From a virus: a stretch of 64,000 nucleotides of DNA. Position 1 is the first letter of the stretch. Every line of letters starts with the position of its first letter. Under the pieces are notes generated by a model that saw only the letters and a list, made by a program, of their open reading frames with translations, was not told the origin of the DNA and did not search any database. The DNA lies in IMG/VR virus record IMGVR_UViG_3300035698_012898, positions 1 to 64,000 of that record. One strand, 5' to 3'. Positions 1 through 64,000 of this stretch are shown here, in pieces. The translations under genes and the position numbers were made by a program.

Positions 1-1845
1 ACTACTAGACAAGCGCCCCGTCCGCGCCCTTCCTTGATTGAAAGACGCATGCACACAGCCGTCCACGCCAACGTGCTTAAGCATACCTTCAATGTTAACG
101 CTTTGAAGTTTATCCGCCTTCTTAAACTCCAGAAGAACAGTAGCAAACTGACGAACCTCCAGGTCTGGCACCCACGCAAACGTCTTCAACACATCTGCCT
201 TGACAGAAGGCTGTCCTGAATCCGTATCCTCTACAGACAACTGCGCCAGATACTCTGCTGAAAAAAGAACAGTACGAATGTTGGCGTCACTTCCTGGATT
301 GAACCTCGCCTTAACCGCCTTAGCAAGCCATGACGCTTCTCTGAACCGTCTACCGGCTACAAGTCCTGCTTGATACTCCGCCATAATTGTGTCGCTGGCC
401 TGCTGTGAGAACCTTTGTACACAAGGCAACCCTGCTATGTCTTGCTGAAGCTTACTAATCTTCCGCGCGTACTCGGCTATAAGCTTCTGCAAGGTCTCCT
501 GATGCACATACAAACCCGCCTGCTCCATACGGTATAGCGGCACCAACGCTTTCATTACAAGGCCGAAAAAGACTTGCGACGATTTGAAAGCCACTCTAGA
601 AGAATCATATTGCCCATCTGCTTGAGCCAGCTTCGCCAACAGCTTCCTGTTTATACGCCACGTTGCTAGAGCATCTAATGCACACCTTTCCGCCAACACG
701 TTATAAGGCACCTTCCCAAACCGTTCCGGGTCACCCACCTCCCCAAGATACCTCTTAGACCGCGCCTTAATACTCGATATACCCAACACCTCGCTCGCTA
801 CCATGTCTAAATCATGCCCGCCAAGAATAGGATATAAGTGTGCATGAAGCAACAGGGTATCCACGTACACACCACGTACCTCAACACCCGTCCGCCTAGA
901 GACAGCGTGCAGATCAAACTTAATATTATGCCCAACCTTTTTGACCGCAGGATCGTGCAACAAAGACAACATCGCCTTCCAAGCAGCAGCATACCTTGGC
1001 AACGGCTGCTTCACACGTTGCCGCAAGAAGCGCACACCGGGAGGGTCATACGGGAGAACAAGTACCTTCGCCCCATCCGTTGCTGCTAAGCACAGCAAAC
1101 GCCAGTCATCCCGCGTGTAAAGTAAAAGTGCATCTGTCTCCACGTCAAAAGCAATCGGCGTCCCCTTCTCAACAGCACGCTTATGCATCCGCGTAATCTC
1201 TTCAGCACTTGGAATATATGACACAATGTCCTTGACTGATAACGTCCGCCGCTCAATACTCTTATCCCCCTTAAGTGCGTTGCAAAAATACTTAATGTCG
1301 CCAACAACACGATCCATCTGGTCATTATCATGTAATGCGAATGACGGATGAAATGCTGCAACTACAGGGATACTTGTTCCATCACGCAACTTATGCTCAA
1401 ACATTTGTCGCCGCTTAGTCGTTATCCCAGACTTATGAAGGAGAGACGACAAAGCAAAGTTACCAAGCAACAAGATCGCCCTTGGCCGTAACGCCTCAAT
1501 TTCATCAAGCAGAAACCCTGCACACGCCTTTACTTGACCCCCTTTTGGTTTACGCTTCGCTTGGATAGCTGGAAAGCACCGGATTGCATTTGTATATACC
1601 ACACCTGTATCCGGGTCTACACCCGCAGCCCGCAAAGTCTTCTTAAGCAGCTTCCCAGACTCCCCTACAAACGCAATGCCTATAGCATCTTCCTCGTACC
1701 CAGGAGCTTCACCGACAATCAGAATTGGATGCTTATTCATAGACCTGGATGGCATTATGAACGGATGATGAACGTGCATATACAAACCGCACTTAATACA
1801 CGACGGGTTCTCAGAACAGGGCAGGCTTCGTAGTACCTTCGGCAT
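1..1845 (-). CDS. Family A DNA polymerase with N-terminal family-4 uracil-DNA glycosylase and 3'-5' exonuclease domains (partial, runs off window)
   Basis: Not in the ORF track (no stop in window). Manual translation from ATG 1845 (GGAGG upstream): CIKC, IVGEAPGYEED, NAIRC, FHPS (UDG family 4); FDVET, HNIKFD (exo I/II); HASFNQGRARTGRLSSS (PolA) at the edge. Confidence 0.93.
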   Translation of the reverse strand, partial: MPKVLRSLPCSENPSCIKCGLYMHVHHPFIMPSRSMNKHPILIVGEAPGYEEDAIGIAFVGESGKLLKKTLRAAGVDPDTGVVYTNAIRCFPAIQAKRKPKGGQVKACAGFLLDEIEALRPRAILLLGNFALSSLLHKSGITTKRRQMFEHKLRDGTSIPVVAAFHPSFALHDNDQMDRVVGDIKYFCNALKGDKSIERRTLSVKDIVSYIPSAEEITRMHKRAVEKGTPIAFDVETDALLLYTRDDWRLLCLAATDGAKVLVLPYDPPGVRFLRQRVKQPLPRYAAAWKAMLSLLHDPAVKKVGHNIKFDLHAVSRRTGVEVRGVYVDTLLLHAHLYPILGGHDLDMVASEVLGISSIKARSKRYLGEVGDPERFGKVPYNVLAERCALDALATWRINRKLLAKLAQADGQYDSSRVAFKSSQVFFGLVMKALVPLYRMEQAGLYVHQETLQKLIAEYARKISKLQQDIAGLPCVQRFSQQASDTIMAEYQAGLVAGRRFREASWLAKAVKARFNPGSDANIRTVLFSAEYLAQLSVEDTDSGQPSVKADVLKTFAWVPDLEVRQFATVLLEFKKADKLQSVNIEGMLKHVGVDGCVHASFNQGRARTGRLSSS

Positions 1846-1858
1846 AAAAGAATCCTCC

Positions 1859-1906
1859 AAAAAAAACACGGCGGGGTAAGAGAACGGCTCACCGCTCCCC
1901 TACCCC
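1859..1906 (-). terminator. Intrinsic terminator/attenuator upstream of the polymerase
   Basis: 15-bp stem GGGGTAGGGGAGCGG-TGAG-CCGTTCTCTTACCCC (G-U pairs on minus strand), then GCCGTG and T8. Confidence 0.65.
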
Positions 1907-1917
1907 AACGCGCCCAA

Positions 1918-3000
1918 CTACGCTTGCTTCACACAGGTAGTTGTAAACCACTTCGTAATCATCCGACCAAGCACGGAGGTTGTCAACTCCTCCAAAGGCG
2001 TTTGCTTCCTCGTTGAGAAATCAATCTTGTTCGCCATGATAAACTTCCTACGAGCATCCGCTTCCTTCAACACGCCGAGCGTCAGCGTATGTGACGCTTC
2101 CTTGGCCGCGTCCACATCTACATACTGCTTACGCCGCATTTTGAACGGAGCCAACTCCTCTTTGGAGTAGACAACAGGCTCTTGCGGTGGCGCTTCCACA
2201 GGCGGATCATCTTCTACCGGCGCAGGCGCCTCCGGCTTACCCATAGGAACATCAGCTGCCTGCGCAGCCTTCGCTGACGCATCAGACTCTGCCGGCGCAC
2301 CAATCGTAGGCACCTCTCCCGCCTCAAATGCCGAGATCTCATACGCACCAATCACCACGACCTTACCAGCCGCTAACAGGTCCGCTATGACGATCACTGC
2401 TGCCTCTGCGTTCGGCACAGCTACTGTAGCCGACACCACCTTAGCCGGACACGGCACAGGCTGCTCTGCCGCCAGCCTACGCAGCTTAGCATCCGCTGTC
2501 TGCGCAGGCGCACCCGCAAAAGGCAAAGCCAGGGGCGCAGACTCACGCGGAAATACAATGTCTTCAGGCGCATCACCACCCAAAGCGGCCTCGATTGCAG
2601 CACCAAACTCATCTGCCACATCCGGAGCAACACCCAAGGCACCAAGGGCAGCCCCGTCAGGCGAAGGAGGTCCTCCAAACCCTTCCTCTTCTTCAGGAAC
2701 CGTCCCAGCAGGCCCAGGAGACACAGCCCCGTCTTCCTCTTCAGCAGACTGCAAAAGATCCTGGTCAAACAAAAACGCAACTAGGTTCTCCGGTGCAGCG
2801 TCAACACCCTTCCCACCGAAGTCATTTGCCACCGCTTGCTCACAAGCAGCAAGCAACGCGCCATGGACTTGCGCATCATCCATGTTGACATACACCGCAA
2901 ACGGCTTGTTAGGATCTTTACGATCAAACCCAAGGTACGTAATCAACTCAAGGCCAATCTCTTTCAACAAGGCGCGTGTTAATACCATCGTACTCATCAT
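1918..3000 (-). CDS. Hypothetical acidic, Pro/Ala-rich protein
   Basis: 360 aa ORF, AAGGAG RBS, low-complexity acidic linkers. Confidence 0.75.
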   Translation of the reverse strand: MMSTMVLTRALLKEIGLELITYLGFDRKDPNKPFAVYVNMDDAQVHGALLAACEQAVANDFGGKGVDAAPENLVAFLFDQDLLQSAEEEDGAVSPGPAGTVPEEEEGFGGPPSPDGAALGALGVAPDVADEFGAAIEAALGGDAPEDIVFPRESAPLALPFAGAPAQTADAKLRRLAAEQPVPCPAKVVSATVAVPNAEAAVIVIADLLAAGKVVVIGAYEISAFEAGEVPTIGAPAESDASAKAAQAADVPMGKPEAPAPVEDDPPVEAPPQEPVVYSKEELAPFKMRRKQYVDVDAAKEASHTLTLGVLKEADARRKFIMANKIDFSTRKQTPLEELTTSVLGRMITKWFTTTCVKQA

Positions 3001-3035
3001 TCTTTCTCCTTAATCCATTTCGTTTCTTGTTTACC

Positions 3036-3296
3036 CTACACCATTCTCCGAATAAACGGCAACCCACCCATCTCCTTCTCATACAACACCGTAAAGGCAG
3101 CTAGCACAGCACTCTGAACCTTCAACACACCCTTCTTCTGTCTCTGCCACCGATACATTGTTGACGTACTAACGGACATCTGATGCGCGAGTTCGTAGTC
3201 CGGCCACCCGGTTTTAGCACGCAACTTTCGCAAAGATTCCGAAAGCCCGACAACCCTAATCCACATACGGAACACCTCCTCTCTTATCCGGGCCAA
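3036..3296 (-). CDS. Cro/CI (XRE)-type HTH DNA-binding protein
   Basis: LRKLRAKTGWPDYELAHQMSVSTSTMYRWQ. Confidence 0.75.
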   Translation of the reverse strand: MARIREEVFRMWIRVVGLSESLRKLRAKTGWPDYELAHQMSVSTSTMYRWQRQKKGVLKVQSAVLAAFTVLYEKEMGGLPFIRRMV

Positions 3297-3775
3297 TTAT
3301 CACGGACCCACGCCACTGCTATACGAACACGGTTCGTTGACACACCAAAACAAGCACCCATCCTACTAACAGTTGGAAGCCTTCTACCTTTGTCCATACC
3401 AAAGACCTTAAACGACCATGCCCAATACAACTCAGGTCGTGCAATGATCTGCAAGATAGCCAAACAAACGCCATCATCAGTCTGCCCACGCAGGTATTCA
3501 ATGGCGTCGTGTATAACCGTACGACGCATAACTGTCTGACAAAACGCGCAAGGCCAGTCCTCCCTCGTCAAGCCTACAAAACGCTTCTCTCGACGTAACT
3601 CCATACCAACAGCACTCCGTACTACACGCCGCACATAACCAGACTCCGGGTCTAACGCTTGGTCCGGCGCATACTGCAATAAACGGCAGCACGTCTCCTG
3701 AGCAACGTCTTCACGCAGCCGAGCGGGGATTGACGCCGTAGCCTTAGCCAGGACATCCAACAGCGGGATACTCAA
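3284..3775 (-). CDS. Sigma70/ECF-like transcription factor
   Basis: Region-2-like REDVAQETCCRLL..YVRRVVRSAVGMELRREKR and C-terminal HTH (MGACFGVSTNRV); probable TTG start overlapping the upstream stop, GGAGG RBS. Confidence 0.55.
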   Translation of the reverse strand: MSIPLLDVLAKATASIPARLREDVAQETCCRLLQYAPDQALDPESGYVRRVVRSAVGMELRREKRFVGLTREDWPCAFCQTVMRRTVIHDAIEYLRGQTDDGVCLAILQIIARPELYWAWSFKVFGMDKGRRLPTVSRMGACFGVSTNRVRIAVAWVRDNWPG

Positions 3776-4386
3776 AGCGCTTCCTCCTCTCCAAGACTTT
3801 CTTCCATGCAACCCAATGGCTCCTCAGCTTCTTCCGGCACCACACAAGGTGCCTCTTCTAAGGCAGCCTCACGCATTGGAGACACGTCACCCAACACACC
3901 GCCCTCCGGGATCACTTTGCCGTTGACCCGTAAGGGCCGGACGCCTGCTTTGTTTGGCGGCGCGTTACTATATAGAATCGTAACTGCCTCGTCACCCATT
4001 TCCTGTATTGCCATGCGTGCGTCTCGTGCCAGCAACTCGACAGTGTCACCCTCTACGGCCTCAAGCATGGCAATCAAGGAATCTACCTGGACAACAACGC
4101 CCGTTTCCCTAATTCCGCCGCTAACAGACAGTTCACGCACGTAAAAAGCCGCGGCGGAACCAAGACGATCTTCCATAAGCCTTTCATCGCGCAGCAACAT
4201 CGTTACCCCATGAGGACACTTTTCCTCAACAGCGCTCGCACGAACACCACGTGCCACCAAAGCGCGTACTGGAGACCCATCATTGCTTATGGCAATCACG
4301 CACGCATCGCCATACTCATAAAGGTCAACGCAGGCTTTTCCGTCTTCCCCACGTGGTAGGTTAAATATCATATCCGTCACGTTCAT
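3772..4386 (-). CDS. Hypothetical protein
   Basis: ORF tightly packed between helicase and sigma-like gene, GGAGG RBS. Confidence 0.7.
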   Translation of the reverse strand: MNVTDMIFNLPRGEDGKACVDLYEYGDACVIAISNDGSPVRALVARGVRASAVEEKCPHGVTMLLRDERLMEDRLGSAAAFYVRELSVSGGIRETGVVVQVDSLIAMLEAVEGDTVELLARDARMAIQEMGDEAVTILYSNAPPNKAGVRPLRVNGKVIPEGGVLGDVSPMREAALEEAPCVVPEEAEEPLGCMEESLGEEEAL

Positions 4387-4390
4387 AGCC

Positions 4391-6271
4391 TTAATCCTCC
4401 CATGCAAGGTGCTGAAGAAAGTCCCGCTTGTTCAAAGACACAACGCTCTGCCCTGACCGAGATGTAACCCCGCGCACCGCTTCCTGTTTCTGCATCACCA
4501 TCCTGTCAATGTATCCGTCCAAACTCGGCCTAAGCAGAAGCCGTTCAATCACGACAGTACGGTCCTGCCCAATCCGATGTATCCTATCCTGCGACTGCGA
4601 CCAAGACAATAACGACCAGTCCATCTGAAAGTACACAGCATGCGCTGCCCGTTGTAAGTTATGCCCTTCACGCAAGGCGGCTACCGTAGCCACCAGCACA
4701 CGAACGTCGCCTGACACGAACCCTGCTAACGCCTGCGTCTTCTCCTGTCCTGGCAACCCACCGTAGACCCTGGTAACAAACCCGCCACCAAACTTCTCTA
4801 CAAGCCTCTGACGAATTGCATCTACAACATTGCGATGCACACACCATACAACAACCTTACCTGTTGTTTCATTCAACGTCTCCAGCAAGGCGTCAAACTT
4901 CGCCGACGCAGTACATGCCGGATCAACAACCTCTGGCATTGCTGCCGCACGAATCACACGCTGCATACCTGCCGCCAAGTTGCTTCCGGGACGCACACGA
5001 ACGACGTCCCCCTTCTCCTGCTTGACCCAATGTGTAAGATCATCCCGAATGCCATTGAGCAACGTACGCTGTGCCTTGCCCGGAACGGGCTCCCGTACCT
5101 TGTATATCTTCTCGGGCAGCCCCAGACATTCCGTCTTAGTCCGACGTAAGGATACCGCAGCCACCTTGGCACGCAGCCCCGCCAAGTTCTTGAACCCCAC
5201 AGTCTTCTCAATCCTACGCGGCCCATACTTAGTGGCCACAAACATATGTTCTACATCACAGTACTCATGACGATGCGCACGAAACGACCCACCTAGTAAA
5301 CGACCACCATCCAAGTAATGAATCTGTGACCATACATCTTCCGGCCCCTCAGCAAGCAGTGTACCTGTCAGTATAAACCGCACACGAGCTACGGCAGAGA
5401 CACTACACAGGACGTTCGTCGTCTTAGCAGACCACGACTTGATCTTGTGACTCTCGTCTAACACAAGTGCCGTTGGTTGCGCTTGCAATAACGTCAACAA
5501 CCCATGAGCATCCTTGTTCAAGGGTAATCTACGTCTTGTAAACGCATTCACGATAGTCACGTCTGCTTGTCCCTGGCCAGGACTACGCCCAAGCAACTCG
5601 TAATTCACTATGTACACATCCGCTCCTACTGACCAATCCCTATCCCGTGGAGGTAAGCCATAAAGCCGGCGCACACAAAGCCATGGTGTGTGCTGACGAA
5701 TCTCCCGCTCTCAATGCGCTACCAGATCCGGCTTGCAGACAATGACCACCGTTGACACCACACCGCCAGCCTTAAGGTCTGCTACTGCATAGATAGCTTG
5801 GATAGTCTTGCCCAAGCCGCACTCGTCAAGCAAGGCGAAATACCCGGTACGCTCACCAGCATCTATCATACGCACGATACCTTCAATCTCATGCACATAA
5901 AGAGGAGTCTGCGTAATAGTGCCGTGAGGCAGCTTTACCCGACGCCGACTATAAGAGGCCGGAACGGTGCCTTCCTGAACCACACCGCAGGAGGAATTGC
6001 GGCCGGAAGCTGCACCACGTATAGGTTCAGCATCATGGACACACATTACACAGACTCCTTTGTGTGCGCACGAGACACGTGCGCTGTAAACTACACTAAC
6101 GGGCAAACTCCACAACCCCATAGCAAGCAACGAGACGCGGGCCTCGGCCTTCTCAGCCCTAGCACATTCAGAAGCCCTAAGCACTTGTGCGCTACCCAGT
6201 ACACGCTGCATCACAGCCTGCTTGGTGGCCAAAGCATCCTCAAGCATAGCAATCTTCTCTTGTATCTTCAT
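4391..6271 (-). CDS. SNF2-family helicase/ATPase interrupted by one in-frame TGA at 5711-5713
   Basis: Motif I LLDECGLGKT in ORF 5711..6382; motifs II DESH, III TGT, VI QSQDRIHRIGQ in ORF 4391..5674; same frame, joined as DLVAH*EREIRQHTPWL. Confidence 0.85.
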
Positions 6272-6329
6272 TGTCATCTCTCCTTTTTGTGACGTGCGCG
6301 TCACCCGGACCCCTTTGTATGTGCTGGCA

Positions 6330-6926
6330 TCACCCATGCTCTGACATCTCTTCCTCACACCAGCACCCAAACCAACCACCACGCCGCAACAGCGGCCTAT
6401 ACAACTTCCGTAGCGCCCTCATCTCCTTGGCATAATCTGTACAGATGTTTGGCCAGATGTCCATGTAAATTACACTATACCGTCCAGGATACAAGGCATC
6501 CGGCGGATCGAACACATTGCCGTGAAGCACGGTAACCTTTCCGCCTGATGGTAACTGGGGTGCCACCAAAGTAATCACGTCTTGTTGTTTCTCGACAACA
6601 GTCACCTGATTTACTGCCTCCTTGGTGCAGGCACCGAGGACGGTCATACCCATGCCAAGACCGCCTATAAGAACGTCGCCTCGTGCCTGTTGCAAAAACT
6701 CGTCATTAGTATCACGCTCCATCTCGGTGTCGCTCATCACCAGTTCACCGTCGATTAGGAGGCTCATGTAGTCCCCCTCCGATACACACTGACAACGGCC
6801 CGGATTAAGCGCTTCCCTCAATCGGGACAGACTGGCAGCTTGCGTATCAACTGTGAACCTCTTGAGTTGTGCAGAACCAATATGCCCTTCCTGCAAAACC
6901 TCGGCCATCCGTGGAAACTTCAGCAT
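6330..6926 (-). CDS. Spermidine-synthase-like class I SAM-dependent transferase
   Basis: LVMSDT, VLIGGLGMG, VTVVEK, IYMDIW. Confidence 0.8.
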   Translation of the reverse strand: MLKFPRMAEVLQEGHIGSAQLKRFTVDTQAASLSRLREALNPGRCQCVSEGDYMSLLIDGELVMSDTEMERDTNDEFLQQARGDVLIGGLGMGMTVLGACTKEAVNQVTVVEKQQDVITLVAPQLPSGGKVTVLHGNVFDPPDALYPGRYSVIYMDIWPNICTDYAKEMRALRKLYRPLLRRGGWFGCWCEEEMSEHG

Positions 6927-7849
6927 TCCATCCTCCTTTGCTTACGTGACTTATTCTGTCTCTGTTGCCGACGCGCTTCCGCACGACGTGCTCGACAAAT
7001 CTCCGTACACTTGTCCAGCTTGGCCGCAGTCTGTTCTGCAAATGCCCGAATCTCAGCAAAGCCCGCCGCGGACCCGAGCGTATCCCGATACACCTTGATC
7101 CGCCTAACAAGCTCACGCAACTTCACAGCACGGTGCGCGAAGCTAGACGGCTTCTGGTCAGCCAATGCGCGGAGCAAGGGCAATGCCTCCTGTACAATCT
7201 TCTCAACGGCTTCCTTAACGGACGACAAGTACACGGTAGCAATATCCTCTGCCTCTCGTGTACCCGCTACAACCCGTAAACGATTCAAGCGCACCTCCCC
7301 ACCCGTATTGACAGCAGAACCAATCGCTGTCTCCAAGGTAGTAAGCACATGCGCGTATCCACTTGGGACAAAGTACACACCACCGGTCTCCCGTATAGCC
7401 ACGCCACAAGCAAGACGAACAATCACGTCACGCAACAAACAGCCAACCTCAGCCGCCAACAAACCCCCACTCGTCGTGGACAATGCTTCCCTAACAGAAC
7501 GGGTAAACCCTGTGTCCATCTTGAACCGAACATCCCCAGTCCGCTTATCCAACGTCACCACCTCACGTAAAGCCCCGCGCCAACTCTCCGTACCCAGATC
7601 GGTATGCTCCTCAACAACAGCGAAACTAACCTTTATACCGTCCTCACCAATCTTACGTATGGTTCCTTCTGCAACAGCTTGGTCAATTGCACGTCGAAGA
7701 TACGTTGCCGGTTCAGTCTTCTTAGCCTTGGCCTTGATCCCTGCCTCGTCCAGAGCATTCTGGACGTCCTCGCGCTGCATGTACACGTTACGCAAAGACC
7801 AGCAAACGATCTCGCCGTATCCGTCAGCACCAACATCCTGCATATTCAT
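6920..7849 (-). CDS. Conserved hypothetical protein associated with the AAA+/vWA pair (DUF6744-like)
   Basis: GEIVCWSL..., GGVYFVP motif; translationally coupled (ATGA) to the vWA gene; family assignment from memory only. Confidence 0.6.
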   Translation of the reverse strand: MNMQDVGADGYGEIVCWSLRNVYMQREDVQNALDEAGIKAKAKKTEPATYLRRAIDQAVAEGTIRKIGEDGIKVSFAVVEEHTDLGTESWRGALREVVTLDKRTGDVRFKMDTGFTRSVREALSTTSGGLLAAEVGCLLRDVIVRLACGVAIRETGGVYFVPSGYAHVLTTLETAIGSAVNTGGEVRLNRLRVVAGTREAEDIATVYLSSVKEAVEKIVQEALPLLRALADQKPSSFAHRAVKLRELVRRIKVYRDTLGSAAGFAEIRAFAEQTAAKLDKCTEICRARRAEARRQQRQNKSRKQRRMEC

Positions 7850-9819
7850 CCTTGTTTCCTCCCGTGATTGCCATTGCCATCATCAAACCGATAGAACACA
7901 TTGCGCGTTACCGCGTCAACCATCCTTCGTATCCCAACCTCCATCGTGTCAGTACCAGATGCTACTACCACGTCAAAGAAGTAAGAGTTAGCCTGCTCTA
8001 CCGCAGCCAGCGCAGCCGCATCAGGTGACCCACCAAGAAGAACAAAGCCAAACAACCTGCATCCACGTGGCAAACCGTGCTCACGAATTTTCTGGATTGC
8101 CTGATAGGCACGAACAGCCCTCTCATCATAACTGTTGTTACAATGCCCACCCTGCAAGTATTGTTTAACCGCATCAGGACTAGGAGCATCACCCTGTCCA
8201 TCCGTCACGTAAAGCACATCCGCCATCTCAAAGTTGCCAACAAACTTATCCCGAAACAAACTAGGCAATCCCGTCAACGCCCTTACAAATGACGTACCCC
8301 CAGACGGCTGAAGGCCAAGACATTTACTAATCGCCTTGGCATATCGTGCCCTGCTAGCGTGCCTAGCCTGTGCCTCAAAGATCATCGCAGAATCACGACA
8401 TAACCCGGCAGTGAACGGCACAATAGCAAAGTCCCTACCACGACGCCTGGCATACTGCGCCATAGTCAGAGCGAACGCACCAGCAATTGCATGTCGTGTT
8501 ACCCTTTGCCCCCTAAACTTCGTCGTGGTCCCCATAGACCCGGACGTATCCACCAAGATTACAAACGGCCCATGTCCGCCATCGTCTACTGTCAACCGCT
8601 CCGCTTGTAGCAACGAAGCATCAACAAGACGGGCATAGTGCAGTACGTCCAACCCGTCATCGTCAGCAGCCAAAACGTACTCACTAGGCATCATCCTAAC
8701 ACGATCACCACCCAAGGTAACGCCTAGCATTTCACCATCACCATGCAAAGACGCTACCATAGCGTCCCCAACAATAGAATCCATTCGGCCTAAAATTGAC
8801 AAGACGGATGCATAAATGTCAGTAATACCGTCACCACGAATAAGCAACTCTGCCATCGCCTTAATAGAAGCCAACTCAGCAAGGTCGCCTTGTGGATCGA
8901 TATAAGTGTGCCCTATGCCTGTCCCTGTCAAATCACGCACCAGCTTATCAACTGTATCAACGCCTTGCTCCATGCCAGATGAATCCAACGCAGACCTTAA
9001 AGATCTAAAAGCGTCACCCAAATCCATTACAGGCAAAGAAACACTTTCCTGTTGCTGCTCGTCTACTGAACCCCCTTGTTGCTGGCCGCCTGGAGCATCC
9101 CCACTACCACCAGGCTCTTCACCGTCCTTCGCCTTAGCTTTATCCTTCTCTTCCTGTGCAGCTTCCTTACCAGCAGCGGCGCAGGCAGCAGCTAATCCAC
9201 CAGCAACCTTCTGTTTCTGATTCGTCATCTCTTCAAGAATCATAACAGCAGCAGCGGCAGCACGCGCAGGCTTACCCGCAACGGCAGAACGTATTGCCAA
9301 CCAACAATCACCTTCTTGTGCGCTTCGTAATAATCCAAGAGCAATAGGTGACCGTGGGTTAGGGTCCTCTACCATTTCCCGCATTAACAAAGAGCGGTAC
9401 AAATCACCAAACACTGTGTCCACACAAGCCTTCCCATTATAAACAACATCACGTACAAGTAAGTTGGCTTTCTCTTGCCTCTCCAGAGAAGGCATCCCAT
9501 AATAAACAGGCCACCCTTTGAGCACCCCCTTTAGGACACCTTTGGTCACATGCTTATATAGCGCGTCCAGCGTGCCTGCTAAAGAATCTCCTCGATGCAA
9601 AGCACGAACCAAAAACCTGTCAAAATGACTTGGCTCCTGAAGATACGGTGACCGAACATTATACTCTGCTACCGACAACATCCTATGCGCCGAAACCGCT
9701 ACACCTGAAAGAGACTCGGAAACATGCACCCCAGGCAACCTGTAAGCAGATGCCGCCTGTGCATCTTGCCCTCGTGGTAGCTTCTTAAACGGTACGATAG
9801 CCCGGCTTTTAGATAGCAT
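7846..9819 (-). CDS. ViaA-like vWA domain protein
   Basis: MIDAS DTSGSM, GGTSF, VTDG; GVTLGGD..RMMPSE segment typical of ViaA/CoxE-like proteins. Confidence 0.88.
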   Translation of the reverse strand: MLSKSRAIVPFKKLPRGQDAQAASAYRLPGVHVSESLSGVAVSAHRMLSVAEYNVRSPYLQEPSHFDRFLVRALHRGDSLAGTLDALYKHVTKGVLKGVLKGWPVYYGMPSLERQEKANLLVRDVVYNGKACVDTVFGDLYRSLLMREMVEDPNPRSPIALGLLRSAQEGDCWLAIRSAVAGKPARAAAAAVMILEEMTNQKQKVAGGLAAACAAAGKEAAQEEKDKAKAKDGEEPGGSGDAPGGQQQGGSVDEQQQESVSLPVMDLGDAFRSLRSALDSSGMEQGVDTVDKLVRDLTGTGIGHTYIDPQGDLAELASIKAMAELLIRGDGITDIYASVLSILGRMDSIVGDAMVASLHGDGEMLGVTLGGDRVRMMPSEYVLAADDDGLDVLHYARLVDASLLQAERLTVDDGGHGPFVILVDTSGSMGTTTKFRGQRVTRHAIAGAFALTMAQYARRRGRDFAIVPFTAGLCRDSAMIFEAQARHASRARYAKAISKCLGLQPSGGTSFVRALTGLPSLFRDKFVGNFEMADVLYVTDGQGDAPSPDAVKQYLQGGHCNNSYDERAVRAYQAIQKIREHGLPRGCRLFGFVLLGGSPDAAALAAVEQANSYFFDVVVASGTDTMEVGIRRMVDAVTRNVFYRFDDGNGNHGRKQG

Positions 9820-11053
9820 CCTGATCCCTCCCCTGCTGCGATTCTGCCTTAAACAGCAAGTCCTCCGCCTGGTCTACCAAAGATGACACCCGATCACGCG
9901 CCTCCCCAGCAGACACGCGGTCTACAATCTCACCAAGCGTTACGAGCGCGTTAGACAATAAAGTACCACGCTCGTCACCCGAAGCCTTCTCAGCGGCACT
10001 GAAAATCTCTTCAGCTTCCTCCACAGCAGAAACCTCTGCCTCGACAATCGTCTGCGTCGAATAGACAGCTAACATCTCCTCCACCACCGAAGCATGTTCC
10101 GCAGCCTCCCAGAGCACGTATTTCAAAGCGGCAAAGTCAACCGTGTCAGCTACGGATACACCACGCAACCATGCCGATGCACGGATTATGTTCTCCGCAT
10201 GTTTCCAACGCCGCATGCTCAACACAATTTCCTTCTCAACCATGCTTGTACGTAGCTCGAATAGCTTGTCTAACAAAGCTGACGTAATCTCCACCCGCGC
10301 CGCGTCTTGAATCGCCTTGCGAACATCCTCAATACCTAACAACGGCTTCTCCATACTTGGAGAAAACTCTGGTGCCTGCATCATCTTCACGAACATCAGA
10401 CGATCCCCCAACGGCAAATACTTTACCTCCATCCGCATAAGCAAGCGGTCATAGAACGGAGAGTCCTCATCCCTGTACGGAAATGTATTCGAGTCGCAAA
10501 ACAATGACAACAACGGCACAGACAACCGTTGCCCCCCATTGTCAATATACCGCTCGTTAATAAGCGTATGCAAAGCAGCACGAGTCGCACCATTAGCGCG
10601 AAACACTTCCCCGATAAAGGCAAATGGTGCTTCTGGTAGTAGACTCGTTACACTCCGCACCCATCGATCATCCTCACGCAATGCCTTCAGAGAATACTGT
10701 CCGAGCAACACTTCTGGCGTAGTCGTTTTGTCCAAGTTCGCATGAAACGTCTCGTCACCTACACCAAGCAAATGCGTGTACAGGTTAATGGCTAACGTCT
10801 TGCCACAACCCCACCTTCCAACAAACAAGACATGCTCACGTGCTAACGTAGCAAGCACCATCACATCAATCATACCTGCTTGCCCAACCAAATACTTCTG
10901 GGCCGTCTCACGAAGCCCCAAGAATCCCGCTACGATCCGCTTACGTTCTTTGGCCGGCAAGACACCGTTGCTCGATGCCTTTTCTTCCTTGGTAAGGTCC
11001 TCCTCCTGGCCCAAACCGGCTTGGGCCGTCACGCCGCCCTTCACCTTTTTCAT
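9809..11053 (-). CDS. MoxR/RavA-family AAA+ ATPase
   Basis: EHVLFVGRWGCGKT Walker A, TTPEVLLG, LINER, FYDRL, LSMRRW; Walker B reads FAFIGE. Confidence 0.9.
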   Translation of the reverse strand: MKKVKGGVTAQAGLGQEEDLTKEEKASSNGVLPAKERKRIVAGFLGLRETAQKYLVGQAGMIDVMVLATLAREHVLFVGRWGCGKTLAINLYTHLLGVGDETFHANLDKTTTPEVLLGQYSLKALREDDRWVRSVTSLLPEAPFAFIGEVFRANGATRAALHTLINERYIDNGGQRLSVPLLSLFCDSNTFPYRDEDSPFYDRLLMRMEVKYLPLGDRLMFVKMMQAPEFSPSMEKPLLGIEDVRKAIQDAARVEITSALLDKLFELRTSMVEKEIVLSMRRWKHAENIIRASAWLRGVSVADTVDFAALKYVLWEAAEHASVVEEMLAVYSTQTIVEAEVSAVEEAEEIFSAAEKASGDERGTLLSNALVTLGEIVDRVSAGEARDRVSSLVDQAEDLLFKAESQQGRDQDAI

Positions 11054-11075
11054 CCTGCTTTCCTCCTACGTTTGT
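11045..11075. repeat. 31-bp direct repeat copy 1 (RBS + start cassette)
   Basis: 29/31 identical to 11989..12019; minus strand ACAAACGYAGGAGGAAAGYAGGATGAAAAAG. Confidence 0.85.
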
Positions 11076-11081
11076 GCTACG

Positions 11082-11348
11082 TTAACCTACGTTCATCTGA
11101 CACGGGACTACGCGCCAACCTTGTCGCCGAAGTGCCTTACGTTGTTGTTCTCGATCCCAAACGGCCCGCTCACGTATTGCAAGTTCAGCATATATAAGAC
11201 GTGTCCAACATTCTTGGACAGTTTTTGCCGTCTTGTTAACTGCAACGTAGTCCCTCCTAACACCATAGTCATTTCGGCATGCCCACCTTTGAACTGGAAC
11301 AAATCGTCCACGAACAATCCCGTCAGCATCTCGTTTACCCAATTGCAT
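11082..11348 (-). CDS. Small early hypothetical protein
   Basis: GGAGG RBS before ATG (MQLGKR...). Confidence 0.6.
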   Translation of the reverse strand: MQLGKRDADGIVRGRFVPVQRWACRNDYGVRRDYVAVNKTAKTVQECWTRLIYAELAIRERAVWDREQQRKALRRQGWRVVPCQMNVG

Positions 11349-11537
11349 AACATATCCTCCCACATTTGTATCTCCACTAGCACCTACGGACGCCCCCAGA
11401 CTATCCAGGGGCTACCGTTGAGGCTAAGAAGTAAGCTGCATCCTTCTCCCGAAGGCACCGTTACAGTTGTCATTACAACTTCCTCAATAAGCCGTACGTC
11501 TCATATTAAACGTGGCTGCCAACTGTCTAGGCACTGA

Positions 11538-11681
11538 TCACTTTGCCATCTTCAGAGGACAGCCCATCGTACCCGCTATCGCGTAATCGTACAGGCCATG
11601 GCCCTCTCCAGCCGCGTCTTGTAGAACGCCCATGACAGCCTGCTCTATGTCCTTGTTGAGCGCTATGGTATGCTTGCCCAT
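11538..11681 (-). CDS. 47-aa early protein (below ORF-track cutoff)
   Basis: CAGGAGG RBS then MGKHTIALNKDIEQAVMGVLQDAAGEGHGLYDYAIAGTMGCPLKMAK. Confidence 0.6.
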   Translation of the reverse strand: MGKHTIALNKDIEQAVMGVLQDAAGEGHGLYDYAIAGTMGCPLKMAK

Positions 11682-11715
11682 GTCTCCGTCCTCCTGTGCC
11701 CTTGTTTATCGCCAC

Positions 11716-11997
11716 TCAGTACGTTACACGCGCCGTGTTGAACACCTCGACCAGCCTGGGCACCAGAACCCGCGTGAGTATGCGGGCCCGTGTCCGTGCC
11801 TCGTTCAACCCGATAGCTGACTTGCGTAACAAAGCCCGCTCACGAACGATGAACTGCTTCGCAGCCTTGCGGTTAGCGAACCGCTGACAGTACGTGCTAC
11901 CAGACGGAGACACCACTGCAAACGACCACCGATTGTGTGCTACCTCGTGACCCTGTACAAGCCACCCTTTGAACTGGCGCTCACTTGTCTTTTTCAT
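11716..11997 (-). CDS. Small early hypothetical protein
   Basis: Strong AGGAGG RBS, 93 aa. Confidence 0.75.
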   Translation of the reverse strand: MKKTSERQFKGWLVQGHEVAHNRWSFAVVSPSGSTYCQRFANRKAAKQFIVRERALLRKSAIGLNEARTRARILTRVLVPRLVEVFNTARVTY

Positions 11998-12019
11998 CCT
12001 ACTTTCCTCCTGCGTTTGT
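11989..12019. repeat. 31-bp direct repeat copy 2
   Basis: 29/31 identical to 11045..11075. Confidence 0.85.
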
Positions 12020-12036
12020 TTGCTTCTGTTCCGACT

Positions 12037-12345
12037 CTAGCGGTCGCCCCATCCAAGCAAGTCAGAAATCACACCGGGCAGATAGCCGATCTGTGTGCCT
12101 TCACTCAAGTACAAGATGTCCGGTTCGTCGCCGTCCTTGAACTCGAACTTCGGCGAACCTTGCTCACTTTCCCATTCTCGTGCATGCGCATTCCGCGCTG
12201 CCTCTTTACGAGCATCTTCATCAACAAGGATAACCTCGTTGATACTATACTCCATTGCCCAACGCGGCTGCATTGCAAGCCGAACCTTAACGTCATCGTC
12301 TAGGCCGTCAAGCTCTTGCCGAAGGCCACCTACCGTGATACTCAT
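12037..12345 (-). CDS. Small acidic early hypothetical protein
   Basis: CAGGAG RBS; ITVGGLRQELDGLDDD.KVRLAMQP.W pattern common in phage small proteins. Confidence 0.8.
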   Translation of the reverse strand: MSITVGGLRQELDGLDDDVKVRLAMQPRWAMEYSINEVILVDEDARKEAARNAHAREWESEQGSPKFEFKDGDEPDILYLSEGTQIGYLPGVISDLLGWGDR

Positions 12346-12359
12346 TGTTCTTTCTCCTG

Positions 12360-13455
12360 TGTTTGCCGTTCTTTCTTGTAGTCATTTTATGAACGGAATC
12401 TCACCGTTGTCAGGCATGGCCCATTTAAAAGCGCCCCACTGATTTCCCGCAGCGACGGGGTTCCATACAAAAGCAGATTCCATCACTAGAATCTGACCCT
12501 CTTTTCGGGCTACCGACTCAGGGATTATTGCGCATGGGGACTTGTATGCGCGGACTCTCGATTAAGACGTTCTAGGGGCCCTGTCACCAGATTAGGCAGG
12601 CGTTTGCCGTCACGGCCATCGCTCATACTTCGAGGCGCGGCCACCGGCGGTACCTGCTGTACCCTGTCTCTTTCCTCTGACAGTCTACATAAAATGACTA
12701 CAAGAAAGAACGAACAATGTCTTCCTCTCGACACCCTATCCAAACCAAACAAGGCGTCTAGGGGAAGACGTTGCTTAGTAGGACCAAAGTCCGTTCACCA
12801 ACGCCCTTCCTCGCGCTATTTCTACACGTTCATTCGCGTGAGCTTGCACCGTTGATGCATCCCAAAGATTGTTGTCCATCGCCGTACCGCTTGACCGGGC
12901 TCCATCTATCCGATGTGCCCTGTCCTGCCGCTACGTTCTACATGCTCACCGATTCTCGGCGACCGATTACCACACTGGGTGACCCCGTTACGCTGTCTGC
13001 CTCTGGTACTCGACGTACACTATGGGCTGCCACGTTTTTTGCAGTAGGTTTGGTGTCGTTCACCGGAAGCTGTCTGGGCTGTTGGCACTCGACGCGCGCT
13101 TATCCCTGCCACTTCCGTCCTCCAAACCGCGTCCCGAACTTCATTCCCGCTCTGGGCACCCGACTGGATTGCGCTGTAACCTTTCTACTGCTTCGAGGTA
13201 GGTCGTCCGCCAGACGTTAATGCAACTCCATCTATCAGATGTGTTGCATCTTAATAGCCCGACGATTCTCCGAGGGCTGTCTGACCGATGTGGTCTGCCG
13301 TCCTCGTTCTTGAGCACGCAACGATGACTGGCTCCTATAGCCTCGTCATCTTCTGCGAACCGCGTCCGCTTTGTTTCCCTATGCTTTGCAGCCCCGTTTG
13401 GGAGCCTGCGCCGCTACCAGCCTGCCGTGTCCTGTAAGGAGCGGAGATGCTAACC
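12360..13455 (-). ncRNA. Candidate large structured non-coding RNA region
   Basis: About 1.1 kb with no credible minus-strand ORF in a gene-dense genome; many nested stems with purine-rich loops on the minus strand; a duplicated hairpin module; downstream of the early promoter. Confidence 0.6.
12367..12712. repeat. Perfect 25-bp inverted repeat enclosing 296 bp
   Basis: CGTTCTTTCTTGTAGTCATTTTATG (12367-12391) / CATAAAATGACTACAAGAAAGAACG (12688-12712). Confidence 0.97.
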
Positions 13456-13634
13456 TTACCCGGCCTCTTTGACAAGCCTTCTCGCTGATTCATATGTCAA
13501 TACGTTGTCGCTTGCTAGCGACCCTATCGTCGGCGGAGTACCGTCCTTCGCCCCACCGACCGCTTCAATTGTCTTGGCCTGCCTTGTCAAGTGCCGTGGG
13601 CCAAACCGGCACGACCGCCCGAAGGCGGTTTCGG

Positions 13635-13871
13635 CTACGTCGTATATAGAACATACCATTCATTGTTATGCACACGAACCTGATACGTGCCGTCACCATG
13701 ATCACGTAGCCGCGCAAAGTCAAACCGAAGCCAGATCGCCTTTGCTGCATCACTTGGACAGTCCTCCCCGCGGAAGCAATTGCTAAGCGTATACGCAATA
13801 CACCGAGTGACCGATCCGAAAACCTCGTCAATCTTCTTTGTCCTATTTTTCGCTATCGTTCTTACCTTCAT
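13635..13871 (-). CDS. First early gene, hypothetical
   Basis: CAGGAGG RBS, ATG 13871 (MKVRTIAK...), immediately downstream of promoter. Confidence 0.75.
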   Translation of the reverse strand: MKVRTIAKNRTKKIDEVFGSVTRCIAYTLSNCFRGEDCPSDAAKAIWLRFDFARLRDHGDGTYQVRVHNNEWYVLYTT

Positions 13872-13920
13872 CGTCTTGTCCTCCTGTTTGTCCCGCCGTT
13901 CCTCGTTCAACTCTGATCGA

Positions 13921-13949
13921 AGTATAGCAAAAAAAACGTCAAAAGTCAA
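13921..13949 (-). promoter_or_regulatory. Strong sigma70-type early promoter
   Basis: TTGACT-N17-TATACT with extended -10 TG and A-tract upstream. Confidence 0.85.
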
Positions 13950-14025
13950 GTCTTTTTTTCATCTTATATAACCTCTTTAGTATCAAGGACTTACAAGGCA
14001 GCATGCAACCAGACTCCCCCCTTTT

Positions 14026-15078
14026 TCACGTCAATGCCAGCCGTTTAGCCGCGCGAATGACATTAAAAAGAACGTCCCTAGGACTCCCTCCAAGGTAAGT
14101 ATTTTCCGCAGCGTCATTTATAAGAGGGGTCCATGGCCGTGACAGCAAGACGTTTGCACATCCCGCGTCCACAAGACTCCTTGCTACCATCTCCGCTGCT
14201 TCATCCGCACCATAATCCAACGCCACAATTATCCTTGTAAACCTTTGCGTCAACGTCCGCGCTTGAGCACCAGATACCGTACTCCCCAGCAGCGCCACTG
14301 CCATACCGGGCAGAGCAAGCACATCCATCGGACCCTCGACCAGCACGATTAACTTCCGCACAGGATGCACAGCATGCAGCCCATACACCGTCCCGCCTTT
14401 GCCAACACCAGGAGCATGATAACTCTTTGTCGGATACCCTTTACGCGTGCCTTTGAAGTCCGTAGTGCGCGTTGTCCAATGTACGAGCCGATCATCCTTG
14501 TATTCTGGAAACACAATGTGACCTTGGTAACGATCACCAATAGGCTTCCGTTCTACAAACAAAAGCCCATACTGTTGATAATGGGCGGGACCGAAGCCCC
14601 GCCCATGGAGATAGCGACGACCTTCCATTGCAGAAGGTGACGCGATGGGAACACATCCAAGAGGCAACAACACAGTTGGTTGTTCACCTTTCATTGGCAA
14701 AGCCGCCTTCAGAAGAAGACGCATACCACTTTCTAATGGACGATGATCATCTACCCATAGCTTAGCATACTGTCCTTGTCCAGATACTAACTCTGACGCA
14801 CGTTTAATAGCATCGTCTCTCGTAAGCTGTTCCAAGTCCATCAGCAAGCCGACAAGATTCCTCGCATATCCGCAACTGAAACAGTGCACCACTGCTTTCC
14901 GCACATTAAAGTATAAATGCCCAAGCGTCCCGCAAGAAGGGCAATCCGAAATCATTTCATCAGGATTCCCGGATGATACTGCACCAAGTGTCTCCTCACC
15001 AAAGTCTATCATGCAATCTGTAGCAACCCCCATAGGCGTTCCACCAATATACATATCCGCATCGCCTACAAAGCTCAT
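14026..15078 (-). CDS. DNA primase (Zn finger + Toprim)
   Basis: CPSC..HLY..HCFSC; LVEGPMDVL, ALLG, ALDYGAD; likely start at ATGA overlap with helicase stop. Confidence 0.9.
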   Translation of the reverse strand: MSFVGDADMYIGGTPMGVATDCMIDFGEETLGAVSSGNPDEMISDCPSCGTLGHLYFNVRKAVVHCFSCGYARNLVGLLMDLEQLTRDDAIKRASELVSGQGQYAKLWVDDHRPLESGMRLLLKAALPMKGEQPTVLLPLGCVPIASPSAMEGRRYLHGRGFGPAHYQQYGLLFVERKPIGDRYQGHIVFPEYKDDRLVHWTTRTTDFKGTRKGYPTKSYHAPGVGKGGTVYGLHAVHPVRKLIVLVEGPMDVLALPGMAVALLGSTVSGAQARTLTQRFTRIIVALDYGADEAAEMVARSLVDAGCANVLLSRPWTPLINDAAENTYLGGSPRDVLFNVIRAAKRLALT

Positions 15079-16472
15079 GGTATGTAACCTCCCTTCGACC
15101 ACCCTTGCGTTGGGCACTGTCGGATAGTCATCGTACTTGGGTCAACAAAGCAATCCACCACAGTTGTGTCCCCACCTCCGAGCCTGTTACCAAGCATAGC
15201 CATTCGCATCCTACCCTTTTCCTTTTCAGCGTCCGTCTGACAGATACCAATTATTACATCAGCAATCATTACCTTCTGAAGATCCGCAGACACATCACTC
15301 AGACGAATGGTTTGCTTTGTGTAACTCGCACGATTTGTTTGGGAGGCTGTCCAGACAGCGCAGTTGAAGTCTGAAGCAAGTTGACGTAGCTCCGTAACAG
15401 TGTGGCCTATATCTGGTGAATCCCATTTCTGCTTCTTGCACACGAGCAAGTCTGCATAATCTACCAGCACCACGTCCATTTTAAACCCCGACTCTGCTTC
15501 TATTGCTCGTAGCCAAACGTACAAATCCCCCATCGTTGCACAATTCGATCCCCACTGCTTGATAAACACTTGACCTTTAAGAGCTATTGTTGCTCCAGCT
15601 ACCGCTGCCCTATGCGCCAATGGTTCTGCCGCCAAGGCATTAACGGCTATACCCGTATGATGTCCATCCAACCGCATAGCGTAATCTTTTTGACTAAGCT
15701 CAAAGGTAGCTATTGCAACATTATTTCCAAGAGCAGCCGCAGAAGCAGCAGCTTGTGCTAGAAACAAACTCTTGCCCTTTTTAGTTGGCCCCATGATAAG
15801 ACCAAGTGTGCCTATTTCCAAACCACCACGCATTAGTTCATCAAGGATTGGTATGCCTATTGGTGCGTGTTTAGCCATCTTCTTATGCTCTGCATATAAG
15901 CGCAACTTACTTACAGGGTCATTATAATTTATACCAAGATCCTTACTAACATCCTGACCGCGTACTGCTGCCTCAACCTTGCTTAGTATGCCTGTAAAGT
16001 CATCTTGATCCCATAACTTTACACTTGCTAACAAGGCATCACGAACACGGCTCTTAGTCAAAAAGGTTCCTACGGTTTTCTTAACGTGTTCGGCAGTTGT
16101 ACCGTTCAACGTAGGCCGTTGCACCAGGTCCCGACAAACACGTATAGCGTCTTCGTATTGTCCGTGTCTTGCAGACTTGGCAGGCATCACGTTGTACATG
16201 CGGACTAACTCAGAAAGGACCCCCACGACTCCGACAGGCTTGTTACTGGATGTACCATACAATGTTCGTGCTGCATGATAAATAATTGCATGCGTAGAAA
16301 TTGTAAATACATCTGCTCCTACTACTGGCAATAAGAGTCCTGCAAACTGCAAATCAAACAAGACAAGCCATACTACTGCCTGTTCAAACTCTTTGCCGTA
16401 CTCACGTTCAAATTGAATAGGCACTGGGGAAGTACCTACATCAACAGGGATATTCAAATCAACCTTTGTCAT
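15075..16472 (-). CDS. DnaB-like replicative helicase
   Basis: GPTKKGKS, TFELS, LVDYADLL, WTASQTNR. Confidence 0.92.
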   Translation of the reverse strand: MTKVDLNIPVDVGTSPVPIQFEREYGKEFEQAVVWLVLFDLQFAGLLLPVVGADVFTISTHAIIYHAARTLYGTSSNKPVGVVGVLSELVRMYNVMPAKSARHGQYEDAIRVCRDLVQRPTLNGTTAEHVKKTVGTFLTKSRVRDALLASVKLWDQDDFTGILSKVEAAVRGQDVSKDLGINYNDPVSKLRLYAEHKKMAKHAPIGIPILDELMRGGLEIGTLGLIMGPTKKGKSLFLAQAAASAAALGNNVAIATFELSQKDYAMRLDGHHTGIAVNALAAEPLAHRAAVAGATIALKGQVFIKQWGSNCATMGDLYVWLRAIEAESGFKMDVVLVDYADLLVCKKQKWDSPDIGHTVTELRQLASDFNCAVWTASQTNRASYTKQTIRLSDVSADLQKVMIADVIIGICQTDAEKEKGRMRMAMLGNRLGGGDTTVVDCFVDPSTMTIRQCPTQGWSKGGYIP

Positions 16473-16723
16473 ACGCCATTAGCTCCCATCGCTTTTGCTA
16501 CTTACTATCTCCAAAGTTTCGTAGCCCGCACTATATACCCCCTCATACTTTATCTCTTATATGATCTCCTTTATTGTATACCGTATACACCATGTATACT
16601 TCTTTTTTTCTTAACAACTTTACCAAAAAGACTCTACCTATAATAAGCGTTTTGGAAGGGAAAGTTGAACAAGTATTTTTGACTAAGCATAGCTAACGTG
16701 TTGCGGCGTATAGAGTTAGCGTC

Positions 16724-16750
16724 GGAAAAATATAAAGCGGCCTTTATATT
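16724..16750 (-). terminator. Possible terminator after lysis genes
   Basis: AATATAAAG-GCCG-CTTTATATT then TTT, directly after holin-like stop. Confidence 0.4.
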
Positions 16751-16751
16751 A

Positions 16752-17024
16752 TTACATTTTTCCCTTTGAAAACAAGACTTCCCAAGGCCAGTGCCATAAG
16801 TAAACGCCACCACCCCGGTAGTTCTTTCTCAGGTTGTCAATAGCTTTGTACACAGCAGGTACAATAGCCACAAGCAATACCTGCCAATTGGCTGCGAAGG
16901 TATCCCATGCAGCAGGCAAGTCTTCCGAAGCGACAACGACGGCAGAGCCCACACCAAACGTGGCGACTGCCCACACCCAAACGGCTTTCCATAAGGTTAC
17001 TGCTAAGCTGTACTTCATTCCCAT
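16752..17024 (-). CDS. Holin-like membrane protein
   Basis: Two hydrophobic segments, adjacent to endolysin. Confidence 0.6.
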   Translation of the reverse strand: MGMKYSLAVTLWKAVWVWAVATFGVGSAVVVASEDLPAAWDTFAANWQVLLVAIVPAVYKAIDNLRKNYRGGGVYLWHWPWEVLFSKGKM

Positions 17025-17049
17025 GTCTCACGCTCCTTTTGTTAGTTAC

Positions 17050-17826
17050 TTACTCGTACGTATCACCAAAAGGATCACCAACCAAAGGTGACCCATAGAC
17101 GCTGTTAAAGGCAAAGCTTGTATGCGGCCCAAGATGACCATCCACAAGAAGAACTATCCCTGGAAATGTATTGAGATGTTCTTGCACCAGCATGCTTTGT
17201 ACTTTATCCATTGACGCATATGTTACAAGCGGCGAAAACTGATTACGTGTTATAGACACGATACCCAATTCTGCCAGCCTACGCAAAATTACACCGGCCC
17301 CACATTGTCTTGATCGTGCTGTCGCTGCGAACTTTCCATCAGCAACGTACTTGCCTTTATCATAATGATTTGACCCAGCCCACAGGTACGGGGACAACAC
17401 GTTAGGATGGTGCAGGCGATAGCCCCAACCATTGTATCGCTCCAGAATGTACAGCACATCTGCAATGCCCCAATGTGTCCGACAATGCATCCTGGTCATC
17501 CTGATAGCATCCAAGGCACTTTCTTCCCACGTGTACGGAGGGTCATGTGTCTTAGGTCTACCAGCAGGTACACGAGTTGTCTTGCCGGTCAAGGGATCGC
17601 CATTGTGCAGGTGCGCCGTAAAAGATGACGCACTTTCCATGTGGTGAAGCAAGCCAACGATATACCAAGGAATTCCCAGGATGTTCCCTACTGCGTTGTA
17701 CACCTTTTGATGACCGAGAACCTTAGCCAACACTATGTTGGCACCGCTACGGCGATCCTCACGTATACGACAAGTCTTGAAGAGTATGTCATATTCCGTG
17801 CGCAAACGTTTGGTTAGGTGAATCAT
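17050..17826 (-). CDS. Endolysin (lysozyme-like fold) with C-terminal peptidoglycan-binding motif
   Basis: HHMES..F..HLHNGDPL, ERYNGWGY, SPYLW, GKYVADG; VDGHLGPHT. Confidence 0.85.
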   Translation of the reverse strand: MIHLTKRLRTEYDILFKTCRIREDRRSGANIVLAKVLGHQKVYNAVGNILGIPWYIVGLLHHMESASSFTAHLHNGDPLTGKTTRVPAGRPKTHDPPYTWEESALDAIRMTRMHCRTHWGIADVLYILERYNGWGYRLHHPNVLSPYLWAGSNHYDKGKYVADGKFAATARSRQCGAGVILRRLAELGIVSITRNQFSPLVTYASMDKVQSMLVQEHLNTFPGIVLLVDGHLGPHTSFAFNSVYGSPLVGDPFGDTYE

Positions 17827-17870
17827 CTTATCATCTTTCTCTCGTGCTGCCCAGGATTGATATGGAATTG

Positions 17871-18215
17871 TTATTCCCCCGATGAAGATGTCTCTTGTTC
17901 GACCTCCTCAGCAAGGGCAGCTTGTGCAGCAAGTGCTTTGGCCGTTACTTGCTGCTGCTGTTGTTCAGCAACAAGGGCAATGAATGTCCGAAGCGTACGG
18001 CCTGCTAACTGGATAGTAGCATGTTCATCCAAATAGCCTCTGTACCCTCCGTCAAGACCACTAGCTGAGGCTGTCTCCAGGATAAGCACAGCATCCGTTA
18101 CCGTCATGTTTGGAACTGGTAGGATACGATCTTCCTTAGCCATGTTCCAACAGATGACACCTGCAATCGTAGCCGCAAGAAACGCCACTAACACCATACC
18201 TAGAATCTGTTTCAT
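17871..18215 (-). CDS. Membrane-anchored/secreted hypothetical protein
   Basis: MKQILGMVLVAFLAATIAGVIC N-terminal hydrophobic helix. Confidence 0.65.
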   Translation of the reverse strand: MKQILGMVLVAFLAATIAGVICWNMAKEDRILPVPNMTVTDAVLILETASASGLDGGYRGYLDEHATIQLAGRTLRTFIALVAEQQQQQVTAKALAAQAALAEEVEQETSSSGE

Positions 18216-18289
18216 CTTTCGTCTCCTTATCTTATCCTCATTGTACACAACACCTCAGCCACAATGGCAAAGGTAACATCTCCATATGA

Positions 18290-18697
18290 TTATTCTTCCA
18301 GCGCAAAAGGGTCTTTTGGTATTGTCTCTTCGACTGATATAAGCCATTTGGTTATCTCGGTTATAGTATCCGCACTTCCTGTACCCAATCTGAGTAATGC
18401 TTCACGTGCAGCAGCTATACTTTTTGCCTTGTCTATTGCTGCTGGTTCTGGAAATACGTAGGCAACCCATGCTGCCTTTTGTTCATTTGTTAATGTGGCA
18501 TCCAGGAATGCCCACATGATGCGCCATTCCTGATTACATTTGATTTGCATGCTGTCCTCATTCCATAGTGCAGGTACAGCAAGTTGTGCGTTTGCACGAC
18601 AACATCCAAGCGCAATTGCCAGTACCACTGCTATACCAAGCACTACAGAAAGTACGCCCTTTCCACCTCGTGTTGCTATCAAAAATCCTCGTATCAT
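18290..18697 (-). CDS. Secreted hypothetical protein
   Basis: AAGGAG RBS; hydrophobic stretch followed by ANA-Q cleavage-like site. Confidence 0.65.
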   Translation of the reverse strand: MIRGFLIATRGGKGVLSVVLGIAVVLAIALGCCRANAQLAVPALWNEDSMQIKCNQEWRIMWAFLDATLTNEQKAAWVAYVFPEPAAIDKAKSIAAAREALLRLGTGSADTITEITKWLISVEETIPKDPFALEE

Positions 18698-18829
18698 TTT
18701 GTCGTCTCCTTTGGTCGCGTTATCCTCAATCATACATACTGCCTTGCCAAAAGCCAACAAGCGTTTGTAAGCACACTTACAAGCACCACTGCATACCAAT
18801 GCCAACCCGTTTGTCTCCGTTGCGTTTCA

Positions 18830-21337
18830 CTACACATGCTTCGCGTGGCTCGCATCGAACCAGCTTGTCCCGTCACATACCAGATTCCATCCGCCGTATT
18901 CTGCCGTCAATGTCTCGTCGCCCGCGCCAGCATGGAGATAAATGTCCTGACTGCCACCGCCTTCCGCATGTTCAAGTATTGCAGCATTCGCTGCCGTTGC
19001 ATCGGTTTTGACAACGGTTAGCTTTTGGCCAGCTACGCCGCCCGCGAACCCGCCGATGGTGACAGAGCCGCCCGTCGTGTCAATGAATAGCGTGTTGACG
19101 CCGGACACGTCTACGTTGTCAGTGGGCCCAACCGTTGAGAATGAAGACGAGCCGGAAGCAATTGCATTTGTCACCTGAACAAGACCAGCGGCAGAAATCT
19201 TGAGGTTGGTCACCGGCACACTTGAGCCATTTAGCGTGGTCATAAATAACAACTCGCCGGGCATGTCCGAAGTATCGTCTCCGGGCGTCCCGTCCACCCT
19301 GCATTCGATGTAGGCCGCGTCGTTATATTGACCCGCTGTGTGATCGTTGTAGCCACGGAACCTAAAGCGCCCAAGAATGTCCCCGTCTACACTGACGGTT
19401 GGGCTTGCAGCCGTGCCCCTGCTTGCCCGCAGAATGACCTGTGCTGGCGAAATGCCATCGTTATAATGGGCTTGGACTTGCATCACGGTTCCATATTGGG
19501 TATCAGCCGAGATGTCCAGCGATAGGGCAGGCGTAATCCCGATGCCTATCCGGTTGGCAAAAATCGCGTAACCGTCCGTGTCGAACGTGATGATGTTCGC
19601 AACCTCATCGTTGCCGATCTGGTCGCCGCCGACCACGAGGTCATCTATCAAGGTAAGGCCACCGGCAGCAAGGAAAGTACCTCGTTTTGTGCTGTTAGTC
19701 CAGAAGTTGATCTCATAAGCGCCTGCAGCCGATAACGAAAGGCCACCCGATGCATCAATAGCTTCAAGCAACACACTATCAGCAACATATTGATTGCTCG
19801 TAGTATACGCACTACTCAGTGCCCACATGCTAATGTGTGCGGCGTTAGCTTCGGCTCGTACCCGTGATGACGCTGCCGTGCCAGACGTGTTGTTGTCCAA
19901 CAAGATCTCGGTCACACCATTCCAGTCTTTTTCAACCTCTAACTCTGCGCTTGGCGTAGATGTCCCAATACCCAAATTTCCACCGTAGGTCAGACGCATT
20001 TCCTCTTCGACAGCCCCATTCTTGCCCGTCGCAAACACCAATTCCGTCTTGTTAATTGCCGCAGTAAATTCCGCATCTGCCTCTGCCCAGATGGATGCGG
20101 CAACAAGCCTGGAATCACCTTCATCGGTCTCCAACGGAGCCTGGAAATTTATCTGACCCAACACGTTGCCAGCTACTACGTCAACGTCAGAGGTGCTAAG
20201 CGTCAGGATACCGCCAGTATTCGCGTCCCCCCGCACGTCAACCTGTGTCTGTGGCGCCGCCGTGTTGAAGCCAGTGAAGCCATCACTGCCCTGGACAAAC
20301 AGTGCGTTGACTTGACCGACGCCCTCAACACGGAAGTCAAGGTCTGCCCCCGCCTCGTTAAGGATAACCGCACCCATTGTCACTGTTGCCGCAACGCCGA
20401 AACTGATTGCCGTCGGGGTCGTATTGAACAGCGCTACGCTCGCTTCATCGTTTGTAATGGTTGTGGAGTTGATTGCCGTGGTTGCGCCGTTCACGGTCAG
20501 GCCAACGAGGGTCGCAAGGCCGGTGCTGTGGTCCATCAAAATAATGTTATCAATCAGTGCCGCACCATCTTCATCGACCGAAGCAAACTTTGTCGTTCCC
20601 CCGTCGGTGCGTAGTAATATGGTTTTTTCGTCTGCACCAGCGCCAGAATCGACCAACACCAGGCCAGCAGTGGCGGTCCCCTGTATCAACACAGATGGAT
20701 TCGCGCCATCGGCCACTATGATGCCAGCGCCCACTAAATCAGTGTCTACCGATGATGCCCCTACGTGTAATCCTACTTGCGGCGTGTTCGTGTCGATGCC
20801 TATGTTACCGTCCGTGAAGATGTCACCATCGGCTTCATGATCTGCACCGGTATCTCCGAACCCGCCACCAACCTCCAAAGAATCTATGGCTACCGTAGAA
20901 GTTGCGTTGAACGTAGAAGGTGAAATGATAACACAATTAGCCGTGTCTCCTGCACTTGCTGCCGTCGAGGTGGCAATGGCAAACACTCCCGTAAATTCCC
21001 CAGCACCAGCAGGTGTTGCCCTGCCTTTTACAGCAGACGTGGTAAGGTAGTCCCCAATAGCTGTCGTAGCGTTCATCGTAACGGTAGCATAACTACTAGG
21101 TAAGCGCACTGCTCCGGTCTCACCGTTACCTGTATCTTCCCAGAGAACACCAAGTACATATCCATTGGCGGGTGTGTCCGTGGTTTCAAATGCATTGGCT
21201 GTACCCGTGTCTATAATAACCACATCATACTTGGATGCTGCGTCACCTCCATTTTCAAAGCGGTAAGCTACTTGTGCTCTCGCAGGTAGGCTGAAAAAGA
21301 TTAACAACGCCAAAGCAAGTAGGCTCTTGTATCGCAT
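18830..21337 (-). CDS. Fibre/spike-like protein with N-terminal signal peptide
   Basis: MRYKSLLALALLIFFSLPARA-Q; repeated GNIGIDTNTP, GFNTAAP, GNLGIGTSTP, RIGIGITP fibre motifs. Confidence 0.8.
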   Translation of the reverse strand: MRYKSLLALALLIFFSLPARAQVAYRFENGGDAASKYDVVIIDTGTANAFETTDTPANGYVLGVLWEDTGNGETGAVRLPSSYATVTMNATTAIGDYLTTSAVKGRATPAGAGEFTGVFAIATSTAASAGDTANCVIISPSTFNATSTVAIDSLEVGGGFGDTGADHEADGDIFTDGNIGIDTNTPQVGLHVGASSVDTDLVGAGIIVADGANPSVLIQGTATAGLVLVDSGAGADEKTILLRTDGGTTKFASVDEDGAALIDNIILMDHSTGLATLVGLTVNGATTAINSTTITNDEASVALFNTTPTAISFGVAATVTMGAVILNEAGADLDFRVEGVGQVNALFVQGSDGFTGFNTAAPQTQVDVRGDANTGGILTLSTSDVDVVAGNVLGQINFQAPLETDEGDSRLVAASIWAEADAEFTAAINKTELVFATGKNGAVEEEMRLTYGGNLGIGTSTPSAELEVEKDWNGVTEILLDNNTSGTAASSRVRAEANAAHISMWALSSAYTTSNQYVADSVLLEAIDASGGLSLSAAGAYEINFWTNSTKRGTFLAAGGLTLIDDLVVGGDQIGNDEVANIITFDTDGYAIFANRIGIGITPALSLDISADTQYGTVMQVQAHYNDGISPAQVILRASRGTAASPTVSVDGDILGRFRFRGYNDHTAGQYNDAAYIECRVDGTPGDDTSDMPGELLFMTTLNGSSVPVTNLKISAAGLVQVTNAIASGSSSFSTVGPTDNVDVSGVNTLFIDTTGGSVTIGGFAGGVAGQKLTVVKTDATAANAAILEHAEGGGSQDIYLHAGAGDETLTAEYGGWNLVCDGTSWFDASHAKHV

Positions 21338-21349
21338 GAGACTATCTCC

Positions 21350-21685
21350 TTATCGTCCTGGAAAAAAGGATATTATTACAGTTCGCAAGACTTGGACAAG
21401 AAGTGCTGCGCCAAGACCTATGCCGCCCATAATAAACCCCAGTCGTGTCTTTTGTATTGCCTGGTTTGTCTTGACCGTATTAAGTCCGTTTGTGAGTAGA
21501 AGACACTGTGCTGTACAATGTTCTTGCTGCTTGCTAACTATAGCATTAATCCGACTAAATAGCTTCTCCGTGTTTTCACGGTGGCTTGTTTCTAGTGTGG
21601 TAAATCCTGTCTTTAACCAACCGATATCGGTTTGAATCTGCCCCAATTCACGTCCACCGTTAGTTTGCTTAGGTGTATCGGCCAT
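21350..21685 (-). CDS. Coiled-coil protein with C-terminal TM (XhlA/holin-like)
   Basis: Helical N-terminus, LGFIMGGIGLGAALLVQVL TM. Confidence 0.55.
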   Translation of the reverse strand: MADTPKQTNGGRELGQIQTDIGWLKTGFTTLETSHRENTEKLFSRINAIVSKQQEHCTAQCLLLTNGLNTVKTNQAIQKTRLGFIMGGIGLGAALLVQVLRTVIISFFPGR

Positions 21686-21707
21686 TATTTATAAGTCCTT
21701 CTAGCCG

Positions 21708-22139
21708 CTATGGCGTGTCCGCTGCTTCTAACGTTTTAATACACTCCTCAATTTCACCAAGGTCAATATCGTACAACCAATCGTTGGCTCCTGTCAAGGC
21801 CGCTTCATTCCTAGTCCAGTCATACGCCGCGCCACCAGTGGCGCCATACTTAGTCCTGTCACCCAACGCAACATAGTACAAGTTGTTTGCATCACTGTCT
21901 GTCCAATTGTACACAACGCTGGTCGCCGGATTGATGTAATAGCCGTAATCAAGAAGCCTCTCAATAGCAATACGCATGTCAGCAAGTGGCGCAGTTATAT
22001 TGTAATCTACACCAACACCCCCAAAGGCAGAATCCAATGCATCAGCATCAGGTACAGCAACACCGCCATCAGGTGTTCCAAGAGACTCAAATACTGCCTG
22101 GGTATACCCTTTGAATTCTGTATAACTATATTGTGTCAC
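21708..22139 (-). CDS. Hypothetical tail-region protein
   Basis: 143 aa acidic ORF in tail operon. Confidence 0.7.
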   Translation of the reverse strand: MTQYSYTEFKGYTQAVFESLGTPDGGVAVPDADALDSAFGGVGVDYNITAPLADMRIAIERLLDYGYYINPATSVVYNWTDSDANNLYYVALGDRTKYGATGGAAYDWTRNEAALTGANDWLYDIDLGEIEECIKTLEAADTP

Positions 22140-22142
22140 ATC

Positions 22143-23198
22143 TTAGCTCCCTGCCGCCTGAGTTACAACAACATCTACCGGACTGTATAATGCACCATCT
22201 GCTGTAACCCGAATAGTCGCTTGCCGAGATCCACCAGTATTTGTAAGCCAATAAAACACAACCCCAAATTGGGTTGTCTCTCCTGGCCCAAGCGTTCCGT
22301 AAAGCACAAGATCTGCGCCGTCATAATAATAATCAAAGGCACTTGCGCTTAAAAAAAGCCAAGAACTTGAAGGCGTAACCCGCACCGTAAAGTACATTGA
22401 TCCAATGCCGCTATTCTTAATGAAGAAATACTTATATGGCGAAAGGTCGTAAGAAGACCCTCTAGGTGCTGGAGCAGCGAAGCTGGTAGGCCAAACAACC
22501 AGGACGGAAGAACTGGCTAACTGTTGTACAGTTACCTCTGTCGGTGTGCCGACAGCCCCTGCGGCAACTACGCGGAGCGTTCCTACTCTTGTAGCCCCTG
22601 TATTCTCCGTAAAGTCTAAAGTAACTGTACCACTATCTGTTCCGCTTCCTCCAGAGGCGACAGTCAACCACGATCCGCCATCCGTTACGGATGCGGTCCA
22701 CGGCATAGATCCACCACCAGTATTCGTCACATCAAAAGTAGTTGAACTCGCACCAGCTGCTACCTCTCGGCTACTCGGCGCAACATTTAGAACAGGTTGA
22801 TCAGACGCAGCTTGAACTACGCTTACATCTATAGGACTTCCGGTAGCACCAGACGCTGTTACACGAACAGTCCCCGTACGTTCTACGCCGGCATTTTCTG
22901 TATATGATAGAGAGATCGTACCCGCATTAGTACCGCTTGAACCATCTGTGATCGTTAGCCAGGCACCCCCTGAGATAACGGTAGCTGTCCATCCCATTGA
23001 ACCATCACCGCTATTTGATACAGAAAACGAAGTTGATCCTGCTGCGTTACTTGCTTCCCTGCTACTTGGTGACACAGCAAGAATGGAAGTCCCGTTGTCA
23101 CGTATTCCTTTCTCTAGAGCATTGATCCGTCGCATCAGCCCACAGTACTGCGCAGAAGTCCGACTAGTGTCCGCAAAGTCGTTTGTGTTCTGCGGCAT
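22143..23198 (-). CDS. Tail accessory protein with three BACON/Ig-like domains
   Basis: Three ~95 aa repeats: L.V.P.S...F.V.N.G.GSM.WTA.V..G..WL...N.G..R.GT.RV.A.GA..SP..V.V.Q. Confidence 0.85.
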   Translation of the reverse strand: MPQNTNDFADTSRTSAQYCGLMRRINALEKGIRDNGTSILAVSPSSREASNAAGSTSFSVSNSGDGSMGWTATVISGGAWLTITDGSSGTNAGTISLSYTENAGVERTGTVRVTASGATGSPIDVSVVQAASDQPVLNVAPSSREVAAGASSTTFDVTNTGGGSMPWTASVTDGGSWLTVASGGSGTDSGTVTLDFTENTGATRVGTLRVVAAGAVGTPTEVTVQQLASSSVLVVWPTSFAAPAPRGSSYDLSPYKYFFIKNSGIGSMYFTVRVTPSSSWLFLSASAFDYYYDGADLVLYGTLGPGETTQFGVVFYWLTNTGGSRQATIRVTADGALYSPVDVVVTQAAGS

Positions 23199-23201
23199 AC
23201 C

Positions 23202-25523
23202 TTATGCTCCCGTATACGACGACCAGCCGCTAACGCGCTTCCACTCTACGGCTACGTCTTGTGCATCCGAGTCATACCCGACGTACTCATAACGAGCACC
23301 CGTACTTGTTATCACAGCAAGATCCCCTACACGATATTTCAACCCTTCCACGTAGGTTGCATGTGCGTCATCAATAAGGTCATGAAGTGCATCCAAAGAA
23401 GCCACTTGGAATATCCTGGGCATGTGTGTCAGCCTGGACCCGTCTGTCGTTTGCAGCTTGTCCAAGGCAGCGGAGCTTATAGCGTGTTCATGATCCAAAG
23501 AAGCGGCTGCCCTGGACGTGCCTAAAGAAGACCGTCCAAACGTAGTCGCTCGTGTTCGTTGTTCACGTGCATTCAATTTGCCTGCTTGTACAGATGCCCG
23601 CATTTCGCCCATCATTGCATTTCCAATACCAGGCATTAAGTACGGGGATGAATCAGATGAAGCCAGCCGACGTAAGACACGTGCATCATTCTTCTTGGCT
23701 AAACCAAACAAGTCTACTTCGCCGCAAGTCAACGTAGCTACCACGTCATCCCCAAACGAAATACTAACCGCCAGAATTTTCATGTAATACGTGTCCCCTT
23801 TGCGAGCCCGCACTGCTACCAAAGATTCTCCTGGCCAGTAGTCTAAAGCAACGCGAGTAACCTTTACTTGCCACTGCCCTCCTGTGGATTGTGTCATGTC
23901 CATGACGTTCGTGGCAGCCCTGGACATATCTTTGTGACTACTAATCCCGTCCAGCACGAGCAATGGCCCCCTACGGCGTGGTCCGTTATTCACGTATCTA
24001 CCAATAAGCCGTGGTTGCATCCTATCCCGTATAGTTGTCAGTACCTCGCCTACCCTTGTGTCCCCAAGAGCAGTACGATCCCGATATAACCAACCCAAGC
24101 CTGGATGGGCAGCTTCAATTTCTTGAACGTCAGCATATGAAGCAAAAAACGCTGTCGGGTCTACGCTAATCGGCGTCGTTTCAGATGTTGCTTCCCTACG
24201 ACGTAACGGATGGTTCCACTGACTCATTGGGCCGTACCCAAGATTCCATCGAGCGCTTGCTTGCATTGCGGAAGTTTCACGATACATAAATTCCATGTCA
24301 CGGTTTGCAGTAACCCTTGCTTTTGTCCGTTGCTCTGGTACTACTGTTACGTCTGTTGCGCCGTCTCTGGTAACTCCCCGTGTTGCATCTTCAAGAACAT
24401 CCGAAACTATTTCTACAGCACCATGCATCGTTTCTAAATCGTATTGCTGGCCAATACGGAACAGCTTAATCGTGTCAGTATCAAGTTGGCTTTGTGTACT
24501 TGTAGTCACCACGGCCGGTTTGAAAAAGACTTCACCTGCTGCGTCTACGCCAAACGTCACATCACCGACAAGAAGTGCAAGGGTTTCTAACACCTCGATT
24601 AACGTGGCATCCGTATCATCTAAATTGAGAACATCCACATCCACACTGCCACCAGCCGTAATCTTAGCTGCGTCATAACCACCAGAATAATATGTGCTGA
24701 CAAGATCCTTCACAATATTTTGAATGTCCGTATCAGCAATAGATTGTTCCCTGGAAGTAGCCGTGGCCGTAAACGATTCCACGTACTCGTAGTCGGCTTC
24801 CCAATCGACTGTCCCGTCATCAACAAATTCAGGTACAGCAACATCCACGTAGTAATACTTTGTCGGACTTCCGCCAAGTCCCGTATCGTGGCCGCCACCA
24901 ACACGCCTACCAGTACCAGCATACATATCGGCATAGAATGCTTTGAACACTCTGTACCTGGTTGCATTAGCTTCATCATCCCACGTTAGACTTGCTGCCT
25001 TTGGTTCTAATGCCGGTGGGTCTGACCCGACAAGCGTCATCGTTGTAGTACATTTAGACCCGGCATCCGGTGTGCTGCCTGTCCATTTCCAACCAACCTC
25101 ATCTCCGGCAAACACGTAGTATTCATGAAGCCCTTTGCCAAGGTACCCGTCAGCAACTTGTGCTGCCGCTAAGTTGCTTGGAGCACTTATCTCCACATCG
25201 CCATACAACCCCATCGGATCAATCTCTGCCAGTTCGGTCTGCGCGTATCCTGTGCCGGAGATAGTCAGCCCTTGTGTTAAGGACGTTTGTAAGTTTGCAA
25301 CAATGCCTTTCCACCATACAGTAACCGCATCAAACTTAATCTCAATAACAGAGCCAAGGTTGATGCCAAGAAAATCGTCAAACTCTGCCGTTGAAATCTG
25401 CAAGGTGGCAGAACCACAACCTACACCGCGTTCTCGCGTAAACGTACAAGAGTCCGCACGGCTAGTAAAGTCCACGCCGTCTATTTCAATGACTCTTGTG
25501 TACCCATATTCAGGCGCTGCCAT
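23202..25523 (-). CDS. Tail tip/baseplate hub protein
   Basis: 773 aa downstream of Dit-like gene; FGVDAAGEVFF hub-like motif. Confidence 0.65.
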   Translation of the reverse strand: MAAPEYGYTRVIEIDGVDFTSRADSCTFTRERGVGCGSATLQISTAEFDDFLGINLGSVIEIKFDAVTVWWKGIVANLQTSLTQGLTISGTGYAQTELAEIDPMGLYGDVEISAPSNLAAAQVADGYLGKGLHEYYVFAGDEVGWKWTGSTPDAGSKCTTTMTLVGSDPPALEPKAASLTWDDEANATRYRVFKAFYADMYAGTGRRVGGGHDTGLGGSPTKYYYVDVAVPEFVDDGTVDWEADYEYVESFTATATSREQSIADTDIQNIVKDLVSTYYSGGYDAAKITAGGSVDVDVLNLDDTDATLIEVLETLALLVGDVTFGVDAAGEVFFKPAVVTTSTQSQLDTDTIKLFRIGQQYDLETMHGAVEIVSDVLEDATRGVTRDGATDVTVVPEQRTKARVTANRDMEFMYRETSAMQASARWNLGYGPMSQWNHPLRRREATSETTPISVDPTAFFASYADVQEIEAAHPGLGWLYRDRTALGDTRVGEVLTTIRDRMQPRLIGRYVNNGPRRRGPLLVLDGISSHKDMSRAATNVMDMTQSTGGQWQVKVTRVALDYWPGESLVAVRARKGDTYYMKILAVSISFGDDVVATLTCGEVDLFGLAKKNDARVLRRLASSDSSPYLMPGIGNAMMGEMRASVQAGKLNAREQRTRATTFGRSSLGTSRAAASLDHEHAISSAALDKLQTTDGSRLTHMPRIFQVASLDALHDLIDDAHATYVEGLKYRVGDLAVITSTGARYEYVGYDSDAQDVAVEWKRVSGWSSYTGA

Positions 25524-26158
25524 TAGTAACTTCCCCGAACCATAGACCCAAATTGTGTCAACCCAACTTGCACGCCACCAACAGTTATAATCGTTCCATC
25601 TTGCTTTACCTTAATTACGCAATCCCCAGACAAGTTAAGCACTTGCAAAATTGGAATCGAAGCTCCTGCCTCAGACCCAAGAGCAAATACAATCTGTGGG
25701 AACACCCCAAAGGTTAGTACCGTTGACCTATATGGAAAGTCGCCTATAGTTTCCGGCAATTCTTCCAGCGTGATCGATGGTGCACCAACAACCATCTTGT
25801 CTTCTAACAACAACAGGTCTCCGTCCGTGTTGATTGCAACTACTGCGTCACCATCTGCGTCCTCAAAGTAAGCACCGATTGCTGTTGCAGCCAACGGTGC
25901 CGAATAACCACCGATCAATGTACCCGCCAGCATTATCCTGCCGTCAGACAAAAACTGTGCAACTGAATTGCCATCTAGCCCGCATACTACTAAGCCGCTT
26001 TCTCCTACATCGTCAGAGCACTTTAAATAGGTAGGCCCATGAATCGTGTACTTGTTTTGTGCACTGTTCCCAGCATAGTCAGTTACGGCTGCAACCTTTG
26101 CATATACAGTACCGAACAGCAAGAGTTCCAGCTTTGGTAGTGTCGCTGCTTCTGCCAT
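25523..26158 (-). CDS. Tail-associated hypothetical protein
   Basis: Position and TAATG coupling. Confidence 0.6.
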   Translation of the reverse strand: MAEAATLPKLELLLFGTVYAKVAAVTDYAGNSAQNKYTIHGPTYLKCSDDVGESGLVVCGLDGNSVAQFLSDGRIMLAGTLIGGYSAPLAATAIGAYFEDADGDAVVAINTDGDLLLLEDKMVVGAPSITLEELPETIGDFPYRSTVLTFGVFPQIVFALGSEAGASIPILQVLNLSGDCVIKVKQDGTIITVGGVQVGLTQFGSMVRGSY

Positions 26159-26183
26159 TGAATACCACTCTTACCCTTCAAGA

Positions 26184-26660
26184 CTACCTCTTATGCCAGA
26201 CCACGCCGTCAGGAACTAACAAGGTGAATGCATACGGCAAGTACAATACGGTCTGATTGGAATAATCAAAACTCAGGTCCGTACAGTAACAGTCTTTATA
26301 GAACACCGTACCTGCTGCTGCATTATATTCGCGGTTGCCAATCTTAACACCAGAGACAAACCGATAGAAGACAAATGGATCATTCGCCTCCATCAGGTGC
26401 TCGGTCATAATCTCACTTTCAAGAATGATATTCGTAACCATCCCTAAGGACCTAGCTGCGTCTTGCGGATTACCAATAACGATTTGTCCTTGGAATGATA
26501 CTATAAGTTCACCACGTGTGCTCTCCGTTGCAAACACACCATCCTGAAGAGGCACAACCGTACTGCGTACACGCCGAGAATGTCGCACATTGATCTGCTG
26601 TAACGGCAACGGCAAGTCATACGTGGTTCCTCCGCGCTTTACCCTTGGCCGGTATCCCAT
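26184..26660 (-). CDS. Distal tail (Dit-like) protein
   Basis: Directly after tape measure; size and VPLQDG motif. Confidence 0.55.
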   Translation of the reverse strand: MGYRPRVKRGGTTYDLPLPLQQINVRHSRRVRSTVVPLQDGVFATESTRGELIVSFQGQIVIGNPQDAARSLGMVTNIILESEIMTEHLMEANDPFVFYRFVSGVKIGNREYNAAAGTVFYKDCYCTDLSFDYSNQTVLYLPYAFTLLVPDGVVWHKR

Positions 26661-26665
26661 GGTTG

Positions 26666-29600
26666 TTACCTCTCCGTTCGCCAGTTCAGCTGTTCCAATT
26701 CACGAATCGCTTCCGCTGCTAACGTCCGTATCTGTGTATCGTTCCTTACCTCAGCTACGTTAAGATTTACTTCCTGGTAAATAGTAGTCGGCGAACCTGT
26801 TCCACCTCCCCCACCGATACCGCCACCTATAGGAGAAACAAGCCCTTGCGCTACAGCTTCCTCATGCGTGAGCGTTGTAGTGCCTTGCATAGCAGACAAC
26901 ACGGTTGACTGCCCTGGCTGCGGATTTAAGGCTGCCCTAAACGCAGACTCCCATACATCGCTTACAGCATCCCATGCCGCTTCGTGTTCTGCTTCTTGTC
27001 TTGCTGCCTGCGCCGCTGCCTCAGATACCCGTAATGCTTCTTGTTCCGGACTACCTAAAGCCGCGAGTTCTCGTGATTCAGATACCCATTCTCTATATGC
27101 TGTTGCCGCTTCCCTTGCTGCATCTATCGCTACTTGTTGTGCAGCTTCTTCCCCAGGACCACCCATAGCGGCTGCTTGTGCTTGTCTTGCTTCTGCCGCT
27201 AAAGCTGCAGTAGTAGTCATTTCTTCTTCAAGATCTGTTACACGTTTTTTTGCGTCTTCTCTTGATTCCCATGCGCCTCGTGCTGTATCTTCTAACTCTT
27301 CACGTTTTGCCCTACTAGCAGCCGCCCTGCGTTGAGCGCGTTCTTGTTGTGCTCTCACTGACACATTTATATCTTCCACAGCGTCCGTAATTGTAGACAC
27401 TGCATCCTGCGCAGTATCGATCACTGTCTCGGAAGCTCGGATCTCCTCACGTACTAAGGCACCTTCAAGCTCCATTCTTTGTGTTGCCAAGTTCTCTCGT
27501 GATAAAGCAAGTTCAAGCTTAAGGCGTTCTAAGTCCCCTTCACTTTCCGCCATTGCCATCTCAAATTCAATTCTCTTGATCGTATCCAGGCTACGGTCTA
27601 CTACCTGTTGGAGTCGAAGTACACCAGCCGCAGCTTCCTTTTGCGCTAAGTCTTCTTCAAGCGCAAGTATTATTTCCGCAATTTCGCCAGAAGCAATAGC
27701 CTGCGTAAGTTTAAGCTCCGCAGCTTCTAGTTCTTTTGCCGCAACCGCCTGAGCAAGACTAAGTATCAACTCAGACATTTCTTTTGCAGCGGCAGCTTCT
27801 TCTTTAGCCCTAACCTTTGCTTCTTCAAGAGCTGCTTCAGCCCTAGCTTCCGCAGCGGCTTTCATCTCTTCAGCAACACGTACATCCTCAGATATTTTAA
27901 CCTGTTCAAGAACTATCCGATCTGCCGCCATCAGAGACAACACTTTAGCCCGCTCAAGTTTAAGCAGCTCAAGTTCCTGTTCATCTGTTGTCATTGCAAC
28001 TTCAAGGTCGATCCTCTCAAGCTGTATAGCTCCTAGAGCAATTACACGTTCAAGGGCAAGCTCTGTGGCTTCAACACGCCTCTCAGCAATGTCTTGCTCA
28101 AGAGCCTGTATCTTTTTCTCGGAAGCGCCAGCTACTATCGCCTGGTCAAGCCTAAGTTCCGCCGCCTCAATCGTCTCATTTAGCTTGGCTTGTTCAAGTT
28201 CAATTCGTCTTGCTGCAATCTCCGCTTCTGTAATCTCCTGTTCATGCTGAAGTCGTAATGCCTCTTCAGCAGCCTTAGCGATTTCTTCTGCCAGCTTTTT
28301 CGCAGCAGCTATCCTTTCCTCTTCAATCCGAAGTTCTTCGGCTATAAGTTCTTCACGAATCTTTTGCGCTTTCTCTGCAGCAGCAGCTACTTCTTCCGCC
28401 GCCTTTATCGCAGCTTCGGCAGCAGCAAGGTCACGTTGAATCTTAGCAGTGGCGATCTGCTCTTGTAAGATTGCCAAGTCCAGAAGAAGAAGTTCCTTCT
28501 CTTTTTCATCGGTTGATAAGGCAATCTCCAGTTCAATACGCCTCTCCTGTAATTCCTTGGTTGCAATAGCGTGGTCATATTGTAGCTGGATTGCTTCTGC
28601 TTCTTTCGCCAACACCACTAAAGTTAATTTATGAATGGTAGTAGCAGAAGCCTCCGCAGCAATAGCCTGCGCAAGTTTAAGCTGTGCTGCCTCTAGTTCT
28701 GTATCGACAGTAGCTTGGACCAACTCTATTTGCTTAGCAGCTAACGCAGACTCCTCAATCGCTTGGTCATACTTGGTTGTGTCTATAACCGTTGCCGTAG
28801 CCGCCGCAGCATCTTCGGCTGCAAGAGCAATAGCATCTAGAGCAGCAACGCCGTCTGCTTGAAGCTGGCCAAACTTACCGGATAGGTCTGGCGGCACTAT
28901 CATCTTCATATTCTCACCAGTGCCTTCAAGCGTTGCATTGATGCTATCCAACATCTGAAGCATGCCAAGCAGTGATGTTTCAGATAACCCTTCTGGCCCA
29001 CTCATAATGCTTAGCGATTGCGTGCCTCCAATGCTCGTTTGCATTTCTGTTGAAAGTACGCCTCCGGCCGCATAGTATTCTTTAAGCATCTGAATTTGGC
29101 TAGCATACATCTTCTGGTACAACGCATACATAGTGTCGGCAAAGTCCACGTTGATCTTGGTCATGTAATCCACACCAGACTGTACCTCAGATACAAGTGC
29201 GGGTGAATGCGTTGCCCACGGGTTAATATACTGCATCGCATCGTAAATGCCTGAGAAGATACCAGTTACCGTAGCAGAGAATCCTTGCCACAGGCTAGCC
29301 ATGTAGTTCGTGGCTGACGCAAGACTTGCACCCGCTTGTACATACATAGCATCCATGGTTGTAAAGTCAATGCCAAGCTGTTCAAGGACAGAAGCACTAT
29401 GCTGTGCGCTGGGCAAGAAGTCTTTTAAAGCCTCGGCAGCCCGTGGTGTAATCTCTTCTACCTTGGCAGCACCAGCAGCAATAGTATCAACCATATCTTG
29501 TACGTCAGAAGCTAACACCTCTGGATGTGTCTCTACCAGCCTTTCAAGCATGACAGGAAAGTCTTGTGTAAGATCGTCTACTGTTCTTCCGTGCGCTAAG

Positions 29601-32230
29601 AGGTTGCCGATGTTAGTGTCAAGTTGCATGCGCGCTTCTTGTGTCAAGTTCTTCCAGGAATCTACAAGATTCTGATTCCCTATAAGAATACTCGTACGCG
29701 CTTGCTCACCAACCTTGGCGTATTCTGCGTCTGCGGCAGCCATCATATCCATAGCGGTCAACTTCGCAAGGGCCACCTCTTCTTCAAGGTCCGCCTGCTT
29801 AGCCAGTTTCGCTATCATGCTATCAATGACCTTCTCTTCAACCTCGCTAAGCTTTAGCTTTAGCCCATGTGCAAGGCGTCGGATAGCCATAAATGCTTCT
29901 TGTGTACCGCGCTCAACTTCTCCCGTCTCTGCAATCTGCTTCTTTGCCAGTTCCGTTAGCTCAGTACGCTTGGCCATTAGTTCATCGTATTGATCACGAA
30001 GAGCATCCGCATACTTGTTCCAGGTAGCCAGCTCTGCTTGTAAATCTTCCTCCTGTCCTGAAAGATCTTCCTTACGTGCTTGTGCTCGGGCGTCAATGAA
30101 TTCCTTTTCTGCGCCGTAACGAACACGGAATAACCGCTGTGCTTCGTCAGACAAAAATTCGTACGCTCTTATCTCTTCCTTCGTTGCACCGTTTATTGTT
30201 GCAAGTGCAGCTAACCGCACGTCATTCTCAAGCATCTTAATGCTTTGCCACGCCATGCTGATTTGTTCACGTGTTGCCTGCTGGCCAAGCTCCGCAGCAA
30301 GTGCTTCTTTAATCTCTGCTAAATGCTGCTTACCAAGTTTCTTCCGGTTCTCGTTTTCAATCTTAACAAGTTCAGTATATTTTTCTTGTATATCTGTCAG
30401 CTTAGAAAGACTGGCGAACTGCTCATCAGTAATTTCATTCTCTTCTTTGAGCAACGCAATCCGCGCCGTCGTTGCTTCGTTAAGCGAAAGTTCTGTCCCT
30501 TCCAATTCATCGTACGCATCACGATTTTCTTTTGCTTTCTTTATCAGGATACCAAGAAAACCAACGATAACGGCAAACGCGGCAACAGGTAGGGCACTCG
30601 CGCCAGCAATAGCAGCCATCCCTTTAAGCGCCAACGAAACAAAGCCGCTGAAAGCCACTGAGAGCATACCTGTTATTGAAAGTGCAGCACCGTTTGCTGC
30701 AAGCGTCATCCCAGTAAGTGCGATGGTGATACTATGCAAACCTTGGATTAGTACAGTAAAGGAAATTGCACCCATAGCTATAAAGGCCGCACTGATACCG
30801 CGGATACCAACAAGTATAAGCGGAAACGCCTTTGGAATTAGAAGGAGGCTTGTATAGATTAGCTTAAGCGCAGCCGGAATATTTCCAAGAAATGTAAGGA
30901 ACACAGGCCCAACTATTACAAGGCTTGAAAGAAGGCCAAAGAACTGACCAAGGACAATATTTACCGAACCGAAAATAAGAAGGCTACCAGCCGCTGTGGC
31001 AATCCGATTAATTAACTGCTCAAACTCTTCCGGATTCTTCTCAATCCAGGCAGACCACTCATCTAGCTTCTCACGTACCTTACCGATAGCTTCAACGATC
31101 TTAGGCATCAGTACTTCGCCAATTGGTATAAGTGCCGCAACAGCGGCGTTCTTAAACATTGTAATCTGCGACTGTAAAGTCTTATAGCGTTTCTCTGATT
31201 CTATAGTAAGTGCTATGTTCTCCTCAACGCCCCTATTACCACGTGCTATACTTTCATCCATTGCATCTGCGGATAATGCCATGCGTCCAAACACATCAAC
31301 CATTCGAGCACCCTTAAACCCAAGAGTCTCAATAGTTCCTGCCAAATCCCCACCACTTGTCCGGATTTTATTGAGCCCCTGAATAAAAGATGTTACCGTG
31401 GCAGCCGCGTCATCCTTGAAGGACTTCTTGAATTGATCACCAGCCATGCCCGCAATTTTGGCGTATGTTTTCAGGTTTTCCCCGCCTGAAATTACAGCGG
31501 TATTCATATCTGTAATAAATCGAGAAGCAGCAGTACCTCCTAATTGCGCCTCTAACCCGACACTTGAAAGTGCCGTTGCTATTCCAAGAATATCCCCTTG
31601 TGTCATACCGGCAATAGTACCTGTCGCAGCAATTCTCGTAGCCATCCGCAGAATATCATTCTCAGTTGTAGCCGCATTGTTACCGAGGTCAACAATAGCA
31701 GAACCAAGATTACGAACGTACTTCTGATCCATCTGAGTAACGTTAATAAACTTAGCTATCATCAACGCGCCTTCTTCACCAGCAATATTAGTGGAGACGC
31801 TAAGGTCTGCAATAGCTCTGGTAAACTCAACTATACTTTCTTTCTGGATACCAAGCTGGCCTGCTATTTCTCCTATCTTGGCTAACTCATTTGCGGAGAC
31901 AGGGATTTCTTTTGAAAGGTTAAGGATAGCTTTACGCATTGCCTGAAATTCAGGCTCGGTTGCTTCGACGGTCTTACGGATGCCTGCGAACGCATCCTCA
32001 TAATCAATAGCCGCTTTTGTCCCCGCAACAAGTGGCGCAGCTAAAAGGCCCCCTATCTTCATAGCAGCAATGCCGACTTTTGTAAAGCTCTTGCCGACAG
32101 ATGCTAACTTGTTGGAAAACTTATCCAACTGACCGGCCATCTTATCAAGGCCGCCCTTGAACTCCTTGTCATCCGCCATAAACCGTACAACAGCAGTTCC
32201 AAGTTCTTTTGCGCCTCCACCAAAAGCCAT
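26666..32230 (-). CDS. Tape measure protein (TP901-like)
   Basis: DYEDAFAGIRKTV..ELAKIGEIAGQLG..LGNN.ATTE; central hydrophobic region; long coiled coils; GGAGGTG RBS. Confidence 0.95.
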   Translation of the reverse strand: MAFGGGAKELGTAVVRFMADDKEFKGGLDKMAGQLDKFSNKLASVGKSFTKVGIAAMKIGGLLAAPLVAGTKAAIDYEDAFAGIRKTVEATEPEFQAMRKAILNLSKEIPVSANELAKIGEIAGQLGIQKESIVEFTRAIADLSVSTNIAGEEGALMIAKFINVTQMDQKYVRNLGSAIVDLGNNAATTENDILRMATRIAATGTIAGMTQGDILGIATALSSVGLEAQLGGTAASRFITDMNTAVISGGENLKTYAKIAGMAGDQFKKSFKDDAAATVTSFIQGLNKIRTSGGDLAGTIETLGFKGARMVDVFGRMALSADAMDESIARGNRGVEENIALTIESEKRYKTLQSQITMFKNAAVAALIPIGEVLMPKIVEAIGKVREKLDEWSAWIEKNPEEFEQLINRIATAAGSLLIFGSVNIVLGQFFGLLSSLVIVGPVFLTFLGNIPAALKLIYTSLLLIPKAFPLILVGIRGISAAFIAMGAISFTVLIQGLHSITIALTGMTLAANGAALSITGMLSVAFSGFVSLALKGMAAIAGASALPVAAFAVIVGFLGILIKKAKENRDAYDELEGTELSLNEATTARIALLKEENEITDEQFASLSKLTDIQEKYTELVKIENENRKKLGKQHLAEIKEALAAELGQQATREQISMAWQSIKMLENDVRLAALATINGATKEEIRAYEFLSDEAQRLFRVRYGAEKEFIDARAQARKEDLSGQEEDLQAELATWNKYADALRDQYDELMAKRTELTELAKKQIAETGEVERGTQEAFMAIRRLAHGLKLKLSEVEEKVIDSMIAKLAKQADLEEEVALAKLTAMDMMAAADAEYAKVGEQARTSILIGNQNLVDSWKNLTQEARMQLDTNIGNLLAHGRTVDDLTQDFPVMLERLVETHPEVLASDVQDMVDTIAAGAAKVEEITPRAAEALKDFLPSAQHSASVLEQLGIDFTTMDAMYVQAGASLASATNYMASLWQGFSATVTGIFSGIYDAMQYINPWATHSPALVSEVQSGVDYMTKINVDFADTMYALYQKMYASQIQMLKEYYAAGGVLSTEMQTSIGGTQSLSIMSGPEGLSETSLLGMLQMLDSINATLEGTGENMKMIVPPDLSGKFGQLQADGVAALDAIALAAEDAAAATATVIDTTKYDQAIEESALAAKQIELVQATVDTELEAAQLKLAQAIAAEASATTIHKLTLVVLAKEAEAIQLQYDHAIATKELQERRIELEIALSTDEKEKELLLLDLAILQEQIATAKIQRDLAAAEAAIKAAEEVAAAAEKAQKIREELIAEELRIEEERIAAAKKLAEEIAKAAEEALRLQHEQEITEAEIAARRIELEQAKLNETIEAAELRLDQAIVAGASEKKIQALEQDIAERRVEATELALERVIALGAIQLERIDLEVAMTTDEQELELLKLERAKVLSLMAADRIVLEQVKISEDVRVAEEMKAAAEARAEAALEEAKVRAKEEAAAAKEMSELILSLAQAVAAKELEAAELKLTQAIASGEIAEIILALEEDLAQKEAAAGVLRLQQVVDRSLDTIKRIEFEMAMAESEGDLERLKLELALSRENLATQRMELEGALVREEIRASETVIDTAQDAVSTITDAVEDINVSVRAQQERAQRRAAASRAKREELEDTARGAWESREDAKKRVTDLEEEMTTTAALAAEARQAQAAAMGGPGEEAAQQVAIDAAREAATAYREWVSESRELAALGSPEQEALRVSEAAAQAARQEAEHEAAWDAVSDVWESAFRAALNPQPGQSTVLSAMQGTTTLTHEEAVAQGLVSPIGGGIGGGGGTGSPTTIYQEVNLNVAEVRNDTQIRTLAAEAIRELEQLNWRTER

Positions 32231-32258
32231 CGTTAACACCTCCGAACCCGTCTACGCC

Positions 32259-32729
32259 CTACTTCTTTTTACGGCGTATACCACTTGCTTCAAGACTAGC
32301 ATCCGTCGCATCAATCACGGGCACGCATGCACTGTCCATTACGTTGCCTATAACTGATCGCAAAACAATGTCATCGCGATCCTCGTCTACATTGGATCGC
32401 AAGGTTGCTATGTCTCCTAATACTTGGGCGACGCCTTCGCGGGTGAGGTGAGTGCCTCTCGCTACCTCAAGGATACGTCGTAGTCGGCGGACGTTACCCG
32501 CCGTCACGAACGCATCAGCAGCCTCATTCGACACATACTGTACGTCAGACAACTGCAACGTCGGAAAAGCCTCTGTTAAGCCAAGGATATACTCGGCTGC
32601 TATGACTCGGGCGTTGCGCTGTTCAAAGGCTCTTCTTCTGTCGGCAATTCGTTGCTGATCGGCTTCGGAACGTCTGACTCGGATGTCTTCGAGGTTACGC
32701 TGTTGAGCATCTGGGACAGGCCGAAAAAA
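32259..32729 (-). CDS. Tail assembly chaperone frameshift extension (gpT part of gpGT)
   Basis: -1 frame open from the slippery site to stop 32259 (includes ORF 32259..32558). Confidence 0.8.
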   Translation of the reverse strand, partial: FFRPVPDAQQRNLEDIRVRRSEADQQRIADRRRAFEQRNARVIAAEYILGLTEAFPTLQLSDVQYVSNEAADAFVTAGNVRRLRRILEVARGTHLTREGVAQVLGDIATLRSNVDEDRDDIVLRSVIGNVMDSACVPVIDATDASLEASGIRRKKK

Positions 32730-33205
32730 ACCCTATCCACCTGACTGCCCAGCACCGCTTTGTCCATACGACTGAACGCCTCTTCAATGACGGCAAATCC
32801 ATCCTCTACCGCAAGACAACGGATGACAGCAGCATTTGCTCCAACTATTACGTCTAACAGAACTCGTTCCAAAAAGTGCGGCGCTGTACCGATAATGCCA
32901 GAGAGTACTGGAAGGACTACCCCAAGAAGGCGTGACGCACCTTCCGGGCTAGACAAGATACTCTTCCATCCAGCTTTCCCACGTGCCATGTCTGGAGACA
33001 AGGCTTTCAACTCAGTAACAATAACCCTACGCGCTTCGGCAATCTCTGCCTGGGCACTGGTTGCTACCTCTGCTAAAATATGCGTCACCGTGGTAAACGG
33101 TACGCGCCTGCACACAAGAGCCATCCCGGCAACGGGACATTGTACCTCGTATGTGTTGCGTAGTAACTGCTCAAAGGCGTCATGATTGTCTTCGTTGTTC
33201 TTCAT
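32600..33205 (-). CDS. Tail assembly chaperone (gpG)
   Basis: Between tail tube and tape measure; carries slippery site. Confidence 0.8.
   Translation of the reverse strand: MKNNEDNHDAFEQLLRNTYEVQCPVAGMALVCRRVPFTTVTHILAEVATSAQAEIAEARRVIVTELKALSPDMARGKAGWKSILSSPEGASRLLGVVLPVLSGIIGTAPHFLERVLLDVIVGANAAVIRCLAVEDGFAVIEEAFSRMDKAVLGSQVDRVFFGLSQMLNSVTSKTSESDVPKPISNELPTEEEPLNSATPES
32723..32729 (-). other. Programmed -1 frameshift site T TTT TTC
   Basis: AGG GTT TTT TTC in the chaperone reading frame; -1 frame continues FRPVPDAQQRN... Confidence 0.8.
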
Positions 33206-33593
33206 CTTTATTCCTCATCTGTTGTTGTCTCGTGTGATCTCTTCGTCTTTGCTCTTTTCGTTCCCGAAGCTTCTCCTGATCTATTAGCGCACGAATCTGC
33301 CTACGCTGTACTTCAAAGGCAATCGGCTCTACTGTGCAAAGCCGATTCGTATACTTGGTAAACAGGTCCGAAAAATACTTGTCAGCAGGTCCACCATCCG
33401 CCCGTACAAGGCTAAAGGAAAACCGAATACCCATACCAGCCCCATCTGTCCGACGAAACGGCTTAATGTCGGCTATGCGAGCAACAGGCTTTCCGTCTTC
33501 ACCGCGAACAGTCAGCATGTACGCTGTAAAGTCAAAATCGGTTGTGCTAAAGGCTTCATATAGCCTGTTGTCTGGTTGTAGGTTTTGTTTCAT
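33180..33593 (-). CDS. Hypothetical protein (DUF5659-like)
   Basis: FSTTDFDFTAYML...F.F...Y.N...VEP..F...R..R pattern; family from memory. Confidence 0.55.
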   Translation of the reverse strand: MKQNLQPDNRLYEAFSTTDFDFTAYMLTVRGEDGKPVARIADIKPFRRTDGAGMGIRFSFSLVRADGGPADKYFSDLFTKYTNRLCTVEPIAFEVQRRQIRALIDQEKLRERKEQRRRDHTRQQQMRNKDEEQRRQS

Positions 33594-33656
33594 GTCGTTA
33601 TCCTTTTGCCTTCGTTTGTAAAATAAAGTCTTTCATCCTCATACTACTTTCTCGCC

Positions 33657-34154
33657 TTACGCTGAATCCTCGTAATACCCAACCGCGTCGTCTTGATTCG
33701 AGTCCTTCAAAAGCTCGAATGTAACAGGCAGGAGTGACACCTCAGTCCGTGAACCAAGATTCGTTTCCAAACCCTCAGACACAACACAGCGATAGAAAAT
33801 ATACGTACGAGTAACATCAGCCGGACCTGGACCAGCAATAGTCAACGTGTGTTCCGTCGCAGGCGGTGACGCCGACCCGAACTCTAGATCGCCAGATCCT
33901 GCCGTATTAGCAGGTGGCTCTGCCATTGCCATAAGTAAGTTCGCCACAGATGCTTCAAGCATTGTAAACACAATGTAAAAGCGTTCCATGACAACACCTT
34001 TCTTGACAATCCCGGCAGCCTGGTCAGCCTCAACGTCTAGCATTGTTCGATCCTTGCGGAGCTGGACACCACCTTGGGTATACCCAACGTCGGTAGCTCC
34101 GTCTACGGTAACTGTACAGGAACCGTGTAGAATGTTTTCTACTTCAACAGCCAT
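33657..34154 (-). CDS. Major tail tube protein
   Basis: DVGYTQGGV, VEADQ, FTMLEAS..NL, LPVTFELL. Confidence 0.85.
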   Translation of the reverse strand: MAVEVENILHGSCTVTVDGATDVGYTQGGVQLRKDRTMLDVEADQAAGIVKKGVVMERFYIVFTMLEASVANLLMAMAEPPANTAGSGDLEFGSASPPATEHTLTIAGPGPADVTRTYIFYRCVVSEGLETNLGSRTEVSLLPVTFELLKDSNQDDAVGYYEDSA

Positions 34155-34178
34155 TCTTCTCACCTCCTCTCACAACAA

Positions 34179-34634
34179 TTAGGACGCCGTATCAATCCAG
34201 CGGATCTCTACTTCTACCGAAGACACGTACACTTCAACTCGTGAATCCGGCGCAGTCTTCTCGCCTGCTTTACGGACGCCCAACGACCGAATACCTATTG
34301 TTCTTATATCGTCTGACTCAAACTTGGCATCAACCAAAGTAGCCTGACTCTGTTTCACGTGTTCTTCTATCGCGCCAATCATTTCCAGCGTCACACCTGG
34401 CGTAGCAGCAAACGTCTCGCATAAAGCGCGAGTCACGTATATGCCATCCACGTCTTCTAACAATGGCCCAAGATGTGTCAGTATTGTAGGAGCACTTGGT
34501 AGCGCAGGCTTCATGGTCCCATCCGTGATAAGAATATACTTGCTTGCAGATACCAAGGTTACTAAGTCTTCACACGCACGTAACCACGTTGTGAACGCCT
34601 TCTCAAACCGACGATATCGTGTCTTGCTTCCCAC
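34179..34634 (-). CDS. Tail terminator-like protein
   Basis: Size and position upstream of tail tube. Confidence 0.6.
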   Translation of the reverse strand: MGSKTRYRRFEKAFTTWLRACEDLVTLVSASKYILITDGTMKPALPSAPTILTHLGPLLEDVDGIYVTRALCETFAATPGVTLEMIGAIEEHVKQSQATLVDAKFESDDIRTIGIRSLGVRKAGEKTAPDSRVEVYVSSVEVEIRWIDTAS

Positions 34635-34638
34635 AAGG

Positions 34639-35160
34639 CTATCCTCGCTGCATCATTGCCTGGCTTTGTTCTGCTGCTATGTCAGACGTTGCGCGCTCTG
34701 TTGGATACCCGCTGATTGACCGAATATGAAAGCCGTATTGAAATACTTCCATCGCCCTAGCCCATTGAACAGCATCAGTCCTAACAGGACCTATAAGCAC
34801 TTGCGTCCACGCATTGTGATACATCTTCTTGATGTTTGCCTTGCCCGGACTGGTAAAGACTGCGTGCGCAATTGCCGTTGCAAGGTCAGCCATCTTCCGA
34901 GTGATTGCGCCCGCATTCTTTTCAACAGCAGGTACAATGTGCGGACGTGGACGCAGCTTCCAACTTCCATCTGGATTGTGCGTGCCCTCTTCTAAGTACC
35001 GGCTATAAAGCATGTATGCCCCAAACTCCGGGCGCGTATTACGCATTATCGGTCCTACTTGACCTGCTAGACGAGACAACTTTTCCTTTAACTCCTTAAT
35101 ATCCATCCCATCTATAGCAGCAAAGTCGCTACCCCAAGTTGTTGTACTTAATCCGGCCAT
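34639..35160 (-). CDS. HK97 gp10-like neck/tail completion protein
   Basis: YSRYLEEGT...RPRPHIVPAV. Confidence 0.7.
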   Translation of the reverse strand: MAGLSTTTWGSDFAAIDGMDIKELKEKLSRLAGQVGPIMRNTRPEFGAYMLYSRYLEEGTHNPDGSWKLRPRPHIVPAVEKNAGAITRKMADLATAIAHAVFTSPGKANIKKMYHNAWTQVLIGPVRTDAVQWARAMEVFQYGFHIRSISGYPTERATSDIAAEQSQAMMQRG

Positions 35161-35471
35161 TACGGATGCCCCTGATCAATTGCTGTTCGCTTCAAAATCT
35201 CTTCTCGTGTCAGCGGCGTATCTCCTGGAATCTCTTCTTTAGCTCTCCTGTCCTTCGCGTCGGCATTGCCCAGTGCAAGCGGCATCAAAGCCGTTGCTAC
35301 AATATGAAGAGAGTGTAGACCAAAGACAACTGGACACGTTTCAATGTCCTCCCCTCTATGAAGTATTTCTCCGAGCATGTGTGCCGGGAAACAACTATCA
35401 CATTCCATTTTTGTCAACGGGCAAATCATGAACTGTCTCCTACACGTAAAGCCAGCATTGCTAACCGCCAA
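35160..35471 (-). CDS. Cys-containing hypothetical protein
   Basis: ICPLTKMECDSC..CP; true start uncertain. Confidence 0.55.
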   Translation of the reverse strand: MAVSNAGFTCRRQFMICPLTKMECDSCFPAHMLGEILHRGEDIETCPVVFGLHSLHIVATALMPLALGNADAKDRRAKEEIPGDTPLTREEILKRTAIDQGHP

Positions 35472-35785
35472 TCCTTTGTCTTGCCCTTCTGTCCTTTAAC
35501 AACTCGCCTTGACAAAATCTTCCAGTCTCCCCCATCAATCGTCACGTGACAACCAAGAGCCACAGCAGCAACATACGGCCCTGAGAGGTGCACCATGTCT
35601 GCGTTATTCGTAAGACCGTACTTGGTTATAACCTGTGCCTGCGTCCACAATGAAGCTGGCCACCACATAAACGTGTAATCACTAGCTACAGTCTCTTCCT
35701 CATACGTTAATCTACCGTACCCATCGTCAACCTCTTTATCCTTGTTCACAACATCAGAGGTCGTATCGTCTCTGGAGGCTCGCAT
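35426..35785 (-). CDS. Head closure protein
   Basis: DDGYG, VTIDGGDWKI; follows adaptor gene. Confidence 0.65.
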   Translation of the reverse strand: MRASRDDTTSDVVNKDKEVDDGYGRLTYEEETVASDYTFMWWPASLWTQAQVITKYGLTNNADMVHLSGPYVAAVALGCHVTIDGGDWKILSRRVVKGQKGKTKDWRLAMLALRVGDSS

Positions 35786-35788
35786 AAG

Positions 35789-36454
35789 CTATCCCCCCAT
35801 TGATATAACCAGCGGAACATTAAACTGGAAAGGCGTTAACAAGTCATCTACAAACGTAATCCCAGTTGTAATGCCGGCACTGGGAACTGCTCTAGTTGAC
35901 ACACCAGATCTTGAAGATCGCGTATACGTATACGTGTCAGGAAACCGCTCAGAATCAAACTGACCAAGTTGTTGTGTAGTTCCCGGTATAATCTCCTCTT
36001 GCACGAGGAGCACAGTCGCCTGCTTAATCTCCGGAGGCGTCTCCGTGTAACCCCATGAAATGTCTGCCGAGTAATTAAAGAACGCCGCCTTAGTCCAAAT
36101 ACTGTAATGGTTTTCAATGGCACGCAGAGATGTATGAATGGAATAATTCTCTGCGTCTACTGCCTCCCCATCGTCTGCAAACGTATCGTCATACGCTTCG
36201 CGTTTTGTAATGGAATGAATGCTATTGATAGCCCAGAACGTTCTTCGTGCTGTAAAAAGAATGTGCGTTCCATCCCCTTTGAGCGTAATAGTTCTGCGCG
36301 TCACCTCAAACCGGCTTCGTGTAAACCTATCAACCTTTTTGGTGGCCCGCGCAATCGCCAGGGTGAGATAGGCGTCATCATCAGCTGTCCAATGGGCAGG
36401 GATCGTGAATGACCCCAAGAGGTTCTGTACATCCGCTTTTGTTATGTACGCCAT
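35789..36454 (-). CDS. Head-tail adaptor/connector
   Basis: AYITKADV..., WGYTETPPEIKQATVLL. Confidence 0.85.
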   Translation of the reverse strand: MAYITKADVQNLLGSFTIPAHWTADDDAYLTLAIARATKKVDRFTRSRFEVTRRTITLKGDGTHILFTARRTFWAINSIHSITKREAYDDTFADDGEAVDAENYSIHTSLRAIENHYSIWTKAAFFNYSADISWGYTETPPEIKQATVLLVQEEIIPGTTQQLGQFDSERFPDTYTYTRSSRSGVSTRAVPSAGITTGITFVDDLLTPFQFNVPLVISMGG

Positions 36455-36481
36455 AATCACAAGTCTCCATTTGGGAGCGTA

Positions 36482-37582
36482 TCACTTGTCGTGGCTCACG
36501 TCAACAACTTCCATATCCCGCAAAACACATAAGAGATTGCGCACCCTGGCGGAATTAGTATGGTATTCAATGACATGCTTTCGCCCGCAATTCCAAATAT
36601 GATCTGCCACGTTCGGATGCTCCAATAATTCACGGATCTTTTCAACGCACTCTTCAGGTGAACGATAAGAAACGTATGACTCCCCGTCTACAAAGCCATT
36701 CGGGATTACGATCTTGAGTTCGTCTGCTACCAAACAAGTAACAGCTGCCGTCTCCCAATATCGACACGTATCATATCCAGCACCCCGCACACTGACACCA
36801 ACCCTACTACGACCCAAAAGACACAAGTAGTCATTCCAACTTACCCACGGCTTGTTTTCCGGATGTGGAGACAAATGACATGCAATATACGTTTTGTACT
36901 CAGCATCGAGCACCCGTAAAGCTTCGGCAACCTTTGCGCGACTTGGATGTGTCACGCCAAGGAGCATAGATACATCTACTGCACTATCCCGGTGCTCCGC
37001 AAACACAGGGGCAACACAATTTGCCGGAACGCTAAAGGGAAATGGGAGCACAGGAACACCCGCAATCGTATCCAGGTTAGACTCTGTTGGGTACTCCCGT
37101 TTCAAAACCACAGTTGGATGCACATCGTTCTTAATCACGTTCAGAACGTTACCTGCTATTCCCCAAGAGTCTTCACCATCATGCAGGACAACAGGTGCAC
37201 CAGATATTTCTATGTCTTTAGCAAGTTGCCTATACGCCGTTACTGGACCAACTCTTGCAGACTCAAGAACCACCAATGAAATATCACCGCGCCGCAACAT
37301 CGCAGAAACAAGATGAAACTGATCATTCTCTGTTACTGCGAACGGCGTCTGCCCATAGTTTACACCGCATGCATGATGTGGCATCCAAACATAAGAGGAT
37401 ACGGACATAGGGTCTCGCATACCCCCTATCGGAACAAGGTCCGTACCACCGTGGTACGCCTTCTTAATCGGGAAGTCATATACGTTTGCAGCGCCAACTA
37501 CCTGACAGAACCCATTGAACAAATACGTCGCACCGTAATCCGCCCCAACGTTGGTCAAGATCAATACGTTAGTTCCGGCCAT
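36482..37582 (-). CDS. Glycosyltransferase (CgeB/Glyco_trans_1_2-like GT-B)
   Basis: GAGYDTCRYWE...FVDGESYVSY...HT..AR. Confidence 0.8.
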   Translation of the reverse strand: MAGTNVLILTNVGADYGATYLFNGFCQVVGAANVYDFPIKKAYHGGTDLVPIGGMRDPMSVSSYVWMPHHACGVNYGQTPFAVTENDQFHLVSAMLRRGDISLVVLESARVGPVTAYRQLAKDIEISGAPVVLHDGEDSWGIAGNVLNVIKNDVHPTVVLKREYPTESNLDTIAGVPVLPFPFSVPANCVAPVFAEHRDSAVDVSMLLGVTHPSRAKVAEALRVLDAEYKTYIACHLSPHPENKPWVSWNDYLCLLGRSRVGVSVRGAGYDTCRYWETAAVTCLVADELKIVIPNGFVDGESYVSYRSPEECVEKIRELLEHPNVADHIWNCGRKHVIEYHTNSARVRNLLCVLRDMEVVDVSHDK

Positions 37583-38295
37583 TATTCCGTCCTCCGTAAC
37601 ACGGCGTTAAAGCTAAAGTTGTTATCCATCGTATTAAACTCAATCCACTCTGCTTTAATGTGCGTCCAAGTATCCAATACACCAAGCGCCCAATCATAAA
37701 ACTCCTGGGCGCTAAATTCTCTCGTATGCGATGGATCAAGAACTCCACGAGGAAGAAATTCCATGTCTGGAATAACAGCACAGAAGCATCCGCCAATACG
37801 TAGCAGCAACATCAGTGAATGTAATACCTCTACTTGATTCTCAAGATGCTCAAATACGTGATTTGAGATCACACCGTTAAAGGTTCCAGGTCGAAATGGG
37901 GAGTCCACTCCTGTGTCCGGACACCACGTCATATGAGGGACACCTTGTCCTTGTTTATAATCAGGATTCCAATTGGCATACTTGTCCGTACCAAACGTAG
38001 CAGGCCCATTCACGCCAGCCGTACCGACACCAAGACAACAACCGCCACCCTCATACCCAAGCTTGATACCCCAATACATATCAAAGGCACGTTGCTGATG
38101 CCCAACAAGATTCCCTTCCTTCCCATACGACCTGTGTTCGTCTGAGACATCCCAGTAATGCAGATCCGGGATAAGTGTTGGTGTCTCAGCACTCCACGGC
38201 TGACATGCCTTTCTAATAAGATCTGCTGGCATTTCTAATGCCGGCTCAATTCCTTGCCTCGGAATAACTACCTGCCCTCTGCAATCAACAGTCAT
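37582..38295 (-). CDS. Class I SAM-dependent methyltransferase-like protein
   Basis: CLGVGTAG, SNHVFEHL, LRIGG..IPD, DPSH.REF. Confidence 0.75.
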   Translation of the reverse strand: MTVDCRGQVVIPRQGIEPALEMPADLIRKACQPWSAETPTLIPDLHYWDVSDEHRSYGKEGNLVGHQQRAFDMYWGIKLGYEGGGCCLGVGTAGVNGPATFGTDKYANWNPDYKQGQGVPHMTWCPDTGVDSPFRPGTFNGVISNHVFEHLENQVEVLHSLMLLLRIGGCFCAVIPDMEFLPRGVLDPSHTREFSAQEFYDWALGVLDTWTHIKAEWIEFNTMDNNFSFNAVLRRTE

Positions 38296-39268
38296 AACCT
38301 AACTCCCTCATGGTGTCACCACAAACGTCAGCAAAAATCCTATGTTGTTCACTATCCCACTTCTCATAACGAGGAAAGGCAAAACCTGGTGCATTCTCAG
38401 GATCTGTCTCGAATCGTTTAGCCCGCTCTTCCTCTGGCTGTTTATAAAGAGGACCCGCAATAGCACCCAGGTTAAAGGTGGCTTTCTGCTCATCCGTTGC
38501 TTCTGGTAGAAGCATCGCTAGAACAAGAGTACTCGTCTCCGGTTTATTATAATCCTCTACGTGTATAACAGGTCGCTTTGCTTGCAAAAAGAACTGGTGA
38601 ATCTTAGCCCAGTAAGCACATACACGATAGAACCTACTTTCCCGATACTTCACATTGGCATCCTTGCGCATAGGCCAAACACGGGGATACTTACACTCGA
38701 CTGTATGCGTATTTTCAAGCCCGTACGTCCTGCCGCATTCTGGTGCAAACGTTTGCCACCACATCGCCTTCTGTACCCAGCGCTTTGCGTCCTTCGTCAA
38801 ATGAATTGATCGCGTTGTAATCCCAAGGTCCTCAACCAATGGCCAAAAATCCGCAATGTAACAAGAGCTGTCAAGGAAAAACCCATCCCCTTGAAGAAAG
38901 CGCAACATGGCAGACCTTAACGTCTCACGGCATTGCACCCACGTTGTGCTTTCCCCTGAATGAAAGTCAGACCACGAAGGTCTGATATGCACCCACGTAT
39001 CATGGTACATCCTAGCCAGCAACCCATCCCCTGTATCCCGCTCTGTGTCATTGGCCGCAACCTCTTCTCTGACATTAGCAGACCGTGCGTACTCTTCAGG
39101 GAACACTCGCATGTTATGCTTAAGGTGTCTAGGGTTGTCCCGGATAGAACCACTGGCGGACTGCCCAATAATCTCATGCCCACTAGGAACACCAATCCCG
39201 CCAAACGCTTGAGCAAGCGTGCGGGTTCCCTGCGAAAATGTACTAAGAGGATAGAGAAATGTCCGCAT
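38285..39268 (-). CDS. Sulfotransferase-like protein (divergent)
   Basis: SQGTRTLA..F...GHE (5'-PSB-like), IHLTKDAKRWVQ (3'-PB-like), IHVED, F...CGDTMRELGY ending. Confidence 0.55.
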   Translation of the reverse strand: MRTFLYPLSTFSQGTRTLAQAFGGIGVPSGHEIIGQSASGSIRDNPRHLKHNMRVFPEEYARSANVREEVAANDTERDTGDGLLARMYHDTWVHIRPSWSDFHSGESTTWVQCRETLRSAMLRFLQGDGFFLDSSCYIADFWPLVEDLGITTRSIHLTKDAKRWVQKAMWWQTFAPECGRTYGLENTHTVECKYPRVWPMRKDANVKYRESRFYRVCAYWAKIHQFFLQAKRPVIHVEDYNKPETSTLVLAMLLPEATDEQKATFNLGAIAGPLYKQPEEERAKRFETDPENAPGFAFPRYEKWDSEQHRIFADVCGDTMRELGYDC

Positions 39269-39306
39269 ATGCCCTCCTGCCAATCTGAAAATCCCACTCT
39301 GCCGTC

Positions 39307-40065
39307 TTAACCATCTTTGACAGCCACCCATCCTGCGAAGTTCATCCAACGCCAGAAACAATCAACGCTATGAAAACCCGCACCACGTAAGGCTTCCTCA
39401 TTCCACTTTGCTGTAAGAGGCACAAGGACACCTTCAAGAGATAACCGCTTCCGTTCAATCTGCGACTCCGTGTAATCATTATCACGCTTCATTCCGTAAT
39501 ACAGATCAACCATCGTCTGGTCAAGCAAGGCATCTGCGCCAATCACTTTTTCAACAAGAATAAGTACGCCACCAGGTACAGTAGACTTGTATATGTCTGA
39601 TAGAATCCGAAGCCTATGCTCAATAGGTGTAAACTGCAACACGAGAACCGCCAACGTAACACTAGCTTCTTCTTGCTCTAATGGGTATCCAGTCCGTAAA
39701 TCAAACTTGGATATCTTTACTAGCCCCTGCTCAATGCCTGCCTTGAACCGCATATTACATGCTGCAAGCATAGGCTCACTTACATCGACACCAATGAACC
39801 TATAATCCCTACCAAGGTGGTGATCTGCACCAAACCGATCCACTAATGGTGCAAGGGCTTCCCCACGACTACACCCCAGATCAAGCATCGTAGTATTAGG
39901 TTGCTGAAATCGCACCGCCAAGTTGAAGACGGACTTCCGCATAACGGCATATTGCGGAATAGACCGTTGCAACATGTCATCAAAAACACGCGCAACATCA
40001 CCGTCAAACTTCCAAGGCCCGTTCGGGTCTACAGCATCTACGATACTATTCTTGTCTACACTCAT
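39307..40065 (-). CDS. cmoA: CmoA-like carboxy-S-adenosyl-L-methionine synthase
   Basis: WKFDGDVARVFDDMLQRSIPQY, LDLGCSRG, LQF, LVEK, KR.N.Y...I..KR..LEGVL, WMNF. Confidence 0.85.
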   Translation of the reverse strand: MSVDKNSIVDAVDPNGPWKFDGDVARVFDDMLQRSIPQYAVMRKSVFNLAVRFQQPNTTMLDLGCSRGEALAPLVDRFGADHHLGRDYRFIGVDVSEPMLAACNMRFKAGIEQGLVKISKFDLRTGYPLEQEEASVTLAVLVLQFTPIEHRLRILSDIYKSTVPGGVLILVEKVIGADALLDQTMVDLYYGMKRDNDYTESQIERKRLSLEGVLVPLTAKWNEEALRGAGFHSVDCFWRWMNFAGWVAVKDG

Positions 40066-40068
40066 GGC

Positions 40069-40887
40069 TTAGAACTCCTCAGCATCTAGCCAGCCGTACA
40101 ACGCATTCTCTGTCACGTCTTGCGTCATCACGCAGAAAATATCCTGCACCCGCTTGTCCACTTCAGACGGCTTGTAGTTCTTACCAATATACCACCCAAG
40201 GTATGAATCCGTAGAAACGGCCAGCTTCTTAAAATACATCTGCATCATAAAGCGTTCAAACGATTCCTGCTGAAGAAACCCCGGATAAACATGGCTATGT
40301 TTCCATGGCCCGTATCCCAAGTTAACCTCTGGCTTCGGATAAGATAAGACGAAAAGTCCACCATGCACCAGCATCCGCTTCACGTGCGCTACCATGAAGT
40401 ACGGATTCGATAGGTGCTCTATAGTTCCCGTGCAAAACGCAACGTCCACACTGTTGTCTTCCCAAGGAAGGGCATCATGAGATGCATCCAGTACTTCAAC
40501 CTGGAAGTCTATTTTATTCTTCTTAACGTTAGCTGTTACGGGCACAGTCTTAGTGCCCACCCATGGCCGAAGCGGACACACAGCCCGATCACAAAGCTCA
40601 GAGGCTCGCATATGGTCACACAAGCGTTCACGTGACAGCGGAGAAATGTCAACTGCATATATTCGTTGGCAACCAATTTCAAGAAGCCGTAAGAGTAAGT
40701 TACCTTGTCCGTAGCCAACTTCAAGACAACGGGTTTGTTCCGTAAGCTGGTACTTGATCAAGCTCGCTAGCTTTCCAACTCCTTGAGCATCTTGGCCAAT
40801 GCCGCCTGTCCGCGTAGAATGTGAAATTACGCCAGTTGGTTGTATCTTATGTATATTATGTGCGCCTTGTGGTGCTATCCTTAACAT
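40069..40887 (-). CDS. Class I SAM-dependent methyltransferase
   Basis: LEVGYGQG, AVDIS, LPWEDNSVD, IEHL.NP, GG. Confidence 0.85.
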   Translation of the reverse strand: MLRIAPQGAHNIHKIQPTGVISHSTRTGGIGQDAQGVGKLASLIKYQLTEQTRCLEVGYGQGNLLLRLLEIGCQRIYAVDISPLSRERLCDHMRASELCDRAVCPLRPWVGTKTVPVTANVKKNKIDFQVEVLDASHDALPWEDNSVDVAFCTGTIEHLSNPYFMVAHVKRMLVHGGLFVLSYPKPEVNLGYGPWKHSHVYPGFLQQESFERFMMQMYFKKLAVSTDSYLGWYIGKNYKPSEVDKRVQDIFCVMTQDVTENALYGWLDAEEF

Positions 40888-40890
40888 AGT

Positions 40891-41757
40891 CTATACCTTT
40901 CTAAAGATTGTTTCACCTCGGGCATCTGTATCTTCCAAGACAAACCCGCAGCTCACCACAGCCTTTGTCCACTCCCCAAGATGGTGACTATAATGCTCGT
41001 GAATCTGTAAGTGACTCGGGTCACGCCCATTATCTGAATTGAAGAACGTACAGATGTGTGCAATCGCACCAGGACGCATTGCCTTCGCTAAAGAGGCTAC
41101 CTCCGCTACCGGATCTGGGATATGTTCCATCACATCAAGACTACTCACGTAGTCAAACTTAATGTCTGTCGTCTCCCAAAACGGAGGACCGCCGTTCGGG
41201 TCTACAAGATAAAACGTAACATCAAACTCTCCGTCACTGTACTTGGCCAACCCCATCTGCAACAACGTAAGAAGCTTTGATTGAAAGTCATATAAGCAAA
41301 CCTTCGCTTGCGGATAGTTATCGGCTACACCTAAACCGATACGGCCTACCCGACATCCGTGATCAAGAAACGTGAACTTCCCTTCAGTCTGACCAGCAAT
41401 ACGTTCCAGTAGTGGAGAAGTATGTTCTGACCCCGCACTTATCAATGGGGCAAGAAATCCTGGACCGGGAGGCAAACCATTCACAGCGATAACCCTAGCC
41501 ATAAGGTCACCGCCGTAAAATTCCGCCATAGTCTTTGGCAATAGATTGCCCCCTTGTTCCGTCAGATCATTAAACAAGTTCCGAAATAGCTCTGGCTGAT
41601 CTCCCCACGTATACTTTCTTTCTTCCATGATACAGCGGACAGGTTCCAAAAAGGCAGCGTAAGTTCCACCAGTTACTTCTTTCCAATCCGCATCTGTGAT
41701 GTCTCCAAGTAAACCAATCATAAGACTGTACACATCCTCTTTAGTTTGTGAACACAC
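40891..41757 (-). CDS. Class I SAM-dependent transferase
   Basis: FLDHGCRVG, LYD, DVMEHIPDP, RPGA. Confidence 0.8.
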   Translation of the reverse strand: MCSQTKEDVYSLMIGLLGDITDADWKEVTGGTYAAFLEPVRCIMEERKYTWGDQPELFRNLFNDLTEQGGNLLPKTMAEFYGGDLMARVIAVNGLPPGPGFLAPLISAGSEHTSPLLERIAGQTEGKFTFLDHGCRVGRIGLGVADNYPQAKVCLYDFQSKLLTLLQMGLAKYSDGEFDVTFYLVDPNGGPPFWETTDIKFDYVSSLDVMEHIPDPVAEVASLAKAMRPGAIAHICTFFNSDNGRDPSHLQIHEHYSHHLGEWTKAVVSCGFVLEDTDARGETIFRKV

Positions 41758-42716
41758 GTACGATTAAGACGGCTTTCCAGCGGAAAGGCACTTTCTTCAT
41801 ACTCTGTTCCATGTGGAACAAGTGTATTCACGATAGTCTCTGGTATTGGATTAAGATACAACTCTGCTGTATGATCAAACGGATGTATAAATTCAGGAAC
41901 ACCCCACTTTGCGTCATAGTGCTTACGAGAATCATCCATCCGCTTTGTCGTATCAATTAAAGCCGCCTGCTCACTAAACGTCCTAGAACATGCATGGTAT
42001 GTTCGCGGCCACGGAATGCCCAATGAAAACATTCCGGCTTTTCCACACCGCGCACCAAAATCCGACTCTTCAAAGAAGGATATAAACTGTTCATCAAAAG
42101 GCCCTACATCCTGATATGTACTTGCAAGCGTAGCAAAACCCGATCCATTTGGGGAGAGAGTACGTAATACCTTTGCTAGTTCCCACCCTGATGAAGAAGA
42201 AACAAACTTCCGTGGTGCTGCTGGCGCAAAACCAAAAGTCCTATCCCAAAGCAAAGGAGCCATCGTCGCCAACAGTTGCTTTATCCCCTCCGCAGGCGGC
42301 TGTATCGGATTCCAGTACACACTTCCTACCTTGCCACTTTTCTGATTACTTAGCAGAGCGTACACAGCGCAAGTAAGCCATTGGGGCGGCACAAGCATAT
42401 CGTTATTGAGAAAAACAAAAACACCGCAATCAGTTTTTTGCCCCACACGAGCAATGGAATTCCAAGCAGCAGCAACACCTTGATTCTTCGGATGTATAAT
42501 GAGACGCGCTCTATGAGTAGCACACAAATCAGCTAGCTCCTTAGCCTGCTCCGCATCCCAGGATGACCCGTCATCAACGACAACCACCCTGTAGTGTCTA
42601 TACAACGTGTAATCCCGAATGCACTCCAGGAGCAGCCGTACATAATAGGTATCATTAAACACAGGGATACCGATACAAACGCGCACCTCCTGGTCATAAA
42701 GTTCTTCGTTTGTCAT
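41718..42716 (-). CDS. GT2 glycosyltransferase
   Basis: IGIPVFN, VVDDGS, NQGVAAAWN, FLNND, FDEQF..EESD. Confidence 0.92.
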   Translation of the reverse strand: MTNEELYDQEVRVCIGIPVFNDTYYVRLLLECIRDYTLYRHYRVVVVDDGSSWDAEQAKELADLCATHRARLIIHPKNQGVAAAWNSIARVGQKTDCGVFVFLNNDMLVPPQWLTCAVYALLSNQKSGKVGSVYWNPIQPPAEGIKQLLATMAPLLWDRTFGFAPAAPRKFVSSSSGWELAKVLRTLSPNGSGFATLASTYQDVGPFDEQFISFFEESDFGARCGKAGMFSLGIPWPRTYHACSRTFSEQAALIDTTKRMDDSRKHYDAKWGVPEFIHPFDHTAELYLNPIPETIVNTLVPHGTEYEESAFPLESRLNRTCVHKLKRMCTVL

Positions 42717-43732
42717 AGCTCTACTTCTGCCGGTTCTAAGACATTCAGTTTTGCCAGCTTCTTCGGGTCCATTGGCATCGGAATCTCTTCATAAGACTTA
42801 CCAGTAACGTTAAGAACCTTCACCTTCGTCTTTGGGATCGGATGAAGATACTTCTCCGTAACATACGTGAACGGTAGATGGTTTGCTTGCATAACTTTCG
42901 GTACGTTCCACGTCTCAATGAATCGTTGCTTGGATTCCTTAAACCACTGGGCAACCGGTAAATTAGCCCCCTGCTCTACGAATGTCCGTGACATTGCATG
43001 GTACGTCCTGGGAAAAGGCAAGCCAAGGGAGAACCGGCCTAACGCACCACAGCCTACACCAAAGCTACTCTCCTCATGAAAAGCATGCATCTGCTCATCA
43101 AAGCCACCGACCTCTTCGTACACTTCGGGCAACACGGCAAACGCAGTTCCATTAGGAGCAAGGACACGAGCAGTCCCCCAACAGTATGCCAAAAAGAATT
43201 CCGTAGGATATGCCTCCATTGGAAAGTAACCAGTATGCCCATTCAATGTAATAAATGGAAAAGCCGTATGCCAAAGCTGATGAGCCATGATACCCATCTG
43301 CTCTTTAATGCTGTTAGGCGGAATACAAATAGGCTCCCAGTACACGCTACCTATTCGATTGCTTTCTTTGTTCTCCAATAGAGCGTACACACCACAGGCA
43401 AGCCATTGCGGAGGAACCATTACGTCACTGTTAAGAAAGACAAGAACGTCAGCACCGTCTTTAATACCCTGCTTCGCCAACGTGTTCCAAGAAGCTGCTA
43501 CACCACGATTTTCTTTATGACGAATAAAGTGCGTTTTGGTTACAGCACAAAACCGCTCAACCGCAGCAGACCGTTCCTTGATCGGCGACCCATCGTCAAC
43601 GACCACAATCTGATAGTTCTCGTACAAGGTGTACCATCGGATCGTGTTGATCAAGAACTGGAGATAATCCACGTCATTATAGACCGGAATACCTATGCTA
43701 ACCTTTGCATCGCCTTTGTAGTAATTACTCAT
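42713..43732 (-). CDS. GT2 glycosyltransferase (paralog of 41718..42716)
   Basis: IGIPVYN, VVDDGS, NRGVAASWN, FLNSD, GGFDEQ. Confidence 0.92.
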   Translation of the reverse strand: MSNYYKGDAKVSIGIPVYNDVDYLQFLINTIRWYTLYENYQIVVVDDGSPIKERSAAVERFCAVTKTHFIRHKENRGVAASWNTLAKQGIKDGADVLVFLNSDVMVPPQWLACGVYALLENKESNRIGSVYWEPICIPPNSIKEQMGIMAHQLWHTAFPFITLNGHTGYFPMEAYPTEFFLAYCWGTARVLAPNGTAFAVLPEVYEEVGGFDEQMHAFHEESSFGVGCGALGRFSLGLPFPRTYHAMSRTFVEQGANLPVAQWFKESKQRFIETWNVPKVMQANHLPFTYVTEKYLHPIPKTKVKVLNVTGKSYEEIPMPMDPKKLAKLNVLEPAEVEL

Positions 43733-43747
43733 GCGCTTATGTCTTCC

Positions 43748-48426
<4,679 letters not shown>

Positions 48427-48465
48427 GATCTATATCATCCTCATTATAAGATACAACTGAAACTG

Positions 48466-49482
48466 CTAATCTCCGTACCTGTCTGCAGTCGTATCCGTGT
48501 TGACCCCAGACGCTTTAACGATAGCATCTCCTTCTTCATAAACGAAGTCTGTCCGCATGTGGATAGTACCTTCATCCGTATCACTTCGCGGCACACGCTC
48601 CCACTCAACCGTGAGATCACGTTGCACCACATAAATGAAGTTGTTCGGATCAGCAAGGTAAACGATTGACCCTGTATCACCAGACGTACCAGTGATGGTC
48701 AAATCCTCGGGCATCAACGGAATCGCAAGCGGCTGAATACCGAGAATCGGCGGCAGCATCCCTGTCTTACGAAGCTGATCACCAAGGTCAGTAGATCGAC
48801 CACCCCATTCCTCCGCCAAATCAAGAACAGCATTCGTGTTCATGAACCATCGGAGTTGATTAAGGTTACGCCGCCACTTAGTCGGCATCGTCCGAAGCAT
48901 ATAAACCAGCAACGCAAACGAAATCCGATGACCAGCGGCATCAACATCATGAACAGCAGAGTCTGCTGCCGTCAAAGTATCAAAGCCATCATTAGTCTTC
49001 AACAGGTTAGCTAAATCTGTTGCACCTGCGGTCGTGGTATCACCCTCGAAAGCAAGCTGCTCCATGTCATTCGCAACTTGTTTGACGATGGTTCCCATGA
49101 TCGTATTACGCCCTGCGGCACCTTCAATGTTATCCTCTTGGACTTCACCTGAGATGTCAATAGCGGATACGGTCTTAACCGTGTTATACGTAACAACAGA
49201 ATTCGACGGCTTCTTAGTGTTCGTCGCCGCCGTACTCTCGGTCGCCTTCCCTGTAATTGGCCCTGTAATAGACAGCTTGCTGATATCACCAGCCGGAGCA
49301 TCAGTACGATGCACCCGAATGTTTCGCAGCAAAACAGACTCATCTACAACCTGGTCAATAAACCTGTCCGCGTCCTCACGTTTCAGTGATCGCGCATTCA
49401 AGTCACTAAGCGTCATGGCCGACTTCTGAACAAGGTCTAAACCAAGAGCCTCGGCTAAAAGTTCCATATGTGTTCGCGTCAT
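48466..49482 (-). CDS. Major capsid protein (HK97 fold)
   Basis: ADRFIDQV..S.LL, EDNIEG, ANDMEQLAFEGD, NDGF; AAGGAGGT RBS. Confidence 0.93.
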   Translation of the reverse strand: MTRTHMELLAEALGLDLVQKSAMTLSDLNARSLKREDADRFIDQVVDESVLLRNIRVHRTDAPAGDISKLSITGPITGKATESTAATNTKKPSNSVVTYNTVKTVSAIDISGEVQEDNIEGAAGRNTIMGTIVKQVANDMEQLAFEGDTTTAGATDLANLLKTNDGFDTLTAADSAVHDVDAAGHRISFALLVYMLRTMPTKWRRNLNQLRWFMNTNAVLDLAEEWGGRSTDLGDQLRKTGMLPPILGIQPLAIPLMPEDLTITGTSGDTGSIVYLADPNNFIYVVQRDLTVEWERVPRSDTDEGTIHMRTDFVYEEGDAIVKASGVNTDTTADRYGD

Positions 49483-49594
49483 TTACATTCACCTCCTTTC
49501 CCTTAGATATCAGCAACGCCACTTCTTGCTGCTATGCTCAGGTGAGATGAACGTTATAGAACAGCTACACGACCAGCCATCCTATCTCTTAACA

Positions 49595-51025
49595 CTAATG
49601 CCCTTTCCGAACATCATCGGGAATCATCTGGCGTGATAGCACATCCAAGTGAACTGCTTTCCTTTTCTCCGGAGACAACTCCGCCAAGGCACTCTTTACG
49701 GCAGCAACAGCCGTTACACTAACGTCAGATTCAAGCGTCGGATCATCAACAAGAATGGCCTTTTTATCGGCAGGGGCCTTCTCCAAAGAACCAACGCGCT
49801 TCTCTAACCCACTGACGCCTTCACCAAGTGTGTCAACACTGGCTGCAAGCTTAGTGAGTAAATCAACGACCTGCTGATTCTCCGCAGGCACAGCCTCAGC
49901 CTGCGTCTTTTCTTCCGCCAAACGCAAGCCTTCTGCCTCATCGGCAGTAGCCTTTGCAGCCACATCCGCAGCAACCTTTGCCGCTACTTCTGCTTTCTGC
50001 TTCTCTTCCTCGGACTCAACCGGCTCTTCCAGAACCTTCATACGCCTATCGAGCGCACCAAGGGTTTCTGTAAAAGTACCGAGTTTACCGCCCAGATTCT
50101 CCAACTTCGCCAGGAGTTGTTTTGCCGTCTCGTTTTCCACGTCTACATCACCTCCCTTCGACTCGTTAATCACTACGGGAACCGCAGCAACCAAGGTATC
50201 ACATAATGCAAGCATATTACGCTCACGGTCTGTAAGCTGATTCACATCTTCATCGGGCTGCTTGATCGTACCAAGCACCCGCGTAAGCTCTTTAATAGCA
50301 TCCAGGTCCAAGTCAGCAACGTCACCCGCAATGGATTCTATGCGTAGCTTTTTACCTATCTGAAACAATGCTCGTTGGTTTGCCGGGATGTTGACCAAGC
50401 TAACCTCGAACAAGTCCACTTTGGCAATTGCTCCGTTAGCCCGACGATGCACAAGCCCTTGCCAAGAAAAAGCGTTTAACCGGCCTTCCCTGACGAGCTT
50501 AATTATTTCCGGCTCCATGATTCCACATACAACCCAAAGCCCCCTTGCTCCGTCAGTCACATGGAAACCGTCATCCTTCACGGTATGGAATGGAGCATCA
50601 GTTTCTAAGTCAACCAGAGTGATTACGCCGTTCTCTTTGTCATACAAAACACGAACAGCCGTAGCTTGCTCAGTAACGCCAACGCTAATACCGTTTCCTT
50701 GCGGAGTAAGCCAAAGCTGATGATTAACCCAAACTTGGCGGGTCTCCATGTAGGTCTTCAGATCAAACAAACGAGGATCAAATGCATCACCCTCCCGGTC
50801 CTTGTTTGACATGCTCATAAACCCACTAATGATCACGGATTCTGTCTCAGCTTTTTCCGTCGCCTTTAGAACAGTCGAGACAAACCGGCTGCTAAACATA
50901 ACACGTTCTTGCGTAACTACATCTGAAGGATCAACCTCTAACAGCACGTTAGGAGTGCCGTCAGGAAAAGCACTTGCAGGCCCGGCATCCCCTTTTGTCT
51001 TCACGCTTTCTACAGTAACTGTCAT
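49595..51025 (-). CDS. Prohead protease-scaffold fusion
   Basis: ISGFMS...DREGD, NH, G.LNAFS, LFEVSLVNIPANQRA; acidic coiled-coil C-terminus. Confidence 0.9.
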   Translation of the reverse strand: MTVTVESVKTKGDAGPASAFPDGTPNVLLEVDPSDVVTQERVMFSSRFVSTVLKATEKAETESVIISGFMSMSNKDREGDAFDPRLFDLKTYMETRQVWVNHQLWLTPQGNGISVGVTEQATAVRVLYDKENGVITLVDLETDAPFHTVKDDGFHVTDGARGLWVVCGIMEPEIIKLVREGRLNAFSWQGLVHRRANGAIAKVDLFEVSLVNIPANQRALFQIGKKLRIESIAGDVADLDLDAIKELTRVLGTIKQPDEDVNQLTDRERNMLALCDTLVAAVPVVINESKGGDVDVENETAKQLLAKLENLGGKLGTFTETLGALDRRMKVLEEPVESEEEKQKAEVAAKVAADVAAKATADEAEGLRLAEEKTQAEAVPAENQQVVDLLTKLAASVDTLGEGVSGLEKRVGSLEKAPADKKAILVDDPTLESDVSVTAVAAVKSALAELSPEKRKAVHLDVLSRQMIPDDVRKGH

Positions 51026-51082
51026 GGCGCAAATCCTCCTACCAATAGCAGCAAAAATGCACAACGCATTACTTCATAGCCA

Positions 51083-51112
51083 GTTCTACACCAGATGCGA
51101 GGTCCGTGTCAA
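51083..51112 (-). promoter_or_regulatory. Putative promoter for protease/capsid operon
   Basis: TTGACA-N18-TAGAAC; shares ACTTGACAC...ATCTGGT with the portal promoter. Confidence 0.45.
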
Positions 51113-51126
51113 GTGGAATCTGTTGA

Positions 51127-51336
51127 CTACTTCTTTGGTGCCTTCTCAAACCGAATACCATTGTCTCCTGAAAAGGGCTTCAGATGCTTGTTACGCCCGT
51201 ACGCAATCTCGTCAGGAATGCCGTCCGGAAATGCAGCGCACCAAACGAACTCAGTTGCCTCCTTGTCCTCGTCTTTTCGCTTGACCCCACCGAAATGATG
51301 ACACCGCCTACCATAACATTTAGGCTCACTAATCAT
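51127..51336 (-). CDS. Small Cys/His protein, putative MuF-toxin immunity protein
   Basis: C...C.HF...WCAAFPDGIP..I..G...H..P..GDNGIRFE; ATGA-coupled to MuF gene. Confidence 0.6.
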   Translation of the reverse strand: MISEPKCYGRRCHHFGGVKRKDEDKEATEFVWCAAFPDGIPDEIAYGRNKHLKPFSGDNGIRFEKAPKK

Positions 51337-53252
51337 AGCCCCTCCGTTATCTTTCGAACATCTCCCAAGGCAGCAGTCATATAATCATGCAGCTCCTTAG
51401 TCAATGTGTTCTTTGGGCTCGTCCCATACAGAGGCGACGTAAAGGCTGAAACAGCCTCTGACCATGCTTCTTTTGGCGACGAGGCACTGTACTCTGATAG
51501 GTTCTTTCTCCACCAATGTGCTGGCTTAGATTTTACAAACTCTCGCCAGGATTGCAACCCACGCGCCGGAAGCATCTCTGTGGTTGCCCAATGCCCGAGC
51601 TCATGCCGTAAGGAACCTACGGCGTCCCTCCCAGTCACGGTAAATGATCCAATATTCAGCACAGGCACTTTACTACGTTGACCGGCAGCAAGCTGTATGT
51701 ATGCGTCTATCAGGCTCCCATCCGGATCGAGAAGACTGACATAACGCCCCGCCTGACCAAGACTACCCCCCTTAAACTTAGGCAACTGCCAATCTCGGAA
51801 TAGTTCAAGCCTAGATATAGGAACGCCATCTCCAAAGCCGCTTGCCAACATTCGGTCTAGCCTTGGATGCTGTAGTAGCATTCGCTCCATATCGGCCCCC
51901 AACTCGCTCACAAGCGCATTAAACTTATCTACAGGCATCCCACGATTGACTACGTTCTGAATATACAACTGCTCTTCAAAACGTGTAGCGCGTTCTTCTG
52001 CCGTCAATGATCGCCACGTATTCAGCAGGTCATCTACTTCCGGCGCGGCTGGTACATCAGGAGCAACATCAACAGGTTTGGGCTTTGGCTTGGGTTTCAC
52101 AAGCGGCGGTGTCACACGTGAAGGAACAGGCTTCGCCCCCACGGCACCTACACGCCCTCTAAGTAGCACCGGCCCCGAAGTGCAACGACAATTAAATGGA
52201 TCTTCGTTACCGCTTCCAGCATCCGTTGACCCGTCGCCGGAGAACTGTTGGTCCATAGGAATCGGACCATCTGCGTCATTATCCCCGTGCGTCAACCTAG
52301 CAGGTGGCGCAGGGCCATTCATCCAGAACCACTGCTTCCCGTCCATACCCGCCGACTTGCCTATCGACATCAGAGCGTCATTCTGGACAACAACGGCTTC
52401 TGTTCGTGACCAGAGCATCAGCTTGCTTTTCGATAGCTCTGGTAACGTACCAGAATACTTGGCTGCCAAGTCTACGCCTATCTTCTTAGCAAGTGCCTCT
52501 GCCCCAAGTGCACCACCCGCACGTTCGTACATTTCCTTGCGGATTGTATCACGCAAAGTCTCAAACATTGCATCATCGAAACCGCCTATCGTAATCAGGT
52601 TCATCCGTGCTGCAATGGTGTTCGCCAACTCCGGCATAGCTTCAAGACCAATACGTATCAGCAACCAGTCTTCTAAGTTGAAAGCGTCACCAACCTGCTT
52701 TGATACCCAGACGATAGCCTTCTCCGCGAAAGCATCTTGAAATTTGACTACTCCTGAAATAGCCCGTGCTGCTGACTCCCACAAAAGGAAGTACGCCCCC
52801 ATAACAATATCAGGAAGTGCCTCGAATTCCGCCCCGGATGCATCTGCTGCTTCTCGTAAGGCTTGCCCAATAACACGCTCATCTCTAGTTGTTCTACGAA
52901 GGTGCTCACGTATTCGTCTTTGCACCTGTCTATCCGTATCGCCTTTCTTACGGAGAGAATGATACAGGTTTGCACTATCTACGGCTAGACGATCCATTGC
53001 ACCTGACGTTTGCATACGCTGTAACGTCTTAGCAAACTGGTCTTGCGCAAGAGTGCCTAGTTCCCCCATAAACTTATGGCCAATACGATCACGTTCTACG
53101 CGAGCAAGGGCGTATGCTACACCAAGACGACGGTTCATCTTGCGTGCGTCTAAAGCAGACTGTTTCTTGACAAAACCTGACACAGCAGACAAGGCTAGGA
53201 AGGATGCTCCTAGCCGTTGTCGTACTGCTCGTTCTCTTGCAGGTTCTACCAT
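51333..53252 (-). CDS. MuF/SPP1 gp7-like head morphogenesis protein with C-terminal zinc metallopeptidase-like domain
   Basis: SRTE, KQW, R.TH, PFNCRC (MuF); Pro/Lys linker; HELGH...SEYS....EAWSE. Confidence 0.85.
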   Translation of the reverse strand: MVEPARERAVRQRLGASFLALSAVSGFVKKQSALDARKMNRRLGVAYALARVERDRIGHKFMGELGTLAQDQFAKTLQRMQTSGAMDRLAVDSANLYHSLRKKGDTDRQVQRRIREHLRRTTRDERVIGQALREAADASGAEFEALPDIVMGAYFLLWESAARAISGVVKFQDAFAEKAIVWVSKQVGDAFNLEDWLLIRIGLEAMPELANTIAARMNLITIGGFDDAMFETLRDTIRKEMYERAGGALGAEALAKKIGVDLAAKYSGTLPELSKSKLMLWSRTEAVVVQNDALMSIGKSAGMDGKQWFWMNGPAPPARLTHGDNDADGPIPMDQQFSGDGSTDAGSGNEDPFNCRCTSGPVLLRGRVGAVGAKPVPSRVTPPLVKPKPKPKPVDVAPDVPAAPEVDDLLNTWRSLTAEERATRFEEQLYIQNVVNRGMPVDKFNALVSELGADMERMLLQHPRLDRMLASGFGDGVPISRLELFRDWQLPKFKGGSLGQAGRYVSLLDPDGSLIDAYIQLAAGQRSKVPVLNIGSFTVTGRDAVGSLRHELGHWATTEMLPARGLQSWREFVKSKPAHWWRKNLSEYSASSPKEAWSEAVSAFTSPLYGTSPKNTLTKELHDYMTAALGDVRKITEGL

Positions 53253-53354
53253 TCAGACCTACTTCGTTATTGCCTTCTTCTCAGACATTGCACCTTCCCT
53301 AACAACGGCATTAACTTTATCATCCTTCATCACATATTCTCCTTTTCATCCTTC

Positions 53355-53765
53355 TTACTTCCCTTTTTTCTTCGGCATCGGTGGAACTTTAGGTATATGC
53401 GGAATGTAGCCTTCTTTCTTTGGCTTGCTGCGCCACAACGTTCGCACCCATGCCCACAACGGTCCCGTTACAAATGCAGCAAACGCTACGAGCACAGCGT
53501 CCTGCTCAATACCCCAAGGTAACGTACCTGGCCAAGCGTTACGAATGAACACCAGTATCCCGGCAACACCACCGCCACCTGCAGCTGTAACCACAGCCGT
53601 ACTGCGTACTGTCGCCATAGCAGGCGACTTCGGTTCCTTCTTCAGTTTCTTCCGCTCATACCGCATAGACGTACGCATGTTCTTCCCACGATCCTTTTTC
53701 GGTGACGACCCAAGATAAGCACGCCACCCTTTCCAACCTGCTCGTATTAGTCGCAAAGGTTTCAT
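53355..53765 (-). CDS. Basic two-TM membrane protein (holin-like)
   Basis: Two hydrophobic helices, Lys-rich termini; start uncertain. Confidence 0.55.
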   Translation of the reverse strand: MKPLRLIRAGWKGWRAYLGSSPKKDRGKNMRTSMRYERKKLKKEPKSPAMATVRSTAVVTAAGGGGVAGILVFIRNAWPGTLPWGIEQDAVLVAFAAFVTGPLWAWVRTLWRSKPKKEGYIPHIPKVPPMPKKKGK

Positions 53766-53778
53766 GGTGTTACACCTG

Positions 53779-54111
53779 CTACGCTGGCGGAACGACCAAC
53801 CCAAGATTGACGATCTGCGTGGCAACCGTTTCAAGCAACGCTCGTAACGCTGCCTGTTCAGCCGCATCCTGTGCCGCTTCAATCTGCCCAGTCAAAACCG
53901 TATACTGTCCAAACAACGCAGCCGCTATCGGCGCAATGTCTGCTACGGCCTGCAAGGCTTCCGTATCCACGCTTACCGTCGTCGTTGCACCATCAGGACT
54001 GAGCGAACTCGTTGCACAACCAGGAAGCACGTATACACCAAATGCCAGCAACGCAATCACAACCACCGAAGGTAACGACGCAAAAGCCCAATTCCGTAAC
54101 GTCTTCTTCAT
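53779..54111 (-). CDS. Lipoprotein
   Basis: MKK..hydrophobic..VLPG-C lipobox, AAGGAG RBS. Confidence 0.65.
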   Translation of the reverse strand: MKKTLRNWAFASLPSVVVIALLAFGVYVLPGCATSSLSPDGATTTVSVDTEALQAVADIAPIAAALFGQYTVLTGQIEAAQDAAEQAALRALLETVATQIVNLGLVVPPA

Positions 54112-63974: not shown

Positions 63975-64000
63975 TATTCCTCCCACAATGTTAATCGGTT

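Follow-up and report, generated by a model that had tools for sequence, protein, structure and literature searches.

A candidate hammerhead-released large noncoding RNA with a duplicated core in an uncultured phage

Introduction

What kind of element occupies 1.29 kb without any credible gene, whichever genetic code was tried, between the replication genes and the next operon of a phage? This stretch (minus strand, 13634 to 12346) lies directly downstream of the genes of a DnaB-like helicase and of a primase and is followed by the ORF102/MoxR-vWA operon. It was read in a 64-kb window, i.e., the whole stretch of DNA analyzed here, from the 78.7-kb record of an uncultured phage (IMG/VR record IMGVR_UViG_3300035698_012898), which is approximately 75% complete. 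An initial annotation of this DNA had proposed that positions 12715-13455 encode a new large structured RNA of the scale of GOLLD and ROOL. According to the present analysis, the best explanation, with a probability of about one half, would be a duplicated and folded RNA of ~0.9 kb, released by a hammerhead ribozyme and acting in trans.

Transcription and coding potential of the locus

The near-consensus sigma-70 promoter already noticed upstream of the region is located on the minus strand at 13949-13921 (TTGACT-17 nt-TATACT, 10/12 matches) and displays a TG before the -10 (extended -10) and an A-rich tract upstream. This strong promoter would transcribe ORF78 and then, along the long noncoding minus-strand stretch, the ribozyme described below and the large RNA. 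The RNA had been proposed to open the transcript, a location that was not retained, since ORF78, with its strong Shine-Dalgarno sequence, and a type II hammerhead precede it. ORF78 (13635-13871, minus strand; 78 codons, AGGAGG Shine-Dalgarno sequence, TAG stop codon at 13637-13635) shows a positive codon log-odds (0.12) and does not match anything in Pfam, PHROG or phage tblastn searches. The first gene past the gap, ORF102 (12037-12345, minus strand; GGAG Shine-Dalgarno sequence, codon log-odds of 0.25), encodes an acidic protein of 102 amino acids that has homologues of equal length (35% identity) in Gordonia phages and, judging from these sequences, is a real protein family. AlphaFold models of both proteins are poor (pLDDT of 49 for ORF78 and 57 for ORF102).

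The absence of coding signal between these two genes was borne out. The 12715-13455 segment is indeed ORF-free, but the unit is not confined to it, the real ORF-free span being 12346-13634. Hidden protein genes would have to be sought among several ORFs of 52-75 codons (the longest ones of the minus strand in the gap), in a plus-strand ORF of 149 codons (12771-13220) or in a recoded gene, and this reading is extremely improbable. All these candidate ORFs have a negative codon log-odds (-0.20 for the plus-strand ORF, the genuine genes nearby scoring +0.12 to +0.25), are devoid of Shine-Dalgarno sequences and do not match Pfam or PHROG at E < 0.01. Reading TGA as W, TAG as Q or TAA as Q does not open any long frame, and a recoded gene was therefore rejected. 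Furthermore, the plus-strand ORF translates into a junk-like sequence in which Cys, Pro and Arg abound, and such a strand, rich in pyrimidines, is expected to carry a long shadow ORF.

A probable type II hammerhead ribozyme opening the gap

The gap opens with a match to the type II hammerhead model RF02276 (13573-13636, minus strand), a U3-A8 core variant whose first bases overlap the ORF78 stop codon. This is the sole notable Rfam match in the 64 kb; its score of 31.3 bits is below the 37-bit gathering cut-off of the family, with E-values of 5e-4 over 1.6 kb, 0.021 over 64 kb and 6.3e-6 per genome. The cmscan alignment spans model positions 1-66 and corresponds to a three-way junction, with stems I and III closed by hairpins and stem II open, that is reproduced by the minimum free energy (MFE) fold of 13640-13566. 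Stem II associates GCC (13635-13633) with GGC (13583-13581), GAA is found at 13632-13630, stem III (13629-13614) carries a UUCG loop, and stem I (13612-13591) precedes the core UUGACAA (13590-13584). The core is canonical at 11 of its 13 positions (GAAA, GUC, U4, G5, A6 and A9 are present), the exceptions being C3 and G8, which are replaced by U3 and A8. The shortfall in score coincides with these two substitutions, and the covariation from C3-G8 to U3-A8 occurs in natural hammerheads, such covariants being active in vitro (PMC3088659). In type II hammerheads, loop I is expected to form a pseudoknot of 4 bp or more with nucleotides located just past stem II (PMC3088659). Here, UUGGCC (13604-13599) pairs over 6 bp with GGCCAA (13579-13574), 1 nt past stem II, i.e., in the canonical place of a loop I/3′-tail pseudoknot, which is not counted in the RF02276 model score.

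The element has in common with type II hammerheads (RF02276; Perreault et al. 2011, PMC3088659) GAAA, UH (GUC), A15.1-U16.1, G10.1-C11.1, the 6-bp loop I/tail pseudoknot and its location between phage genes. It differs from them by its core (UUGACAA, not CUGAUGA), a rare natural U3-A8 covariant, and by its surroundings, since it begins within a stop codon and would head a 0.9-kb noncoding RNA, not a gene. We consider this hammerhead as very probably genuine. As C17 corresponds to 13613, self-cleavage is predicted between 13613 and 13612. It would leave the ORF78 message with the stem III hairpin at its end and release a downstream RNA that opens, with a 5′-OH, on the first nucleotide of the stem I hairpin. 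The initial annotation missed the hammerhead; the predicted cut places the likely 5′ end of the RNA at 13612. A circularization of the RNA by a phage ligase was rejected, neither RtcB nor any RNA ligase being found, with one ribozyme only.

Extent, composition and folding of the putative RNA

Composition, folding z-scores, helices and the absence of coding signal support a putative noncoding RNA body of ~0.9 kb on the minus strand (12700-13612), whose 3′ end we infer to be near 12700 from a long terminal hairpin and the U-rich tract that follows it. Its U-poor core (12851-13572) contains 27.6% A, 24.0% C, 32.7% G and 15.8% U, compared to ~26% U in the flanking genes, and its GC content is 0.57 (0.56-0.58) compared to ~0.49. 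The expected excess of folding over shuffled sequences and the preference of the structure for the minus strand were both retrieved: MFE z-scores are -3.5 and -3.8 for the minus strand and -1.85 for the plus strand, and those of 10 coding controls of equal length range from +0.6 to -2.0. Since the helices contain G-U pairs, the structures are specific to the minus strand. The strongest word-based argument lies in the arrangement of the words and not in their number: the 17 recurring 8-mers exceed the 5.8 found in shuffles, but coding controls reach 23-26, so that word counts alone are unexceptional. The exceptional feature is that the repeated words belong to modules with pairing flanks.

At a local scale, the 200-nt window 12601-12800 folds with a z-score of -4.1. 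Other results would be consistent with a non-functional spacer, i.e., DNA that has decayed or was acquired, such as the remnants of a duplicated sequence, and is simply transcribed through. In this case, the hairpins would be relics or due to chance, and the hammerhead alone would be functional. The 200-nt windows covering 12901-13200, which include two copies of the M1 module described below, have z-scores near 0 and do not fold better than shuffles; the region is devoid of perfect inverted 8-mers, of which 5.1 would be expected; coding DNA elsewhere in this genome can also fold strongly (z of -5.7 at 14501-14700); and the sequence is a singleton without conservation evidence. However, the strand-specific composition, with A >> U, is unlike that of coding DNA here. 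Furthermore, genes are densely packed in phage genomes, and among the ORF-free stretches read in the window none is longer than this gap. Further evidence against a spacer comes from the repeated modules.

Two paralogous domains built from repeated modules

All the helices and recurring words initially listed were found in place on the minus strand. The helices are GGUUUGG (13128-13122)/CCAAACC (13053-13047), CGGAAG (13117-13112)/CUUCCG (13069-13064), GCAGUAG (13191-13185)/CUACUGC (13047-13041), the complementary GACGCG and CGCGUC, and the hairpin GAUGAC..GGCU/AGCC..GUCAUC (13350-13323), which has a pair probability of about 1.0. The words are CAGACAGC, present three times, and CGTCGAGTRCCA, GGACGCGGTT and GAGAATCG, present twice each. 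Two of the proposed structures stand only in part. The sequences UGGCA (13111-13107) and UGCCA (13087-13083) are present but their helix is disfavoured, the paralogous copies favouring GGG/CCC, and the CAGAC/GUCUG three-way junction competes with a module helix.

These elements are organized in two domains. Domain A (13219-13369, minus strand) comprises, in this order, an M3 hairpin, the 13350-13323 hairpin, M1 copy 3, the word GAGAAUCG and M2 copy A. Its paralogue, domain B (12893-13136, minus strand), comprises M3, M1 copies 1 and 2, GAGAAUCG (12957-12950) and M2 copy B. The modules are collinear and the alignment of the two domains has a z-score of 3.5, an equally high score being reached by 2 of 500 shuffles. 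The core of the RNA thus seems to derive from a single domain that was duplicated in tandem long ago.

The two M3 hairpins (GGAC-GCG-GUUY) are located at 13369-13355 (GGAC-GCG-GUUC) in domain A and at 13136-13122 in domain B. M1 is an irregular helix that combines GGCA and AGACA with two stems, Pa and Pb, that differ from copy to copy. Copy 3 (13271-13306) has a Pa CGAGGAC/GCCCUCG (6/7 paired), a Pb GAC/GUC and a 7-nt loop; copy 1 (13064-13117) has a Pa CGGAAGU/GCUUCCG (7/7 paired), a Pb GGG/CCC and a 25-nt insert; and copy 2 (12987-13038) has a Pa ACGU/GCGU (4 bp), a Pb GCC/GGC and a 23-nt insert, all three being on the minus strand. None was found on the plus strand of the window. These three copies compare to a mean of 0.005 and a maximum of 1 in 3000 shuffles, shuffle statistics that are generous because the modules were defined after inspection of the data. 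Cognate halves of M1 pair at 7-10 of 10 positions, compared to a mean of 5.0 for non-cognate halves. A reading of M1 as a k-turn was rejected by inspection, as there is no tandem GA.

M2 is a 32-nt hairpin of which only two copies were found across the 78.7-kb genome. Copy A (13219-13250, minus strand; P of 0.96-0.98) has the outer stem GAUGCAAC/GUUGCAUU and the conserved core CACAUCUGAUAGAUGGAG, and copy B (12893-12924, minus strand; P of about 1.0) has the outer stem GAC.GGGC/GCCC.GUC. Four pairs are altered on both sides between the two copies, whereas the 18-nt core is invariant, and 92% of the cells are paired compared to 27-50% in slid controls. Forcing all the modules into the fold costs only 5 kcal/mol of -344. 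Since no orthologue was found in the collections searched, this pairing of paralogues stands in for covariation. Pairing has been maintained in paralogous stems whose sequences have diverged, with four double changes in M2 and with Pa and Pb covarying across the three copies of M1. This disfavours neutral decay, and we regard a non-functional spacer as unlikely.

The repeated words, which are 8-18 nt long, also raise the question of a replication origin, in which they would be iterons or primosome signals, or in which the transcript would prime replication via an R-loop. The strong promoter and the location next to the genes of DnaB and DnaG would fit such a function. Nevertheless, an origin is very improbable, as the region is GC-rich (0.57) and not AT-rich, the words occur two or three times each in a collinear domain order without tandem or regular spacing (TRF), the hairpins formed by their flanks include G-U pairs, a sign of RNA, and the cumulative GC skew does not turn. 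A better AT-rich candidate (34% GC) is found at 16500-16750. As TRF does not find any tandem array, tandem repeats and CRISPR- or ToxI-type arrays were also rejected.

The terminal hairpin and the downstream inverted repeat

The imperfect 21-bp stem described initially is present at 12775-12713 (minus strand) as a long hairpin of 7 + 12 + 5 bp, with a U-rich tract after it (P of 0.98-1.0). Five G-U pairs in its 12-bp segment restrict this hairpin to the minus strand, and it is a candidate terminator or 3′ end for the RNA. Next to it lies a perfect 25-bp inverted repeat (12367-12712, minus strand), whose arms (12712-12688 and 12391-12367) surround 296 nt and pair with a P of 0.96. This repeat adjoins the putative large RNA and may be outside it, and its stem may serve for dsRNA processing or for the masking of translation. 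The repeat is prolonged by 8 nt (12719-12712 with 12352-12345), and this extension includes the ORF102 AUG.

These features suggest another explanation, in which the whole 1.29 kb would be a cis-acting intercistronic leader, i.e., a processing and control region of the ORF102/MoxR-vWA operon, without free-standing RNA. The hammerhead would uncouple ORF78, the hairpins would tune stability, and the 25-bp stem, which ends 21 nt before the AUG paired by its extension, would mask translation or be an RNase III site. An alternative partner of the U-rich left arm is 12814-12802 (13 bp), which gives the geometry of a switch, and within the repeat lie a terminator-like hairpin (12495-12474) and another sequence resembling a promoter (CTGACA-18-TAAAAT, 12413-12384). 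Moreover, hammerheads between phage genes are well known (PMC3088659). However, ~0.9 kb of U-poor duplicated modules with compensated helices far exceeds what a leader needs. The composition shift stops near 12850, ahead of the control elements, which suggests two units rather than one, and an RNA acting in trans could well coexist with a control stem downstream of it. A leader as the sole function of the gap is therefore rather unlikely.

Other elements with inverted repeats were considered and rejected. A retron msr-msd is not supported in spite of the 25-bp inverted repeat, since the record is devoid of reverse transcriptase and the next gene encodes the 102-aa acidic protein. A MITE or an invertible segment (12367-12712) was discarded because no further copy of the arms was found in IMG/VR or in 185,579 GTDB species genomes, nor any resolvase or tyrosine recombinase in the ~75% complete record.

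Searches for related sequences

As stated in the initial annotation, the RNA body does not match tRNA, tmRNA, RNase P, introns or any other family in a scan of Rfam. Group I and group II introns were discarded on this basis and because there is no RVT_1 in the 78.7-kb record, and a diversity-generating retroelement (DGR) because this record does not encode any reverse transcriptase. The whole gap gave no blastn match (distant mode) against 50,697 phage records. A search for the motif ACATCNGATAGATGGAG gave seven matches, all inside ORFs or without further likeness or closing arms. A three-motif pattern gave none in IMG/VR, one in metagenomes (inside an ORF) and one in GTDB genomes, neither of them with further likeness, and the CGTCGAGTRCCA..CAGACAGC pattern gave none.

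Searches with the neighbouring proteins were similarly unproductive. ORF102, ORF78, primase and MoxR retrieved from IMG/VR nothing or sequences with at most 29% identity, and homologues found by tblastn in phages were under 30-33% identity. The primase had one match (37%), on a 2-kb contig, among 5.8 billion proteins, and the helicase had none in metagenome contigs. The exact proteins are absent from a collection of 15 billion proteins, and the neighbourhoods in Moorella and Gordonia phages display neither synteny nor a gap. The whole case rests on one sequence.

Discussion

The ribozyme architecture, the lack of coding signal, the composition shift, the folding beyond controls and the pairing of paralogues could all be established from the DNA itself. 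That the region encodes a functional structured RNA is slightly better than an even bet. The initial comparison with GOLLD and ROOL holds for the size class, the noncoding nature and the absence of any Rfam family, but the unit is larger than first described. ROOL averages 581 nt and many GOLLD members exceed 800 nt (PMC12286853, PMC5737381). The putative phage RNA shares with these two families (PMC12286853, PMC5737381) its size class, its phage origin and the absence of a known associated protein, as well as an A- and G-rich multi-domain fold. It differs from them in several respects: it matches neither covariance model (GOLLD, ROOL, OLE and raiA were all rejected, with none at gathering score and none at E up to 10 on 12200-13800); it is not beside tRNA genes, a frequent location of GOLLD and ROOL, ARAGORN finding none in the 64-kb window; it would be headed by a ribozyme and its core is an internal tandem duplication; and it is a singleton, whereas those families are defined by their wide distribution.

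In the hammerhead-released RNA that we favour, the molecule extending from 13612 to ~12700 would be purine-rich, U-poor, GC-rich and folded, and it would be stable and act in trans on a binding partner. The simplest interpretation of the three GGCA/AGACA helices, the two 32-nt hairpins and the two GGAC-GCG-GUUY hairpins would be that they are repeated docking sites. If so, the RNA would bind a factor of phage or host origin, in the manner of a multivalent scaffold or sponge, during the expression of the replication genes. Sponge RNAs such as CsrB and RsmZ carry several copies of a short motif, each on a helix of different sequence. The phage RNA would work like them, without any claim of membership, in that a short motif is repeated on differing helices. 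Its motifs (the GGCA/AGACA irregular helix and the CACAUCNGAUAGAUGGAG hairpin) are unrelated to GGA loops and are present in two or three copies each. No candidate partner protein emerged from the analysis, and a scaffold or sponge role is a possibility on the unlikely side.

Tentatively, and with odds somewhat below even, the locus could represent a new class of large phage RNA, released from a polycistronic early transcript by a variant hammerhead and built on a tandem-duplicated GGCA/AGACA domain acting as a multivalent scaffold or decoy. The GGCA/AGACA irregular-helix motif would be previously undescribed, and the ribozyme would be a further natural case of the U3-A8 core covariant of hammerheads. 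The repeated modules (32-nt hairpin and M1 helix) provide handles for a search of the partner. Large structured phage RNAs such as GOLLD and ROOL are few, and a further unrelated example would matter. If confirmed, this RNA would add a class in which a ribozyme generates the 5′ end and would be one instance of a wider pattern in which phage hammerheads cut large noncoding RNAs from operons. It would thereby suggest a job for the many unexplained hammerheads of phages, the liberation of stable noncoding RNAs from operons.

Genomic context

Nearly all the long ORFs of the window, which covers bases 1-64000 of a linear, 78.7-kb and ~75% complete IMG/VR virus record, lie on the minus strand. The genes encoding a DnaB-like helicase (16472-15075, minus) and a DnaG/Toprim primase (15117-14026, minus) are followed on the same strand by a near-consensus promoter with an extended -10 (TTGACT-17-TATACT, 13949-13921), by ORF78, a 78-codon ORF preceded by an AGGAGG ribosome-binding site (13871-13635), and by a 1.29-kb gap without any credible gene (13634-12346). 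ORF102, which encodes an acidic protein of 102 aa, lies directly after the gap (12345-12037, minus); past it come, in minus-strand order, two further small ORFs, a MoxR AAA+/vWA operon and, farther along, a SNF2 helicase and a UDG-exonuclease-PolA fusion. The ORF of this fusion (1-1869, minus), open at the window end, carries uracil-DNA glycosylase, 3'-5' exonuclease and family A DNA polymerase domains (Pfam E = 7e-26, 1e-12 and 2e-12, respectively). A 175-aa ORF (3284-3811, minus) shows a weak Sigma70_r2 match, under the cut-off (E = 5e-4), and may encode a phage sigma-like factor within the replication module.

Protein comparisons indicate that this phage is strongly isolated from known relatives. 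The top relatives of its primase in IMG/VR reach at most 29% identity and a search among 5.8 billion proteins gave a single match (37%), while the helicase and MoxR proteins share at most 33% identity with those of GenBank phages. ORF102 has homologues of the same length in the Gordonia phages RedWattleHog and Stormageddon (35% identity, E = 7e-7); the rest of its neighborhood has no relatives in these two phages.

Coding potential and composition of the gap

The initial annotation had proposed a large non-coding RNA at 12715-13455 (741 nt). The non-coding character of this region was confirmed and extends beyond those limits: when 24 long genes of the window were used to train a codon log-odds model, no frame was positive between ~12500 and 13600, and the small ORFs of the gap have no match in Pfam or PHROG. 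No minus-strand ORF inside the gap exceeds 75 codons or has a Shine-Dalgarno sequence, and no long frame appears when TGA is recoded as W, or TAG or TAA as Q. A hidden gene, for which the longest candidate would be a 149-codon plus-strand ORF scoring -0.20 (versus +0.12 to +0.25 for ORF78, ORF102 and the primase), is hardly credible.

Within the putative RNA body, the minus strand from 13572 to 12851 contains 27.6% A, 24.0% C, 32.7% G and 15.8% U, the flanking genes having ~26% U and ~19% C, and its GC content is 0.56-0.58 versus ~0.49. An origin of replication was considered as well, the gap lying next to primase and helicase genes. An iteron origin was rejected since the gap is GC-rich, is devoid of tandem repeats and shows no turn of the GC skew, and any origin in this gap appears very improbable. 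More plausible as an origin or a promoter is the intergenic segment 16500-16750, which separates the DnaB gene from the structural module, is AT-rich (34-36% GC) and folds weakly.

A putative type II hammerhead ribozyme

No Rfam family matched at gathering scores, and the sensitive scan gave one notable match, Hammerhead_II, at 13636-13573 (minus), with 31.3 bits for a cut-off of 37 (E = 5e-4 for 1.6 kb, 0.021 for 64 kb and 6.3e-6 per genome). Base-by-base reading of the minus strand identified (i) stem II (GCC/GGC), (ii) the core G12-A13-A14, (iii) stem III (ACCGCC-UUCG-GGCGGU, including A15.1-U16.1), (iv) C17 at position 13613, (v) stem I (GUGCCG-(10-nt loop)-CGGCAC) and (vi) a pseudoknot between the 3' tail GGCCAA and UUGGCC of loop I. 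This pseudoknot is an independent support because the covariance model does not include it. Furthermore, the minimum free energy fold of the isolated 75 nt gives the same three-way junction. Only U3 and A8 deviate from the CUGANGA consensus core; the C3 of the consensus forms a pair with G8, and a joint change to U3-A8 is reported for several natural hammerheads (Perreault et al., PMC3088659). Taken together, these features make it very probable that the hammerhead is genuine, and this ribozyme would add to a known family a further member with a rare U3-A8 core. It starts within the TAG stop codon of ORF78; cleavage at 13613|13612 would place the stem III hairpin at the end of the ORF78 message, and the downstream RNA would carry a 5'-OH and begin at the first base of the stem I hairpin.

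A circular RNA is unsupported, as there is a single ribozyme and the record encodes neither RtcB nor an RNA ligase. A Hammerhead_HH9 match at 17937-17988 (plus, the non-gene strand of a coding sequence), with 22.3 bits for a cut-off of 52 (E = 0.53), is most likely due to chance.

Folding of the putative RNA body

The minus strand of the 741 nt folds better than its shuffles (z = -3.5 with 20 shuffles and -3.8 with 40), compared to -1.85 for the plus strand and +0.6 to -2.0 for 10 coding controls of equal length from the same genome. However, the signal in 200-nt windows is uneven, being strong at 12601-12800 and 13201-13400 and about zero at 12901-13200; perfect inverted 8-mers are depleted (0 versus 5.1 in shuffles), and direct 8-mers are more frequent than in shuffles but not than in coding controls. 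Therefore, thermodynamics and word counts are supportive but not decisive. The strongest local fold in the scan of 8-20 kb is a coding window within the primase gene (14501-14700, minus; z = -5.7 with 15 shuffles); it may reflect a regulatory hairpin, or noise may have arisen from the low number of shuffles. A promoter-like site inside the putative ncRNA (TTGTCA-17-TAGCAT, 9/12 matches, 13447-13475, minus), just upstream of the start initially annotated, could generate a shorter RNA beginning near 13440.

Paralogous modules

All the evidence on the RNA body comes from one sequence, with modules defined post hoc and RNA ends deduced; since no orthologue turned up in the collections searched, the comparative evidence is solely internal to the RNA. 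The helices and repeated words of the initial annotation were all recovered at their positions, and the repeated words lie in modules with paired flanks. M2 is a 32-nt hairpin present in two copies (13250-13219 and 12924-12893, minus), whose 18 central nt, CACAUCNGAUAGAUGGAG, differ by one base, while the outer stems have diverged at five positions per side and keep their pairing. Both sides have changed in four pairs, and 92% of the cells are paired versus 27-50% when the partner is slid. A covariance model built from both copies detected these two alone in the 78.7-kb genome. At the seven sites of IMG/VR where the core word occurs by chance, the one closed hairpin that the model found lies inside a gene.

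M1 (Pa5'-GGCA-Pb5' ... Pb3'-AGACA-Pa3') has three copies, whose helices are GGG/CCC, GCC/GGC and GAC/GUC for Pb, and CGGAAGU/GCUUCCG, ACGU/GCGU and CGAGGAC/GCCCUCG (with one A-C mismatch) for Pa. Their cognate halves are paired at 10, 7 and 9 of 10 positions, compared to a mean of 5.0 for non-cognate ones. In 3000 dinucleotide shuffles of the 741 nt, M1 was found 0.005 times on average (maximum 1) versus three times in the actual sequence, by a fixed criterion that is generous as it was set post hoc; this excess is still large despite the post hoc definition. Over the whole window, the same criterion detects five occurrences on the minus strand, including these three, and none on the plus strand. 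This comparison favors Pb GGG/CCC over the UGGCA/UGCCA helix initially proposed, where the second copy would carry a C-A mismatch; the sequences of the proposed CAGAC/GUCUG junction are present, but it competes with the third M1 copy.

The GGAC-GCG-GUUY hairpin (M3) and the word GAGAAUCG have two copies each, and GAAUGAA occupies two hairpin loops with unlike closing stems. The modules are collinear across domain A (13369-13219, minus; M3, M1, GAGAAUCG, M2) and domain B (13136-12893, minus; M3, M1, M1, GAGAATCG, M2), whose global alignment has a z of 3.5, with equally high scores in 2/500 shuffles. Constraining the fold to every module helix costs only 5 kcal/mol of -344. Pa, M2 and the terminal hairpin (five in its 12 bp) contain U-G or G-U pairs, which would be A-C mismatches on the opposite strand; this assigns the structures to the strand that is transcribed. 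The picture suggested by these comparisons is an RNA domain duplicated in tandem long ago, whose stems would since have drifted under selection for pairing. Such drift with pairing kept favors a functional folded RNA and disfavors protein-binding sites on duplex DNA. It also speaks against the view that the ribozyme alone is functional and the remainder a spacer, a view that would fit the near-zero folding at 12901-13200 but seems improbable.

Probable 3' end and inverted repeat

The RNA probably ends, after ~0.9 kb, at a long imperfect hairpin (12775-12713, minus; pair probabilities 0.98-1.0) and the adjacent U-rich tract. This tract doubles as the left arm of an inverted repeat of 25 perfectly matched bp (12712-12688 and 12391-12367). 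The 296 nt between the arms include a terminator-like hairpin and one half of a site resembling a promoter, and the left arm could instead form 13 bp with 12814-12802. A distance of 21 nt separates the end of the right arm from the ORF102 AUG, which is itself paired by an extension of the repeat over 8 nt (12719-12712 with 12352-12345). No further copy of the arm was present in IMG/VR or among 185,579 GTDB species genomes, and genes for a resolvase, a tyrosine recombinase or a reverse transcriptase are absent from the record; therefore, a mobile element, an inverton or a retron is unsupported. The most economical reading is a putative dsRNA stem for processing (by RNase III) or masking of translation. 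An alternative but unlikely reading of the whole region is a cis-acting leader and processing region serving the ORF102/MoxR operon.

Proposed mechanism and novelty

We propose, with a probability of about one in two, that one transcript from the early promoter is split by the hammerhead, which would release a hairpin-capped, folded RNA of ~0.9 kb, both ends being predicted. The irregular helices and hairpins that recur in it resemble a set of docking sites; a role as a trans-acting scaffold or sponge is therefore favored, albeit very tentatively. This RNA resembles GOLLD and ROOL by its size, its phage origin and its lack of known function but differs from them in every membership test. There is no Rfam match to GOLLD, ROOL, OLE, raiA, group I/II introns, RNase P, tmRNA or others, even with E values up to 10. 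There is no tRNA gene near the gap. No paper describing this arrangement of a hammerhead and a large RNA was found in the literature searched. What this work adds, as read from one phage genome, is a predicted type II ribozyme with a U3-A8 core joined to a putative RNA body that appears internally duplicated.

Follow-up and report, generated by a model that had tools for sequence, protein, structure and literature searches.

A perfect 25-bp inverted repeat at the 3′ end of the largest non-coding stretch of a phage genome, possibly an RNase III-type boundary stem

Why should a tightly packed phage genome carry, directly ahead of a small gene, two perfectly complementary 25-nt stretches with 296 nt between them, and would such an arrangement act as DNA or as RNA? 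The locus lies in a 64,000-nt stretch, hereafter the window, which is the whole stretch of DNA that was analysed and comprises positions 1 to 64,000 of the IMG/VR virus record IMGVR_UViG_3300035698_012898 (78,715 bp, estimated to be ~75% complete). The arms (12367-12391 and 12688-12712) are complementary at 25/25 positions, as a sequence-only reading of this DNA had claimed, and together with the sequence between them they form an element of 346 bp. Pairing between the arms is purely Watson-Crick, with zero G-U pairs. Across the 78,715-bp record this is the sole exact inverted repeat of at least 14 bp at spacings of up to 5 kb; the runners-up are five repeats of 13 bp, about the chance number for a sequence of this size, and a search of the record that allowed up to 5 mismatches found no further copy of an arm. 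The 25-bp repeat is real and far beyond chance. Its distal arm ends at 12367, just short of the ribosome-binding site of the next gene (AGGAG at 12358-12354, AUG at 12345), a position that the same reading had also described correctly.

All clear genes lie close together on the minus strand. The 1.29-kb gap from 12346 to 13634 is by far the largest non-coding stretch of the record, and the repeat closes its 3′ end (Table 1). Upstream of the gap lie the genes for DnaB (15075-16472) and primase (14026-15117), and from there the order on the minus strand is the promoter at 13949-13921, a small ORF, the non-coding stretch, the repeat, a 102-aa ORF (12345..12037), two more small ORFs, and a MoxR-type ATPase with its vWA partner. 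Stop codons occur throughout all six frames between 12300 and 13700, the eight longest ORFs in and around the 12346-13634 gap had no match in Pfam or PHROG, and no tRNA or tmRNA genes were found. Sequence conservation identifies the 102-aa ORF as a real gene: the protein collection contains eight homologues, the best of them (P0002) at 62% identity, 18 positions are invariant, and its family occupies 49 loci in IMG/VR. Read outward, each arm holds an ATG followed by codons for TTRKN, which we treat as coincidence because a ribosome-binding site is absent from both arms.

Table 1 Features of the repeat locus, listed from 5′ to 3′ on the minus strand
Feature	Positions	Strand	Description
Near-consensus promoter	13921-13949	−	TTGACT, 17 nt, TG-extended TATACT; would drive small ORF, non-coding stretch and repeat
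Upstream small ORF	13635-13871	−	78 aa from ATG; good ribosome-binding site; no family match
Candidate type II hammerhead	13573-13636	−	Predicted cut between 13613 and 13612; begins inside stop codon of small ORF 13871-13635
Non-coding body upstream of repeat	12713-13612	−	Folds beyond shuffles, minus strand z = −4.3 vs plus strand z = −2.2 (rough values, 20 shuffles each strand)
Imperfect hairpin	12713-12775	−	~26 bp, five of the pairs G-U; immediately 5′ of proximal arm
5′ flank CAUUGUU	12713-12719	−	7 nt, complementary to 12349-12343; also 3′ end of hairpin 12775-12713
Proximal (5′) arm	12688-12712	−	Read on transcribed minus strand
Interior	12392-12687	−	296 nt, non-coding; folding energy about that of shuffled sequence; composition no outlier
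Intrinsic-terminator-like hairpin	12474-12495	−	9 bp, then short U run; inside interior
Sigma-70-like promoter match	12384-12413	−	CTGACA, 18 nt, TAAAAT; 10/12; −35 in interior, −10 in distal arm
Distal (3′) arm	12367-12391	−	Stops 8 nt short of next gene's Shine-Dalgarno; includes −10-like hexamer
Bulge between two helices	12350-12366	−	17 nt; phage's own ribosome-binding site cassette CAAAC-NN-AGGAG-AAAG
AACAAUG	12343-12349	−	Contains start codon of ORF 12345..12037; pairs with 7-nt flank
Downstream gene	12037-12345	−	102 aa; conserved small phage protein family of unknown function

We favour an explanation at the RNA level, to which we assign a probability of about 0.45: the arms would form a long-range duplex of the RNase III-substrate type, marking where a structured leader or non-coding RNA gives way to the downstream operon. 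The standard substrate of bacterial RNase III is a perfect duplex exceeding two helical turns. The stem is uninterrupted and exceeds the length of about 20 bp looked for in such a substrate, and both arms lie on the coding strand between a strong promoter and the next gene, an arrangement from which we infer co-transcription. Transcription from the promoter would run on the minus strand through the small ORF, the hammerhead, ~900 nt of structured RNA and the repeat; the arms would then pair into the perfect duplex, looping out 296 nt, 8 nt before the Shine-Dalgarno of the next gene's cassette, and host RNase III could cut both strands. Such cleavage would separate the upstream non-coding RNA, its 5′ end made by the hammerhead, from the mRNA of the downstream operon, which would keep a short unstructured leader. 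Without any cleavage, the stem would still insulate the ribosome-binding site from the structured RNA upstream, and either outcome might affect expression. The nuclease would have to be the host's because the phage record is without an RNase III gene of its own, a point against this reading; neither RNase III nor RtcB genes were found in the 78.7 kb.

Predicted folds of the minus-strand RNA are dominated by the repeat. In partition-function folds of six contexts, from 437 to 1327 nt, the 25-bp stem had a pairing probability of 0.94-0.97, and the Shine-Dalgarno of ORF 12345..12037 was mostly unpaired (0.05-0.28). The initiation region of this ORF ranked 69th of 73 genes for pairing, among the most open, and in these models the stem exposes rather than conceals the ribosome-binding site. 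The sequence-only reading had offered four options for the repeat, and among them the RNase III stem is the best supported, with a transcribed strand, a long non-coding leader, a stem that dominates the predicted folds and a position abutting the ribosome-binding site.

Pairing resumes past the 25-bp stem, where 12719-12713 can pair with 12349-12343 over 7 bp that stop at the G of the AUG. The repeat is accordingly one of 25 + 7 bp, broken on one side only by the 17-nt bulge, and an extension of 7 bp arose in 0.3% of flank shuffles (p about 0.003). That the extension stops at the AUG favours a reading at the RNA level, since an element acting as DNA has no reason to respect a translation start. 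Sequestration of the AUG by the extension was considered and rejected: once the hairpin at 12775-12713 is included, the local hairpin wins and the 7-bp helix has a probability of 0.02 in full-length folds, and the initiation region is open, as its rank indicates. This hairpin is specific to the minus-strand RNA because five of its pairs are G-U, and together with the stronger minus-strand folding of the ~900 nt upstream (Table 1) it speaks for action as RNA. The extension may represent an alternative pairing or a relic of the repeat's origin.

The cassette within the bulge also stands 5′ of the gene starts at 11997 and 11053 (repeat family D1). A near-identical initiation cassette, CAAAC-NN-AGGAG(G)-AAAG, is common to three consecutive early genes (12365-12343, 12018-11995 and 11074-11051 on the minus strand), and two of these genes share 31 nt at 94% identity, their first three codons included.

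The extension to the start codon also enters into a reading with little or no function, in which replication switched templates and so placed an inverted copy of ~32 nt from the 5′ untranslated region of gene 12345, reaching as far as the ATG, 300 nt upstream, the arms being perfect because the event was recent. A Watson-Crick-only repeat is equally expected from recent duplication or from constraint at the DNA level, and to that extent the perfect arms, free of G-U pairs, speak against the RNase III stem and for such a duplication. The similarity runs to the ATG and then ends, as that of a copied leader would; the element is missing from all 49 loci of the homologues; and its interior has no excess structure. 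However, the copy is without the 17-nt cassette, so that a second precise event would be needed, and a perfect 25-bp duplex in the leader of a highly expressed early transcript would rarely be neutral, as RNase III would act on it anyway. We regard a young inverted duplication as unlikely.

What the repeat encloses is less distinctive than the repeat itself. The sequence-only reading had described a multi-hairpin interior, and the short complementary pairs that it listed are all present, but they do not go beyond chance: on the minus strand the interior alone folds with −101.6 kcal/mol, compared with −97.7 ± 5.4 kcal/mol for dinucleotide shuffles (z = −0.73), and 44 of the 200 shuffles equalled it. 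The plus strand of the interior gave z = −2.15, and 200-nt windows sliding over 12400-12699 gave z = −0.3 to −0.6. The z of −5.2 for the whole element derives from the 25-bp stem, because the interior alone falls so close to its shuffles. The proposal that the stem releases a discrete RNA of ~300 nt with a special fold finds no support in these values, and the case carries a caution, in that a striking chain of hairpins inside a repeat is what composition alone yields. The interior contains no credible reading frame and no family match. Its G+C content and skews lie inside the range of the genome, at the 89th-93rd percentile, and we rejected a foreign origin on these grounds; the signs of its base skews agree with the rest of the genome.

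Two sites within the element bear on which RNAs would carry it. The terminator-like hairpin at 12495-12474 is weak, with three G-C pairs; the promoter-like site downstream of it is of a kind (10/12 matches) that occurs just 15 times genome-wide, both strands counted. If both sites work, few RNAs would carry both arms, which counts against the RNase III stem. The arms could then belong to separate RNAs, the non-coding RNA ending at the interior terminator and the mRNA starting in the distal arm, and the free proximal arm with its flank could act in trans as an antisense to the leader and start codon. The terminator-like hairpin precedes the promoter-like site at 12413-12384, as it would if one unit ended and another began here, and the complementarity spans both ends of the predicted leader, the AUG included. 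Yet the terminator is weak, with its three G-C pairs and short U run, the promoter matches at 10/12 with an 18-nt spacer, and an mRNA starting near 12377 would retain only ~11 nt of the arm, for which the full 25-nt pairing would be unnecessary. Antisense action between separate RNAs therefore appears improbable.

The same promoter-like site invites a reading at the DNA level, in which a recombinase of the host or of the unsampled part of the phage genome flips the 296-bp interior and so moves a single −35 to the −10 copy of either arm. The layout fits known invertible promoters, with a perfect repeat, an interior of ~300 bp and a position directly upstream of a gene, and the site straddles the edge of the interior, the −35 within it and the −10 in the arm, at a match quality rare in this genome. 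As in fimS of E. coli and the invertons of Bacteroides, a perfect inverted repeat bounds a segment of ~300 bp with a promoter-like site upstream of a gene, but no recombinase was found in the present record, which for the tyrosine and serine families means no Phage_integrase or Resolvase match in 78.7 kb at ~75% completeness, and here the repeat continues to the start codon, which an inverton leaves unexplained. The plus strand offers no genes for a flipped promoter to drive, the arms, as read from the sequence, are without the internal dyad symmetry usual in recombinase core sites, and the interior has the skew sign of the genome, as expected of a fixed orientation. We consider an invertible segment quite unlikely.

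Searches for relatives bear on the age and mobility of the element. No relative carrying it was found in IMG/VR, INPHARED, the GTDB genomes or the JGI metagenomes, the scans excluding public contigs close to the present one; there was no DNA match among the INPHARED phages, and no exact arm occurred in IMG/VR. With a 21-mer from the arm as probe, 185,579 species genomes (one each) and 241 million records of JGI metagenomes yielded five single, unpaired chance matches, all of them at the starts of unrelated genes. These gene starts encode the same first residues as the outward ATG-TTRKN reading of the arms. The primase, DnaB, the MoxR ATPase and the 102-aa protein, each used singly to find close relatives of the phage, led to distant loci or to none, and the distant primase loci were without a comparable gap, repeat or ribozyme. 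Among the 49 IMG/VR loci of the ORF 12345..12037 family there was neither DNA similarity upstream of the gene nor a comparable repeat, and at most loci no more than 50 nt separate the gene from the preceding ORF. A 16-bp repeat in one locus (L018) was rejected as a counterpart, being low-complexity sequence in an unrelated high-G+C phage.

These results also weigh on the suggestion that the element is a miniature mobile element (MITE), here one of 346 bp with 25-bp terminal repeats, inserted in the leader. Its size and the length of its terminal repeats are typical, and its arms contain an outward-facing −10-like hexamer. Transcribed MITEs, such as the Correia elements of Neisseria, are cut by RNase III, and Correia elements resemble the present one in their terminal repeats of ~25 bp, their small size, their outward promoter-like hexamer and the duplex RNA that they give if transcribed. 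The element differs from them in being a single copy in its record, without target duplication and without relatives: its plus-strand flanks, TTTGC and AACAA, share no direct repeat of at least 3 bp, even though perfect arms would imply a recent insertion. No rve, DDE_Tnp_1 or TnpB zinc-ribbon match was found in the record, the 21-mer of the arm met only the five unpaired gene starts in public collections, and the composition is not foreign. We therefore hold an inserted MITE to be very improbable, and the suggestion is not borne out.

Least probable of all, and hardly credible, are a retron-like msr/msd bracket, a replication origin and an assembly artefact. The repeat brackets ~300 nt of non-coding sequence as the a1/a2 repeat of a retron msr-msd does around a non-coding RNA of a few hundred nt, and the sequence-only reading had raised this likeness; here, however, no reverse transcriptase adjoins the repeat or occurs in the record (no RVT_1 match in 78.7 kb), and the neighbouring gene encodes the conserved 102-aa protein, which is not a reverse transcriptase, so the parallel lapses. 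That reading had itself noted the absence of reverse transcriptase, recombinase and transposase from the window, and for the families tested this holds across the whole 78.7-kb record. An origin could be suspected from the primase and DnaB genes immediately upstream, but the region has no iterons and is richer in G+C than the genome, and the AT-rich stretch lies instead upstream of dnaB. As to an artefact, a 25-bp repeat would be shorter than the final k-mers of a metagenome assembly, and its flanks are unique sequence.

The RNase III stem gains context from the other end of the non-coding stretch. The best Rfam match of the whole window is Hammerhead_II at 13636-13573, with 31.3 bits against a gathering threshold of 37 and a window-wide E of 0.021; nothing in the window reached its gathering threshold, and between 11900 and 14100, at E values up to 10, there was only the hammerhead and noise, with no family scoring in the repeat. 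In the Rfam alignment the candidate has the conserved core, the type II order of stems and an H at the cleavage site, with the GAAA element, a GUC cleavage triplet, loop-closed stems III and I and a stem II of 3 bp. Its score falls short of the threshold because both C3 and G8 are changed, to U and A, a joint change that retains the pair. C3 and G8 pair with each other, and in natural hammerheads of an active type they have covaried to U3-A8 (Perreault et al., PMC3088659), and the same core covariation has been described elsewhere (PMC4209133). Type II hammerheads are common in phage intergenic regions, may have a stem II of one or two pairs and typically use a pseudoknot between loop I and the 3′ tail (PMC3088659); the sequence of the candidate permits six Watson-Crick pairs there. 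The segment 13636-13573 is probably a type II hammerhead, as predicted from its sequence, and the transcript is probably processed at its 5′ end too, because this candidate begins the same non-coding stretch that the repeat closes.

The two ends together raise a larger proposal, that a large phage RNA of a new kind has its 3′ boundary at the repeat. It would be structured and non-coding, ~0.9-1.25 kb long and made early in infection from a strong promoter; a type II hammerhead with a variant core would free its 5′ end, RNase III would free its 3′ end at the long-range stem, and it would have no relative in Rfam or the collections searched. This we regard as doubtful. If the stem is an RNase III site, the ends of a long non-coding RNA would be set by two mechanisms, a self-cleaving ribozyme and a host nuclease. 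The role of self-cleaving ribozymes in phage genomes is unsettled, and a transcript with both a ribozyme and a duplex boundary beside a conserved gene family would make a convenient test case, although an element private to one metagenomic phage has limited wider importance as long as relatives and RNA data are lacking.

Among known systems, the RNase III stems of 16S and 23S rRNA offer a close likeness in architecture: there, too, complementary stretches separated by hundreds to thousands of nt pair over more than two helical turns and so bound a non-coding RNA within a longer transcript. The RNA looped out here is 296 nt and shows no excess structure or family match, and the stem is perfect whereas the rRNA stems are mismatched; the present stem is known from sequence and predicted folding. 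The sites R0.3 to R1.3 of T7 and the N-leader and sib sites of lambda resemble the repeat in position, as double-stranded elements of early polycistronic transcripts just 5′ or 3′ of cistrons, and they separate RNAs and alter translation or stability. Those sites, however, are hairpins formed locally, 20-30 bp long and interrupted by internal loops, several of them in T7, whereas the repeat forms one long-range perfect stem, and that it is the sole such stem in its genome, unlike the recurring RNase III sites between T7 genes, counts against the RNase III reading. The possible terminator and promoter enclosed by the stem have their nearest parallel in lambda sib, where a terminator lies inside an RNase III structure.

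Self-cleaving ribozymes situated just upstream of phage genes, of the type II hammerhead and twister-sister classes, lead to the same outcome that we propose for the stem, cleavage of the RNA a few nt ahead of a ribosome-binding site; the repeat, by contrast, is not a ribozyme, since no family scores in it, and it would need a protein nuclease. An identical twister-sister (37.9 bits, threshold 34) occurs in three mosaic related phages (L056 4918-4985, L053 594-661 and L028 4573-4640), in two of them 15 nt before the AUG of the homologue of ORF 12345..12037 and in L028 with one extra gene between. This hints at cleavage of the RNA shortly ahead of these genes as a recurring theme; it is a hint only, because all three instances come from a single lineage.

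Some further observations concern the surroundings of the repeat. The upstream non-coding RNA contains an 18-nt module twice, at 12900-12917 and 13226-13243, the copies alike at 17/18 positions and sharing the same inner hairpin within different outer stems; a scan of IMG/VR for the module returned two chance matches only. The family of ORF 12345..12037 has an invariant QIGYLP motif (alignment A1), with weak matches to the HIRAN domain in three of nine members (best E = 0.045) and a DUF6225 match in two, and from its sequence it may have a HIRAN-like fold. The stretch 16500-16800, upstream of dnaB, is the most AT-rich near the replication genes (G+C 34-36%), and as a candidate origin or promoter region it is preferable to the repeat.
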